NCBI GenBank assembly: GCA_009103225.1
Contig: RHPI01002090.1
Span: 1,163,932-1,227,931, forward strand
Direction: 5' to 3'
Source: Chlorokybus atmophyticus
Lineage: Eukaryota; Plantae; Mesostigma and Chlorokybus algae
DNA: 64,000 nt
Below the pieces are notes generated by a model. The model was given only the letters and a program-made list of their open reading frames with translations. It made no database searches and was not told where the DNA came from. The translations under genes were made by a program, and so were the position numbers. Numbering within the stretch: the stretch's first letter is position 1; every line of letters starts with the position of its first letter. Of this stretch, positions 1 to 64,000 are shown piece after piece.

Positions 1-3000
1 AACAGTTAAGGCATAACCTGTGATGCTATTGTCGCACCACCAACCTCAATGTTCTGCCGATGATACGCTTCGAAGTAAACAAGGCTCTGTCTGGCCAGTT
101 TTGTTCGCAGTCCCGGCACTTCAGTGCCACTAAATGCTTCTCCCACTCGGATGAACTGGCACAAGAATGCAAGTCAGAATCGTAGCAGTAATGCTAAGCA
201 TTGCATAGATAAGGTGGCCCAAAAAGAAGCGTACAGACAACTGCAGTCAGGCTTGAACACGTAAGGGCGTAGTAGAGTTGCATGCATGCACGGTTTCTAC
301 AAGATGCATGGCAGACCTTATTAGTCCAGTCCATGATTTGCAAGAAGTGTGCTCCAGTTGTGCCACCCATTGCATCAGCAGACAGCAGCACACCAATACG
401 CCTTGCTGCCAGCTCCCATATCTGCAAGGGCGTATGGATCACGAAGCTGGCATGCAGCCATACTGAATGGAACGTATATGAAGATTTCAGCAGATCAGCG
501 TTGACTGAATGGTGACCAGCATACCGCCTTTCGCCCACGCGTTAGCGACGCCAAAACTGCATTGCAAGTTTCCTGAACTTCATGCGCCATTGCTTCCTTC
601 GGTTTGGTAGCAACGACTAGATTGCTGACATGGTTGACATTGGGGGTTGTTACATCATGCGGGAGACAGCCATTTGTATTGGGCGCGAGCACACGGCTCT
701 CGTGGTACTTGGTCATTGCGTCATAGCTCTTCAGTAGCTCAAACAGGACCTGGTGGAGCAGATTGTGCTGAGCTACATGTCATGTGCACTTGGCACTCAA
801 CCCCGCCATCTACTTGCCTCATAAGTTTTGGCCAGACAGGGACAGAAGAAGTCTCGAGGCAGATGGCCGCACAAATCATTGTAGTTGAGCCTGGGAGGAT
901 TGCCCATAAGGGTCCATGTCAGCGCCAAACGTGGAGAGCACATAATGGCAAAACCAAAGTGCACAGCTATACCTGCTCTTCTTGTATGCTTCTGATTTTG
1001 GGTCTGCAAGTTTGGATGGATCCGCGTTCTGCCATACGACAGCAGCAAGGTCCATACGGTGACCATGCACATGGCCAGGCCAACAGCGGCATGCCTGTGC
1101 ACAAGAGGGAGAGCAAGTACTAACCTGCAAGGCGAATGCCCGCAAGACGTCATGCGTGTCTTGCACAATGCGCTGCTGAAAACAAGTCTGCACCTGTGGT
1201 TGAAACAGCCTGTCAGCCAATGTGCCAACATAGACCATCACCAGCATGCCAGACTGACCTTCTCTGCCAGGCCAATGTGATCCCCTATTGTAACATACAC
1301 ATCGACAACCTGCCAGCACAATGCTGTGAGCAGGCTAGGCAAGTCAACATGCACCACATGCATCGAGGCCAAACAAACAAGGCACCTTCATGTAAGCATG
1401 CGATTCAAACTGGGCGCACAAACCATACAAAGCTACGCCAGCTTTTGCAACAGCTTCATGCACCAAGTCCTGCACAATGCACGTGAAGTTAAGTGTCTGG
1501 AAAAATGCAGTATCAGCAAAGTTTGGTGCTTCGAATAGCCATCGAGAAGTTGGGCTTTACTGGCATGACTGCACATCAAACACACCAACTTGCAAGTTCT
1601 AAACCCAAGGCAACCGGCAGCGATGCAGGCTCCACATTACCTCCAATGAGGCCACGAGGTTCTGCACTGCTGTGACAGCAAAGCCGTCCACAGACGCCAC
1701 ACATTCCATGCACATGCGAACGGCCTGCAACGACATCATGTCACAGGTTGTGCCTCAGCGTATGCAGCACTGCAACTCGCGGGTCAAGCAACAGCACTGG
1801 TCACTTTGCTGGCAATGCACAAAGACGTACCTTGGCATATTTGCCGTCCTCAATAGTCTGCTTCACCGTAGCCTTGAGCTCGCACAGTGCTTTTATTTTG
1901 GCGATGACCTCAAGTATGTTCTGCGAAGATAATGTGGCAAGGTCCGTCAAAGAACCAACTGACAAAGACAAATCAATATTGAAAATAAGAAAATAGTATA
2001 CCAGCAGCACTTGTTTCTTTTGTATGTTCTCAGTAATGCTTAAGTTGCGAGATATCTCCTCCTCTGCTTGTGTCAAGTAGCGGCGACCATTCTGGCAGCC
2101 AGACAGATAACAAGAATGAAAATCTTGCGGGGTATCCACTGACAGTGACCAACTACAACGCCTAGCGGCTACCACAAGTCACCTTGCAAACAATCTGAAT
2201 GCGCTGCAAGTCCCGTTCAACCTGCGAGACCAGCCCCAAGCCCTGCACTGTTTCGTAGATGCATGTTAGTACAGCAGCACGCCATCATCCTAATACAAGC
2301 ACCGAGTTAGCCACACCAGATAAACGTCTACTTGGTGTACGTGCATTCTGCGTACCAAACTCATTGTAGTTGGCCATCACTCGAGCGGAAAGCTCACTAT
2401 TGACGGCATCCAACACCTGCAGATTCTCGCGTACCTGCCCATGAAAAGGCCATTGCATGGGTTGCCAGCAATATGCAACGTTGGTGAATGCCAACAATCA
2501 TGAATTAGTTCTGGAAGCAATGACGCATGAACTACACAAAGACGTTGGCAGTTGCCATATTAGGGCTAATACAATCAGGTGTTGAAACTGTCAAGTTCAC
2601 AGCCAATGCAACGGCGCGCTCCCCTACCCTGTCATCCAGGTACTGCTCGTTCCAGCCGTCAAATGGGACCTTTTCCAGTGTTTGCGTTGTAGGGTCGTAA
2701 TCCTGTAAATAACATCATTTCCAAATTGCTGATGCCCTGGTCAACAGCAATGCGAAAGTTCACAGTTGTTACCTCATTGTAGTACTCTGCAGGCACACAA
2801 ACTAACAGCTCCTCACGTGATTTGGTGGGCCGATGCTCCATTTCGTGCTGAACCCAATCTGGGAACGACTGCATGGCGCGCACAAACACACAATGACAAC
2901 CGGGTGCACCATGACAGACACTGCTGCATCAGCACTAATTTGCAGAATAGCACTCCTTGCGCTATAACTAGGACAGTGTGTGCACTCTAATCAACTCACT

Positions 3001-3232
3001 AAGCAGGTATACGCCTTCAACCTAGCAATGCACTCTGGCAAAGCAAGTGTTTGCCATAAAGCACTGACAGAGGAATTGGGGCAACGACCTGCTTGACTGG
3101 TCAGGCATGCTGGGTGTTGCAGCTTACCCGTGCAGGAGGGGCATCTCGTGACAGGATGCCGGGAAGAAACGCCTTTGCGGCTCCCTTGGTGAAGCGAGCC
3201 ACCATCTTCTTCTTCACCACGCCAAGATTCAT
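1..3232 (-). CDS. VPS50: Syndetin / EARP complex subunit VPS50 (multi-exon; 3' part continues beyond window start)
   Basis: Spliced exons read NLQVLDAVNSELSARVMANYNEF|VQGLGLVSQVERDLQRIQIVCK|NGRRYLTQAEEEISRNL..., RLNYNDLCGHLPRDFF, QIWELAARRIGVLLS..., FIRVGEAFSGTEVPGLRTKLARQSLVYFEAYHRQ. These match remembered plant/animal VPS50 blocks in order. Start ATG 3232 (ACAATG context, in-frame stop upstream, GTAAGC donor at 3127) is my best guess. Confidence 0.85.
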
Positions 3233-3894
3233 TGTGGCCGATCGTCACCAGCAGCATCCGTGTAGACAAGATGTTCAACAATGCCGCCTGCTGTCTACCC
3301 AGTGAAGCAGCATTCCAGGGGCACAAAAAGCTCCTCCCCGCCAGATCGCTCAGCACTACATCAACAATGCAGCACTCTGAACAGCATGACTCTGCATGCC
3401 AAGCCGGCAGCTGGCGATAGAACGCTGACTGGCGACAGGCAAACCTGGCACAGCGTAAGCTACCAGCTTGGGAGGCAGGCAGCTGTGTGAAGCAGCCCTC
3501 ACAGTTACCAAATGGGCAACAAGCTAAGTTGGAAGAAAACAGAGCTACCACTCTGATCCCCCTCTTTTAATAGATGATGTTACCAATGGCACCGCCATAT
3601 GCACGACCACCGCCGCCGATCCCACCAGCCTCGCCGGCAATGCCGCCGCTTGCCTTGCGCCCAAAACGAACACAAACTTCTCAGAGACTGTGCATACCGG
3701 TCGCGCGATATCGAGATGACTGGAGTCGATGTCACCCAAGCTGAGCCGATTTCCAGTGGGATCCAACCCTAAACTCACATCAAGTCAGTGATGTCCACGT
3801 GGCGAGCTGTAGGTAACTTGCCGCCGCCGCCGCCGCCGCCGCCGGGTTTGTGGGGAGTCTGCGAGAAGTGGGAGTGCTGGTACAGCAGGGTAGA

Positions 3895-5682
3895 ATGAGT
3901 CGGCGAGTGACGCAGCCCATAGGGCAGAAGCGGCTGACCAATGTCGCCGTCGTGCGGCTGAAGAAGGCTGGCATGCGCTTTGAGATTGCCGCTTACAAGA
4001 ACAAAGTGCTGTCTTGGAGGCGCAGGATGTAACACGTTTTGACATTGTTTACATGCCTTGGCTTGGCTGCCTGTTGTCTGTTTGATGTTTTGTGTATGTT
4101 TAGAACATTGTCATGCATGGTACAGCGTACAGTGTCGCTGAAATATCACCACCTTCCCATATTGCATGTGCCTGTGTGTATGTGCTTGGGTGTCTCCGGT
4201 GACTCACGCCAAAATTTGTCAGTGAGAAAGACATAGACGAGGTGTTGCAAGTGCACAGCGTATTCTCCAACGTGTCAAAAGGTGTGCTCGCAAAGAAAGA
4301 GGACCTTATCGCTGCTTTTGGCACGGATGATGCTGAGACGATCTGCCTTGAGGTGAGCCCAATCTTCAGCTGTTTGCATATGGCATTGCTCTATAACTTA
4401 TCATTCCTGGGTTGGGTTTTGATTGTTGTGTTGCGTAGCACAGTAGTCTTTGTTAACTTGAACGCGTTCGTTAAATACAGTGTATCTTTTCCTCAGATAT
4501 TGGACAAGGGCGAGTTACAAGTATCCGACAAGGAGCGTCAAAAGCACTTCGAGTCTTTGTTTAGGGACATTGCGTGCATAGTTGCTGAAAAGTGTGTGAA
4601 TCCGGATACGCAGCGGCCATACACTGTCAGCATGATCGAGCGCTGCATGCACGATGTTCACTTCTCTGTTGATCCTGACCACAGTGCGAAGCAGCAGGTG
4701 TGCACCCGTGCCATTCACGCTGTGGCTGCTTCACACAATGGGAGCGCTGCTTGCCTGCTTGAGCTCCGTGCATGTATGTGTGCTTGGAGAGTAAACTTAT
4801 ATCCTTATTTCGCTTTGTGCAAAGGCGCTCAAAGTCATCCGGTTGCTTGAAGAGCACTTCCCCATCAAGCGCGCGTCTATGCGGCTAAGATTGCAAGTCC
4901 CTGCCAGTCAAGGCTCTAAGTTGAAAGATATGTTGAGCGGAGAGCAAACCACAATTGAGCATGAGGATTGGAAAGAGGACTATTCAGTGGTATGCCTTTC
5001 TTGTGTACAGCACTGATCCCATCTATTGGTTTGCATGCAGCCGTGTTTCACCTGATGACATCTTCTGCGTTACTCTGTATGACCACTTGTGAGTGCCACC
5101 GGCTAAGGGGTCCATGGCTGATATGCATCTGTGCAGGTCTGTTTGATGGACCCGGGGATGTTTCGAGCCATCGAGCAGTCAATGCGGCAAGACTTTGCTG
5201 GAACCGGCCGACTGGAGGTCATATCACTTGCTGTGCACACGGAAGGCGTGTCAACGGCGGAATTTGAGAACACCGCCACTCCACAGAGCAGCAGGGCAAT
5301 GCAGGCTTCTACAGCAGCAACGCAGCAAGGCGATGGCGGTGAGCAGCAGCTTGCAGAGCGCCTGCATTCTGGCGCATCAGTCAGCGAGAGGCACGACGAG
5401 AAGACAGGAGCTGCATCGCCAGCGCCAGCGCCTGCTGCTAGTGGTAGTGGACGTGAAGTGCGATGTGGTACTTGCCAAGCTCCTTTCCAGACGGCTGTCG
5501 AGCATCGCGAGCACTTCCGGTCAGAGTGGCATCGGCACAATTTGAAGCGGAAGATGGCCGGACTGCCGCCCATTGCTGAGAGTGATGTAGCCAGTGACAC
5601 GGACATCAAGAAAGAAGTCAGTGACATCGATGACTATTACCGAGCAAGTCGGGATGCGCCGGCAGTTCCTGTCGCAAGGTAA
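3895..5682 (+). CDS. SBDS: Ribosome maturation factor SBDS/Sdo1 with C-terminal C2H2 zinc finger (plant-type)
   Basis: [84 protein letters not shown], then CGTCQAPF...[21 protein letters not shown] introns keep the frame. Confidence 0.97.
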
Positions 5683-6444
5683 TCACAGGTCATTATCGTC
5701 TACATAGACTGTCCTTGTTTGCTGGGTGGTTGCACGGTTTGTTAGTGGCGGATGGTTGGCACAGTTGAAGCTGGTTGCAACTGTTGCCCTGTGTTCAATA
5801 AGCGCTGCAAGAAGTTGAGGGGAATGTAAATTGTAACTACTATCATGACAAATTGAAGCAACCCACTCTGGTAGCAATATATGAAATGCTAGGGGACTTC
5901 GGGTCAGTTGAGATAGTCATGATGTCTTCAAACCTTGCCTCTGACGTGCTAGTCAGTATAGCCTCATTCCCACCTGTCGGGCGTTGTAGGTTAGCACCAT
6001 GAGATTCTTATGCACATTCTCTATCCGGTTCATCCGCATTAGCTACAGCTCCTTGCCGACAGGCTATGTAGCAACAACCAGCATCCAGCAACCTTGCAAG
6101 CCGCCATGCACGCAGGCCAGACGGTGGTATGCAAACAGAACTAGCAGCACGCAGTAATGTCCAACAAAGCACAGGTAGTGTAGTGGTGATGATAGGCGGC
6201 CTGCCTCCGCGCGTGGCAATCTCAACTTGGAGCGTGCAAACCTCGTGGATGAATACAAGTTCTATGCTGACAGTGAGCACGCACATGCACATCCACACAA
6301 CCGCGCACGTTGGTTTGCCTATCAAGTCAACATACTAAAGATATCTTCATTGGCTGCTACACGCTCACTACTTGCGGCTATGCACATTGCACTATCAGCA
6401 CTTGCTACTAAGCAAACAGTGTATGCATATGTGTTCATGGTGAC

Positions 6445-6534
6445 TGTGATTGTGACTGTGTGCGCTGCATATGCCAACATCCATAGTCTGTGATTGTGAC
6501 TGTGTGCGCTGCATATGCCAACATCCATAGTCTG
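6445..6534 (+). repeat. Exact 44-bp tandem duplication
   Basis: TGTGATTGTGACTGTGTGCGCTGCATATGCCAACATCCATAGTC starts at 6445 and again at 6489. Confidence 0.95.
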
Positions 6535-6654
6535 CAAGGTTTTAAGCACACCTTTGGTGTTGTGAGTGTGCTGCAGCCTGACTCATCTTGCAGACTGCGC
6601 AATCCTGCAGCGTTCCTCTGGCTCAGACGCGGCAAACCCAACGAGCAGGACTCC

Positions 6655-6735
6655 AACAACAACGCCACCACCACCACCACCAACAACAACAACAACGACG
6701 ACAACATTAACATTAGCAATGACAACGACAGCGAC
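6655..6735 (+). repeat. Compound (AAC)/(ACC)/(GAC) trinucleotide microsatellite
   Basis: caacaacaacgccaccaccaccaccaccaacaacaacaacaacgacgac... read directly. Confidence 0.9.
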
Positions 6736-8979
6736 GCTGTCCCCTGCTCTTTCTATGCCATCTACGACGCGGTATAAGTAACTCTTATCGCGGTGGCCAG
6801 CGCCTTTGCCGATGAGATGTAAGATAAATCGGTGCACCAATAGGTCAGTAGGTATGTGGCTTTGCGTGTAATGTAATTGCGTGTGATTGTTGTGTTTTGC
6901 CTTGGGATGTGAGCATGATGGTATTGGCAGCCAGTGAACATCTTGTCTACAGGCACAAGTGCGATTGAAGGCAGGCATGTGGAGTGGAGGCTGCGTCAAG
7001 GCGCTGGGATGAATGTGTCTGTGAGTGCGGGAGTGGATGTGCTAGCCCGGAAAAACTGTGCGCATGCGTGTGCGTGCGTGTGTGCAAGTGCGTCCATATG
7101 GGTTGTTTGTCTGTGTGTGTGATGGCAAGTCAAAGACTCAGCTCATCAACCACACAAGTTTGCGTGTAAAGGACAAGAAGAACCTGAGTCAATCATAGAG
7201 CTCACTGTGCAGGGCAGGTTGGGTGCGTGATGCCACTGGCAGTCATCTCCCACTGCCAGCAAAGAGTGCATTTCTCGTGGTGTCTCCTGCCAGGTGTACC
7301 GAACGACAGACTCGCACGGCGAGATGCAAGCGTTCTGGCAGGCCCACTATAAGATAGCGGCTTCGCGCTCGGACCTCTGAGAGAAGTACATGCAGACTTC
7401 GTCACAACAACACATTGTGGTTGGTTAGCTCATGCTGAGTCCAACCTGAAGTGTTTAACAAACAAAAGTAGTAGATGAAAGTATTGATGCTTCTACGCAG
7501 GTACCCCACCACTAGCCTTATGGCAGTGACTCAACTTACCAGCGCCAGCTCATTGAGGCGCTACCTTCAGTTGGCGTGCGGTGCAGCAAGGAAGGTGGCT
7601 GGTTGGTCTGTCCACTGCTGATATACGATAAACCACTGACGTTTGTTACATGGTGTGTGTGCGCGCCTGCAGATGGCAAGCATGACTTCAACGAGCCGCT
7701 AGTGGCATGGGCACTGACATATCCATATGGCGCCACAGGCATGGTCCACGCGCTGGAGGTGAGCCCGCGTGTGTCACACTACACCGCTTGCACACAGCCA
7801 CACATGTGCAAATCTGTGTGGCTGTGTGCAAGCGGTGCAACCATGTGCGCATGCGCCAAGGCACAGAGACACAGAGAGACAGAGAGGCCAGCATGTCTGT
7901 CTCTCTGCGTACAAGAAGACAGTTCCTGTAACTTGCTGTTGGCTACAGCAGCAATTTTCTGCAGTGCATGGATCTATGCATGCAGCCAGTGATGATTTGC
8001 TTGTTACACGCAGTAGTACAGGAGAAAGGGTCTGGCAACAGCAGCGGTCGTGGCACTCGCCAGGCGTGACTCGCCAGCGGCATGTAGCCGTACGTGTGGG
8101 TCCACATCAACAACAACGCCTCCCGCAGAATGTGTTTGCAACTGGTAACAAGCCTGCCAGCGTTACCTGGACCTGTTGCATTGGGTGATGGTATCGAGTA
8201 AGGTGTGCCAACAGCAACGGGAGACTGATGTTTTGTTCGTGGCAGAGGTTTGTGCAGGACGGTTTGCGTCATTGGGTTGACAGCAAGCCCAAGAGCGAGC
8301 CAGCGCCGTCATCATGTTGCCTGGGCTGCTCACCTTTTGGATACACATATGTACACGCTCTCATGTGAACCGAGAACACCACGACAACATCAGCAGTTGG
8401 TTGACGTCTGGCTTTCACAGTATTACAGTAGTACACTGCTGCTGCAGAGATACCAGATACTCAGAGCATCATGTGAGGGAGCTACTTAGCACAGCTACTG
8501 GCGGTGGCTTGTGAAGTAAAGTGATAGCGCTTTCAGCAAGGATGTACATCAAATATAACAGCTTGGCTCTCGACTCAGGTTGCAATGCGCACAAACCTTA
8601 CGGTTGCACCCGCACTGCACATGATGTGCAGCTGGCAAGAGTTTGGAACGGCTCCACTGCAATGTCTTCACAAGTATTTGGTTGATAGCAAGGTTGGTGC
8701 TGGAACAGTTGTGCTTGCAAGTCGGTGGTGGTTGGCTGCGTATTTGCATTGCAAGGTTAAGCGCTCGGGAGCAAAGCAGGAGGCAGGAGGTGTAGCAGTG
8801 AGAAAGTGTACCCGCCACACTTCGACGCAATGAAACCTGCGCACCGTAACCAAAGCTGCCAGCCATCTTGGCAACGACTGCCCAAGCTGCATGGCATGTG
8901 GGCAGTCAGGTTAACAGCCATTAACAAGTGACAATAATGGCATGACAGTCGTCCACAGCAATCAACCCCCCCAAATCTA

Positions 8980-9300
8980 TAATGGTCGCCCTGAGTGGCA
9001 GCTGACATAGTCGCAGTGCTTCAGAGAACACGGTACATGTTGCAATATGCACACTTCAAAGTCGCTCACAATAGAGGCCTTGATTAGCAAAACAAAGGGT
9101 AGACACTACTGGGAGATACAGCCCGACAGAACATTGTCCAAACTGCTGTACACTAAATACAATTTACATACCAGAACGACATACATGACACAAACATGCA
9201 GCACAAGCCCACATTGACACATACCTACTCCCATTTGTCAACCCTGCGTCTGCCTGCGTCTGCCACAAACCAAGTCCGAGAGATGAACAAGCCGCAAGCT
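8980..9300 (+). repeat. Degenerate dispersed repeat, copy 1 (direct copy at ~12440-12775)
   Basis: Shared blocks in the same order: TACATGT(T/C)GCAA(T/C)ATGCACAC, CTGTACACTA..TACAAT, ATGCAGCACAAGCCCACA..ACATACCTACTCCCA(T/C)TTGT..CCCTGCGTCT. Confidence 0.75.
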
Positions 9301-9648
9301 TAAGGAGTTGCAACCATGATGATGAAACCGACAATGGCGCTTTGAGAGAAGCTGGCCAGCAGACCCTTGCAGGCAGCACGCGTCATGTCCGACACTCGCA
9401 GCAAGAAAGCAGCAGCAAGAAAAATGCCCGCCCCACTATAGGGTTGACATCGGACCAAAGGGCTTGGGCGCCACGCTCATATAGCCCTGCACGCAATGAG
9501 TGAGCGATGCTCATCAGTCTGTTACCGTTGCTGGCTATGAACACAGCACCACGATCTGCAATGTTGTTGCGTCAGCACTAAGTTGAAGAAGCAGACTCGC
9601 AAAGCTGCGAGGACGAGTTGGATTGATGACCAGTGCACAAACCCAAGG

Positions 9649-11063
9649 TCACGGCCGGCGCTGTGCCACGCAAAAGCGGATGCCAAGTCGGCTATCATCG
9701 TGGGTGTCCACCACCGTCAGCCGACTGAGTACTATAACCACGCCACCCATTGCCACATTAGAGTGGTTGACGTGTTCCAGCACAAACTTCATCGTATACA
9801 AAGCAATTGCCAATTGTTGTTTCGCCCTAAAAAGTTCTGCACAACAGCAACTAATCATAAGGGTTCGAAGATTACACATGTGGCACATACGCACCTCCAT
9901 AGCTGTTTTTGACTTCGCCCATGATTAGCACTGGGCGTTTATTGCCATCTTGCACCATGCCGCCTTGACAATTAACCTCCAAGCGACCGGAAACATTGAT
10001 GCCCTGTAATTTATATCTCGTGGCCATGAGCCACATGACAGCGTTGAGGGCTGGGCCTTTTGAGTCTGCAAGTGCTGCAGATAAAGATAAAGTCGTTAAC
10101 ATACATAGCAAATAGACACATATCACAAGACATAAAGAGGAGCTTGCTTACCGATAGAGCCCCATCTAAGATAAAACTTAAAGCGCTCATACACCCTATG
10201 TTCGGGTTGATTCAGAAAGGAATGCACAATGGCATGCAGCTGGCCTGAGGCGGTATAAGCATCTGAGTTGTCTCCAAAGCGCATAAAACTCCACATGCGC
10301 TCCACATGTGTCAAAACCCTGCGACGCAACTCAGCTCGCTTCTCTTCTTCTTCCCTTTTTGTGATCTGGACAAGAAACGCCTTGCATGGTAAGGCGCGTC
10401 CTGCATAAAGCAACCAGCTGTGTGCAACTTACGCAAACGTTATATAAACTTTATTGTTGCGTGGTCAAACACCAATTGCATACAGCTTACCTCGGCCTCT
10501 AGCTCGTGGACCAAGGACTTCAATACTTGAGGGGTTTGCTGCATTGCTGGATCGTAGGCGCCTAGAATGTCGTGAACAGTTTGAAGAATAATCCCCTCGC
10601 TATGCAGACTTGCTGCATTACCCCGCACCCCCGTAGACTCGGCCAGCGCCAGCGCATCATCTGTAAAATAAGCCGTAGCCAGGACACCCTCAATAACCAC
10701 CCCATGATCATTGGCTAATTTGCCCAATTGTCCGCCGAGATCCCGCCTCATTTTCCATAATTCTTCTAAGATAATTTTGTTCCCAGGCTCATCCTGCGCA
10801 CCGTTCATGAAATCACAATTGCAGTGTTTACATGGGCGCCTGTTGTTAGACTAGCATGCGCGCACCTGGTCATTCGGGTGGTTCTTGCCAAGCACAACTG
10901 CCGAACGACTTTGTGGGCTTCGATGATACATTCGGCAGATGCTGAAAGATGCTGCCGAAGGTGATGACGAGGATTTCGGAAACAGAAATGTAGACAAAGC
11001 GGAAAGTGATGGCTGGTGAGGATCTGCAACCTGGAGCTTTGCGGCCTGTGCAACACCGCGCAT
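9649..11063 (-). CDS. Five-exon gene (~360 aa): Ser-rich N-terminal extension, charged helical region, C-terminal PD-(D/E)xK restriction-endonuclease-like domain
   Basis: Exons 11063-10866, 10793-10491, ~10365-10152, ~10074-9895 and 9836-9649 join in frame through GTGCGC, GTAAGC, GTAAGC and GTGCGT donors. C-terminus reads GRLEVNCQGG...VLIMGEVKNSYGELFRAKQQLAIALY...AMGGVVIV. Confidence 0.6.
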
Positions 11064-11214
11064 TAACACACTACCATGGCCTATACAACCTATAACGACC
11101 ACTCAGTCAACGTACCAGAACGGCCTGCAAGACGCTGCAAGCTCGAGCACGCATCATTGGCACTGTGTGCACTGCGGTGCGGCCTGAACCCAACACAAAC
11201 AGCGTGAGGAGAGT

Positions 11215-11700
11215 AGGAGACTGTTCCATGCATTTGGGAAAAAAGAAGCAGACTAAGGCGTTAGCAAACAAAGAGATGCGGGACTGGAGAGCAAGGGCGA
11301 ATGGAGGAAGGTTAGTGAGAAAGAGTTAAGCTGCCGAGAGGGCAGCTTCATAGGAGAGGGAGGGAAATGGAGACTACTCCCAGAAAAACGGAGAAAGGCT
11401 TGTTGCTACTACAACTTACTTAGGGTAAAGGGGAGAGGCATAGGGAAACAAACTAGAGAGGAGGGAAGTTATTAAGAAGCAGTCAGGGTGAAGGGGAGAG
11501 GCATAGAGAAACAAGAGAGCATCCAGGGTGAGCGAAAGAATGAGAGGTCATGGAAGAGACAGGGTTAAGCAAGGCTGCAATTGACGCCAGCAGAACGACA
11601 GAGCAAGCGACAACGAGGGAGTAGGCGCTGGAGAAGCAGAGCGACAATTGTTACAGCAAAGCAGTACGAGCATCAGAGACAGGCAGCTGCTAACCGAGTC
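11215..11700 (+). repeat. Strongly purine-skewed tract with degenerate ~60-bp internal repeats
   Basis: The + strand is dominated by A and G. AGGGT(A/G)AAGGGGAGAGGCATAG(G/A)GAAACAA recurs at ~11422 and ~11485. Confidence 0.6.
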
Positions 11701-12439
11701 AAAGGCTTAAGTCTCCAAAGATACCCGCTGGTCCGTCGCCTCCGCTTCTCCCACGCGCCCCGCCCCGCCCCCCACCGCCGCCGCCGCCGTTGTTTGCAAG
11801 CCAAGTCTAAAGGTAATGGGCGCTGTCAATGTTAACGTCATTGCAGCTGCTCTCCTGCTTCTGTAGTGGTTCATCGGCGACGACCGTGCATGGCAACGAC
11901 AGCTACAAGCATTGGCTTGCGCAGGCAGTGGCAATGGCTTACAACACAAGCTCAGAGAGCGCTGGTGCAGCAGCGTGAGAACTTTTCGAGTTGACTCTCA
12001 AGTTGGTTGCTTAAAGCACAGACTTTACGGGTGTAACCTACAATTTTTTGGGGCGGCTTGTGAAGCCGCAGAGGTGCCGCCAGGACTGGAGATATGCAGC
12101 TGGCCAATATGCAGGGGCTCCCGTGCAATGTGTCTGTTACTACATACATACGTTTGCATCTATCAGGATGGGCGCACAGCAGGGCTCGCGCGCACTAGTT
12201 GGTAGTGGTTGGGTGCATACCTGCCCTGCCAGTGCTTGCAGCATTGAACCTCAACAAGCAAGCGGTTAATTATACAGTAAGTGATAGCGTATCAGGCAGC
12301 AAGGGCAGTGCTGCAGTGCATCACTTCTATGGCCGCTAGCCATGTGTTGGTACTCTAAATCAGGGCGATGGCTTGTGCCATGGACGCAGAAAACACTTGC
12401 TCATTATTGTGAGCGGTTCTTGGGGGCGGCGGCCAGATG

Positions 12440-12775
12440 TTGACTACCTCAAGTGGCAACAATCACCTTGCGCTGTGTTACATGATACATGTCGCAACAT
12501 GCACACACTGAGCACCTTGTACACTCGGAACCCAACACCGTTGATAGTACCGACAAGTCCTAATATATGGACAACTCTGTTGCCAGACATAGCACGACTG
12601 AACAATGCCAGATCACTGTACACTATGTACAATGTCTAAAAACTCTACGTGACACATAGAATGCAGCACAAGCCCACAATTGAACATACCTACTCCCACT
12701 TGTTACCCCTGCGTCTACCCTTGACCAAGTCAATGGACACGATGAACAGCAACTATTGTGGTCCTTGCCATTGTA
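12440..12775 (+). repeat. Degenerate dispersed repeat, copy 2 (direct copy of ~8980-9300)
   Basis: Same colinear blocks as copy 1. Confidence 0.75.
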
Positions 12776-13238
12776 AACAACGACATGAGCCCGCATGGGC
12801 AGGTGCTGAGGTTTGCGTGCATGCTTGCATGTCGACGGGGTGGTGTACAAAAGATGGAGTGCTAATAATGTGTTTGATAGCTTAGGTAGAGTAGGTAAGC
12901 CGGTGGTGAACGTGCTAATGGTTGTTGCCTGCATGCTATATACTAATCGTGCTACTTGCATGCTCCATGCATAAAACATTGCCCACCGCGTTTCATGCAC
13001 AAACTGCCCAGCAGCAGTTCACAGCAGAGCTTGACCACTACCATGGCAGCCTGGCAGAGCAACAGAGTACAGGCCGCAGGCAATTCTGTTACAATGTGCG
13101 TATGCGTGTACACAAGTGCAGAATGATGCCAAAAGCGAGCAGATGCCGCAGGCCAAGCCCGTCGGCGTGCAGCTACAACAGACTGCGCAGCGTGCTACTA
13201 CCCCTACGCGATTGCAGGCAGGCAGGCCCCACAAGCCA

Positions 13239-14542
13239 CTATCGCTTCACCCATTGGAAACTCTTTCGTGCCTTGGCCTTGCCCGGCTTCTTGCGCTCCA
13301 CGACACGAGGGTCCCGCGTCAAGAAACCCGCTGCAAACAAGTGACACACATCACCGATTGCCAATTGCAAAGTCAAATCAGTTTGCATGCAATCCTGAAA
13401 CAAACAGACACATGCTACAACGCGTACCTTCTTTCAATGGAGGTCGCAGCGCGGGGTCAAACGCTTGGAGCGCCTTGCTGATGCCGTGGCGAATGGCGCC
13501 GGCCTGGGAGGAGATGCCGCCACCCTTGACGGTTGAGTACATGCTGAAGTTCCCCAACGTGCCCGTGACTAGAAACGGCCGCAACGAGTCCGCCCGCCCA
13601 TTCACCTCTTGAAAGTACTGGTCATGGCCTTTGCTGTTGACCATCAACGGTCCGCCGCCGGGCGACAACCAAACCCTCGCTATGCTGCACTTGCGCTTGC
13701 CGGTGGCATAAGCCCGGCCCAGCTCGTCCACCACACGGACTCGCCTCCTCGCAATCTCTTCCTGCTGTATGCGCTCCCTCAACCTGGTACGCGGAAGATA
13801 GCAGACATGCTTGCCTTAACATACCTATTACTGAGGTGTTTGTGCAAACGTCCTATGTGCATGCGTGCAGGGCCGCGCCTGCGCAACTAATGCACGCATG
13901 CTCTCAATCTCGCAAGCGGCTACAATTGCTGCAAAGCTGAACTTAAAGGCTATGCCAATGCTGAGCAATGGTGCACACATTGAACGCCTGATAGCCTACT
14001 AAGCGGCAACATTGTTTGTGAATCCTTAGACACGATGTCAGAGTTGACTGCAAATATCAGCATGCATGCAACACATAAACATGCCATTCACACTTCGTGC
14101 ACGAGAGCTGGCGATTAACTCCTCACCTACGCAGCTCCTTCTCTTCAGCCTCTCTATCCTCCATTAGTATGTCATCAAGCGGCGGCAACCCCACCAGGCC
14201 GTCTCTGCCCTCCAGGATGGAGTCGATGGCGTCGCCATCTAGAAAGTCCTCTGAAGGGAAGGACCCAAGCAGGGGCTCGCCTTCCAGTCCCACGTGCCCC
14301 TGAAGGTCTCCCTCCGGCGGACCGAGCACGCCACTGTTGTCAACGACGTCGGCAACACCACCAACTCCTCCTTCGCCTCCTCCTCGTGCACCTGCGCCTG
14401 CCCCTTCCTCACCCAAGCGTGCTGCGGCCGAAGACCTAAACCCGGCCACCAGTGCCTCCACTACCCCACCTCGCGTGCACAGCGAGGAGGACGACGACGC
14501 CGCAAACAGCGCACGACACACCCTTGACGCTCCGGCCTGCAT
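13239..14542 (-). CDS. RPS9: Ribosomal protein S9 (uS9), organellar, most likely mitochondrial
   Basis: [16 protein letters not shown]...[21 protein letters not shown]...[28 protein letters not shown]. Long N-terminal presequence [13 protein letters not shown]...; three exons. Confidence 0.95.
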
Positions 14543-14765
14543 CAGCGTGCCCTCCCTCGCACCCTCGCCACCGACGTGGCCGACGATGTCGTTGTCGTTG
14601 GCGCTGTCAATGTCGTCGCCAACGCTGGCGGCGGCGAATTGTAGCTAGCGCTTGGGTCCCAACTTGGGTTCCAGTTGCGGGTTCATTCATTGGGGACCCA
14701 AACCCGGATTGACTCATGCGTTGGGACCTACAGTCACACAGGCTTGGCTGGTGGTTGTGGTGGCG

Positions 14766-16659
14766 ATGGCGGCGTCGGCGTTGCTGGTGGCGTCCGGTTG
14801 GGCGCTAGCTGCGCCATCGCCTCAGGTAGTCCATGCGAGGAGCATCCGCATCAAAAGCAACAGAGGGGAGAGAGGTAAAGAGAGAGGCACGCGCACTTTC
14901 TGTGCGAGACTGAGAGCACGCCGAAGTGGGAAACTTTGTGTGCATGCCAACAGCTAGCTAGGTAGCTTTCTAGCTATGCGCTCAGCTTGTGGTGGAAATC
15001 TCATCGCTCAAAGTAAGCTGCTTCACTTGCCGGTGCAGGGAGCGTTTCCACCAGGCAGCGCAGGCACTCGCCTGCTGTTGCCAGCGCTTCCCCCTCGCAA
15101 CATGCAGCTGAGCGGGAGAGCCAGCTGAGACGCGGAGCTCAAACTGCGGCACAAGCGCTGGCTGCAGCAGCAGCTGTGGTATTCGGTGGTAAGGAAGCAT
15201 GCAGAGTACTGGTGTTTGTATGCAATGCGTGAAGGTGGCTAGCCCGCTGGCTGGCTGCATCCATGGCGTTGAGGCAATTTGGAGCTTTTTTGCGCACAAC
15301 GCAATGTTTCTGTCCGCCAGGTGGCGTAGCGCATGCAGCAGTTACCTCTGGCGACGTCAAGGACTTCAATGGCAAGAGTGGCGTCCACCTCACGATCCCC
15401 AAAGACTGGGTGGTTGCCATTGTGAGTGTACCAGGAAACAGTTGGTTCACCTGTTTGTTCGCAACTTGTGCAGCTTGCTCGAGCAAGCATTTATGCATGA
15501 GTTTCCAGGTTGTGCAGCTTGTGTTTCTTCTTGTTGGAAGCGTTCTCCAGTGTTGTTGTGCTACTCTAGCTGTGGCAACAACGTTGGCAACATCGCCTGT
15601 CAGTCAGCAGCTTGAGACATTGGTCTGTTTGTCACGCTTTCGCTCATGGTCTGTGGCATGCACTTAGTAATAAACGTAGTAACAGACTAGTGTCCACAGC
15701 ATTCCTGCCACAGAAGAGGCAGGGTTCTTGTTCATTTGCAGCATATAGAATATGGTTCTTGTCATGCAGAACCGTCCCGCACCATCCCGAAGCACCCAGC
15801 CTGAGACGTTGGCATTGCTCGGCAACTTCACAGCATACGACACGGTAAGTTGTTAATGTTGTTTGGTGTTTGTGACTGTTTGGGCAAGGATTGACGTGCT
15901 AATTGGTGCCGCAACTTGCTCCGTCATAGGTAAGTGTATTGCAAGCGCCTTCAACTGGGTTTGAGGCGGCCACATCAGCAGCAGAAGTGGCGGACAAGCT
16001 GGCCTTGAAAGGGGTATGCACGCCTGTGTTTGTCACATGATGCTGTAGGTTGGCGGAGTTTTGGTGGTATAGTTTATAACTGCGCACAACCAACAACGAC
16101 AGAATGTCCGCACAGCAATGATCTCAGCGGCGCGACGGGAGGCAAGCACGCCCGGGGAGTCTGCGTATACATTTGAGTATGTGCCCAGAGACTGTAATGC
16201 CAGAATAAGTATTCCCTCGCAGGTGGCAGGATACAAACTACTGGGTTGCACGTCCATGCAGGTATAGCACAGAGACTTGCAGAGGCAACACGGAGGAGGC
16301 TGTTGGTGGAGACGTCTTGTGTTTGGCTCCACGGGATGGGCAGCCCTTGCCCACGGTGAAGCGGCACCATATAACTGCAGCCTTCGTCAGGAATGGTATG
16401 TGTACATGATATTTAAAGTGCTGTTTCGCACACGCGTACAGGCAGCGAAGTCGAGTTTGCACTGGCATGCCAAATGTGTGTGCACTTGACACGTTGGTCC
16501 TGCTGTATGATCTGAGCAACTGCGCACTTTGCTGTTAATGTCAACTTGTTATCCGCAGGGTTGGTGTATACCGCATCCGCATCATGCGTTGAAGACCGCT
16601 GGGCGGCAGCAGGGCGGCAATTGCAAGCCATCGTAGCTTCTTTCACCTTGTCTACATGA
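14766..16659 (+). CDS. PsbP-domain (PPD family) thylakoid lumen protein
   Basis: In-frame spliced exons: twin-Arg and hydrophobic stretch LRRGAQTAAQALAAAAAVVFGGGVAHA|A, LTIPKDWVVAI, LLGNFTAYDTVSV, SAAEVADKL, YTFEYSTETCRG, RHH...NGLVYTASASCVEDRW...IVASFTL*. The first two exons are less certain. Confidence 0.8.
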
Positions 16660-17312
16660 CAGGGTGGCGCACTGTGGCCAATGACGCGAAGCCGCAGTGC
16701 TTATCAGCGATTGCCAACATCAAGTGTCCATCAACCTGTTGGTCATGAGCCCACCTGGGGCGGGTTAAATGCAGAACAGCTTTTAGCCACTATCAGCTTG
16801 TCTGTACTGTGTTGGGTGAGGCAGTGAAGTTGTGAAGTTTTGGTTGTTGAGGTCCTACACCCATGCTTGTCTTCAAGGGCGCCTAATGGCGCGCGACATG
16901 GCACCAATGCCACTACGCATCAGCTGCGTCTTTGTCTTCAAGGGCGCCTAACGGCGCGCACCGGCCATCTCCGCAAGGCTCTTGCCTGCGCGGGGTTATC
17001 TCATATCGAGTCACCCCAAAACAAAATGAAAATGCACCGGCTGCATCACCAAAAAAAAACGCACAGCATCTCGCCTGCAGCACAGCAATGACCATCTCAC
17101 ATGACAGCTTATACCAACTCCTATCCCTTGCACGAGGTGCACACCCTTCACCACTGCCATGTCAGCATGCAGCTGCCTGCAAGTTTTGGTTACTCCTCAG
17201 ATGCAAGCATGCACTGACGCAAATACAGGCAGCTTCTGGAGGGCATCAACAAACAACTCCTTGCACACGCATTCAACTCCAAACACACTGTATGGTACAT
17301 CTAGCTGACTAA

Positions 17313-20300
17313 CTATGTGTCCCGCTGTGCTTTGCGCCGGCGCGTGGTTCTTGGTTGCCCTGTGGCACTCGTACTCGCCTCAGCTATCTCACCCTCCGCT
17401 TCATCGACAGGTTGTCGCACATCCTCTTCCTCTTCTTCCTTGGTGTCATCACCCTCTTCAGCCTCTGCTTCCTCTGGGGCATCATCCGGTTGCGTAATGT
17501 CTGCCTTCTTGGCTTCTTCAACAGTAACTATCGTGTCCGCACTTGGCTATGCCACACACACAAGATGATGGTTAGCATAGCCAGCTTATAACACTGAATA
17601 TCTCAATATACTAAATGAAAAATGCAAATTACCTTTTGCTTTCCTTTCAAGCAGCACGCCGTCAACAAGAATATGAATGCCAAAGGCGACGCCAACAGTG
17701 GATACACCAGCATTTTATTCTGCTCTAGTTGTTGCACGAGCGGCTGCACACAAACAACATCAGTTGTGACCTTCCGTGAAGCCTTTCTATCAAACAATGT
17801 CAGCTCAAGAGACATGCTTGATACACAACTACAGCACTACAAACGACAATGTAGCAATACCAGGCTAAGTTTGCACAGCACATGATCCGGGGTGCCACAG
17901 TGCTACAGGCATGCACTAGCTGAAGGCGTGCGCAAAGACTGTGTGTAAGACTGCGATAACTACGTTGAATCTCATGCAAAGTATGGAACGTGATTCAGAT
18001 CTCAGCGGCCAAGCGTCTTGATAGCATGTTATGACAGGCGATACATGAACACATCAGCAGAGTTTGGAAATAGCATGCGATGAAGAAGCTGTCAGCGCGA
18101 AGAGAGCAGAACAGCAACACAATGACTTGCATGAAACTAACCCCTCCACGCATGCAAGAAATGCTCACCGTCAAGTATGGCCGCAGTGCTGCTCCCTTCA
18201 CATCGTCCAAGTAAGCACGCAACGAGTCTATGACCCTTGTGGGAAACTGCAGTAGCCATGGTGCACAACAGAGTGAGTCAAGCAGCTGGCACAACTGACT
18301 AGCATGCTTCAAGATGCACAGAGATAAAGCAAAACCACATGCGTGCAACCAGCCAGCTACAGCGGCTTACGTCTTCTGCTTCTTCATCGTCCTCGTCCTT
18401 CTTGGTAGCAGCTGCAGCCTTTTGCGCACCAAACTTCTCCTGCCAGGTTTTGGCACGGAAATCCTTGGCGACTTCCTCATCATGCGTTATCAGGAAGTTG
18501 TCGAAGGTGATGCCCTTATTCATTGTCCAGATTTCAATGGCAGCGGCCACAATGGGTTCAAAGTTATGAGGATGAGGGTCCTCGAAGTAGTTGGGGTTGA
18601 GTATCTGCCGGGGCTTCCATTCTCCCTGCAGCAATGGAAATAAAGTGATGCTACACATAATGCAACCACAACAAGTGCATGCCACTTTGGTTGCTGTGGC
18701 AGCAGACATGCAGCTGCTTGAGTACAAGAACATTGTGGCATATCCTAGCTTGACTGTCCAATAGACATGTGGATGGTAGAGGCTACAAGACAATGCAACA
18801 TGCATATTGTTGTGCCTGTCATTTGAGTTTGTAGCGCATCAATGCTCGGAAATATATCTGGACCAAATGAGCCGATGCGACTTGAGCAAGGTGCTCAGCA
18901 CTTGCTAGATGAATGTTACCTTGTACTCAGGATTGTCAATCAGCGGTGCAGTCCATTTGCCCTTGTACTTGGGGTTCTTGGTCATTGGCCGAGTCCATGC
19001 ACCGCAACCAGGCGCCTCGTCGCAGCGTGGGTTGCGAACCTTTGGTGGCTCCCATGCTCCGTCCTCCTCCTCATCCCATCCCTCTGGCATCTCAGCCTCC
19101 GGGTCATCGATCAACTCTGGCTCATCATCCAGCCAGCCAGCAGGCTTTGTGGCAGACTCGTCCTGTTCAACATAATAATAGATTAGTACAAGCTTGAACT
19201 CCTACTTACGTACTTACTCCGCTATTATACAGCAGCACTGATCCCCCGATCATCGCCCCCGCCNNNNNNNNNNNNNNNNNNNNNNNNNNNNNNNNNNNNN
19301 NNNNNNNNNNNNNNNNACATGCACGCACGGCATGCACTGAGGACGACAACCACTGGCCATGCACCACATTGATGGAATGACCTCCATCCTATGTGTAAGG
19401 CAAATTGGACAGCATGTGTGATACTGCAATATGTCTGGTGCAATGCACAATTGTGGAAAATCTTGGTGTGCTTGTAACACAATCAGTGCTGCAGGATGTT
19501 CCCCGCTCAGCTCGCACACACGATCCATGAATACTGGTAAAGAAGCTGCATTTAATGTGGGCAATGCAAGGGGATGCCTTGTATGGTATAGACATCCCTA
19601 CGCAATGCAATTACCCAGCGAAAGCAACTTGGGAAGTTGCTTGCCTGCGACACCCCGCCAAAACAGCAAAATGCATGACAGGATGGCGCAATTGCATGCT
19701 TACCGGAATCATCAAAGGAGCACTCTCATCCCAGTCATCCGGCTTCTTGGCATTGGGGTCGGGTATCTTGGCAGTGTCCACCCAGTCCTCGGGCTTCTTG
19801 TCCTCGGGGTCATCCATCATTTTGGGAGGATTGACTGGCGGATCAAAGTCCGTCAACAGGCTTCCAGACGACCTTGATTCGCCATCAACTAGAACCTCGT
19901 ACGTGTTGTCGGGGCGAATGACGGCCGTGTAGACATGGCTGAGCGAGTCTGTAATGGGCGTGGGAGGGTTCTTCAAATGCTTCTCCTCAAACTCTCCTGT
20001 TTTGGGGTTCTTATGCTGAAGGATGAGGTGGACCTTGTTTGTGGAACCACACTTGTCCTGCATGCAAGCGCATTATTTCGCAAGAGAGGGGAATCTGTCC
20101 AATCCGCATGACTACACACGAACGAAGGTGTCTCTTCAAATGTACTGCATGAAAAGCAAGAGCTCCTGTGCACGCCGTACCGGACCAAACATGATAACGT
20201 AAGGCGTTTGATCATTCATCTGGTAGGGGTCGAAGTTGTCATTCTCGCGCAGGAATTTCACATAAGCCCCTCCGCAGTCAATGCCGTCTTGGAAGCGGAC

Positions 20301-20913
20301 CTCGTACTGCAACACTGTGGTCTTGTCCTTGGGGTCAAATGGCTCCTTGAGTAGCGCTGTAATGCCATACGCCCTCGCCTCCTGAGGTACGTACAAAGTT
20401 GCGTCTTGCGTCGCTTCGTCCTCCTTCAAAATCATCTTGCCTGTTGCGGAGCAAGCGTGCACTTTTTCTGTACATGACTTTAGGCCATGCAGCCAAGGAA
20501 GCAAATACTACATCCATGCTTTGCATGCGTGTACAATGCGTGTTCAGAACAGTTCAACAGGACGAGTACTTTCACTCGAACAATGCTAAACCAGGCACCA
20601 TTGTCCCGCACTGACCGTTGTACTTGCGCTGGGCTGAGGACATCCATCGCTTCTCCCAATTTCCCTCCGTGAACGTCTCAACAAACGCGTAAGCACCATT
20701 CGGCCTGACAGCCTGTCCCCGCAGAACGCACAAACGCACCAAGTTAAACGCAAGGCTTCAAGAAAACAAGCAGCCGCCACAGGCATGCCGATGACATGCA
20801 CGTCCCAGTCCTGAACTCCGAAAACAACGCACCTCCTCGGCAGCGACGGCAATGCTGCACAGCGCGCAAGCAGAAGCCAACGCCAACAGCATCCACCAGC
20901 CGACCCTCGCCAT
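17313..20913 (-). CDS. CNX: Calnexin
   Basis: Signal peptide, [34 protein letters not shown]-domain repeats ([42 protein letters not shown]), IEIWTM, TM exon 17765-17640, acidic tail ending RRRKAQRDT*. An N-gap lies in one intron. Confidence 0.97.
19264..19316. other. Assembly gap (N run) inside a calnexin intron
   Basis: Run of n. Confidence 1.
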
Positions 20914-21516
20914 GGCGGCCACTGACGTCGAGCCGCCTCGCAACGAGCTGCACAATGCCTTTCCCGCCGTCAGCAAGGCAGGCAGACTACGGAGCGTAAC
21001 TTACGTATGCGTATCTCGTCCAGCCTCCACCGTATCCTGCTCAGGCACAAATACGGTGCGCCAAGCAAGGGTCTTACAGGATGCCGCGGGCATCGGCTCC
21101 CAGCAGCAGCATGCACCAGCCCGCTTAAGATCCGTGGCAACTACGGATTACGCCTTGCCCTTCCGGAACCATCGCAGCGTATGCTAGCCTGCGATTGGCC
21201 GTCGCAGCGTAATGTGACGCGGACGACAGTTACTATTGTAACCTTCCCCATACGGAAGGGAAGAAACAGCGCCGAGGAGTTACCTTCCGGGCGTCGCGGA
21301 ATTGACTTCCTTCCGTTGCAGTTCGCACACACGCCATGCGCGTGCCGATGCGCGTGCAGGTTCAAGTGCCAGCTGGAAGCGGCGGCGGCGGCGGCGGTGG
21401 AGGCGGAGGAGAAAGAGGACAGTGGAGAGTGGGACGTGCCTTGTGCGTCGATTGGGCTGGGTTAAGAACAGATGCTGTGGTAGCTGTTGTGATTGTGGTT
21501 AAGGCGAAAGCAGGCA

Positions 21517-23648
21517 ATGGCGAGGGCCGGATGGGGGTTGTTGGTGGGTGTGCTGCTGGTGGCCGCCGCCGGCCAGCTGCCTGTGAGGGTTTCTGCCACC
21601 ATCCCGGCGGACTGCGGCGTGACGTTTGACAATCTGTGGCTCAGCTTTGCCAAATGGATTGGGGAGACAGATGTCAGAAAGCAAGAAGAGTTCAAACAGA
21701 GCACACTTGCCATGGGCGCCTGTGCTAATTTCATCGACCTGGAGCAAGTCTGTCGCAAGGTGGAGGAGAACATTGTGCTAGAACTTGCTTATAATCACTT
21801 GCACTTCATCCATGCATTTCAGTTCTGCAGCTGATACGGCCTGCTGTAAACACTTTCCATCTACCTCGTTGGTGTGATTAGGCTTCAAGTCGTTTACCGT
21901 TTTACCGCAAATGGGTGTAGAGGCGACTGCTCCAAACGTGGAGCAGTCGACTCTACTGCCAAGTTTGGAGCAGTCCCCTCCATGCACACAATTATGCAGT
22001 CTCCGAATTGCAAGCATGCTTCGTCGGCGTACAAGACATGCAAGTAGTTGTCTGCAGTACAGTGCAGCATGACTTCTTAGGACTGTGACCAAATACTGAT
22101 GACCTTAAGGGCATTGGCTGTTTGCAACAGCAGTTGAACCTTACATGCAGGCTACTTCAGCGGCAATGATACAGTAGCCTGCACTGGCGTATGAGTTGTG
22201 CGTTCTTTGTATGAGTAAGTTGAGTGGATTGTTGGCAATGCTCTTAGGTTGAAGACACTCTACACTTGATGTTGTATGAAGATTCTGGGAGGATGGAGCG
22301 TCACAAAGAAGGCAACACGCTTTTGGCTGGTGAGCTACAGAGGCGTGAGCTGGAAGGTGGCAATCCCACGAGGTGTGATTGTGACAACGGCATCGCCAGA
22401 TTGGTTGCATCCGCAGCAACCTCACAGGTGTTTGTTCAAGGACAATGGTTGGATTAGCGTTTTCGTATTGCATGCTATGTCTACTACATCAGGAAGAGTA
22501 GGTGTGCGCAACCCGAGTAGAACGGGCTGCTGTTGTTCCGTTATATAAAGCAATCAATCTGTCTCAGTGTGTCGCACTGCATTGGCACTGGACAGTGTGA
22601 TGTCGTGCAAGCATGCCTGGCAGTCAATCGGCGGTGTCCGATTGCCTGTGTGGCTTGCAGGTGGATGCCGGCAGCCAGCCCAAGCCCAATCCGCTTGCAG
22701 TGGTGGTGTACGCACCCCACAAGACAGGTTCCTCGTTTGTCAACCGCTTGCTTCGCGGCGTCTCCACCCTCTGCAGAGTCTGCCACTTCTCGGACAGCTA
22801 CTCAGGCAGCGTGTGCGTCAACTCCGACTGCGCCATCACCGACAAGCTTCATGCAAAGGACTACACGTCATCACGCTGGGGCTCCTGCTATGAGTGGAAC
22901 AAGGTAGGACACGCGGTCAGTTTTGCTTCTTGATCCTCATCAAGTTGGGACTCTCAAGTATTGTAACCCTCTGCGCAGGACCACATTGAAGCAGCCAACA
23001 GTCAGCTGGAAACAGCGGGGACTCAGGCTCGGTCCACAATAGAACAACGCGTGATCGATGGCTTCATTTGGGGACCAGTGCGCAACTTTTCTGAGCAAGC
23101 AGACGTATCTGCATACTCTGAGCGGCTTTACATTTTCCAGCAGCGGCACCCGCTCGACATGCTGGTTTCAGAGTTTCATGCATTGGCTCAGTCTGGTGAC
23201 CTCACAGAGAAACAGACTGTTGACGAGTTTGTCCTTCAGGTATGTGGCAGGATCTGCTGCGATTGCTAGTAGTGTCTTGCCGTTTAACTAAGCCGTCTGC
23301 AATCAGGTCTTGCCCTACCTGCGTGACAGTTACACCCCAATGTTTGATATGCTGAAGAAGCTCCCGCCATCGGAGGTTCACATCAGTCGATACGAGGATC
23401 TCTTCCTCGACTTTGACAGCTGGCTGGATGCCATGGTGCTGTTGTTCCACTCACTCTGCGCTGGCATTGAGGAAACAGCTTCAGAGTACCTGCAGAAAGA
23501 GCTTGCACCAGCTCTCACCCAGACCGAACCCAACAGCGTGTTTCTGCCGGGAGAGCACAAGAAAGAATTGAAGAAAGAGACCATAGACGAAGCATATCGA
23601 CGAGAGCCTGAGCTTTTCGCCAGGCTCAACTACCCGCAAGATGTGTAG
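21517..23648 (+). CDS. Secretory-pathway PAPS-dependent sulfotransferase (~422 aa, 5 exons)
   Basis: Exons 21517-21759, 22248-22427, 22661-22903, 22979-23239 and 23307-23648, all introns phase 0. N-terminal signal peptide, 5'-PSB loop VYAPHKTGSSF, 3'-PB RHPLDMLVSEF, RYEDL, C-terminal PGEHKKELKKET. Confidence 0.85.
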
Positions 23649-24599
23649 TTGTCACTCGGCGGCTCTTGTACTACTATAGCAAACACAACATACTCCTGCA
23701 TACCATGCTGTGGTTGGCTGCGTCTTGCTGTGCAGGGAGTGGTTTCATCCACCTATGTGCAGCAACACACAGTGAGGCACAGCAAACAACAGTTGTGGGT
23801 TGGAACCGGTGCAGAGTGTGCATTGCTGCAATCTCCTCATTGCAACAAGCATGAAGCACAGCGCCGGGTTGCCGCCCTGCGCCTGCACATCCCCATGCTC
23901 CCGTGTGCCGGTTGGGCCAGCTTGTCTTGCATGTCTTTGCCTTGTTAATGTCGCAACTTGAATCTTCATGTTGCTTCGAATGTATTCTACCAATTGCAGT
24001 ACCCACGCGGCCTCGCCAAACTCTGCTTGCTATGCATTTTGCAATCTCGTTGATATACCCTACATGGATACCACACTATGAGGTTGACTACCACAGGAGG
24101 GCGGGAATTGCGTCCTTGCTGTTTACGCTGCTTGCCATTGACGACAACCGATTACAGCAGCTCGTGGGGGCAGGTAGCTGCTTGTACATGTATGCTTGTC
24201 TGACGCCGGTGGGTAGAATAGTGAATGTAGTGACTTGAGAAACATGGTATAAAATAGCCCGGTGGTGTTCGTGCTGTTGCTTGTGGTACTGCATGGTATG
24301 CCGTGAAGTAAAGTGACTATGCATGTCTAACAGCACCGCGCGTATCCTGTACGCCGTGCACACACAACCATGGTCACATGAAAATGACAAGCAATGCAGA
24401 CGCACTTACGCTGCATCCTCTCACTCGATAACGGAGCACGTTTGGCAACCAGGGCGGCGTGCACGCAGTCACATCCACTTTTGGAGAGCAAGTCCAGAGC
24501 AACTCTAAAGATCTCAACTCAAAAGCTTATTGGATAAATACACCAGTACGCACTTACAGTGTCATCGAGGCCCTTTGATTTATTAATACACTGAATGAG

Positions 24600-25190
24600 T
24601 CTCAGTGCTTATACTACACAAACCCACCACCCTACCCCACCAGCAGCACCTAACCAGCGAGCAATGTCGCAGTGGCACTGCGCAGTGCAGTGCTGACGGC
24701 GACACTGTGCAAGCCAGGGTGACGTCGGAGCGAGGGGCAGGGCAGAGGGGCGGGGCAGAGGGGCCCTGCCGAGAGCGTTGAGGTTCACAACATGGGCAAC
24801 CCAGCAACGGCAGATGTGGAATGAGAGAGGAGACGTGGGCGCAGACGTAGAGGAGTGGTGGGGGAAGAGAGGAGGTGTGGGGGGAGAAAGGAGAGTGGGA
24901 GGGAGAGAGCGGGTTGCGCTGCACCACACTGCATGTCGTCCGCTGCCTGCACAGTAACGTCCTACTGACTGCAACAAGTGTTGCACAGGTAATTATCTGA
25001 CTCTAACCAGCATGCATGCATGACTGACGGGGGTGGTGAGTACGTAGATAAGCGCTAGGCGTAGGAATGAGGCAGTGAGTGCAGTGTATATAGCCCGGTG
25101 GTTGTGTACGTATGATTGCCTGCGTAGTTGAGTGCAATGTCACATGATGTGTGCATGCCATGTGTATGGTTGCCTTGCATGACATCCCCG
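24600..25190 (+). repeat. Degenerate dispersed repeat, probable non-autonomous TE remnant (inverted copy at ~56760-57715; fragments at ~12820-12960 and ~24200-24310)
   Basis: Colinear motifs CCCACCACC..CCTAACC..GCACTGCGCA, a GGGCAG-rich block, and TGACT..GGGGTG..GTAGATAAG..TGAGTGCAG..GCCCGGTGGT shared with the reverse complement of 56760-57715. Confidence 0.55.
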
Positions 25191-26244
25191 TTGCATCTTG
25201 TATACTATTCGAATCACATTTGTTGAATTCCAAACTAATGGCTGATTACGAGTCAGACCTTAATACGGCTAGGCAGAATCCTTCACAACTAATTAGCTAA
25301 CACCAGGTACCTACAATCTCTAAGTCAGGAACACCCTAGCCGCGGCTGTCACACGCTGAAAATAACCATAGCGTGATCGTCTACCGTGCGCAACACTCTG
25401 TCGGAAAATAATGGCATACTGCGAGAGGCAACGCTCCAGCCATCTCACTTGTATCACCCGCCGCACGCATGGCTTGAGCAAATGCTCAAAGGCTAGGCCC
25501 ATAGTCCAACCACCTCCGTAGCCAATGGGTTGAAGCAAGTGGCTGCACAATTGTCTCCATACTTGTGATTCTGAATGACTCAAAAACAGTACCAAATGTC
25601 ATGCACGACATATGAGAACGCCAGCTCGATTTTGGTTGCAATACTTGCAGCAATTGTACAAAAGCTTTGCTGTTTGACGTGTGCATATGTAATTGTGCTG
25701 CTGCATGCAAACCGATCACAAGTCATACCATCCAAAGTATCACAGCTAGAGTGCACAACCGGGCTAGCGCTTGCCGCGCTACTACTGCAGTACCACTACC
25801 TGCTCTGCACTGTTATACATGCATGCGCGCATATGTAGGTCAAATTGTTTGCACAATCAGCCGAACAGACTTCATGGTAGATGGACGGCACCGGCAGCAA
25901 GACACACAGGACGTGGACTGCACGTTCTCCCTCTCGCTTCCCCGCCTCCCAAACTCTCTCTCTCCTCCGTTGCCTCTGGTCCTGCGGTTGGTTGCCATGG
26001 TGCTGATCCGGCCTGCCTCTAGTTGACCAGCGGCAAGGTCCTGATCCCTGCCCTGCTCTGCCCTATTCCTTACTGCGCTGGTCAGCAGCATTACATAACA
26101 AACTCTACCAGCAACTGGTGGTGTGCGGGGTAGGAATGCTAGAGCAGTTGCTGGGTGGAGTGTGGGGAGGAGCTTGTGCATCACTCTGATGACTTTCAGC
26201 CACAGCGCATGCAACAGACAGCGTATGTGCTTGCAGGCACATTG

Positions 26245-29200
26245 CTATTCGCCGGCTTTCATTTTCTTCGACAGTTGAGGGATAGCAATGTCTGATGTCA
26301 GCACCCACCGCTCTTCCGCTTCAGTGTCCATTGAAGCACCATGGTTGCAACACCTGACCAGAAACTTGCACATGCACGTAAACGGTTGCGCTTGCATGGA
26401 GACGGCACTTGTGACACCTCGACAGCTGCGGCAAGGGTGGAGTGGCTCCTGCAGCACCAGGCCAGCGTACCATGCCTGAAAGCACACAACTGGTGAAGGC
26501 ACAACATATTACGGCTGCTGATGGGCGAACTTCGAAAACCCATGTGTGCGCCACAGAATGCACAGCAACAGGCACGCCTGCGTACATATCTACATGCAAC
26601 CCACTCACGCATACAAATATTTACCTAGTTGGATGCAAAAGATGTTTCACAACCGAGCGCGTCTCATTGACGCGCGCTTACTCATACGTGTTACAACTTC
26701 ATTGGATGCCTGCCCGCTTGGGGATGCAATGTGTTGTGTGCATGTATATGCGCAAATGCCATCATGCATGTTACTTTGTTTGTAAGCGCTCACTTTGCCA
26801 TGGACAAGCGGATGCCGGCGTGACAACTTGACAAAACAGATGACGAAGTCACCAGCTGCAATATCTGTTCTCCGTTCTATTAAGTCGCTGACGGGTTGCA
26901 GTCGGTCCCGAGGTACCGTCTCATACTCGTCAAAGGTTGAGTACCTAAGAAGCAGTTTTAATGATGCTGAGCAGATCTTGCCAACTGCACAACAAGGCAA
27001 GGGAGCCAAGGGGTTGTACTCACTTGACGTAGTAAGTGTTGTTGGGTCTCGGTTCGATCATGTCCAAGCCCCACCACGCACCGTGAGCCTCAGCGTCCCA
27101 CAGCTCAGGGAGAAGCTCGTGTGGTGGAATGTACGTGTCGACATTTTGTGGTTGTGGACTGGACACGCGTGTGTAATTGGATCTCTTCGGATTCCAGACT
27201 GTTGACGGCAATGTGGCATCAGTACTGCAGGTAAGACGCCTCACCACATTACGCTTTCGTCGATTGTGCTTTTTGCTGCCATCTGGAGGAGAAGTGGTCG
27301 AGTCAAGCGGCTTGACTCGCTTCGTCTTTGCCTGCCTAAAGGTCCCCCTGTACATCAACACTCGGTAATGCTGCTTGCAAACTCTGAGGTGTTGCAACGC
27401 TCGCCAAGAAGACCAGTTCACCACTGCGAACAACAGCTACTACCAACATGCACAGGCGTGCTTATGCGCGCACAAGCTGCAACCACTCACCTACAAAGCT
27501 CCGGGTATGCTTCTTGCAGCTGTGTGCTGAAGGTGTGGTTTTGTGTTGGCGTGCTCTTCTCTATGACAGTGGCAATATGAGCAGCCCCCATTGATGACAG
27601 AAGTAGTTCTGGCTCCTTGTCTGGCGGTTGTTGTGGTTGTGGTTGTGGTTCTGGCTGTCGTTGTTGTTGTCGCTGTTGTCGTTGCTGTTGTTGTTGCTGT
27701 CGTTGTTGTTGCTGTGGTTGCGGCTGATTGAGCGTTTCCAACATGCGGATCGCATTGTCACGAATAGCATAGTAACGCATGCGCACGGGTGAGGCGTGCT
27801 TCAACCCTTCCACTGGCCTTACCACCACCCAATGTTTTGTCAACTCATCCATGTACACCCCCACCCTTTCGGGCACCGCTTCTTCAGTGTAGTAGAAACT
27901 TGTCAGTACCACTGCACGAATAACACGGGTGCAGCACAACAACAATGTACCTTCAATGACGTGGAGCGGGTAGCCGTGAAAATCTGTCACGTGAGCAACG
28001 TGGTTGGGTGTATGTTGGGACTGCAATTGAAACTCGCTTTGCGCTCTGTCCCAAACGAGGGCGGCTATCTTCGGATCGGAGAATTGCCCCAATACATGAA
28101 AGCGGCCTTTCACCCACACCCTAGCAAAGGCAGCCTTGGGGGCCCTAACATGAACTCCTACATACTTGCGCGCCGGCTCTGTCCGGCCAAGGCAACAAGT
28201 TCAGGAACAGCAGCTGACAACAACAACAACAACAACAACAACCACAACCACAACCACGACCACCACCACCACCACCACCACCACAACCACAACAACCCTG
28301 TCTGTTGTGGACACACGGCTACATGTACAAGTGCCATGGCTCAGCGTTGTGATGGACCCGGAACCCAGAAGTAGCATGTGTTGCGTGTTGCCAAGCACAA
28401 CAACCGTACCAACATTTAACACGCAGACGATGACAATGCAAATAAAGATAGGAGAGCACCTATGATGGGATCCACAATTCTAGAAGCATATTGAGCTATA
28501 CCAAAACTTAGTACGAACTCCACAGCACACTGGCAAATACGAAAGCAAGGTACAACTTGTACAAGTTGTGCACACCCCCATGCAATTGCACAACCAAGCC
28601 TCCACTGGCTGTACCATGCGTAGCAATGTCGTCCGCAACAACTTCGCGACATTCTCGCCGACGCTTGTTGTGCTGCAATCTGGCCAAGTTGGTACTGCTC
28701 TCAACTGTGGCCCTCCCAATCTGGCTCGTTTGACGTTTCTTGCCACGCCGCTGCAGAATATCATTCTGAACACTGTGCGATGTTGTCTTGACCCTCTTTA
28801 TGACTGACGTTTCCAGGACACCAAAGCAAAGCAAATTTGTTGCGACGAACATCAACATCGATCTTGGCCTACCTGTGCTGGTGAGGAGTGCGAGTGCTTG
28901 AGCGCAAAAGATGTTGGCGCATCTTTGTAGGGTACAACAACTTGCGTTGCTGTTGGCATTGGCGTTGGTGGCACAATAACTGAACGGCGTTCTGCCCCTG
29001 TTGTATGACTCCTTATCTCTTGTTTTGCTGCCGCTGACTTGGCTTTTTGGCCTCTGATGGAATTGCAACCACTACCAACATCGTCATCCATAAAGTCCGC
29101 GGGAAACAACTTTCTGTTCGTCAGCTTAGCAAGACCATGTTTGTCCACGGCGCTGTCGTAAGCCCTGGCAGCCTCCTTGGCACTCAGGTAGCAGCCAAGT

Positions 29201-29438
29201 GAAATGTATTTGCCGCTTGCCCACAAACAAGCACGGAAGTTGCTACTCTGAGCAACGTAAGAAACGCCAACGTACTTTGTGCGCACTGTTGGGTGTGGGG
29301 AAGGTCACAACAAAAGCACACAAAGACAAGCATCGTTGTAAGGATGTGGCCCCCGTATGCACAGTACCTGAGTAAAATGCTCTCTTTGGTGTTTTGTGTA
29401 CCGTGCGGCCTGAGCTTGAGGGATGATAATCTTCAGCC
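26245..29438 (-). CDS. Multi-AP2/ERF-domain protein with C-terminal SAWADEE-like (tandem Tudor plus Zn) domain; 5' end unresolved (probably further upstream)
   Basis: AP2-1 KYVGVSYVAQSSNFRACLWASGKYISLGCYLSAKEAARAYD...LFP (~29280-29100). AP2-2 KYVGVHV...ARVWVKGRFHVLGQFSDPKIAALVWDRA (~28170-28030). AP2-like-3 VGVYMDELTKHWVV...AIRMLE. PolyQ linker, then LWDAEAHGAWW...YVKYSTFDEYETVPRDRLQP...GDFVICF...AWYAGLVLQEPLHPCRSC...CMCKFLVR. Splice phases are compatible. Confidence 0.7.
28216..28275 (+). repeat. (AAC)/(ACC) microsatellite in an intron of the AP2 gene
   Basis: caacaacaacaacaacaacaaccacaaccacaaccacgaccaccaccacc... read directly. Confidence 0.9.
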
Positions 29439-31844
29439 TGGCCCAATAGCAACACACCAAATGCAGTCAAAAGCAGTAGTTACTATGCCTCACAGCGCAA
29501 CCACCTCATACCTTGAGAATTCAGCCACAACAGGACACAACATTACCACAAATGCTGTAGTAACGACATTAACACTCAACCATGCATGGTACAGGAGATG
29601 AACCTGACCTGCATCGGTTGCATGCTGACGGACTCCAGTATCTTTGTGCAGAGTTGTCTCAGTGTAGATGTAGAATGTCGAGGTTTTGCTCACAAGGCAA
29701 AGTTGTGCCTGGTTTGCAGTCCGTCACCTCGCCACGCTTCCACCGCTTGCCACTGCACGCCGCTCCTGTACAGAGCCGGTTTGACTCATCATGCATTCAC
29801 TTAAGCACGGGGGCGGGAGGGGGGGTGGGGGGTGGCGGGTCCATGTGTGCTGCGTGTACAAACATGTTCATGTCATGCAGCAGAACAACTGTCCCGAGCG
29901 CAGCTTAACTACCCGTGCACCCAGCACAAGCAGCAGTCTAGCTGGCCAGCAAACTAGCAGCATGACGCCGCACAGTACAGCTGGGTTTACCCCACATGCA
30001 TTATGCAAATGACTGCGCATGGTTCTGGGTTGCGGGCATGCATCAAACACTGGCTCACAGCTGCTGATGCCGTGTGCATGACCTAGCTGACAATATGCAT
30101 GCCTTCATGGTACATTGAAGTGCGCTTGGTACTTGCACACCGGTGGCAATGAACATGGCACACGCATGCATAGGTCACTATCATCACCTGAAACTGACAA
30201 GCAAAACCAAGCTCGAGGGATGCGCGCTCACATGCATGCACCCACGCACTAGAGCAAGGCTTCAGAGCAAGGTGTGTGACTCCAGCGCCACAAGCAGGAA
30301 AAGCAGTGTGTTGTTTCGGGCGTCACCGGTGGTCTGGCAGCGTCCAAGTGTTAGCAGCATCAATGGTGAGATTGAGTGAGGGTTTTGCTGACGGATTACT
30401 AGGGAACGCAAGGCCGCCAGCTCAAGCCCAGACTAGCTTGCAGCTTCCAGTTTTCTGTGAGTGCCATGCGTGTGTTCCCATGAGGCAACCCTGCTTGACG
30501 TAGAAGACTCCGTCGTGTGCATATCGCTATTGCACATGTTGGCATGCACGCATGCCAACATGTGCAATAGCGATATGATGTGTCTTTGTGCAAGCGTATG
30601 TGTCTGTGATTGCGCCAATTACTTGGGGGAAGGAGTGCGACTCTCATGCTGTGAGTGTCACTGTTCTATTGCGCATGATGCTCTCTTTTGCTTGCTTTAC
30701 TCACAACATATGTTGAGACGTCACGGCCATGCTCAAGCTCTCATTGTAGTGCACACAATATCATGGCGCAAAGGCACAACATGGAGACAAGGTGCATGGT
30801 GTGCAGGGCGTGGTAACCATCTGGTTAGGAGAGAGATGTAAGCCCTAAAGATTTGCACAGCGTCTTCATGTTGTGCCTTTACGCAACACTCTCACATAGT
30901 TTTGGTGCATAGTCTACACAATTCACGTTAAGTGCATGTCTGCAGTATTTGTAGTGGTAGTGCCCTTGGTAACAATAGACTGGCAAGGTGTCCGCAAGAG
31001 CAGCAGCAGCAGCGACAGAGACCATGTTCACGAGATTGGATTGTGCAGTAGTAGATGCTTAAGTAGAAGCTTGTGTAGCATGGCATGGTATGTAGTTAAA
31101 CATGTACTACGAGTACTCACTCGCCTGTAACCCTCGCCTTCGCCGTCAAGCGCAAACCACAGGACTCCTGCTGCTCACCAGCTCCCTCTCCAGGCCGTGC
31201 AAGCTTGCTTCATCCCCCCGTAGCTGCTGCTCCCGCTCCCTCCTCCTCACCCGCCTTGTCCTTGAGCACTTCTCCCTTACCCGCAGTCGGCGGCCACCGC
31301 CACCGCCACCGCCGCCACCGCAGGCAGTGCGAGCACCCAGCGCACATCTTGAACACAGTGTAAGCATCACTGTGCTCACAACATCAGCTGCGTGCAGGCA
31401 TGGGCGGCGGCCGCGGTGGGTGCAGGAAGAGGACGACAACGAGGGGCAGGAGGAGGCCGCTGAGCCTGCTGCTCCTTTGTAGACGCTTGAGGAAGCGCTA
31501 GCCTAAGATTGTCAGCTTGTGCATGAGTCTGCGGAGGTTACATGGGCTTGAACAAAACCTTATAACAACAGCCATTAGCCATCAAGAGCTTTGTGATTCT
31601 TCAGCATGCGTCTTCTGTTGCTTGTCACTGCGTTCAGTGAATTTAAGCAGGCGGAGCTGAATATGCATGCGGTAGTTTATTGCTGGCATGCAACCCTGCA
31701 ACAGAAGTCGTTCACCAACAACCCCATGCAATAACAACAACAACGCATCAACAGCTGCAAACTTTCCTTACCATGGCCACTGCACATGCATGCTTGCTTC
31801 ATCTGACAAACTACGATGCACTTGATGTAATGCATGCCCCCCCC

Positions 31845-32119
31845 NNNNNNNNNNNNNNNNNNNNNNNNNNNNNNNNNNNNNNNNNNNNNNNNNNNNNNNN
31901 NNNNNNNNNNNNNNNNNNNNNNNNNNNNNNNNNNNNNNNNNNNNNNNNNNNNNNNNNNNNNNNNNNNNNNNNNNNNNNNNNNNNNNNNNNNNNNNNNNNN
32001 NNNNNNNNNNNNNNNNNNNNNNNNNNNNNNNNNNNNNNNNNNNNNNNNNNNNNNNNNNNNNNNNNNNNNNNNNNNNNNNNNNNNNNNNNNNNNNNNNNNN
32101 NNNNNNNNNNNNNNNNNNN
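31845..32119. other. Assembly gap (N run) after a poly-C run
   Basis: Run of n. Confidence 1.
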
Positions 32120-32594
32120 CCCAGTCAAAGGCACTCTACCTGCAACAGACAAGCTCCGCAGCCTGGGGACCGGCTTCGCTGCGGGTCAGGAAGAATACGC
32201 TGAGTTGGTTTATTTCGATCAGTCACCATGCTCAAGGAGCAATGTGCGTTTTTGTTGCACACACGCACGGTGTGTGTGCGGGTCACTGCTCAAGAATGTG
32301 AGCCGATTTGTGTGACAAACATACTTGCATCCTTGATTATGTCCCCCTGACTTGTCTAAAAGGACGGACAATATCGTATGAGATTGGCAATCTCAATACA
32401 AACACACCAACTCCACACCACAACAGCAGCAAGCAACAACATGAAGGTCACGTGCAAGCCAGAAATGCTTGTGAGTGGGTAGAGCGCAACTGTTGCTGCA
32501 AGCTATACTTCCAGATGTTGTTATACTTCCAATTTGGCCTCTATGCACAAATCTTCACTTAGCCACTCCCTCGTGATACACAACTACCCTGGTG

Positions 32595-34944
32595 TCAACC
32601 CCAGTCAGCGAGCACGGTGGGTTCCTCCTGTGGCTGTGGCGCCGTACTTCCTCCTGCTACGGCTGACGAGTCACTGCTTGTTGCTGGAGCGAGGCGTGCG
32701 CGAGACGACTTCCAGGCGAGCAGACGGTCGAGGTCCCCGCTTCCCACTGCGGCCAGCAGAGGATTGAGCGCCAACCGCCCCTTCACGATACCCAAATTCA
32801 CACGCGCAACGTCCACCAATCGCCGGTCACCCACCTACAGCACACACGCATGGAGGGATGCTTAGCATCGCGTATCAGCGCTTGGTTGTTGGTTATTGTT
32901 ACTAAGTTGTATGAAAAAAACAGCCACCTGAGTGGCGAGAGCGACAAAGCGGTCAAAGTGAGCTTCGGCAGTCTCGGGATGGCCCTGCGCAAGGTACAGC
33001 TTTCCGAGGGCGCAGGCAGCATTTGCCTGCGCTCTCAACGGCAGCTCCACGCTCCGCGCCAGGTCCAGCAGCGCATGAAGGTGCGCCAGCGCCTGCTCGG
33101 GATGCCCAAGCGCCTGCGAAACCAAAACAAATACAAAGCTCAATTTCAAACACCTACATCACTACATATGTAGGCCACAGCATAGCCATCCGCACAATGG
33201 TGTTGTCATGTCACTCCACCTGGTGGCAAGCGGCTGTGGCAGCGCAAGCAGCACCCTCGCCAGCGCGATCGTGGAGGCTGCGACAGGAGGCTAGGTAGCC
33301 CTGCTGCGAGGCGAGGGCACGCTCTGGCTGGCCCAGGCGCAGGTACACCTTGCCCAGCTCATGCTGCGCGCGCCCCACGGCAGCTGCATCACCAGCCTGC
33401 AGAGACACACAGGGAGGGAGGAAGACAGCATCAGTCCTGACCCACACTCTGGTGGTCTGATGGTAATGTTGTTCATGTTCAAGGTGACCGTGTGTGTTCT
33501 GCACCTTTTGGGCCATCTCGAGGCAGTGGTCGAGGGCTTCCGTGGCGGCTGTCTCGTTGCCGGGGTGGCTGAGGAGATTCTGTGCGTGGGCGGCGTAGGC
33601 GCGAGCTAGCTCCGCGGCGGCCTCGCGCGCGTCCTCCCCGCGCCGCTCCCTCCCCGCTTCCTCCTCCCCGGCCACCTCCCTGACTTCCTCGGCCAGGGCC
33701 AGCGTGCGCTCGTGGTCCCGCGCAGCCCCAGCCAGGTCCCCCTGCAGAGACCGGCAGCGGCCCAACGCGCGCGACGCCGCCAGCTGCGCGCCCATGTCAC
33801 CCTCCTTCGATGCACCCTCCAGACATTTTGTATAGAAGAATATGGCCTGAGACACCTGCTCCGCACTCTCAAAGTAACCCGCTAGACGCTCGTACGCCCC
33901 GTACACACCCTTCTTGTCACCTACATCACACGAGGCACATGAGGCACACAATACACAAGTCTTGGCCAATCAAATGGTCAGTTGCAAAGGTACGTTTCAA
34001 GCTACAATGTACAGTGCTTGCCTCTACGAGAGGCAATTTCGGTGGCAACGAGGTGGTCGCGGAGGTGCGGGAGGCTGGCGGGGTTGATGGCGTGGTTGTG
34101 GTTGGTGCTATGGTGATCATCGGCGTCGACACTGTCGCGGCGGCTGCCACTCGCACTAGCGGCTTCGCTGTCGGCACGCACGAGCCGGAAGAAGTCCTGA
34201 AACGCCACAGGGTGCCCTCGCGCGAGCATGTCGATGCACAGGGCTTGCGCCGTGCTACCGTTGTTGTTGTTGGTACTGCGGGCATCTCCCCCGTCGTGAG
34301 GGGCGGAGGCAGCGGCAGGGTCCCGCTCCGCCGCATTCACCTCCGCAAGCAGCCTCTCCTTGAAGCTCTTCTTCATGCTCCCAGCCTTCTCTGCTGCCGC
34401 GTGCGAAGGAGGCGACGAGCTGCCTCGCAACTTCGACGCGCAACCAGACACATGCACAAAAAGTGAGCCTGATCGTACTTTCGACCCGAAACACACACAA
34501 GCACGGACATGCACAAAAGACTGTCAGCCACTGTTGTGCTTGGGGACCTTTACCTCGTGCCTGCAAAACCCAATCGTAAACGCACGCGACACCATACTCA
34601 AGCATATCACTCGTGCTGAAATGCAAGAACAGTGATGGAGTTGATTGCTTAACGAAACATTCCAATCGTCATGAAACATTTCAATGCAGCATTTGCAGCT
34701 GCTTCTTGAACCAATCTTTAGGTCTGTGTGTACAGGAATTCAATGCTAGGCTGGCTCACATAGCTGGCTTCAAGTGGACATGTATTAAACCAATCACTGC
34801 CAACAAGTTGTCAAGTGTATTGAGAGCGTACTGAGAGCACAACTCAACTCAGCTTGACAGATCGGTCAACGGATGCAGTTCAGCCCTTACCTTCAGACCG
34901 CGAGGACTGCTCGCAGTCCTTGCGGCAACTTCCGTCGCAGCCAT
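32595..34944 (-). CDS. TTC29: Tetratricopeptide repeat protein 29-like (cilia/flagella-associated)
   Basis: LCIDMLARGHPVAFQDFFRLV...LRDHLVATEIASRRG, VYGAYERLAGYF...AIFFYTKCL, several TPR helices (AQHELGKVYLRLG, ANAACALGKLYLAQG), ARVNLGIVKG near the end. Start MAATEVAARTASSPRGLK| at 34944 is inferred. Confidence 0.8.
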
Positions 34945-35078
34945 TTTTGCGACCTCCAGCGCTCTGAATGTAATGTAAACCTCTTGCTGCAATTAGACAA
35001 CTATTCGCGCCATCTGCGGATCAGCAAGCTCTCACTCACACGCCTCACCATCAACAACCACAACGCCGCCGCCGTCAG

Positions 35079-35282
35079 TTTAGGGTTTTGACAAGCCCTA
35101 AATTTCCCCGCAATTACCACAGAACGACACGTGTGTGCTGCACCAAGCTGCCTTTATGGTCACGTGCCAACCATGCTGACTTGGAGGGGTTTCCCGCGAA
35201 GAATTGCAAAGAATTCAAAACTTCGACCGTCTGTCAACCGTTTCCCGGGGAATCCGACGCGAAGATCTGCGCATTAGGGTTT
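35079..35282. promoter_or_regulatory. Telo-box cluster in the TTC29/GYF divergent promoter
   Basis: TTTAGGGTTT at 35079, GCCCTAAA at ~35095 and TTAGGGTTT at 35274. Single AACCCTAA copies also occur at 3765 and 54126 in other divergent promoters. Confidence 0.6.
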
Positions 35283-35388
35283 GTGCGGGCAGTTTGGCGG
35301 GAAGGAAGACGAGGAGGAGCAGGAGCAGGAGGAGGAGGCGGTGGTGGCGGAGTAGCAGCAGGAGGACGGCGAGGGGAAGCGGGGCGCA

Positions 35389-38300
35389 ATGCACTGGGGT
35401 GATGACGCAGAGAATGAAGAAGGTAGGGGTTATGGAGGTCGGGTGAGGCGATCGGGGAGCGGCCGTCCTGGCGTGGCCACGACCGCCCGAGGCAGTGAGG
35501 CCGGCCCCTCCACCTCACCTGCAGGCAGCAGCGGTGCCAAGAGGAGGTCTGTGTTCGAGAGGTTGAAGTTTCCTGATGAGGAATCCAAAGGGAGCGGTGG
35601 TGGGAGTACGGCGAGTAGCGCAAGCAGAGCTGCCGTGTTCAGCAGGCTGGGCGGCGCAGCCGCTCCGTCCCGCGAGGATGAGGACGAGGAAGACGATGAG
35701 GAGTACGCGGAAGAGGCTCCGCCGCTTCCCGCACGCGGTGCAGTCAGAGCCGGAAGCCGGCACCAAGAAGCTGCTTGGTTTCTGCATGATGATCGAGACC
35801 AGGTGACCGTTTGGAAGAGCATGCCCGCATGCAGCATTGTTAAGGCCTTGCAGCTTAGTCGTTCAACTCCGGCAGCCAAACCAGTATCTGTTGTCTACAA
35901 GCATGTGATGCAGTACACAACACGGTCGTTCAACAGACCTTGTCCGGTTGTGTTTGGGCAGTCACATGTCCTTTTACCATCCTGCTTGTGCATGTTAACT
36001 ATGTACCTTGCTCAGCAACGATGTCTCCATATAATGAATCTTCTGCTGTCAATTGACCCATTCCCAGCGCTGTTCTGCGTACTTGTTATGATTCGATTGG
36101 TTGGGTACTGTGTCGCGGCCGACAACTGCATTTGCTAACCAAACCACACCACATTTGTCTGGATCCAGCGAGCTGCTAAGCTTGTTTGCCTGTGGGATTT
36201 GCTGGTATGTGCTCACAGCAGCCAGCACCGCCAAGCAGTTCGCGTACGCATGATGATGCAACCCACAGGCGCACACCTACGGCAACCCGCCAGCCACCGG
36301 TATGCAAAAGCCCTGCGCAGCAATGTACCAACACCAACACCACGCACAATGCTGTGTGTAACTGCTATGTGCATGCAATCTGCATGATGGTATTTTCAAT
36401 TGGTTTATGGTTGTATCAGGTGCGGCCATCTCCGCGCTCAGTTGGAGGCAGCGCACTGGCTGGAAGGGCATTGGCTGAAGTGGCTGCGTCGCGTGAAGGT
36501 GCAGCCAGCTTGGGCAGCCCAGAGTTGAGACAGAATGTAGCCAGCACACCCTTGGCAACACCACCAAGCACGCACGCTCGTGAATCACGCCAGGATGCAA
36601 GGCGTGGTGACATGCGGTCCACTCACAGCCCAAGCGCAGCTCATCTCCACAGGGAAACTGTGGCGCCAGATAGGAGTCGAGCTGTCGATGCTAGACCAGC
36701 ACCTGCTAGTCATGCAAAATGGTTCTACCGGGATCCCAAAGGCAATGCACAGGGGTAAGCATGTTGGACAGCTTAGGCATCAACCTTCAGCAATATTGGT
36801 CTATGTCACTGACCATGCATGCACTCGAAATAGGCCAAACAAGGCGTCTGATCTCTTGGCGTGGTACAAAGCAGGGTATTTTGCGGGCGAGATGCCGGTA
36901 AGCATGATCCCTATGATGGTCTACCCAGCGATTGCACGCATGTATAGCTCTTAAATGTTGTTGCTGTTATTCGTCAGGTGCGCGAGGGCAACAGCGAGTG
37001 GCAGGCGCTCAAGAGCGCTATCCCTGCTTTGAAGCGGGCTGCGGGACTGGAGAGCGGTACTCCAGCTGTTGCTGAGTCGGGTTCTGCAAAGACTTCAAGA
37101 ACTACCCCTCAGCAGGAAGCGAAACAGATGGAAGCTGTTGCACGGCAGCTGTTCCTGAGTGTAGGTGATGCAGGGTGGCGGTACATTGATAACAATGGTG
37201 CCGCACAAGGGCCTTTTGCTGGTGATCAAATGTTTGGCTGGTGGCAACAGGGGTTCTTTGTGCCCTCATTACGAATGGGCAGTGCAAGGGATGGCAACTA
37301 TCTTCCGTTATCAGAATTGCTCAACCGGTTCAGTAAATCCGTCTCGACCCCCGCTGTGCAAGAGCGGAAACCTTCGCCGGTACCTATTCAAGCACCTCCT
37401 TCGCGAGACAGCAAGCAGACTGTACAGACTAGCGCAAGCCAACCACCACCTGCGAGGCAAATTATCAAGGATGCTTCCTCTATCACGAATGTTACCACAT
37501 TGAAGCCAACCACGCAGTCTGCCCAAGCGACCGAAAAGCGCGAGGTTGAGGCGCAAGCACCTTCTGCAGACGACAACACGTCTCATCCAGATGCACCCCA
37601 GCAGGACCATCCAGCCTCCTTGTCACGACAAACTGTTCCGCAAAAACGAGCTGAGGTGGAGCATGCCTCCACAGAGAATGAAACGCAGCTAGAGGCTGTT
37701 GTGACGACATCGTCACCAGCGGATGTGGCTGATGATGTTGCCCTTGGCCTGCAAGAGAGCGAGCGAGTAGGCAATGAACCTGCTGCTTTACATGCTGATG
37801 TCTCGCTGCGTGTTGGCGGAGATGCTGAATCTGCCCCCACTGACAGTCTTGAAGGCACAACGCAGCAGGAAGTTGGCACAGGAGATGACCCGGCATCTCG
37901 CTGTCTGCCAGAAGAACACTTCAGCCCTGCCATTGATGAGGTTCAACATATTGTGACTGATGATGTTGCCCTTAGCATACAAGAGCGCGAGCGAGTTGGC
38001 AGTGAACTAGCTGTTGCAACTGCCGGTGTTGAGCAGGGTAATGGCGGAGACGTTGAATCCACTCCCAGTGACATATGTGAAGGCATGACTCAGCAGGACG
38101 ACGGCACAGGAGATGAACCCGCATCACGCAGTTTGCCAGAAGAACATTCCGATTCTGCCGTGGATGACACTGAACGTGAGCAAGCGGCCGCATCTGCTGG
38201 CGCTCAAACCCCTGAAGCAGACACTGCCAGCCATACCCCGACTGCAACAATTGCAGAATCTGTACAGGACCCACTTGTTGTGAATAAGCAATCCAGCAAT

Positions 38301-38423
38301 GAAGCACAAGAACAGCGCACATTGGACGGACATCTCTCTCCTCAGAAGTCGCCATCTGCAGAGGATACGCAACTCTCTAATTCTCCAGCAGATGCTGCAC
38401 ATGTTGCAGACGACAGCGCTTAG
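35389..38423 (+). CDS. Multi-GYF-domain protein with long disordered acidic C-terminus
   Basis: WFYRDPKGNAQG|PNKASDLLAWYKAGYF and WRYIDNNGAAQGPFAGDQMFGWWQQGFF are GYF motifs. WFLHDDRDQ may be a third, degenerate copy. Last exon 36978-38423. Confidence 0.85.
37731..38170 (+). repeat. Coding tandem duplication, 228-bp (76-aa) period
   Basis: GATGATGTTGCCCTT at 37731 and 37959; DDVAL..QE.ERVG.E.A......GGD.ES.P.D..EG.TQQ..GTGD.PASR.LPEEH occurs twice. Confidence 0.9.
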
Positions 38424-39790
38424 ATGCAACCCGTGACATAGCACTGGTATTGCAACAGCCTGAGCCATTCCACTCAGGGTCTCCCACTGAAGGAATTGCT
38501 GACGACATCAGTTAGCACAATTTTTGGTTTTTGCGTCATGCAGGTTCTCTGTGATGCTTGCATTGCATATAACAGACGACCCAGTTGTCTGATGAGCTAT
38601 GTCAAATTGGATTTTTAGGATGGAACGTTCAAGCTTTGATATTTGGTGAAAGTACCATGGGTCCAATAACCTTGAGCATATCGCGCAGCATCATTGGATC
38701 TGTCAAACAGCTAGTTGGAGGACAGATCCGCATTACATAATACAATCTGACCTCATAGCAATCTTGCTGAACAACCTTTCTGTCAGATCACAAAGGATGT
38801 GTCATTACACTCACTATGCAACGGTGTCATTCTTTGCTAGTCGCCCCCAGCTGTACGGCAGACATGCACATGTAGCAAAAGATCCACTGCATGTTGGCAT
38901 CCCCATGACCACTATGTTGGAGTGTACTTGGCCGATCTGTTAATGTTAATGATCGTAAAAAGTGACAAGACTACGCAACCTTCAAGGCACAAAGACTAAT
39001 TGTTGTCCAATTTGGTGCACATTGATATTGGAGTATGTAGAAGTATGCAATGGTGGACATTTTAAATATGCACACGCACGCATGACCCCTCCCCTACCCC
39101 CCTTCCCGGGCCCTCAGTCTCCCTCCCTCGCTCTCTTCGAGAAAAAGCGAGAAAGAGGAAGTAAAATCGCAACATGAATGTCTCAGGCTTTGCAATGTTG
39201 TTACATGTATTGCCTTAATTGTGATTAACCTTGCATTAGCTTCCATACAAGTTCTTCAAATGTGCATGATTCTCGTTTGCCTGGTCTGTTGTATAAAGTG
39301 GATGGCTTGCCAAGAAGTTGGCAAAGCCTATTGCAAGACATGTGTTGAAGCATGCTTGTATGCAATCTGTCAGTGACTTATGATGTATTGCCAAAACACC
39401 TTAATCATTGACAGTTGACAAATACGAAGACTCAAAGCCTGTTTGAGGACATATAAGATTCCAAGTAGGGGGCAAAAGTATAAGTTGAAGCATAGAAAAC
39501 GCAAACGGAAGCATAAATGACAAGCTATATTATGATATGCAAGTCACAATTTCAATTTTCAATAATACCGTACCATGCTTATCTGATCGCCCCATGTGTT
39601 TTCCCTCATTTCCCAACTAAAAACCGCCTTGAACAAAGGCATGCTGCAAGGATCGTTATCTGTCCACTATATGTTATTCGGTCTTTATGTGAACCGCTAT
39701 TATAGACATATACTAATGTACATACCGTCACATTAACTACATATGTGGCCCACTGTAATGCAACAATAACACCAGCATCATGTGCAAGAT

Positions 39791-40315
39791 TGTAACGGGA
39801 GCAATAGTAATAGAGGTATTGCTACCTAAATTACACATTCTATATGAATAAGTATCTAAATATGCTTATTTATACCTCTTTTCTACGGTTCCTCGCTTAT
39901 TAAAGGCTATGTTGCTTTATCATAGCTTAAATAAGTCCCAATGGGTGTAGAACCGCTTATTCAACCCTATTTAGTGTCACATTTGATAAAATGAAATCAC
40001 TATCTCGTTAGGTACCTTACGATAGATATCTTTCGATAGGTACCTTATCAATAGGTACCTTATCTGAGCTGTGATTGGCTCACGCTAGATTTCCTAACTA
40101 TTCTATCTGTAGGGTCGATGTCTAATTGTGACTTAATTATCAAAAGGTGTATATTCAATATACTCTTGATATCAAAGATCACATCAAACTGATGTGAACT
40201 CACTTTCAGTTCTCTGCTCGGTGGCGGCCACGCCGCTGAAAGGCTTGTCATAGGCGGTGTGGGTGTTGGGGTAGAGGGTTGAAGGGGCATCACCGGCGAC
40301 GGTGGTGCTGTTACA
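39791..40315 (+). repeat. 5' LTR (525 bp)
   Basis: Starts TGTAACGGGAGCAAT, ends GGTGCTGTTACA. Roughly 90%+ identical by eye to the 3' LTR, with an extra short tandem ATAGGTACCTTATC unit. Confidence 0.95.
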
Positions 40316-40316
40316 T

Positions 40317-40328
40317 TGGTATCGGAGC
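40317..40328 (+). promoter_or_regulatory. Primer-binding site (tRNA-iMet-like)
   Basis: TGGTATCGGAGC right after the 5' LTR, one mismatch from the canonical plant TGGTATCAGAGC. Confidence 0.85.
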
Positions 40329-42126
40329 TGGGGGGTGACGTGAGGACTTATAGACGGCGGCGACCTGCTTCCTGCTTCAGAAGGTGGCGGCGGCAGCCTC
40401 CCATTTATTTACGTGCCCTGAAGTTCAAGTTTGCTTCCCTGCGCTACCTTCACATCCTAAAAGCCATTAAAGAGGCGGCTTGTGAGACAAATGGAAGAGA
40501 AGTCGGTGCCCACCTCGAAGGGGGAAAGCTCGCGAAAGGAGCAACTTTTCCGTAAGGAGAAGTTTCCATCCATGGAGGATATTGCCAACCCGGATGATGC
40601 ACCTGATGAGTCTCATGCTGCTAAGGATGTGGATGCCTTGGTGGAACCAGACGGGCCACCACCACCATCATTCGAGCAGCCTGAAATTTCAATTAGCTTG
40701 ACGAAATAGGAGCTGATGGACCACATTCTTGGATCCTATGATGAGGAGCCTCGTGAGGCGATTGTCTCGCTCATCAACTTCCTTTTTCATGTGGCGAAAA
40801 CGATCTCAAAACTTACCACCTTATGGGGCGAGATTGGGAGGGATCGATGGGTGAAGGCAAATGTGTTCTGAACATGATCGAGCGCCTTCAACGCTCTGAC
40901 AGCGGTCCACCTGTTTAGGCGCTTGCTCGTCCTGCCGAGTTTGTTCCCAACAAGCAAGCTGCAATTTTCGACTAGCTCATGAAGCTGAGACACTATGTCA
41001 ACTCCCTTCACATTTCTGAGGAGGGGAAGTTGCGTGTAGCTGAGTGGATGACTCTAAACGATGCTCTGGCAGAGTGGTACCGCCGTAAGCAACGTGATAC
41101 GAACCTCGGGCGGGAAGTAAATCAATACAACATGCTGTCACTGCATGTGTAGTTATCCCTCAATATCATGGCCCGTGGTCGCGATTGTTGAAAGGGGGAG
41201 AAGTAATTATGCAACTCTCACGTAAAGATACAGGAACTTCACCGTTACAAGTGATCTTTATCAAGCCTGCTACCAATCACGGCACTCGGACATTAGCTAC
41301 ATTTGATGGTCACGCAGTGCCACTCAAATGGAGATTTGAGAGTCAACTTATGGGCACACCATGTACAGCATTGATTGATACTGATGCAAAGCATATTTTT
41401 GTTCAACATGCTTGGGTGAAACGTAATAACATACCTTTCATACCAGTCACGTCGTATGTACGTGCTGCTGGTTCCACCCTCAATGCAGTTGTGGAGGTGA
41501 AATGGCGTTTTGCTATCAACAGCCACAAGAATTGACCAACTTTCATCGTGGTGAATATAGGCATCCCCGGGGTGGATGTTGTTTTGGGTAAACAGTGGCA
41601 CACCGAGGCAGGTTTGCAATAGGACTCTTGAGCAAATACGTGCACCCTTCGTAAGGGTAAACGTAAGGTGACGTTAACCGCACCTGTACCCGCACGTGTT
41701 GCTCGCGACAATGTTCCGCTCCTCTTTGCTATGCAATTGAAACGTTGCATGCGTAAACGTGAGGAAGTATATTTGATGCACTTACGACAGGTAGAGACAC
41801 CTGTTGAAAAGGCCGTATTCGACCCTGTGGTGCAATCACTTACGAAACAATACGCAGATGTATTTTAGGATGAAACTCCCGTAGTTGCCTCTGATAGAAA
41901 CATACATCATACCATTCCGATGGAAGAGGGGGCAAAGCCACCTTGGCGGCCTATCTATAGGCTAAGTCCCTTAGAACACGCGGAGATGGAAAACAGCTCA
42001 AAGAGTTATTGGACAAAGGTTTGAAAACAAAGAGCATATCTCCTTTTGGTGCACCAATTTGTTTATGCCCAAAAAGAATGGCAAGCTACGCATGTGTATT
42101 GATTACCGTGCGTTGAACAAGGTAAC

Positions 42127-42805
42127 GGTAACAATGCTCGTGCTCACATACAAAGCACACAAGTCATACAACACATGTGTGCAGCTGAGCACAGTTTTCA
42201 CACCGGAACCTTGTCTTCTCCCTCGCACGCACGCACGCGTCGAGCACGCACACGCACGCGAACACTACTACTTCCCACGCCAAGCAAGAACGCAGCAGTG
42301 TGCCTTGGATCACGCATCTCTCAAGCATACACCAGCATACTCACAACAGAGAGCAGAAAACAAGAGTTGGTTGTATTACACAGGGTTTCTATTTATACAA
42401 GCACAACAACCACGCAGCCTAATAACCAGGCGTTTTGTCGATGATTTACCAAAAATAAAGGACCTGTATAAGTGCAGACAGCTACCCCGCGCATTGGAGT
42501 ACCTGTCACGCGGCAGCTGACTGGGCAGTCCGCGTCACAAGGTACTGCGCAGCGGTAGCTGACTATGCAGTCCGCGTCACATGGCAGGTACCGTGCAGTC
42601 TGGTCGGCTGCGTCACCGCTGCCTCAGTAGGTCACGTCGCAGGCAGGCAGCTGCCGGGCTGGTCGCAGGCGAAGTTGCGCGCGGCAGCAGAGCACCGCCT
42701 GTACAGCTTGTAAAAGCCCTTCATAAAGCCTTAGTAAAGCCACAAAAAAGGCAAAACACATATTGTACATGTAGTAAATTATGGAAAAAGGCCCAAGCTG
42801 TTACA
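42127..42805. mobile_element. Nested 679-bp solo LTR (unrelated family) inserted in the RT coding region
   Basis: Flanked by 5-bp TSD GTAAC (42122-42126 and 42806-42810). Ends GGTAAC...GTTACA. Removing it plus one TSD restores RT ...ALNKVTVTNRYPLPRIDDLFD. Confidence 0.85.
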
Positions 42806-45461
42806 GTAACTGTGACAAATAGATACCCTTTGCCTCGGATTGATGATTTGTTTGATAAGCTGTCAAGTGCGCAACAGTGTTTAGCACACTGGATTTGACC
42901 AGTGGTTATCATCAAATCAAAATCCACCCGTCAGATATACAAAAAACTGCATTTCGCACCCCAATAGGACACTTTGAGTATAAAGTGTTACCTTTTGGGT
43001 TAACAAATGCACCAGCTACATTTCAGGCAGCAATAACGCGGTATTTGCTGATGATTTGTACAAGTTTGTACTGGTATATCTTGACGACATTATTGTGTTC
43101 AGCAAAACCCAGGATGAACACCACAAGCATGTGGAATTGGTTCTAGCTAAGTTACGCGAACAATAATTCCATGCCAACCTCCAAATGCAACTTCAAAGTT
43201 TGCAAAAGATGAACTACCCTTTTTAGGGCATGTGATTGGCAAGGAAGGGTTGAAACCAGATCCTCAAAAGGTGTGTGCGGTGAAGGATTGGCCACCACCC
43301 AAGGATGTACATCGGTTACGTGCTTTTTTGGGGCTAGCCAATTATTTCCGCAAGTTCATGCGAGCATATTCTAGCATGTCAAATCCTTTAACATCCTTAC
43401 TGAGAAAGGATGTTAAATTTGTGTGGACGGAGGCACACGAGTTTGCTTTTACACGCATTAAAGATGCATTAACACGAGCCCCTGTGCTAGCCTTCCCCCA
43501 CCACACCTAGCCTTTTGTCGTGATCAGTGATGCTTCCACCATTGGGTGTGGGGCAATCCTTCTACAGGATGACAGACCATGTGCATATGAAAGCAGAATG
43601 TTCATTCCTGCTGAACGTAATTACACAACCACTAATTAGGAATTGCTCGGGGTAGTGCACGCGCTGCGCACATGGCGTTGCTACTTAAAAGGTGTGGAGT
43701 TTTCAGTGATTACTAACCACAACCCGCTCATATTCTTTCATACGCAACAGAACATGTTGAGGCGGCAAGCTAGGTGGAATGAATTCATTTCTCGTTTCAC
43801 TTTCACTTGGCAATACCGTCCGGGTCGCACCAATGTGGCGGATCCAGTAAGTCGTAGCCCTGCTCTTTTGGCACTTACGCGCTCTCGAAGTACGCGTAAT
43901 GTGCAACAGCCTAAAGATCCTTTCCCAAAGGAAGTGTCCACAGGTTATAACTCAGAGGATTGGTTTAGCAAGCAAACCAACTTGCAACAGCTTACTGCTG
44001 TTGGCAACCTGTGGTATAAAGGGGAGCAGTTGGCAATTCCCAACTCGGGCGACTTGCGTAAGCAATGCTTACAATCAGTGCATGACCCGCCGTATGCTGG
44101 GCATTTGGGGAAACACAAAACACTCAAAGTTGCGCAACAGTCATACTGGTGGCCGTTAATGTCAGCTGATGTGGATCAATATGTTCGCACATGTGACGTG
44201 TGTCAATGCAATGAGCCACTACGACAAAAACAAGCGGGATTGCTTAAACCATTGGTAATCTCAGAATAAAAGTGGGATAGTGTCAGTATGGATTTGATTA
44301 CTGCCCTACCTAAAACAGCATCCAAATACACTGCTATTGTGGTTTTTTGTCGACCGTTTGACAAAAATGGTGCATTTTGCCCCGTGTTGCACAATTGTGA
44401 GTGCACGAGACTTAGCACATTTCTTTGTGTCCATGGTCTTTCGAGTTCACGGTGTACCGCGTGAGCTTGTCACAGATCGTGATCCTGGGTTTGGCTCCAA
44501 GTTTTGGAGAGAAGTTTGTGAATTGTTTGGGGTAAAACAAAGCATGTCAACAGCTTTCCACCCGCAAACGGACGGACAAACTGAGCGAGCAAATCAAATA
44601 CTGAAAGAAATGCTTCGCCACTATGTGGCTCTTAAGCATGCCGATTGGGACAGGTACTTGCCTATGGCAGAGTTTGCTGTGAACAATGCGTGGCAGGAAA
44701 GTGTAAGGGAAACCCCATTTTTCTTGAATTATGGGATTCACCCGAACACACCAGCGTCATTGCGTGTACCTCGCAATGACTGTACCAGCGGCAAAGAAAT
44801 TTGCCACCAATATGCAAGAAATTTTGGCTCAAGCCAAGCTATGTCTGTCAGAAGCACAGGACAGGTAAAAAGCTTATGCTGATACACATCGAAAAATGGC
44901 CACTTTCGATGTCGGCGATAAAGTTTTGCTTAACGCAAAGAACATGACCATAAAAGGTACGGGTGCTCGCAAGTTGCTGCCCCTATGGTTAGGTCCTTTC
45001 TCTATTACTGATAGAGTTGGTACGCACGCTTATTGACTGCAATTGCCCCCAAGTGTGCGTATACACAACGTGTTCCACGTGAATTTGTTGAAACCATACC
45101 GCTCAAACGGTAGAACACAGCCTCCACCACCACCGAGGTGGACAGCGAGCTCGAATACGAGGTGGAAACTTTTTTGGACCATAAGCTGAATAGTCGGACA
45201 CGCAACCCGCTATTTGGTGAAATGGAAAGGGTATGGCCCGGAACATAACAGTTGAGAGCCCGACAGGCATCTTACGCACTGCCGCGAATTGCTTCAAGCT
45301 TACTGGGACACACGTCCCGACCCGTTGAACTGTGGGCTTGGTTGATAACAAACTGGCAGTGCAGCTTCATTACCACCCTGTCATTTCCTGCTATCTCGCT
45401 GGTTACAATTACTCGAAATCAAGCCTGATCAACTTGAGTTCAACGAGGACGTTGAAAACCT

Positions 45462-45473
45462 AAGTGGGGGGAA
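45462..45473 (+). promoter_or_regulatory. Polypurine tract
   Basis: AAGTGGGGGGAA immediately before the 3' LTR. Confidence 0.85.
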
Positions 45474-45986
45474 TGTAACGGGAGCAATAATAATATGGGT
45501 ATTATTGCTACATAAATAACACATTCTGTATGAATAAGTATCCAAATATGCTTATTTATACCTCTTTTCTACGGTTCCTCGCTTATTAAAGGCTATGATG
45601 CTTTATTATAGCTTAAATAAGTCCCAATGGGTGTAGAACCGCTTATTCAAGCCTATTTAGTGTCACATTTAATAAAATGTGATCACTATCTCGTTAGGTA
45701 CCTTACGATAGGTATCTTTCGATAGGTACCTTATCTGAGCTGTGATTGGCTTACGCTAGATTTCCTAACTACCCTATATGTAGGGTCGATGTCTAGTTGT
45801 GAGTTAATTATTAAGAGGTGTAAATTTCATATACTTTTGATATAAAAGGTCACATAAAACTAATGTGAACTCACTTTCAGTTCTCTGCTCAGTGGCGGCC
45901 ACGCCGCTGAAAGGCTTGTTATAGGCGGTGTGGGTGTTGGGGTAGAGGATTGAAGGGGCATCACCGGCGACGATGGTGCTGTTACA
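45474..45986 (+). repeat. 3' LTR (513 bp)
   Basis: Starts TGTAACGGGAGCAAT, ends GGTGCTGTTACA, followed by the TSD AAGAT. Confidence 0.95.
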
Positions 45987-46919
45987 AAGATGATGTGCGG
46001 CTTATAACAATTGGCAATATTATTCGAGCAGAATATTGCAATGCCAGATACATAAACCATAACAGACGATAAGATCTAAAGAACCGTAGTGTAAATATTT
46101 TTAAACTGGTAAAGTAACATAAGTCGTACATTCCTACAATTGTCATGGTTGTAGGAAAGTAGAAATCATATTTTGACAATAACCCAATAAAATGTGTAAT
46201 TCACATGTACGTATGACTTGATCGCGAAATGCGCACATGTGACAACATTACAAGTATTTGTATGCTCAACCCTAAAACACAATTACAATCAGCATACTGT
46301 CAATTATATCCCACTCCTTTTGCAACGGTAGTTGCTATTGCTAGAATGAATTGTTGATAGACATTTCGAACATTTTAACATGCGTTGTTGCTGAATTTAC
46401 AGTGCTTTATATGTCATTGACAAAGTTGAGATGGCTTCCCACATTCTTCACCTTGTGAGAGTAAATCAAATTGTTTACTGGTATGCGCACCGTCTTTTGT
46501 ATGCTCATCTTACATCGGTAATGTCTTACGAGAATCATTTGGAGTGCTCTACTCCTCGTTATGGGCGAGTTGCAAAGACATGCATAGGCTAACGCCGCCA
46601 CAATAACATCACCAATAGGTAGCATGCATTGGCGTAAGCATAGGTCTAAGAAGGGCGCAGCGATTAACATGTACCACGCATCCACCCTTACTCATGCACA
46701 GCCTTAATTCAATGCAGTTCTTTGCCACCAATACTTGATGAACAGCAACTATTAACGATTGTGGAGTGACACACATTCCAACAAACGTGCAGGCGCCGAA
46801 GCTGAAGTTGCTACACAAGGCATCAGCCTGACACAATCTACGACCATGTACACCTCACAATCAATGACAATACACCTACTGTACATCAACAACTAACACA
46901 CTGCAGCAGCGAAGGATGC

Positions 46920-49900
46920 TCAGGACAAGTCAAAAGACCCTTGCCCCTCAGAGATAGCGTACAGCAGCCTCTCGCGCATGATCTCCTGCAAAAGTACCGT
47001 GCTTGAGAATCTTGTCAAGGCAAGGTGTACCGGTGCAACACAGCATAAACAAGCCAACACGCCACTCAATGAGCCTGGACAAACCTTGCATGAGTATGGC
47101 GGAAGCTTGAGATAATTTGCGCAAGTCATTACACTGGGAAGATCACCATCAGCAAGGGGTGTTCCCAATGCGTTCACCACATTGGGTGGGGTTGTGCCTG
47201 GTGCACCTGCACCAGTTGGATGCTGCAAGACAACACACAAAGTCAGTTGAACTCTGCAATTCACAAGTGGTGACCACTTGCTGCATTGCAAAATGACATG
47301 AGTACAGGCATACTATGAGATCTACATCTGTCAATAACAGGACACAATATTACCTTGCGGACAATAGTCAACTTCGGTGCGAGCCCTGCCAGACCACCCG
47401 GTGGCAGCCGTGGTGCGCCAGTGACAAATCGCAAAAAGTGGCGCTGTTCTTCCGGTGTAAACTCGCTGAGAATCTCCATCAGCTGCAGAGAAATACAAGT
47501 AAGTAGTGCGCATAGTGCACACAGTACCACAAGCACAGATGCAACGCTTATCTCACTTATTTGCAAACGTCTCACCTGTCGGATTGGTGGGCTGTTTGAA
47601 TTGTACCCATGATCAAACTTGATGTTTTCAGCCAAAGATTCCACCTGCATCCAGTTGCGGGACAAATTGAGTTGTATGCACAATCAGAAGGCCAGCACTC
47701 ACAAGCTGCTGCATTGATGCTACCGTACCGTCCATTGCTCGCCGCTTCCGCACAAAATGGCCTCCAGCTCTTCGGCCGAAAACACTTGCAAGCTCTTTAA
47801 TGCAAATACCTGTGCAATCACATGCAACCACATGCGTCAGCTGACTCAGCATTTAGTCCTGGATGTCAACTCAAGCAATTTGCAATGTGGGTAAGCAGAC
47901 AGTGAGACTCGCATAGCAGCCGCACCTGATTGAAGCCGGCAGTAAATGCATCCAGCTGCTCGGCAATGCCTGACTTGACGGTTGCATCCACCACCAATTC
48001 AACATACTCGTGCAGGTTTTCTACCGTCACCGAGATGTCTGCTCCGTTGGGTTTCAATTCATAATCTGGCTGACCAGGCAGCGTGAAGTCCAAGCAAAGC
48101 GCTTCAACTGGAGCTCCTCGCAGCAGCAACATATCACTTGAAGGACGCTCCCCGCGCTCCAAAGCGGCGCAGTGACGGTGGCTTAGAGCCATCATCTCTT
48201 CCAATGTTGCACCAAATGCAGGATCAAAGGAGCGAATGTCATACAAGTCGAGTTCCTGTATTGACGGGAATTTAGTGCTTCCACATCAAGAGAGGCATAT
48301 ACAAGCGCTGAACCTTTCTTACTTGACCAAGCATGAGCTTGTAGAAGGCAGCTGATAATGGAACATCCAGCAGGCGCCCATCTTGGAATGCCTTGGCAAT
48401 GACGCGCCCCAACAACTTGAACAACTCTGAAACTTTATGTGTAGCAGCCGCATCATGATCACTGTGCCCTCTGACGTCTTTTCCACGAGCAATCGGTGCA
48501 GGAAACAGCCCGAAAGGAGCTACCACATACTTGCTGGCATCCCAAGTACTACCCTTGGTAGCAGTCTTGCTAGGCGCATCTTCATCACGAGCCACAATAT
48601 CGCGAGCCGCAGTGTCAGTCGCCAACGCTGCACCTTTGCGCAGATCTGCAGACTGATGGACCCCTTCACTCCGCCACATGTTGAGCGAGCGTTTCTGCAA
48701 CTCGTGACTGACCAGCGTGTAAAACTCCAGTGTGGGACCCAGTCCTGTACCAACCTCACCAAAGTACTCCACTTCCAGGACCGCTTTGTGGGAGCTGTAC
48801 AATTCCATAACCTTCATGACAGAGTCCAGTATGCGGCTGCGAGAAACGCGCACTTTTTGCCGCTGCAGGCGTGCCATTCGAAACTCCCGCATGTCATAGT
48901 CTGAGTTTCCTCCTGTAGTATCTACAGTCTGCTGCTGCCGCAGCCGCTGCAAAGCACGGGAGAGGCCAAGTGCTGTGCAGTAGAAATACTGACATCTCCA
49001 CTCAAACGGAAACAGGGACGGACAGGCTCTCAAAAGCTGCGGACACCAGTCGGGTAGACTTCCACTGCAAAGAGTCAGAACGTCCTGTAGCTGTCGCACC
49101 AGCTTGGAGGTCAGCTTGCTGTTCAGGAATTCATCTTTGTCAATGCTGAAGAAGCTCTGCACTGACTTTGTCACATCATAGGCAAGGGCTCTTTGCAGTC
49201 GTAGTGCACTGCGACTAAGCAGCTCCACAAGCCTGAGCAACTGCAGCGTGTCGTAGGAAGGATCTTCTTGAGGAAGTATGCTGGCAACTGAAGGCAGCAA
49301 CAGAGCGTCTAGTGATGGCAGCAAATGAGTCCGTGTCTTCACCACCTCAGCCACCGCATCCTGTTGCTCTACACCACCCAGCACTCCAGCAACATCGTCC
49401 TGGTAGCGACTGTAACTTATTGTGAAGACAGAATCCCACCTGCTCCTTCCAGATGTGGTTGGAAGATCACCGCCTTCGTCATCAGTGTCATCTGCGCGAG
49501 CCTGACGCTGGATGGCTTGGAAAATGGACATCTGAGCCTCCAAGGGCTGTCCATCCAGATAAAACTGCAAACGAGGCTTTGAAACCAGCTTGCGATCCCA
49601 AGCTGAACGACTTGCATGCCCAGCTGCTGCTGCTGCAAACGAGGAAGGCTTTACACTGCCAGATGCACCTGATGACGTGCTCTGACCCAGGAGTGCAGAC
49701 AAGCCGCCTGCTTTGGTAGGTAATGTAGCTGCAGCGCTGGGGGCAAGGTTAACGGCCACATTCTGAGTGGCATCGTCCTCAGAACTGGAAACGCCCAATT
49801 GCACGTCATGGACATGTTCAGCTGTTGGAAGGATATGCTTGTCATCAAATAGATCATCTCCTTTGAGCGCATCATCCTCCAGAGCATCATCGTCGTCCAT

Positions 49901-52900
49901 GTCCTCGTCATCATCTGAGAGGTCAAACCCGTCAACAGGCATTGCGTCCTCTTCATCTTCGTCAGCAATTTCCCTTCCCAATTCAGCTGCCAATGCTTCA
50001 GCTTCAAGCCGTCGCGCAGCAGCTCCTGCACGGCGCAGCACAGCAGACAGACGACGCTTCTGTCTCTCCAGCTCCTTGTCAACAGCACGGGGCGAATTGA
50101 CATCACTAGGAGTTGCAACATTCTTCCCTTTCCGCCTGGCACTACTTCCACCGTCTCCTTTACTGGCTGTCAACGATGGTGAGGGCTCCGTTGCACTTGC
50201 CGCTGCTTTGCCAGCTGCTTCATGGCCAGTGCTTGCAGAAGCTGCGGCAGCGGCTGCGGCAGCGGCCTGTGCACGTGTTGTAACACCTGGGGTTGAGGGT
50301 CCTGCTGATGGTGAATCACTAAGAGGCGCAGATGGTGATGCAGAGGCTGCGACCTGCGGTGTACCTATTCCCTGTGGTGATGTATCATGCCTTCGGACAC
50401 GGGGCCATAAGAAGTCTTCTACTGCACCAAGCGTGGCCAGAGGTTCTATCAGCACAATATTGGTGGAGTAATCTCTGAGATTGCGCTCCTGAGGAGCCCT
50501 GCATAGACGCAACTTGAATGGCTGCATAAGAGCGCTCAGTCCAGAACTATTGGCCGAAGTTCCTTGGCCACCCATGGAGGTAAAGATGGAGCGTGGTGCT
50601 CTGCTCAAGTACACAGGAAACTTCTCCACGGAAGCCAATACCTCCTGAAGTTTGCGCACTAACACCAGACCTGGAGCACGCCCACAATTCGCCTTTGACA
50701 AGGCCAGTTCCGAGAATTTCAACAGTCTCTGTAAAAGGACATCAGCATCCTGCTTGCTGCCAAGGTCAGTGCCAGTCAAGTAGGATCTCAAAGCCGCCAC
50801 CACGCCGCTACCTATGACTTCAAACGTTGATACACCCTCAGTGCCATTCAGCAAAGCCAGTAGCTCAAATAAGGCTGACATCTTCTTTTCCTCAGAATCG
50901 CGCTTGGATGTTAACCGAGCACCAAGTTGGCGTAGCTGGCGCACCCCTTCAGTACCGATATCTGCAGCCCCATGTGCCTCCTTGAAAAATGTTGTTTTCA
51001 CGTAATTAGCTCGAGAAGCTGCTGCTGTGCGAAGTGCACTTGTACGAGGTGTTGCGCGCGGCAGGGCACCCTCAGCACCATTGAGACTTGCAGCTGCAGG
51101 TGGATATGATGCCGGCCTGCCGCCCGGCTCTGTTGGAGATCGGCGTCCAGAGCTGGCGGAGCGTCGGCCACGAGGCGTGCTACTTGTCACAGGTGGAGCG
51201 GATGCTGCAAGAGTATCCAGTGCATGAACAACACCCTCACGCACAAAGGGTTTGGCAAATAGCTTAGGCAGCTTCTCCATCAACAGCTCAGCAAATTGCA
51301 CACCACAGGCAGCAGCGGTTGCATCCTTGGAAAGCACCAAGCTGGAGATGAAACTGCACAGAGACATAGCACAGCATCTGAGACAACGCTTTGAACAGTT
51401 CAGCAACAACCGCAGCAAGACACTTCGCAGCATGAGAAGCCACGCCAACAAGTCAACTGACGACTTGTGCAAACACTAACCTTGCAATTGGGGAGTCTTG
51501 CACTGCAGACTGTTGAAGCATCTCAGGAGTTGCGAAGTACAACAACTTATGTAGTGCTGACAGACACTTGTGCCGGACAGCTGGAGTTGTCGCGCTGAAC
51601 ACCTGCTTAATACAACTTGAGACACCATAAATCACATACAGGAAGAAGAGAATTACAAAACATATCTTGCTCACCTGTAGCAGGACAAGCGACAAGTCCT
51701 GAAGAAATTGCTGCAGCAACTGTGGATGCAGCCGGAGGATGACTTCTTTGGGAGAAGGCAATACGGCAGTTACGGCAGTGTCATCGTCTTCAGTAGCTGG
51801 CGTCGTACGTGTACTTGGACGCCTGGCAATACGCGCAGGGCCAGCAGCATCGGCAGTTGGGCTCAAGAGACTGGCAGACTCCGGCAGTGGCGGCAATAAT
51901 TCATTCGCCAAGGATACCATCTCATAAAGCTGCGCAAGAAAGGGTTGATGCATGATCAAGGAATACGTGCAAGTAAACGCAACTTGACTCGCAATACCTG
52001 GTCAGACGGACGTGCAACAGATGACGGGGAGGCAGAGATGCTTGCAATAAACCCAGCATTGCTCAGGGTATCTTTTATGGTCCTGGTTATGCCATTCTCC
52101 AGCAAGACTTGGGCCACAACCGGAGACCCTCCAGCGCAGGTTGCAAGCAGTCTGGTTACACTCTGCACATGCTAGGTGGTGAGCTTGCCAACAGCAGGAA
52201 TGTGACGGTTAAGAGTGAGACCGCATGCGAGGGATGCGGTCTCACTCTTACCGCTTATCTCACGTTGCACTTTGATATGCATGCAAGTAACAACCAGCGA
52301 ACCACATGCTTGCTTAACAAACTTTACCGCAGTAGTCACGGGGCTAAGGAACACTTGATTGCCTCCAGTGGTAGATATCAAGCGCATCGCTTCAGATATA
52401 AGCTCCTGAGAGCATAGAGTCTCTACCTTCTCAGGGGACCCGACACAGCTTGTAGCTAGGCGAGTAAGGCAAGTTATGGCATGTTCAACAACCTGCATAA
52501 GCAATTGCAAGCAAACGAAGTCAGTACGAACGCCAGCGACTGCATGTCAGGCACGCAACGATACCAATGTGGTCACATGCAAGTAGTACACCCCGTATAA
52601 GTACCTTAGCATCATGGTGCTGAAGAAGCCCTGTCAACATAGGTGCTGCTTGCAACACAAGCTGATTGAGGTCAGGTGTAAGGTTGCGGCAGATGTTCGC
52701 AGCTGTGGATACTGCGACGCGCTGCAACCATTGCAAACTTGTCAGTGCACAGATGCAACGCGTCTAGGCGTGCATGGCCGCCATGCACGACTTGAAGCAG
52801 CATCCATAAGCACTTCTGAACTCACCTGCACACTGGACGGAAAGAAATCCAAGAAAGACAAAACCGCCATGAGCCCTCCTGCACGTAATACTGCTGCAGG

Positions 52901-53948
52901 GTGCTCGTGAGAAATCTTTTCCAATGCTTGCAGCGACTGCAGGTCAAGAGCAGTAGATCAGACCAAGCCAATTGAGGCAACCATATCATGCAACAATAAT
53001 GCGAGACCAAACACTGACGACTATTGCGTGTTACCCACCTGCTCTGCCAAGTCAATATACTCAATAGTCAACAACCGCGCACAAAAAGCCGGGACAGCGC
53101 CATGATGCACCACAGCAGCGCAAGATGAGGGCAGCACGTCAATGAGATGCGTCAAGGCGCGAGCAGCTAGAATCATAACATCGGGATTGTACTCCTGCAT
53201 AATCAACGCTTCGTGTTGGTGCATGCAACTGGAGAATGAAAGGACAGTATACCAGGCCGTCGGAGGAGACAAATAAGCATGCAACAGCAACAGACCACAA
53301 AGCCACATATCAAGTTTCAGCAACCTGCGTACCAGAGAAGACCGTCTCAAATCGAGTAAGCAACTGCACCTGATTAAGAAGGTTAACGAGCACCGGAACG
53401 AACTGGTCCACTGAGAAATTGCTGAGGCTCTCTTCAGTGCCAATGCTAAGCAACTCGCAAAGATTACTAAGAGCCTCTAGCTGCCGATGTTCCTCGCCTT
53501 CAGCTCTAAGCCCTGACAGTATTGTTCGCAAGCGTCCATGCCCGGTGCTGTGCGTCGGCATCAAGTCAAGCCCTGCTCCTAGCTTTCGCAGCAAGCCCTG
53601 CAGTGAGCTACTAGCAGATGCGAGATTTCTGTGCAAGGAGGCGCTACCCCCAACCATGGGATCGTCCTCTTCGTCCTCGTCCACTGCCTCCGCGCGCCGA
53701 TCGCTCTCCTTATTCTCGTCCATACCAGACCTGTGACCTTGACGTCTCACGCGTTTCGGTGGTGGTGGAGGCGGCAATGGCAAGGAGCGGCGACGGATGC
53801 GCCGAAGGGACCTACCAGTACCACCTCCCAATTCACCCTCAACTCCACCAGCAGCAGCACCTCCACCAGCTGCTGCTGCTTCCGAGCCTGCTGCTTCCGC
53901 CGCTCCGGCAGCGCCCTCGGATCTCAACTTGCGGCTCCGCGTTTCCAT
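46920..53948 (-). CDS. UPL3: HECT E3 ubiquitin ligase, UPL3/UPL4 (TRIP12/Ufd4) type with ARM repeats
   Basis: METRSR..., [104 protein letters not shown] (catalytic Cys), GQGSFDLS*. One exon of about 3 kb. Confidence 0.97.
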
Positions 53949-54511
53949 AAACGCTTGCCCTTCCCCGGCGCAGCGTTCCCGCACGCTACGCCATCTGCAG
54001 CCAGAACACCCAAGGCTCCAACACCTCCGCAGCAGCAAACACCGTCGCCGCCGCCGCCGCCTGCAACAACGACGACGCCAACAACACCTCCCCTGACAGC
54101 TGACGCTTTATTAGCCCTGCCAAGCAACCCTAATCCTGCACCGACGCAATCAGCAACAACATCGGAGCCTGCAGCGCCGACAGTGCAGTCAGTCCCCTGC
54201 CTGCGTTTTTGCCGCCAGATTGGCGCAGTCAGCGCTGCCCCTTGAAGCGGCTGTGAATGCCATCAGGATCGACTGCGCTGTCGGCGCAACTGTCAGCCAG
54301 GAATGCACGCAATGCCGTGCGCTTTTCGCCAGCGACCGCTCATGTTAGGGTTGGTGCTGTGGCTTGGTCTCACGTGGGCGGAAGGAGCGCTGGTATAGCT
54401 GGCGCCGTCGCTGCTTTGCTCCTCCTGCCTCTTTTGAGCCTCAGTTGACTGAAGCGCGTAGTTGTTGAAGTATCTAAAATTCTTTGCACTCGGGGAGTTC
54501 CGTGTCTTCAG

Positions 54512-55983
54512 ATGGGGAAGGCAACTGACGCAGAGGGTGAGCAGCCCGCCGCTGCGCCTGTGGTGGAGAAGCTGGAGCAGGAGCAGGTGCGGGAGCAGGA
54601 GCAGAAGGCTGGCACTGCCGACGAGCAGGGCGAGCAACATCAAGAAGCTAGTGGTCACAGTAATGGTGTTACCCAAGAGCAGCCTCCTAAGCAGTCTCCC
54701 GGTTGCAGTAGTACAGCCGCAGTGGATGGAAACCCTGAAGCGCCAGCCTCTGGGACGGGCGATGGTGTCTCCCCATCTGGTCAGGAGGTAAACAGCAATG
54801 CGGCGGAGGCAAAGCTTAACGCGTCCGTGGTTTGTGTTTTGTCATACGATGACGTGCCTCTCACTCGTTTGCGGTGTTGTTGAGGGTATGCCGCTCTCAG
54901 TTTCTTGTTCTAAGTGGTAACTGCCATGATAAAGTACCAAGTACTCCGTGAAGTTTTAGCTGCATGTACTGTCTTGCATCATCCAAACATATTGACAGCG
55001 TGTGGTTACATTTTTCTGTCCACAGGCCATGTCACTCACCATTGTCAGTAGGTAAACAAGTAGTCAGCGCTGCGGTTGTACGCATACATGTTGCATTCAT
55101 GTGAGCGTCTTGCTGGGAGTGTTGATGGGGTTTGAGGATGCAGCAAGTGAGTGTCATTCATTGCACGCTCCAAATCCGAAACAAGGCAATGCTGCTCTGT
55201 CACTCCAGTTCACTGCCATGTACTGTAGCCGTAGCAATGTGTCTGCTGCGTCCGTCATTCGCAGAAAATGGCCCATCAAGTTGATCAATTAGTTTTCAGC
55301 GGCAACACGCAAGTCTCCCTATCCGTATAGGGAGACTTGCGCATGCGGAAGTTTTGTCTAGCACAGTACTGCCTGAGATTGGGTTTTTTAGGCATAAAGA
55401 AGTGCACCAGGTGTCCATCAATAGGCAGTTGTGGATCGATTATTGCTTGCTTCCTATGCTGCACAACACAAATGTCAACTGGTCCAGTACGCTTCAGACT
55501 GCACAGCAGTTGACCTGCTATGTCTGCTGTTCAACTGGTGTTGGCCCCCGCGCATGGGGTGGGAGTGGGTAGGGTGGGGCGGGATGGGTGCGGGTATGTG
55601 CTTCAGCATGCATCTTTACCACAGTGCATGCAATTTGAGAATGCCTGGTACCAGGTAACTGCTGCGGCTGCGCCAACAATCGCAAAGGTGGCTCCACCAC
55701 GAGGGTTCACTCTCGTTGCTAACAGGTAGACTCAGGTCATCAACTGCTGCCGCTACTTCTCATGCTTGTCAAGGATTGGTGCAGTCTGTCATGTACCAAC
55801 TGTTGTCTGGTTGGCATTTACAGGCCTATAGCAAATGTCAGAAGAAAACCAGACGCTGCAGCATCTGCTGCCAAGAAATTGAAGACGGACAGCCAGGATA
55901 TGTCCTACCTTGCAGAAATGAAGAAGTATCAAGACCGCTCATGTGATGGTGGTTCTGCACATACAAGGCCGTTGTTGAAGTGA
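54512..55983 (+). CDS. TRIR: TRIR/C19orf43-like protein (telomerase RNA component-interacting RNase homologue), ~168 aa
   Basis: Exons 54512-54787, 55655-55725 and 55824-55983 join in frame. C-terminus AKKLKT...YLAEMKKYQDRSCDGGSAHTRPLLK* resembles the remembered human TRIR end (YMAEVKKYKAHQCGDDDKTRPLVK*). Confidence 0.65.
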
Positions 55984-56759
55984 CTGGTTAGCAGTGCTGG
56001 TTTCAAGATTAGCAATCACAAGTGTACACAATTCGTTTCACTACATTATAGCCTGGTATGGCTGCTGCAGCGAGACACAGCTGTACCACACCGCACGTGA
56101 GCACAGCCATGGGTTTGCCACCACTGCTTCACATTGTGGTAAATTATGCTTGCATTGGCGTAAGATTGATAGCGGCACGAATTTTGCTGCATTTTGCCTA
56201 GTGTCAGTACTGCTCACTGTTATGCATGGTTGTAATCATGAATTGCAAAGCAATATTACTGTAGGTGTATCGGCTCCATGCAGCTCTTAGGTGAATTATC
56301 CAAGTGTGCGTGCGTGCGTGCCAGCATAGCACAACATCTCACGGGATTGGGCCAGCCCAACTTTTGAGCTCTGGCATTGCATTGCACTTGCACTACCTTG
56401 TGAATTGGTATGTACATAAATCCGGAAGGCCAATGCATGCGCAGAGTGCTTTGCACACATTCGCCATGTTCTGGGAATAACATGCACAGATCATCAACAC
56501 TATTACAGCTACACAGACACACTATCCTTCGCATTTTTGCACACACTCACCTCACGCCCACACATGTTTGACCGCCGTACTACGCTCTCCTATCACCAAT
56601 CCTACCGCTGACACTAAAGCCCGACCCCATTTGTCGTGCATTATCGACCCGGATCTATATCTATATATCATGTGCATGCATCAGCGTTGGTACCTGCAGC
56701 TCCACCGTGTAAAACTGACACGCCATATGCGTGTGTACAAAGTATGCAACGCAGAATTC

Positions 56760-57715
56760 ACGCATGCATAGGCTTTTCAATCCAATGCATGACACATGCA
56801 ACTACCACCAGCATATACACACAGCCATCAAGTACACCACCGGGCTGCACTCAGTAATATACTACCCACTTATCTACTTTCACTACCGCCCAACACCCCG
56901 CTAGTCACACATGAACACACGTTTATCTGCCCACACGGGCTGTTGTTAGTGGTTGGTAGCATGTACAACACGGCAACATGCATGCTTGTGTGCTTCAGGT
57001 TGGTTACACATTTGCTACGTGCCGCTACTGCCTGCTGCCCCACCCCACTTGCACTTAGCGCACACAGCGTAAATAGAGCACTTAGCTTGTATGCCCCTGT
57101 TGGTGTTGATTGAAGTGCCCATCTTCTGCTTGCTGGCTTGCCTGATGTCTGCTAGTTGTGTTGTTGTGTAATTGTTGCTAGCTGGGTTCGTACTTGCGGA
57201 GTGCGTATGCTTAGGGGGCTGGTTCTGTCGTCCGGGTCGCTATCTGGGTCCGGGTCCAGGCCTAACCTTTCCCTCTGCCCCCCTGTGCTGCCCTGCAGGT
57301 AGCCCTCTTGCTGTCGCCCATTCCTACCTGCCCTGCTTGCGTCTTGCACATAGCCAGCCCCCTTAGCTAGGATAGTTGTTAGGCTTCCTAGTTGCTGGTG
57401 CTTAGGGCAATGTGATGTGATGTGCTGTGCGTGTGGTATGGTGTGTTGCTGATGTCACTGGGGGCCCCTCGGTTTTACTTGCTGCTTACCGATTCTACAC
57501 GACTTATACCTTATGCATAGCAGCGACAACGACTCCGTCGTCCTCTGCCTCCCTGCGTGTTTGCTGGCCGCAAGGCAGCGGGTGTCTGTCTTGTGCAATA
57601 CGCACTGCGAACGTCAGCAGTGCTGCGCGTGCTATGCTTCAGCGCCCCAGCTTGTGCGCAGTGCTTAGGCAGTGCAGTTCCGGTTAGGGTTAGGTTGGGT
57701 TGGTGGTGGGGTTAA
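56760..57715 (-). repeat. Inverted, longer copy of the 24600-25190 repeat family
   Basis: Its reverse complement shows the same motif order as 24600-25190. Confidence 0.55.
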
Positions 57716-59076
57716 GCGACCATGTCCTTGGCACGGGCAGGCTTGCTCCCCGTGCTGTCTTCAGCGTTGGCTGTAACCGGCAGTTGTCCTACTGCGCCCT
57801 GTCGACTCCGCCCTCTCCTCACCACCATCATGTACAGCAGTAGGGGCGGTGTGCAGTACACGTAGGTATCTTTCTTCTGCACGCGTTGTCGCAGCGCGCT
57901 CAGCAGAATCTTCATGGAGTAGCCATCTGCATTCATGGCCAGCAACAATCCGCCATCGCTCCCTGTGTGGCTGTTCGAAGAGTGCCCACACATGTGGAAG
58001 TTATGACGACCTTGTTGGAGGATGTGGCCTCACTGCCCAGCTGGCGACATGTTTGTTTGCTTGGTGCTTAAGTAAGTAGAGGGGCCATGCAAGTAAACGT
58101 AGTACATACCTCACAAATACCAACAGGCAACCACAGACACATTACCTCACCAACCTGTGCACTGGAGGGATGTGAATGTACTGGATACACGTGGGGCTGT
58201 TGTGGTAGGAGGTTGTTGCATGTTATTTCGGCTGCGAACTCTACTGTGCCCATGACAGTATAACACTGGTCGCAACGGAGCATTATAATGCACATTTGAG
58301 GGGGTTTATTGGAAGTCAAAAGTCTGCCTCCCGATTGTTGTAGAAAACTGCAACCTGTGACTGGACTCAACGCCCTAACATGCCACTCACTGCTAGCCCT
58401 GTTACTGTCAGCGCACCGCATGCTGTGTCTTCCAGCATTTATTCTCAGGGCACGACACTGCACATGTCCAGATTGGCTTACGACCACTGCAAACGTGCCA
58501 GCAAAGCCCAAACACTTCTGCTCCAAGGTGCATACAACAGCATAGACTTGTCACTATCTGGTCAGCATTGGGAGTTGCAAACTCTGTAATTTCTCGATGT
58601 CCGGCCCTGCAAGCTCCCACAACAGACAACCTTGGATACAAGTGGGGGCAGTTATACTGCAGCACATTGATTCTTTAGTCCAGCAAGGCCTGCTTGAGTG
58701 CTCAACCTGTAGTAACCAATTGGCCGCACTGTCGCATCGCCATGTTACGCGCCGCCTGGTTGGCTGTGCTGAACACAGCTTTGCTAAACCAGTTTAACTA
58801 ACATACATAGCCTTGCCGAGCTGAGCAGAAGCGCCCACATTGCAAGAGTAACCAATTTGTCCCACAACGCTTTTGACCGTACCGCTGCTGGAACAGATGT
58901 GGAGCAAAAACACCAGCGCCGTTCTCAAGACATGCAGAAGATGTTGTCGCGAAAGGATTAAGAGCATACGTTGGACAAGCCACCTGGGGTTCCCACACCA
59001 TGGCCGACATTGCTACACCAATGTGTGACCGCTTGCAACCTGCATGCAGCCATCCTTGTAGAACTCTGGAGCTCCA

Positions 59077-61388
59077 CTATCTGACCTTCATCATCTTCAT
59101 TTTGGGGGCTTTCTGCTTCTTGGGCTTAGCATCCTTTTCCCTTTCTTCCTTCTGTTTCCTGAGCCTTTCCGCATTGTCTTCTTTTGCTTTCTCTTCCTTA
59201 ACCTTGTTGCGCACAGCTTCAGCCTTGGCTTTGGCCTGCATACGCCATGGCAGCTCAGCACGTGCAAATGTAGGACAACCACCAAGCCGTCGATTAGCCA
59301 TACCTGGGCACTCAGCTTGCAACGCCCGACAGTATCGACAAGATAAGGTACTATGTTCAGTAGCTTTGTCATGTCGGCCATTTGGGCTTTTGGCGGAACA
59401 CTGAAAACAAAGCGTAGAACCCTCTTGTGTAGAGACATCGAATCCTGATCTGTGATGTGAAGTGACTGAAAGTACTGGCCGCACTTCTCAAAGGCCTTCT
59501 CCGAGAACACCTGCAGCACAGATGGAGCGGCTGTCAGTATGAATACACGTCTGTAACTAGAAGGCCCACAATCTTTGTAGTGACACAAACTTTTGATGGC
59601 AATACAACTGCCTGCACCAACCTGCTCCATGAGAACATCAGTGATCAACTCGGTATGCAGCTCTCGTGATTCGCTGTAAACAGCAAGCGCCTCCGGCCAG
59701 TTCTTCTTGCGTTCAATGGGCACTTCTGAGGGCGTGGTGTATGTTTGCAAGTCACCCAGGTTCCTGTGCATAACTTTGCCTTGTTTCCGCTTGGCTACAG
59801 CAAACACTATGGGTGGCATAGCATCTTCTGCCATGTACACTTCAATTGTAAGCCGGTCATCGGTGGGAAACACTAAATAGTACAACAGGGCAAACAGGTC
59901 TTGACGATCCCGAAGCTGCAACTCTGCAAGCATGCCATCACAGTAACGACGACCACTGGCATAAAGCTTCCACAGGCTGTGGGAATCTTTGCACAACGCC
60001 TGCCAGACATGAATAGCGTGACTCGCTACTTCTGCATGTCAAGCACGACTGTTCCAGTGCTATTACATCAAGTGTGCTCATACCTTCTTTGGAGTATTCA
60101 CGCCTTCGCCCTTGTCCACCTCATTCAAGGTAGCATAGTAACCCACCAGGCTAAAATTACGCGGAAACAGTGCGTCTGGACTCCCTATGTATTGCTGTGC
60201 CCATGCATTCGCTATCTGCTGATTCGCGCGCCTGCACATGCGACGTGTTACACAGTTGAGAACACTCCCTCATTGCATATGTCTATTACGAACAGCAGCT
60301 TTACACAAGCCCAATGCATGCGACATGCTGTTCGATGCTGTATGCAGACTTACGAGTTGTACAGGAAGTTGGCAACATAAATTGAAACAAAAGCCAAGCC
60401 AAGGATCTCCCATCTATAGTCGCTTAAACTTTTGCGCGGGGGTGTTGCTTTACTTGGCTGAGCCGTTTCCCCTGGTGCTCCAAGTTCATCAATGTCAGGC
60501 TCATCTTCAGCGACATCTGTCTCGTCTTGCCAGTCTTCTACTGCAGGCAGCGTGTCTTTGAGCTCGTCACGTAGTACCTGGTTACATGATTGAAGTGTTG
60601 AACCAGTCCACTTGACTTGCTGCATGCGCATACCTCCCGCACCCCAGTGCCACTCAGAGCGCACAAGGTAGCACAGCATGTAATGCCAGCAACCATTCTT
60701 ACAACTGCGTGTTACGATCTTTCCACAACAAAACTTATGTGGCGCTAACTTATACAGGGGGCAGCAACACAGCACTATAAAGCAGGCTTTCAACGGCTTG
60801 TGAGGCTCAACACGTGAGTACGCAGGTTGAAGTCCTGGCAGTGAAAATACATAGCCACAACAATACCTCCGTCATTTTCAATCCAGTTCAGCGCACTTAT
60901 GTAGATGCAAAGGCATGTGCGCTGAAAAGGCGCGGCTTGCTCAGCACCAACTATTTCAGGCATGGATGTAGCTGCGGAATTCAGCCTAGCCAGCCAGCAT
61001 GGCTGCAAAGACAGCAACGACTCGCATGCAGAGCAAGAAACCACACGGCCAGTGCTAAGACATTATAGATATGATCATTCGCAACTATGAACTACTGCCA
61101 TACTGAGCTCACTACACATGCAATGCTGTTGTGATGTACAGCACCTACATGGCAGTTATTGTTCCTTAAACCGCTGCAACCGGCAACGTTGAGACTAACC
61201 TGGGCGCGAGCGGGATTAACGGTTTTGGGAGCAACCTCATCCTCCTCCTCCCAGTCGTCCCAGTCGTCTCCAAACCCTTCCAGCTCGTCCGTGGACACGG
61301 CAGCGGCGGCCGGGACGACTGCGGATGCCACCAGCAGCACCACCAGGAGCATCAACGACCCCCATCTTTGGGGACGGCTAGAAGGCAT
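59077..61388 (-). CDS. CCDC47: PAT complex subunit CCDC47 (DUF1682) ER membrane protein
   Basis: Signal peptide, acidic lumenal region, TM WEILGLAFVSIYVANFL, IANAWAQQY...NFSL, WKLYASGRRYCDGMLAELQLRDRQDL, MPPIVFAVAKRK, basic coiled-coil end KAPKMKMMKVR*. Confidence 0.92.
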
Positions 61389-62829
61389 GGTCAACGTAAA
61401 CAACGATAGAAATCGACAAAACAACCCTATGCACCAGAGGCCACCACCGCCGCCATCGACGTCGCCACAGCCATGCCCGGCGCCGTTCGCGCCACCAGTG
61501 TCACCACCAACGTCGATAACTTTTGGTCAGCACTTCCAATGTCGGCGCGGCTGCAACAACCAGTTAAAGCGTCGGCGCATGCGCGAAAGCTGAAGCAGCG
61601 TGTTGACTGCTGCTCGGCTCGGCTTGGGTGGGTTGTCGATGGCGTTCCTGCTGTCGATGTAGCCGGCAGCGTTGTGCACAAGCGAGCATGTCACCCTATA
61701 TATGCGCCTGTATGCGCGTAGATTGGCCAATTTGGCTATGAAGTCGCCAGGTATGGCAACATCATGGTTACGCGATTGATGTTGCGTGCTGCGCGTTTCA
61801 GCTAGCTCGTGAACGCCTTTTTGCACTTGCTTGCAATTGCTTGTGCCAGTTGATCTCTTTGCGCGTTCAATGTACGTCCGACCAGCGGCCTAGATGCTCT
61901 CTTTTCATTCGGCCGAGTTGGAACTGTGAGATGGATGTTGATCACTATGCAGGCATGCATGCATGCATAAACCGGGTTTGGTTTTCTTGTGTGCATGCTT
62001 ATATACAAGATCAATATCGCGTTGGCATGGTTCTGCATTGGCATGGCTCTTGAAATGGCATAGCAACGCTTTGATCAAGGAAATCATATGATACATGCAT
62101 GGAACTGGTTGGACGGTGCAAAGCGTTGCCTAAAGCAGCATGCCACTCTTCAGCTTCCTCAATTGATGACCTGCGGCACGCCATACCCAACCGTGTGGAA
62201 CTTCACAAGGTATTTCAGGTTTGGCAAAGCTCAACAGCAACCGTGGTTACAGTGCTGGAGTCACCACTCGTGAATTACATTGCAAGGCAAGGAAACACAT
62301 CAACAACCAAGCCTGGTAAGAAAACATGACACAACAACCAGCAAGCTTGGTTCATTACGCAGCAACCCGGTACACTACTACGTTGGTGCTCAACAACAAG
62401 CATGCAGCAAAATTACACAGCAACGTAATGGCAAAGTTGAGCCTGCCTTGGGCCGCCTTTCAGCCAACGAATGCTGCCTTGACGCAATGAGTTGCAGCTT
62501 CATAGCAGCAGCAACTATTGGTTGGCTGGCTCGGCTAAGCCTCAGCGTGCACTGCTGCTTGCAAAATGGGCGCAGTTATCCAAAGGGCGTTTGCCGCAGC
62601 GCTGTACATTTCTATAACAACAATAGACACCGTGATTAGGAGACGGTATGTGAGCGAGGCGTTCAGGGCGTGCAGACGGTCTCAGCCTGTTGTCGCTAAC
62701 ATACTGACGCATGCTGGTTGCCCGTAAGCAATTTCGCGATGTCGATCTGATGCAATGCACTGCTGTCGGCGTTGCCTTGGTTGTGTCACCGGTGGACACC
62801 AAAGCATGGGCACATTCCCGCATGCAGCT

Positions 62830-63150
62830 ACCAAATGCTGCTGTCTTTTACAACTTCAGGTGCCAATGTTCCTTGGGTTGTTACCGCTTGCACAGTGTTA
62901 CAGTGATAACAATGTTCAAACCAGGTGGGGAACCATCCTGAAGGCCGGAGCATGCACAACACTTGCGGTCACATCACTCCTTTTGCTAATATTGCATTGG
63001 GCTTAAAGAAAAGCCGCTGTCTGCTGGCAACCTGGGGTCACTGCTAAAGAACTACTGTTCCTCGGTTGTTATCGCTTGCACAATGTTAGAGTGATCACAA
63101 TGAAGGAACTAGGTGGGGAACCATATTGAAGGCCTGAGCAAGCACATCAC
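62830..63150 (+). repeat. Degenerate tandem duplication, ~189-bp period
   Basis: TGTTCCT.GGTTGTTA.CGCTTGCACA.TGTTA.AGTGAT.ACAATG...AGGTGGGGAACCAT..TGAAGGCC.GAGCA.GCACA starts at 62867 and 63056. Confidence 0.85.
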
Positions 63151-63643
63151 CAATTTGAGGGTGCGTTGATTCAATGCAAAATTGGTGTCAATCATTGCGG
63201 TATTTATGTGAAATCCACTGTGATTATCAACATCATATCAATTCCATGCAAAGATCATATTGACAGCATAACACAGTATTGTTCATTATGCAATTGATAC
63301 AGAATACATACGAGATCGATGCACCACTGCTTGACAACATTCCATGCAAAATCCATATCAATGTGTGGTAAAGACCATTATTTCCATACAAGTTGTATGA
63401 TACCATATGCTGCATTAGATTCATACAACTTCGCACATAGCATATAGTGATTTGCCCTCACAAGCAGCACTTGTAGCAATGCAGCAAAGATAAACAGAAT
63501 AATGTTGTTACCAAAACATACAACTTGCTAATATAACACACAACCCATCTACTTGCTACTCTACTAACATTGTTCAAGCTCTACAAAAATAACCAACTAA
63601 GCAACACCCTACAACCACTAACAACCACACTACCAGCCATACT

Positions 63644-63832
<189 letters not shown>

Positions 63833-64000
63833 NCGCCGCCCCCGCCACCGCCTGCATCACCGCTGCACAACTCACAACGCTAAGTCATTTCAAAACCTTA
63901 CTGCAAGCCGTTGTATGATTGCATCCAACGGTCACGCACACAAGTAACGGACCTTCCAACGATCGAATCAAGTTCAAGCCATCAGTACAACATTTACGGG

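Follow-up and report, generated by a model that had tools for sequence, protein, structure and literature searches.

On the minus strand of a 64,000-nt stretch of Chlorokybus atmophyticus DNA (the window, to which all coordinates refer) lies a gene that raises the question of whether a streptophyte transcription factor joins AP2 domains to a histone-mark reader in one polypeptide and, if so, to which reader family its C-terminal tail belongs. Fusions of a sequence-specific DNA-binding domain with a histone-mark reader, for example in ARFs and SHH1/2, illustrate direct sensing of chromatin state by transcription factors, and recent work has reportedly found REM factors guiding DNA methylation. 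Chlorokybus is placed on the earliest-branching streptophyte lineage. If the tail reads histone methylation, the protein would be a compact natural reader of a DNA motif plus a chromatin mark, and it would bear on when transcription factors acquired readers of the SAWADEE/Agenet type.

Gene structure and transcripts

The gene is transcribed and spliced, as seen in transcript contigs from two studies. A spliced contig of 3,107 nt (run X1, record 1) matches the window with 0 mismatches, spans nine joints and unites all exons; every joint reads CT..AC on the plus strand, equal to GT..AG on the minus strand, and six of the nine were seen independently in run X2, from a separate study, including the joint over intron 27348-27490. 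Translation of the nine coding exons gives precisely the annotated 652-aa Chlorokybus protein P0001 (C. atmophyticus, JGI Chlat1 4012), each exon, when translated singly, being a consecutive substring of the stored database protein. Translation starts at ATG 29623, five codons upstream of the left limit assigned in an earlier note on this DNA, and an in-frame TGA lies further upstream at 29692-29690. The neighbouring genes, a calreticulin gene and a TPR gene, are ordinary. This is a real, expressed, intron-rich nuclear gene of Chlorokybus, with the following features.

30187..30336, minus strand: 5′ UTR exon (X1 record 1 and X2 record 6, joint 29764/30187); the transcript contig runs ~418 nt further upstream past 30336
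29609..29764, minus strand: start-codon exon, residues 1-5, ATG 29623-29621 (transcript and translation)
29368..29437, minus strand: coding exon, residues 6-29 (transcript and translation)
28873..29285, minus strand: coding exon, residues 29-166, holding AP2 domain 1 (Pfam AP2 and independent profile)
about 29122-29280, minus strand: AP2 domain 1, residues 31-83
28615..28750, minus strand: coding exon, residues 167-212, basic linker (transcript and translation)
27951..28178, minus strand: coding exon, residues 212-288, holding AP2 domain 2 (identity to AP2-1 and independent profile)
about 28045-28167, minus strand: AP2 domain 2, core residues 216-256
27491..27881, minus strand: coding exon, residues 288-418, ending at donor GT 27490-27489 (transcript and translation)
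within 27491..27881, minus strand: marginal AP2-like block 3, residues 294-340
27619-27726, minus strand: Q/R/P-rich polyQ linker, residues about 340-375
27348..27490, minus strand: 143-nt intron between the AP2 half and the tail half, containing TGA 27489-27487
27024..27347, minus strand: coding exon, residues 418-526, basic linker KKHNRRKR and then the start of putative Tudor-like half 1
within 27024..27347, minus strand: start of putative Tudor-like half 1, sequence ELWDAEAHGAWWGL...YYVK
26794..26944, minus strand: coding exon, residues 526-576, end of half 1, predicted linker helix and strand 1 of half 2 (GDFVICF)
26245..26475, minus strand: last coding exon, residues 577-652 and TAG stop, remainder of half 2
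about 26341-26439, minus strand: His/Cys cluster (His589, Cys591, Cys594, Cys610, Cys612, Cys618, Cys619, His621)
25806..26244, to 25681 in the X2 contig, minus strand: 3′ UTR (transcript)

The earlier note had seen a chance that the donor at 27490 goes unused and that the transcript ends at the adjacent TGA. The donor GT 27490-27489 is in use in both the X1 and X2 contigs, so TGA 27489-27487 is intronic; the joint is supported on its shorter side by 130 letters in X1 and 62 letters in X2. The acceptor, previously placed at or near 27331, is AG 27349-27348, and the next exon begins at 27347. Were intron 27348-27490 retained, the product would be an AP2-only isoform of 418 residues; the preceding intron, 27882-27950, is 69 nt long and in frame. 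As proposed, the AP2 exons are thus joined to the C-terminal exons in one transcript and one reading frame (X1 and X2 contigs, P0001 match), and all of the motifs quoted for the locus occur in P0001: KYVGV...LG...AA..YD/WD, VGVY...HWVV, polyQ, LWDAEAHGAWW, STFDEYETVPRDRLQP, GDFVICF and AWYAG...CMCKFLVR. Within the basic linker of residues 167-212, the clusters RRGKKRQ and NKRRRE appear NLS-like and may direct the protein to the nucleus.

The AP2 domains

Sequence comparison gives statistical support to two AP2 domains, and at least these two are real. AP2-1 matches Pfam AP2 (PF00847) at E 6.2e-6 (26.9 bits) on the exon ORF and at E 2.5e-5 (24.9 bits) on the full protein, where the gathering score is 33.3, and the same family is listed for P0001 in the database's precomputed annotation. 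AP2-2 and block 3 have no Pfam match of their own. The first two domains share 40% identity over 43 residues (z = 11 against shuffles), and both are recovered by an independent profile made only from the five AP2 domains of P0004, a protein of another organism: with E values in single-sequence space, residues 31-83 score 24.3 bits (E 1.5e-9) and residues 216-256 score 9.3 bits (E 6.9e-5).

Three AP2-like blocks had been counted at this locus; two of them stand on the evidence above, and the third does not reach their level. Block 3 aligns to the P0004-built profile over only 20 residues (294-313) at 0.2 bits (E 0.05), gives z about 0 against shuffles when compared with AP2-1 or AP2-2, and matches one AP2 domain of P0004 at a pairwise E of 0.08. 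The motif pattern YVGV ... LG.F ... (E)AA.AYD, together with the independent profile, picks out the two domains and not block 3, which we describe as a marginal AP2-like block, possibly a degenerate AP2 remnant. The two supported domains are divergent and of the ‘KYVGV...LG.F...EAA’ type, which is common outside land plants. In alignment, both domains are substituted at several Trp/Arg positions that are conserved in the P0004 AP2 consensus, and because of these losses and the sub-gathering Pfam scores we treat DNA binding by the AP2 pair as putative.

The C-terminal tail

Residues about 497-642 (~150 residues, beta-rich) most likely fold into two barrels that belong, as a highly divergent pair, to the Tudor/Agenet/SAWADEE (‘Royal’) superfamily, as suggested by sequence comparison and structure prediction. 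Relatives of the tail were sought widely. An exhaustive phmmer search of the last 76 residues (the last coding exon) against 1.84 billion representative proteins returned no true relative besides P0001 itself; P0002 and P0003, the other matches, were rejected as tandem-repeat artefacts with unrelated Pfam noise. Word searches found P0001 only, whether the query was the tail by itself or the full-length protein containing it, a metagenome scan with tail peptides gave no confirmed locus, and a word search with the AP2 half found only P0004, which shares the AP2 domains and not the tail. No orthologue of the gene was detected in the searched collections. With no relative of the tail detected in these searches, sequence conservation offers no argument on its behalf.

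An orphan sequence of this kind could be a recently acquired, poorly constrained and unfolded extra on a protein that acts as a plain two-AP2 transcription factor, a reading that the low AF2 confidence and the lack of a detectable orthologue in the searched collections would also fit. We consider it very improbable, as the three precisely spliced in-frame exons are retained in the transcripts of two studies, and the tail is rich in aromatic/hydrophobic strand patterns and paired Cys/His, unlike the low-complexity linker before it.

The tail weakly resembles a Tudor/Agenet-type histone reader. Agenet (PF05641) is the sole Pfam family that surfaces for it, at E 0.14 and 13.1 bits (gathering score 27), aligning residues 504-537 with profile positions 12-52 of 61 and thus covering the first half only. 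Its language-model neighbours begin with Agenet clusters (0.86, 0.85 and 0.85), after which come Tudor_3 and Spin-Ssty, at 0.84-0.83 together with SAWADEE, and DUF4772, and nine of the ten best matches fall in one family or clan; all of these scores are below 0.9, the level under which such scores serve as leads only. Two AF2 models made without an alignment have pLDDT of 37 and 50, too poor for a structural test; at that low confidence, residues 494-645 are predicted to form four strands, a helix and five strands. Both halves carry HG(K)AW[WY].GL...EP and a parallel later strand, a weak internal repeat (z 1.8-2.5). The tail has some traits of the proposed tandem Tudor-like module, namely the weak Agenet match, the Tudor-clan neighbours, the predicted 4 + 5 strands and the weak repeat; none of its family matches is significant.

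These same hints might instead be generic features of small barrels, in which case the tail would be an unrelated beta domain, rich in Cys/His and specific to the lineage, such as a zinc-stabilised binder of proteins or nucleic acids, and would not read histones. Consistent with this, none of the searches found relatives of the tail, every family hint lies below significance, and fold searches retrieve barrels of the OB, KOW and cold-shock-like types no less readily than anything else; Foldseek against the PDB, VIA wide, the VIA second look and the Atlas shape search, run on the better AF2 model, all returned matches at noise level. However, independent weak signals meet on one clan (Agenet as the only Pfam match, nine of ten language-model matches, repeated Tudor-like strands), and we regard an unrelated beta domain as unlikely.

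On the divergent Tudor-like reading, a His/Cys-rich insertion would sit in the loop before strand 3 of barrel 2 and probably binds zinc. The eight Cys/His within residues 589-621 are enough ligands in number for a Cys3His site.

That arrangement bears on the narrower proposal, made in the earlier note, that the tail is a SAWADEE domain. The tail could be a true but very divergent member of that family, a zinc tandem Tudor related to SHH1/SHH2 with a Cys3His zinc and dual H3K9me/H3K4me0 reading, paired here with AP2. As a lead rather than a test, the tail has parallels to motifs that we take to be typical of SAWADEE: half 1 has GAW[YW] near its beginning, half 2 opens with GD.V.CF, and His...CxC[KR]FLVR precedes strand 3. 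Its half-2 His/Cys cluster also lies roughly where the SAWADEE zinc site is presumably found. The language-model neighbours include a SAWADEE cluster at rank 17 (0.83), and among the best 50 Foldseek matches listed the Royal family is represented solely by SAWADEE chains of maize SHH2 (7ef1_B, rank 35, E 1.1).

Against this, the first SAWADEE Cys, which we take to lie before the GD motif, has no counterpart in the tail, and an insertion of ~15 residues splits the presumed zinc site. The Pfam profile check of the spliced protein recovered AP2, below its gathering score, but no row at E ≤ 10 for SAWADEE (PF16719), whether the query was P0001, residues 440-652 or 494-645, either half or single exons, although the shorter Agenet model does surface. 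PDB searches with exons, the whole tail and sub-pieces (phmmer, E ≤ 10) gave chance matches only and no SHH1/SHH2 chain, and a two-row profile of the tail's two halves likewise met only chance matches and no SHH1/SHH2 chain among all PDB chains at E ≤ 10; the collection searched includes the SHH1/SHH2 SAWADEE chains. In the exhaustive phmmer search, the exon that carries CxC.FLVR matched no SAWADEE protein of plants. Furthermore, TAPscan v4 dates the HD-SAWADEE family to the Klebsormidium/Phragmoplastophyta ancestor, after the Chlorokybus split. A specifically SAWADEE tail is thus not supported, and we judge it a doubtful reading. Were it true, the SAWADEE module would be older than the HD-SAWADEE family and shuffled independently of it, an early-branching streptophyte would pair the reader with AP2 and not with a homeodomain, and one polypeptide would read DNA sequence and H3K9 methylation together.

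Proposed function and comparison with known systems

The analysis provides a transcript-validated gene model, a corrected AP2 count (two plus a remnant in place of three) and an orphan reader-like tail that current profiles leave unplaced. On balance, and with slightly better than even confidence, we favor P0001 as a lineage-restricted putative transcription factor composed of two divergent AP2 domains, an AP2 remnant, polyQ and NLS-like linkers and a divergent Tudor-like tail, for which we infer chromatin reading. From N to C terminus, the protein would present its two AP2 domains, the degenerate remnant, a polyQ/Pro-rich linker with basic NLS-like clusters and the beta-rich module. The AP2 domains would put it at DNA motifs, and the C-terminal module, with its many aromatics, may bind another chromatin partner or a histone tail, the latter probably at methyl-lysine through those aromatics, such that binding or activity would depend jointly on DNA sequence and chromatin state.

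P0001 is a multi-AP2 factor with a divergent, probably Tudor-like tail. The pairing of a DNA-binding domain with a reader is already known, and our reading draws on those precedents: the homeodomain plus SAWADEE of SHH1/2, the AP2 plus Chromo of P0004 and the B3 plus cryptic Tudor of ARFs. Like SHH1/DTF1 and SHH2, P0001 has a DNA-binding-type domain followed by a C-terminal module of ~130-150 residues that is predicted to comprise two beta halves, the second of which holds a Cys/His cluster. Unlike them, its partner domain is AP2 and not a homeodomain, its tail has no SAWADEE profile or sequence match, and its Cys/His spacing differs, with ~15 extra residues. SAWADEE domains have a tandem Tudor-like fold that recognises H3K9me (SHH1/SHH2 literature, including PMC9170682), and their zinc is bound by Cys3His, the ligand set described for SHH2. 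SHH2 is widespread and a SWI/SNF subunit, whereas the RdDM role is that of SHH1, which has been called apparently angiosperm-specific (PMC9170682); the suggested route from P0001 to silencing machinery is accordingly weak.

A tandem Tudor-like fold is also found in the tandem Agenet pairs of AGDP1/ADCP1, which recognise H3K9me2/H3K4me0. Agenet-domain proteins of plants give the best matches of the P0001 tail, none of them significant (Pfam E 0.14; top three language-model clusters), but the tail scores far under the gathering score (13.1 vs 27 bits) and over its first half only. We know of no Agenet domain with a His/Cys cluster of this kind.

P0004 (692 aa; transcript-like contigs JGI 3300018896, 3300018717 and ERR1719196) resembles P0001 in combining several KYVGV(S/H)W-type AP2 domains with a Royal-family reader-type domain, in its case a Chromo match at E 3.7e-5, just below the gathering score. 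It differs in that its AP2 domains number five and are well conserved, the first two flank the chromodomain, and its own tail is a coiled coil; nothing in it resembles the P0001 tail. ARFs, one of which is present in Chlorokybus, have their B3 domain set in a cryptic Tudor scaffold (PMC11685440). They too are streptophyte transcription factors in which a DNA-binding domain of plant type occurs together with a module derived from Tudor, as it would in P0001 if its tail has the predicted fold. In ARFs, however, the DNA-binding domain is B3 and not AP2, and the Tudor-like part is a dimerisation/ancillary scaffold and not a C-terminal tail.

Transcript and protein of the AP2 gene

The AP2 gene lies on the minus strand of an intron-rich eukaryotic region of about 51% GC. 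Contigs of two public sequencing runs from different studies (X1 and X2) were mapped on window positions 25500–30500, leaving out two repeats, a (GTT/GTG)n-type microsatellite in a 436-nt intron (28205–28300) and the CAA/CAG-rich coding stretch for the polyQ linker (27620–27727). Record 1 of X1 (3,107 nt, zero mismatches) spans nine joints, all CT..AC on the plus strand and GT..AG on the gene strand, and six of the nine also occur in shorter contigs of the independent X2 study. As nine canonical introns are exactly absent from the contigs, their source is spliced RNA, and the gene is transcribed.

Exons of the AP2 gene, mapped from contigs
30336..30187, minus: 5′UTR exon, extending further upstream
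29764..29609, minus: exon containing the ATG at 29623
29437..29368, minus: coding exon
29285..28873, minus: coding exon
28750..28615, minus: coding exon
28178..27951, minus: coding exon
27881..27491, minus: coding exon
27347..27024, minus: coding exon
26944..26794, minus: coding exon
26475..26245, minus: last coding exon (exon 10)
From the 26245 exon to about 25806/25681, minus: 3′UTR

The start codon is the first ATG downstream of an in-frame TGA (29692–29690), giving a coding total of 1,959 nt, or 652 codons plus stop. The first 418 nt of the X1 transcript contig are unplaced on the mapped stretch and may lie near or beyond an assembly gap (an N run at about 31840–32120), some 1.5 kb upstream of the mapped 5′UTR exon. 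Within the 422-nt 5′UTR intron, a C-rich stretch (29809–29840) attracts very deep 31-mers (up to 4,700, three mismatches each) from runs X3 and X6, which otherwise lack the AP2 gene; this depth probably reflects a low-complexity word common to abundant transcripts.

The earlier note had joined the AP2 exons to downstream reader exons through a donor beside a TGA (27489–27487), and spliced contigs of both runs bear this out: the exon ends at 27491, with donor GT at 27490–27489, and the frame continues from ...ELCR to GTFRQAKTKR.... The acceptor, placed by that note near 27331, is the AG at 27349–27348, and the next exon starts at 27347. Because run contigs show joints rather than isoform proportions, the 143-nt intron may at times be retained, which would give an AP2-only isoform, and so may the 69-nt intron between the exons of the second and third AP2-like blocks (27882–27950, minus strand), which is spliced out in the X1 contig but, being a stop-free multiple of three, would add 23 in-frame residues.

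With the last coding exon as query, an exhaustive phmmer search of 1.84 billion representative proteins retrieved P0001, a 652-aa database entry that matches the exon exactly at residues 577–652. The nine coding exons, each translated alone, are consecutive substrings of this entry. P0001 corresponds to EukProt EP00898_Chlorokybus_atmophyticus_P003347 and jgi/Chlat1/4012/Chrsp26S03992, with PF00847 as its only precomputed family; the gene model is already in public annotation, as an AP2 protein only. Strain CCAC 0220, from which the sequence comes, has since been renamed C. melkonianii (PMC11685440). The genomic context is ordinary, with a calreticulin gene downstream and a TPR gene upstream on the same strand. 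Three ORF pieces at about 18299–20504 (minus) match successive parts of the Pfam Calreticulin profile (E 5e-16 to 8e-49), identifying a predicted intron-split calreticulin/calnexin gene, and a 252-aa ORF at 33211–33969 (minus), with several sub-threshold TPR matches (TPR_12 at E 1.2e-5), probably represents one exon of a gene with TPR repeats.

AP2 domains

Judged by sequence comparison, P0001 holds two real, divergent AP2 domains. AP2-1 (residues 31–74) matches Pfam AP2 at E 2.5e-5 with 24.9 bits (26.9 on the exon ORF), short of the 33.3-bit gathering score. AP2-2 (residues about 214–276) has no Pfam match. It shares 40% identity with AP2-1 across 43 residues, and its Smith-Waterman z against shuffled sequences is 11. 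When the AP2 half served as query, P0004 was the sole other protein to come up, and an independent HMM made from its five AP2 domains alone recovered residues 31–83 of P0001 at 24.3 bits and 216–256 at 9.3 bits. Of the three AP2 blocks originally proposed, these two therefore stand; the third, which the same HMM touches only at residues 294–313 (0.2 bits) and which resembles neither AP2-1 nor AP2-2 (z about 0), is at most a degenerate remnant. A Q/R/P-rich stretch follows the AP2 blocks (residues ~340–375), and basic clusters at 167–173, 193–199 and 443–455 look like nuclear localisation signals.

The C-terminal tail

The tail module (residues about 497–642) is an orphan at the sequence level, since no search returned a relative: none came from a metagenome scan or from two word searches, and the exhaustive search with exon 10, which carries a CxC-K-FLVR motif, gave P0001 itself plus just two other matches, both discarded as tandem-repeat artefacts. 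The tail had been read as a SAWADEE domain, as in the land-plant homeodomain proteins SHH1 and SHH2, a reading that profiles do not uphold. Neither the full protein nor the isolated tail, its halves or its exons matched Pfam SAWADEE at E ≤ 10, and searches of all PDB chain sequences, including the maize SHH2 SAWADEE chains and presumably SHH1 chain 4IUT, gave chance matches only. With no profile, PDB or exhaustive sequence match, a true SAWADEE homologue is unlikely.

What evidence there is favours the Tudor clan more broadly. For residues 494–645 Pfam reports Agenet alone (E 0.14, 13.1 bits, covering 504–537), and the closest named language-model clusters are three plant Agenet clusters (0.86–0.85), then Tudor_3, Spin-Ssty and DUF4772, while a SAWADEE cluster comes at rank 17 (0.83). 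Nine of the top ten matches belong to one family or clan, and every score is below the 0.9 level. A weak repeat, HG(K)AW[WY].GL...EP, occurs in both tail halves, with a parallel strand after it (z 1.8–2.5). For lack of available homologues, AlphaFold2 was run on single sequences, with pLDDT of 37 (residues 470–652) and 50 (residues 494–645). The latter model runs through four strands, one helix and then five further strands, as expected for a tandem Tudor, but is not good enough to assign a fold. Foldseek with this model listed the maize SHH2 SAWADEE chains and nothing below E 0.1, and an Atlas shape search with the same low-confidence model returned noise only.

Zinc in SHH2 SAWADEE is bound via Cys3His. 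P0001 has ample candidate ligands (His589, Cys591, Cys594, Cys610, Cys612, Cys618, Cys619 and His621), in what we take to be the loop and strand that carry His...CxC in SHH1, but here the cluster is split by an insertion of ~15 residues. That these residues belong to an unrelated Cys/His-rich beta domain seems improbable, and a functionless tail very much more so. We slightly favor a lineage-restricted nuclear factor in which the two AP2 domains would bind DNA and the tail would be a strongly diverged double barrel of the Royal family, bearing a zinc-binding insertion and contacting histone tails or another chromatin partner.

Comparison with known fusions

The suggestion that P0001 targets silencing machinery is weak: the RdDM factor SHH1 is apparently angiosperm-specific, SHH2, present in most streptophytes, is a SWI/SNF subunit (PMC9170682), and the origin of HD-SAWADEE proteins is dated after the Chlorokybus split (TAPscan v4). 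Both domain names occur in 24 papers, and among the 15 of these that were listed none describes an AP2-SAWADEE fusion by title or abstract. Proteins that combine a DNA-binding domain with a module of the Royal family are already known, and P0001 adds a case with an unplaceable tail. P0004 (L001:155-2233; 692 aa), from intron-less transcript-like contigs (JGI 3300018896, 3300018717; ERR1719196), has a Chromo-like segment at residues 192–216 (E 3.7e-5) and a coiled-coil tail, a predicted eukaryotic AP2 plus methyl-lysine-reader-type architecture. It thus pairs five AP2 domains with a Chromo domain and SHH1/2 pair a homeodomain with SAWADEE, whereas P0001 pairs two AP2 domains with an orphan tail; ARFs combine B3 with a cryptic Tudor (PMC11685440), where P0001 has AP2 and a Tudor-like candidate.
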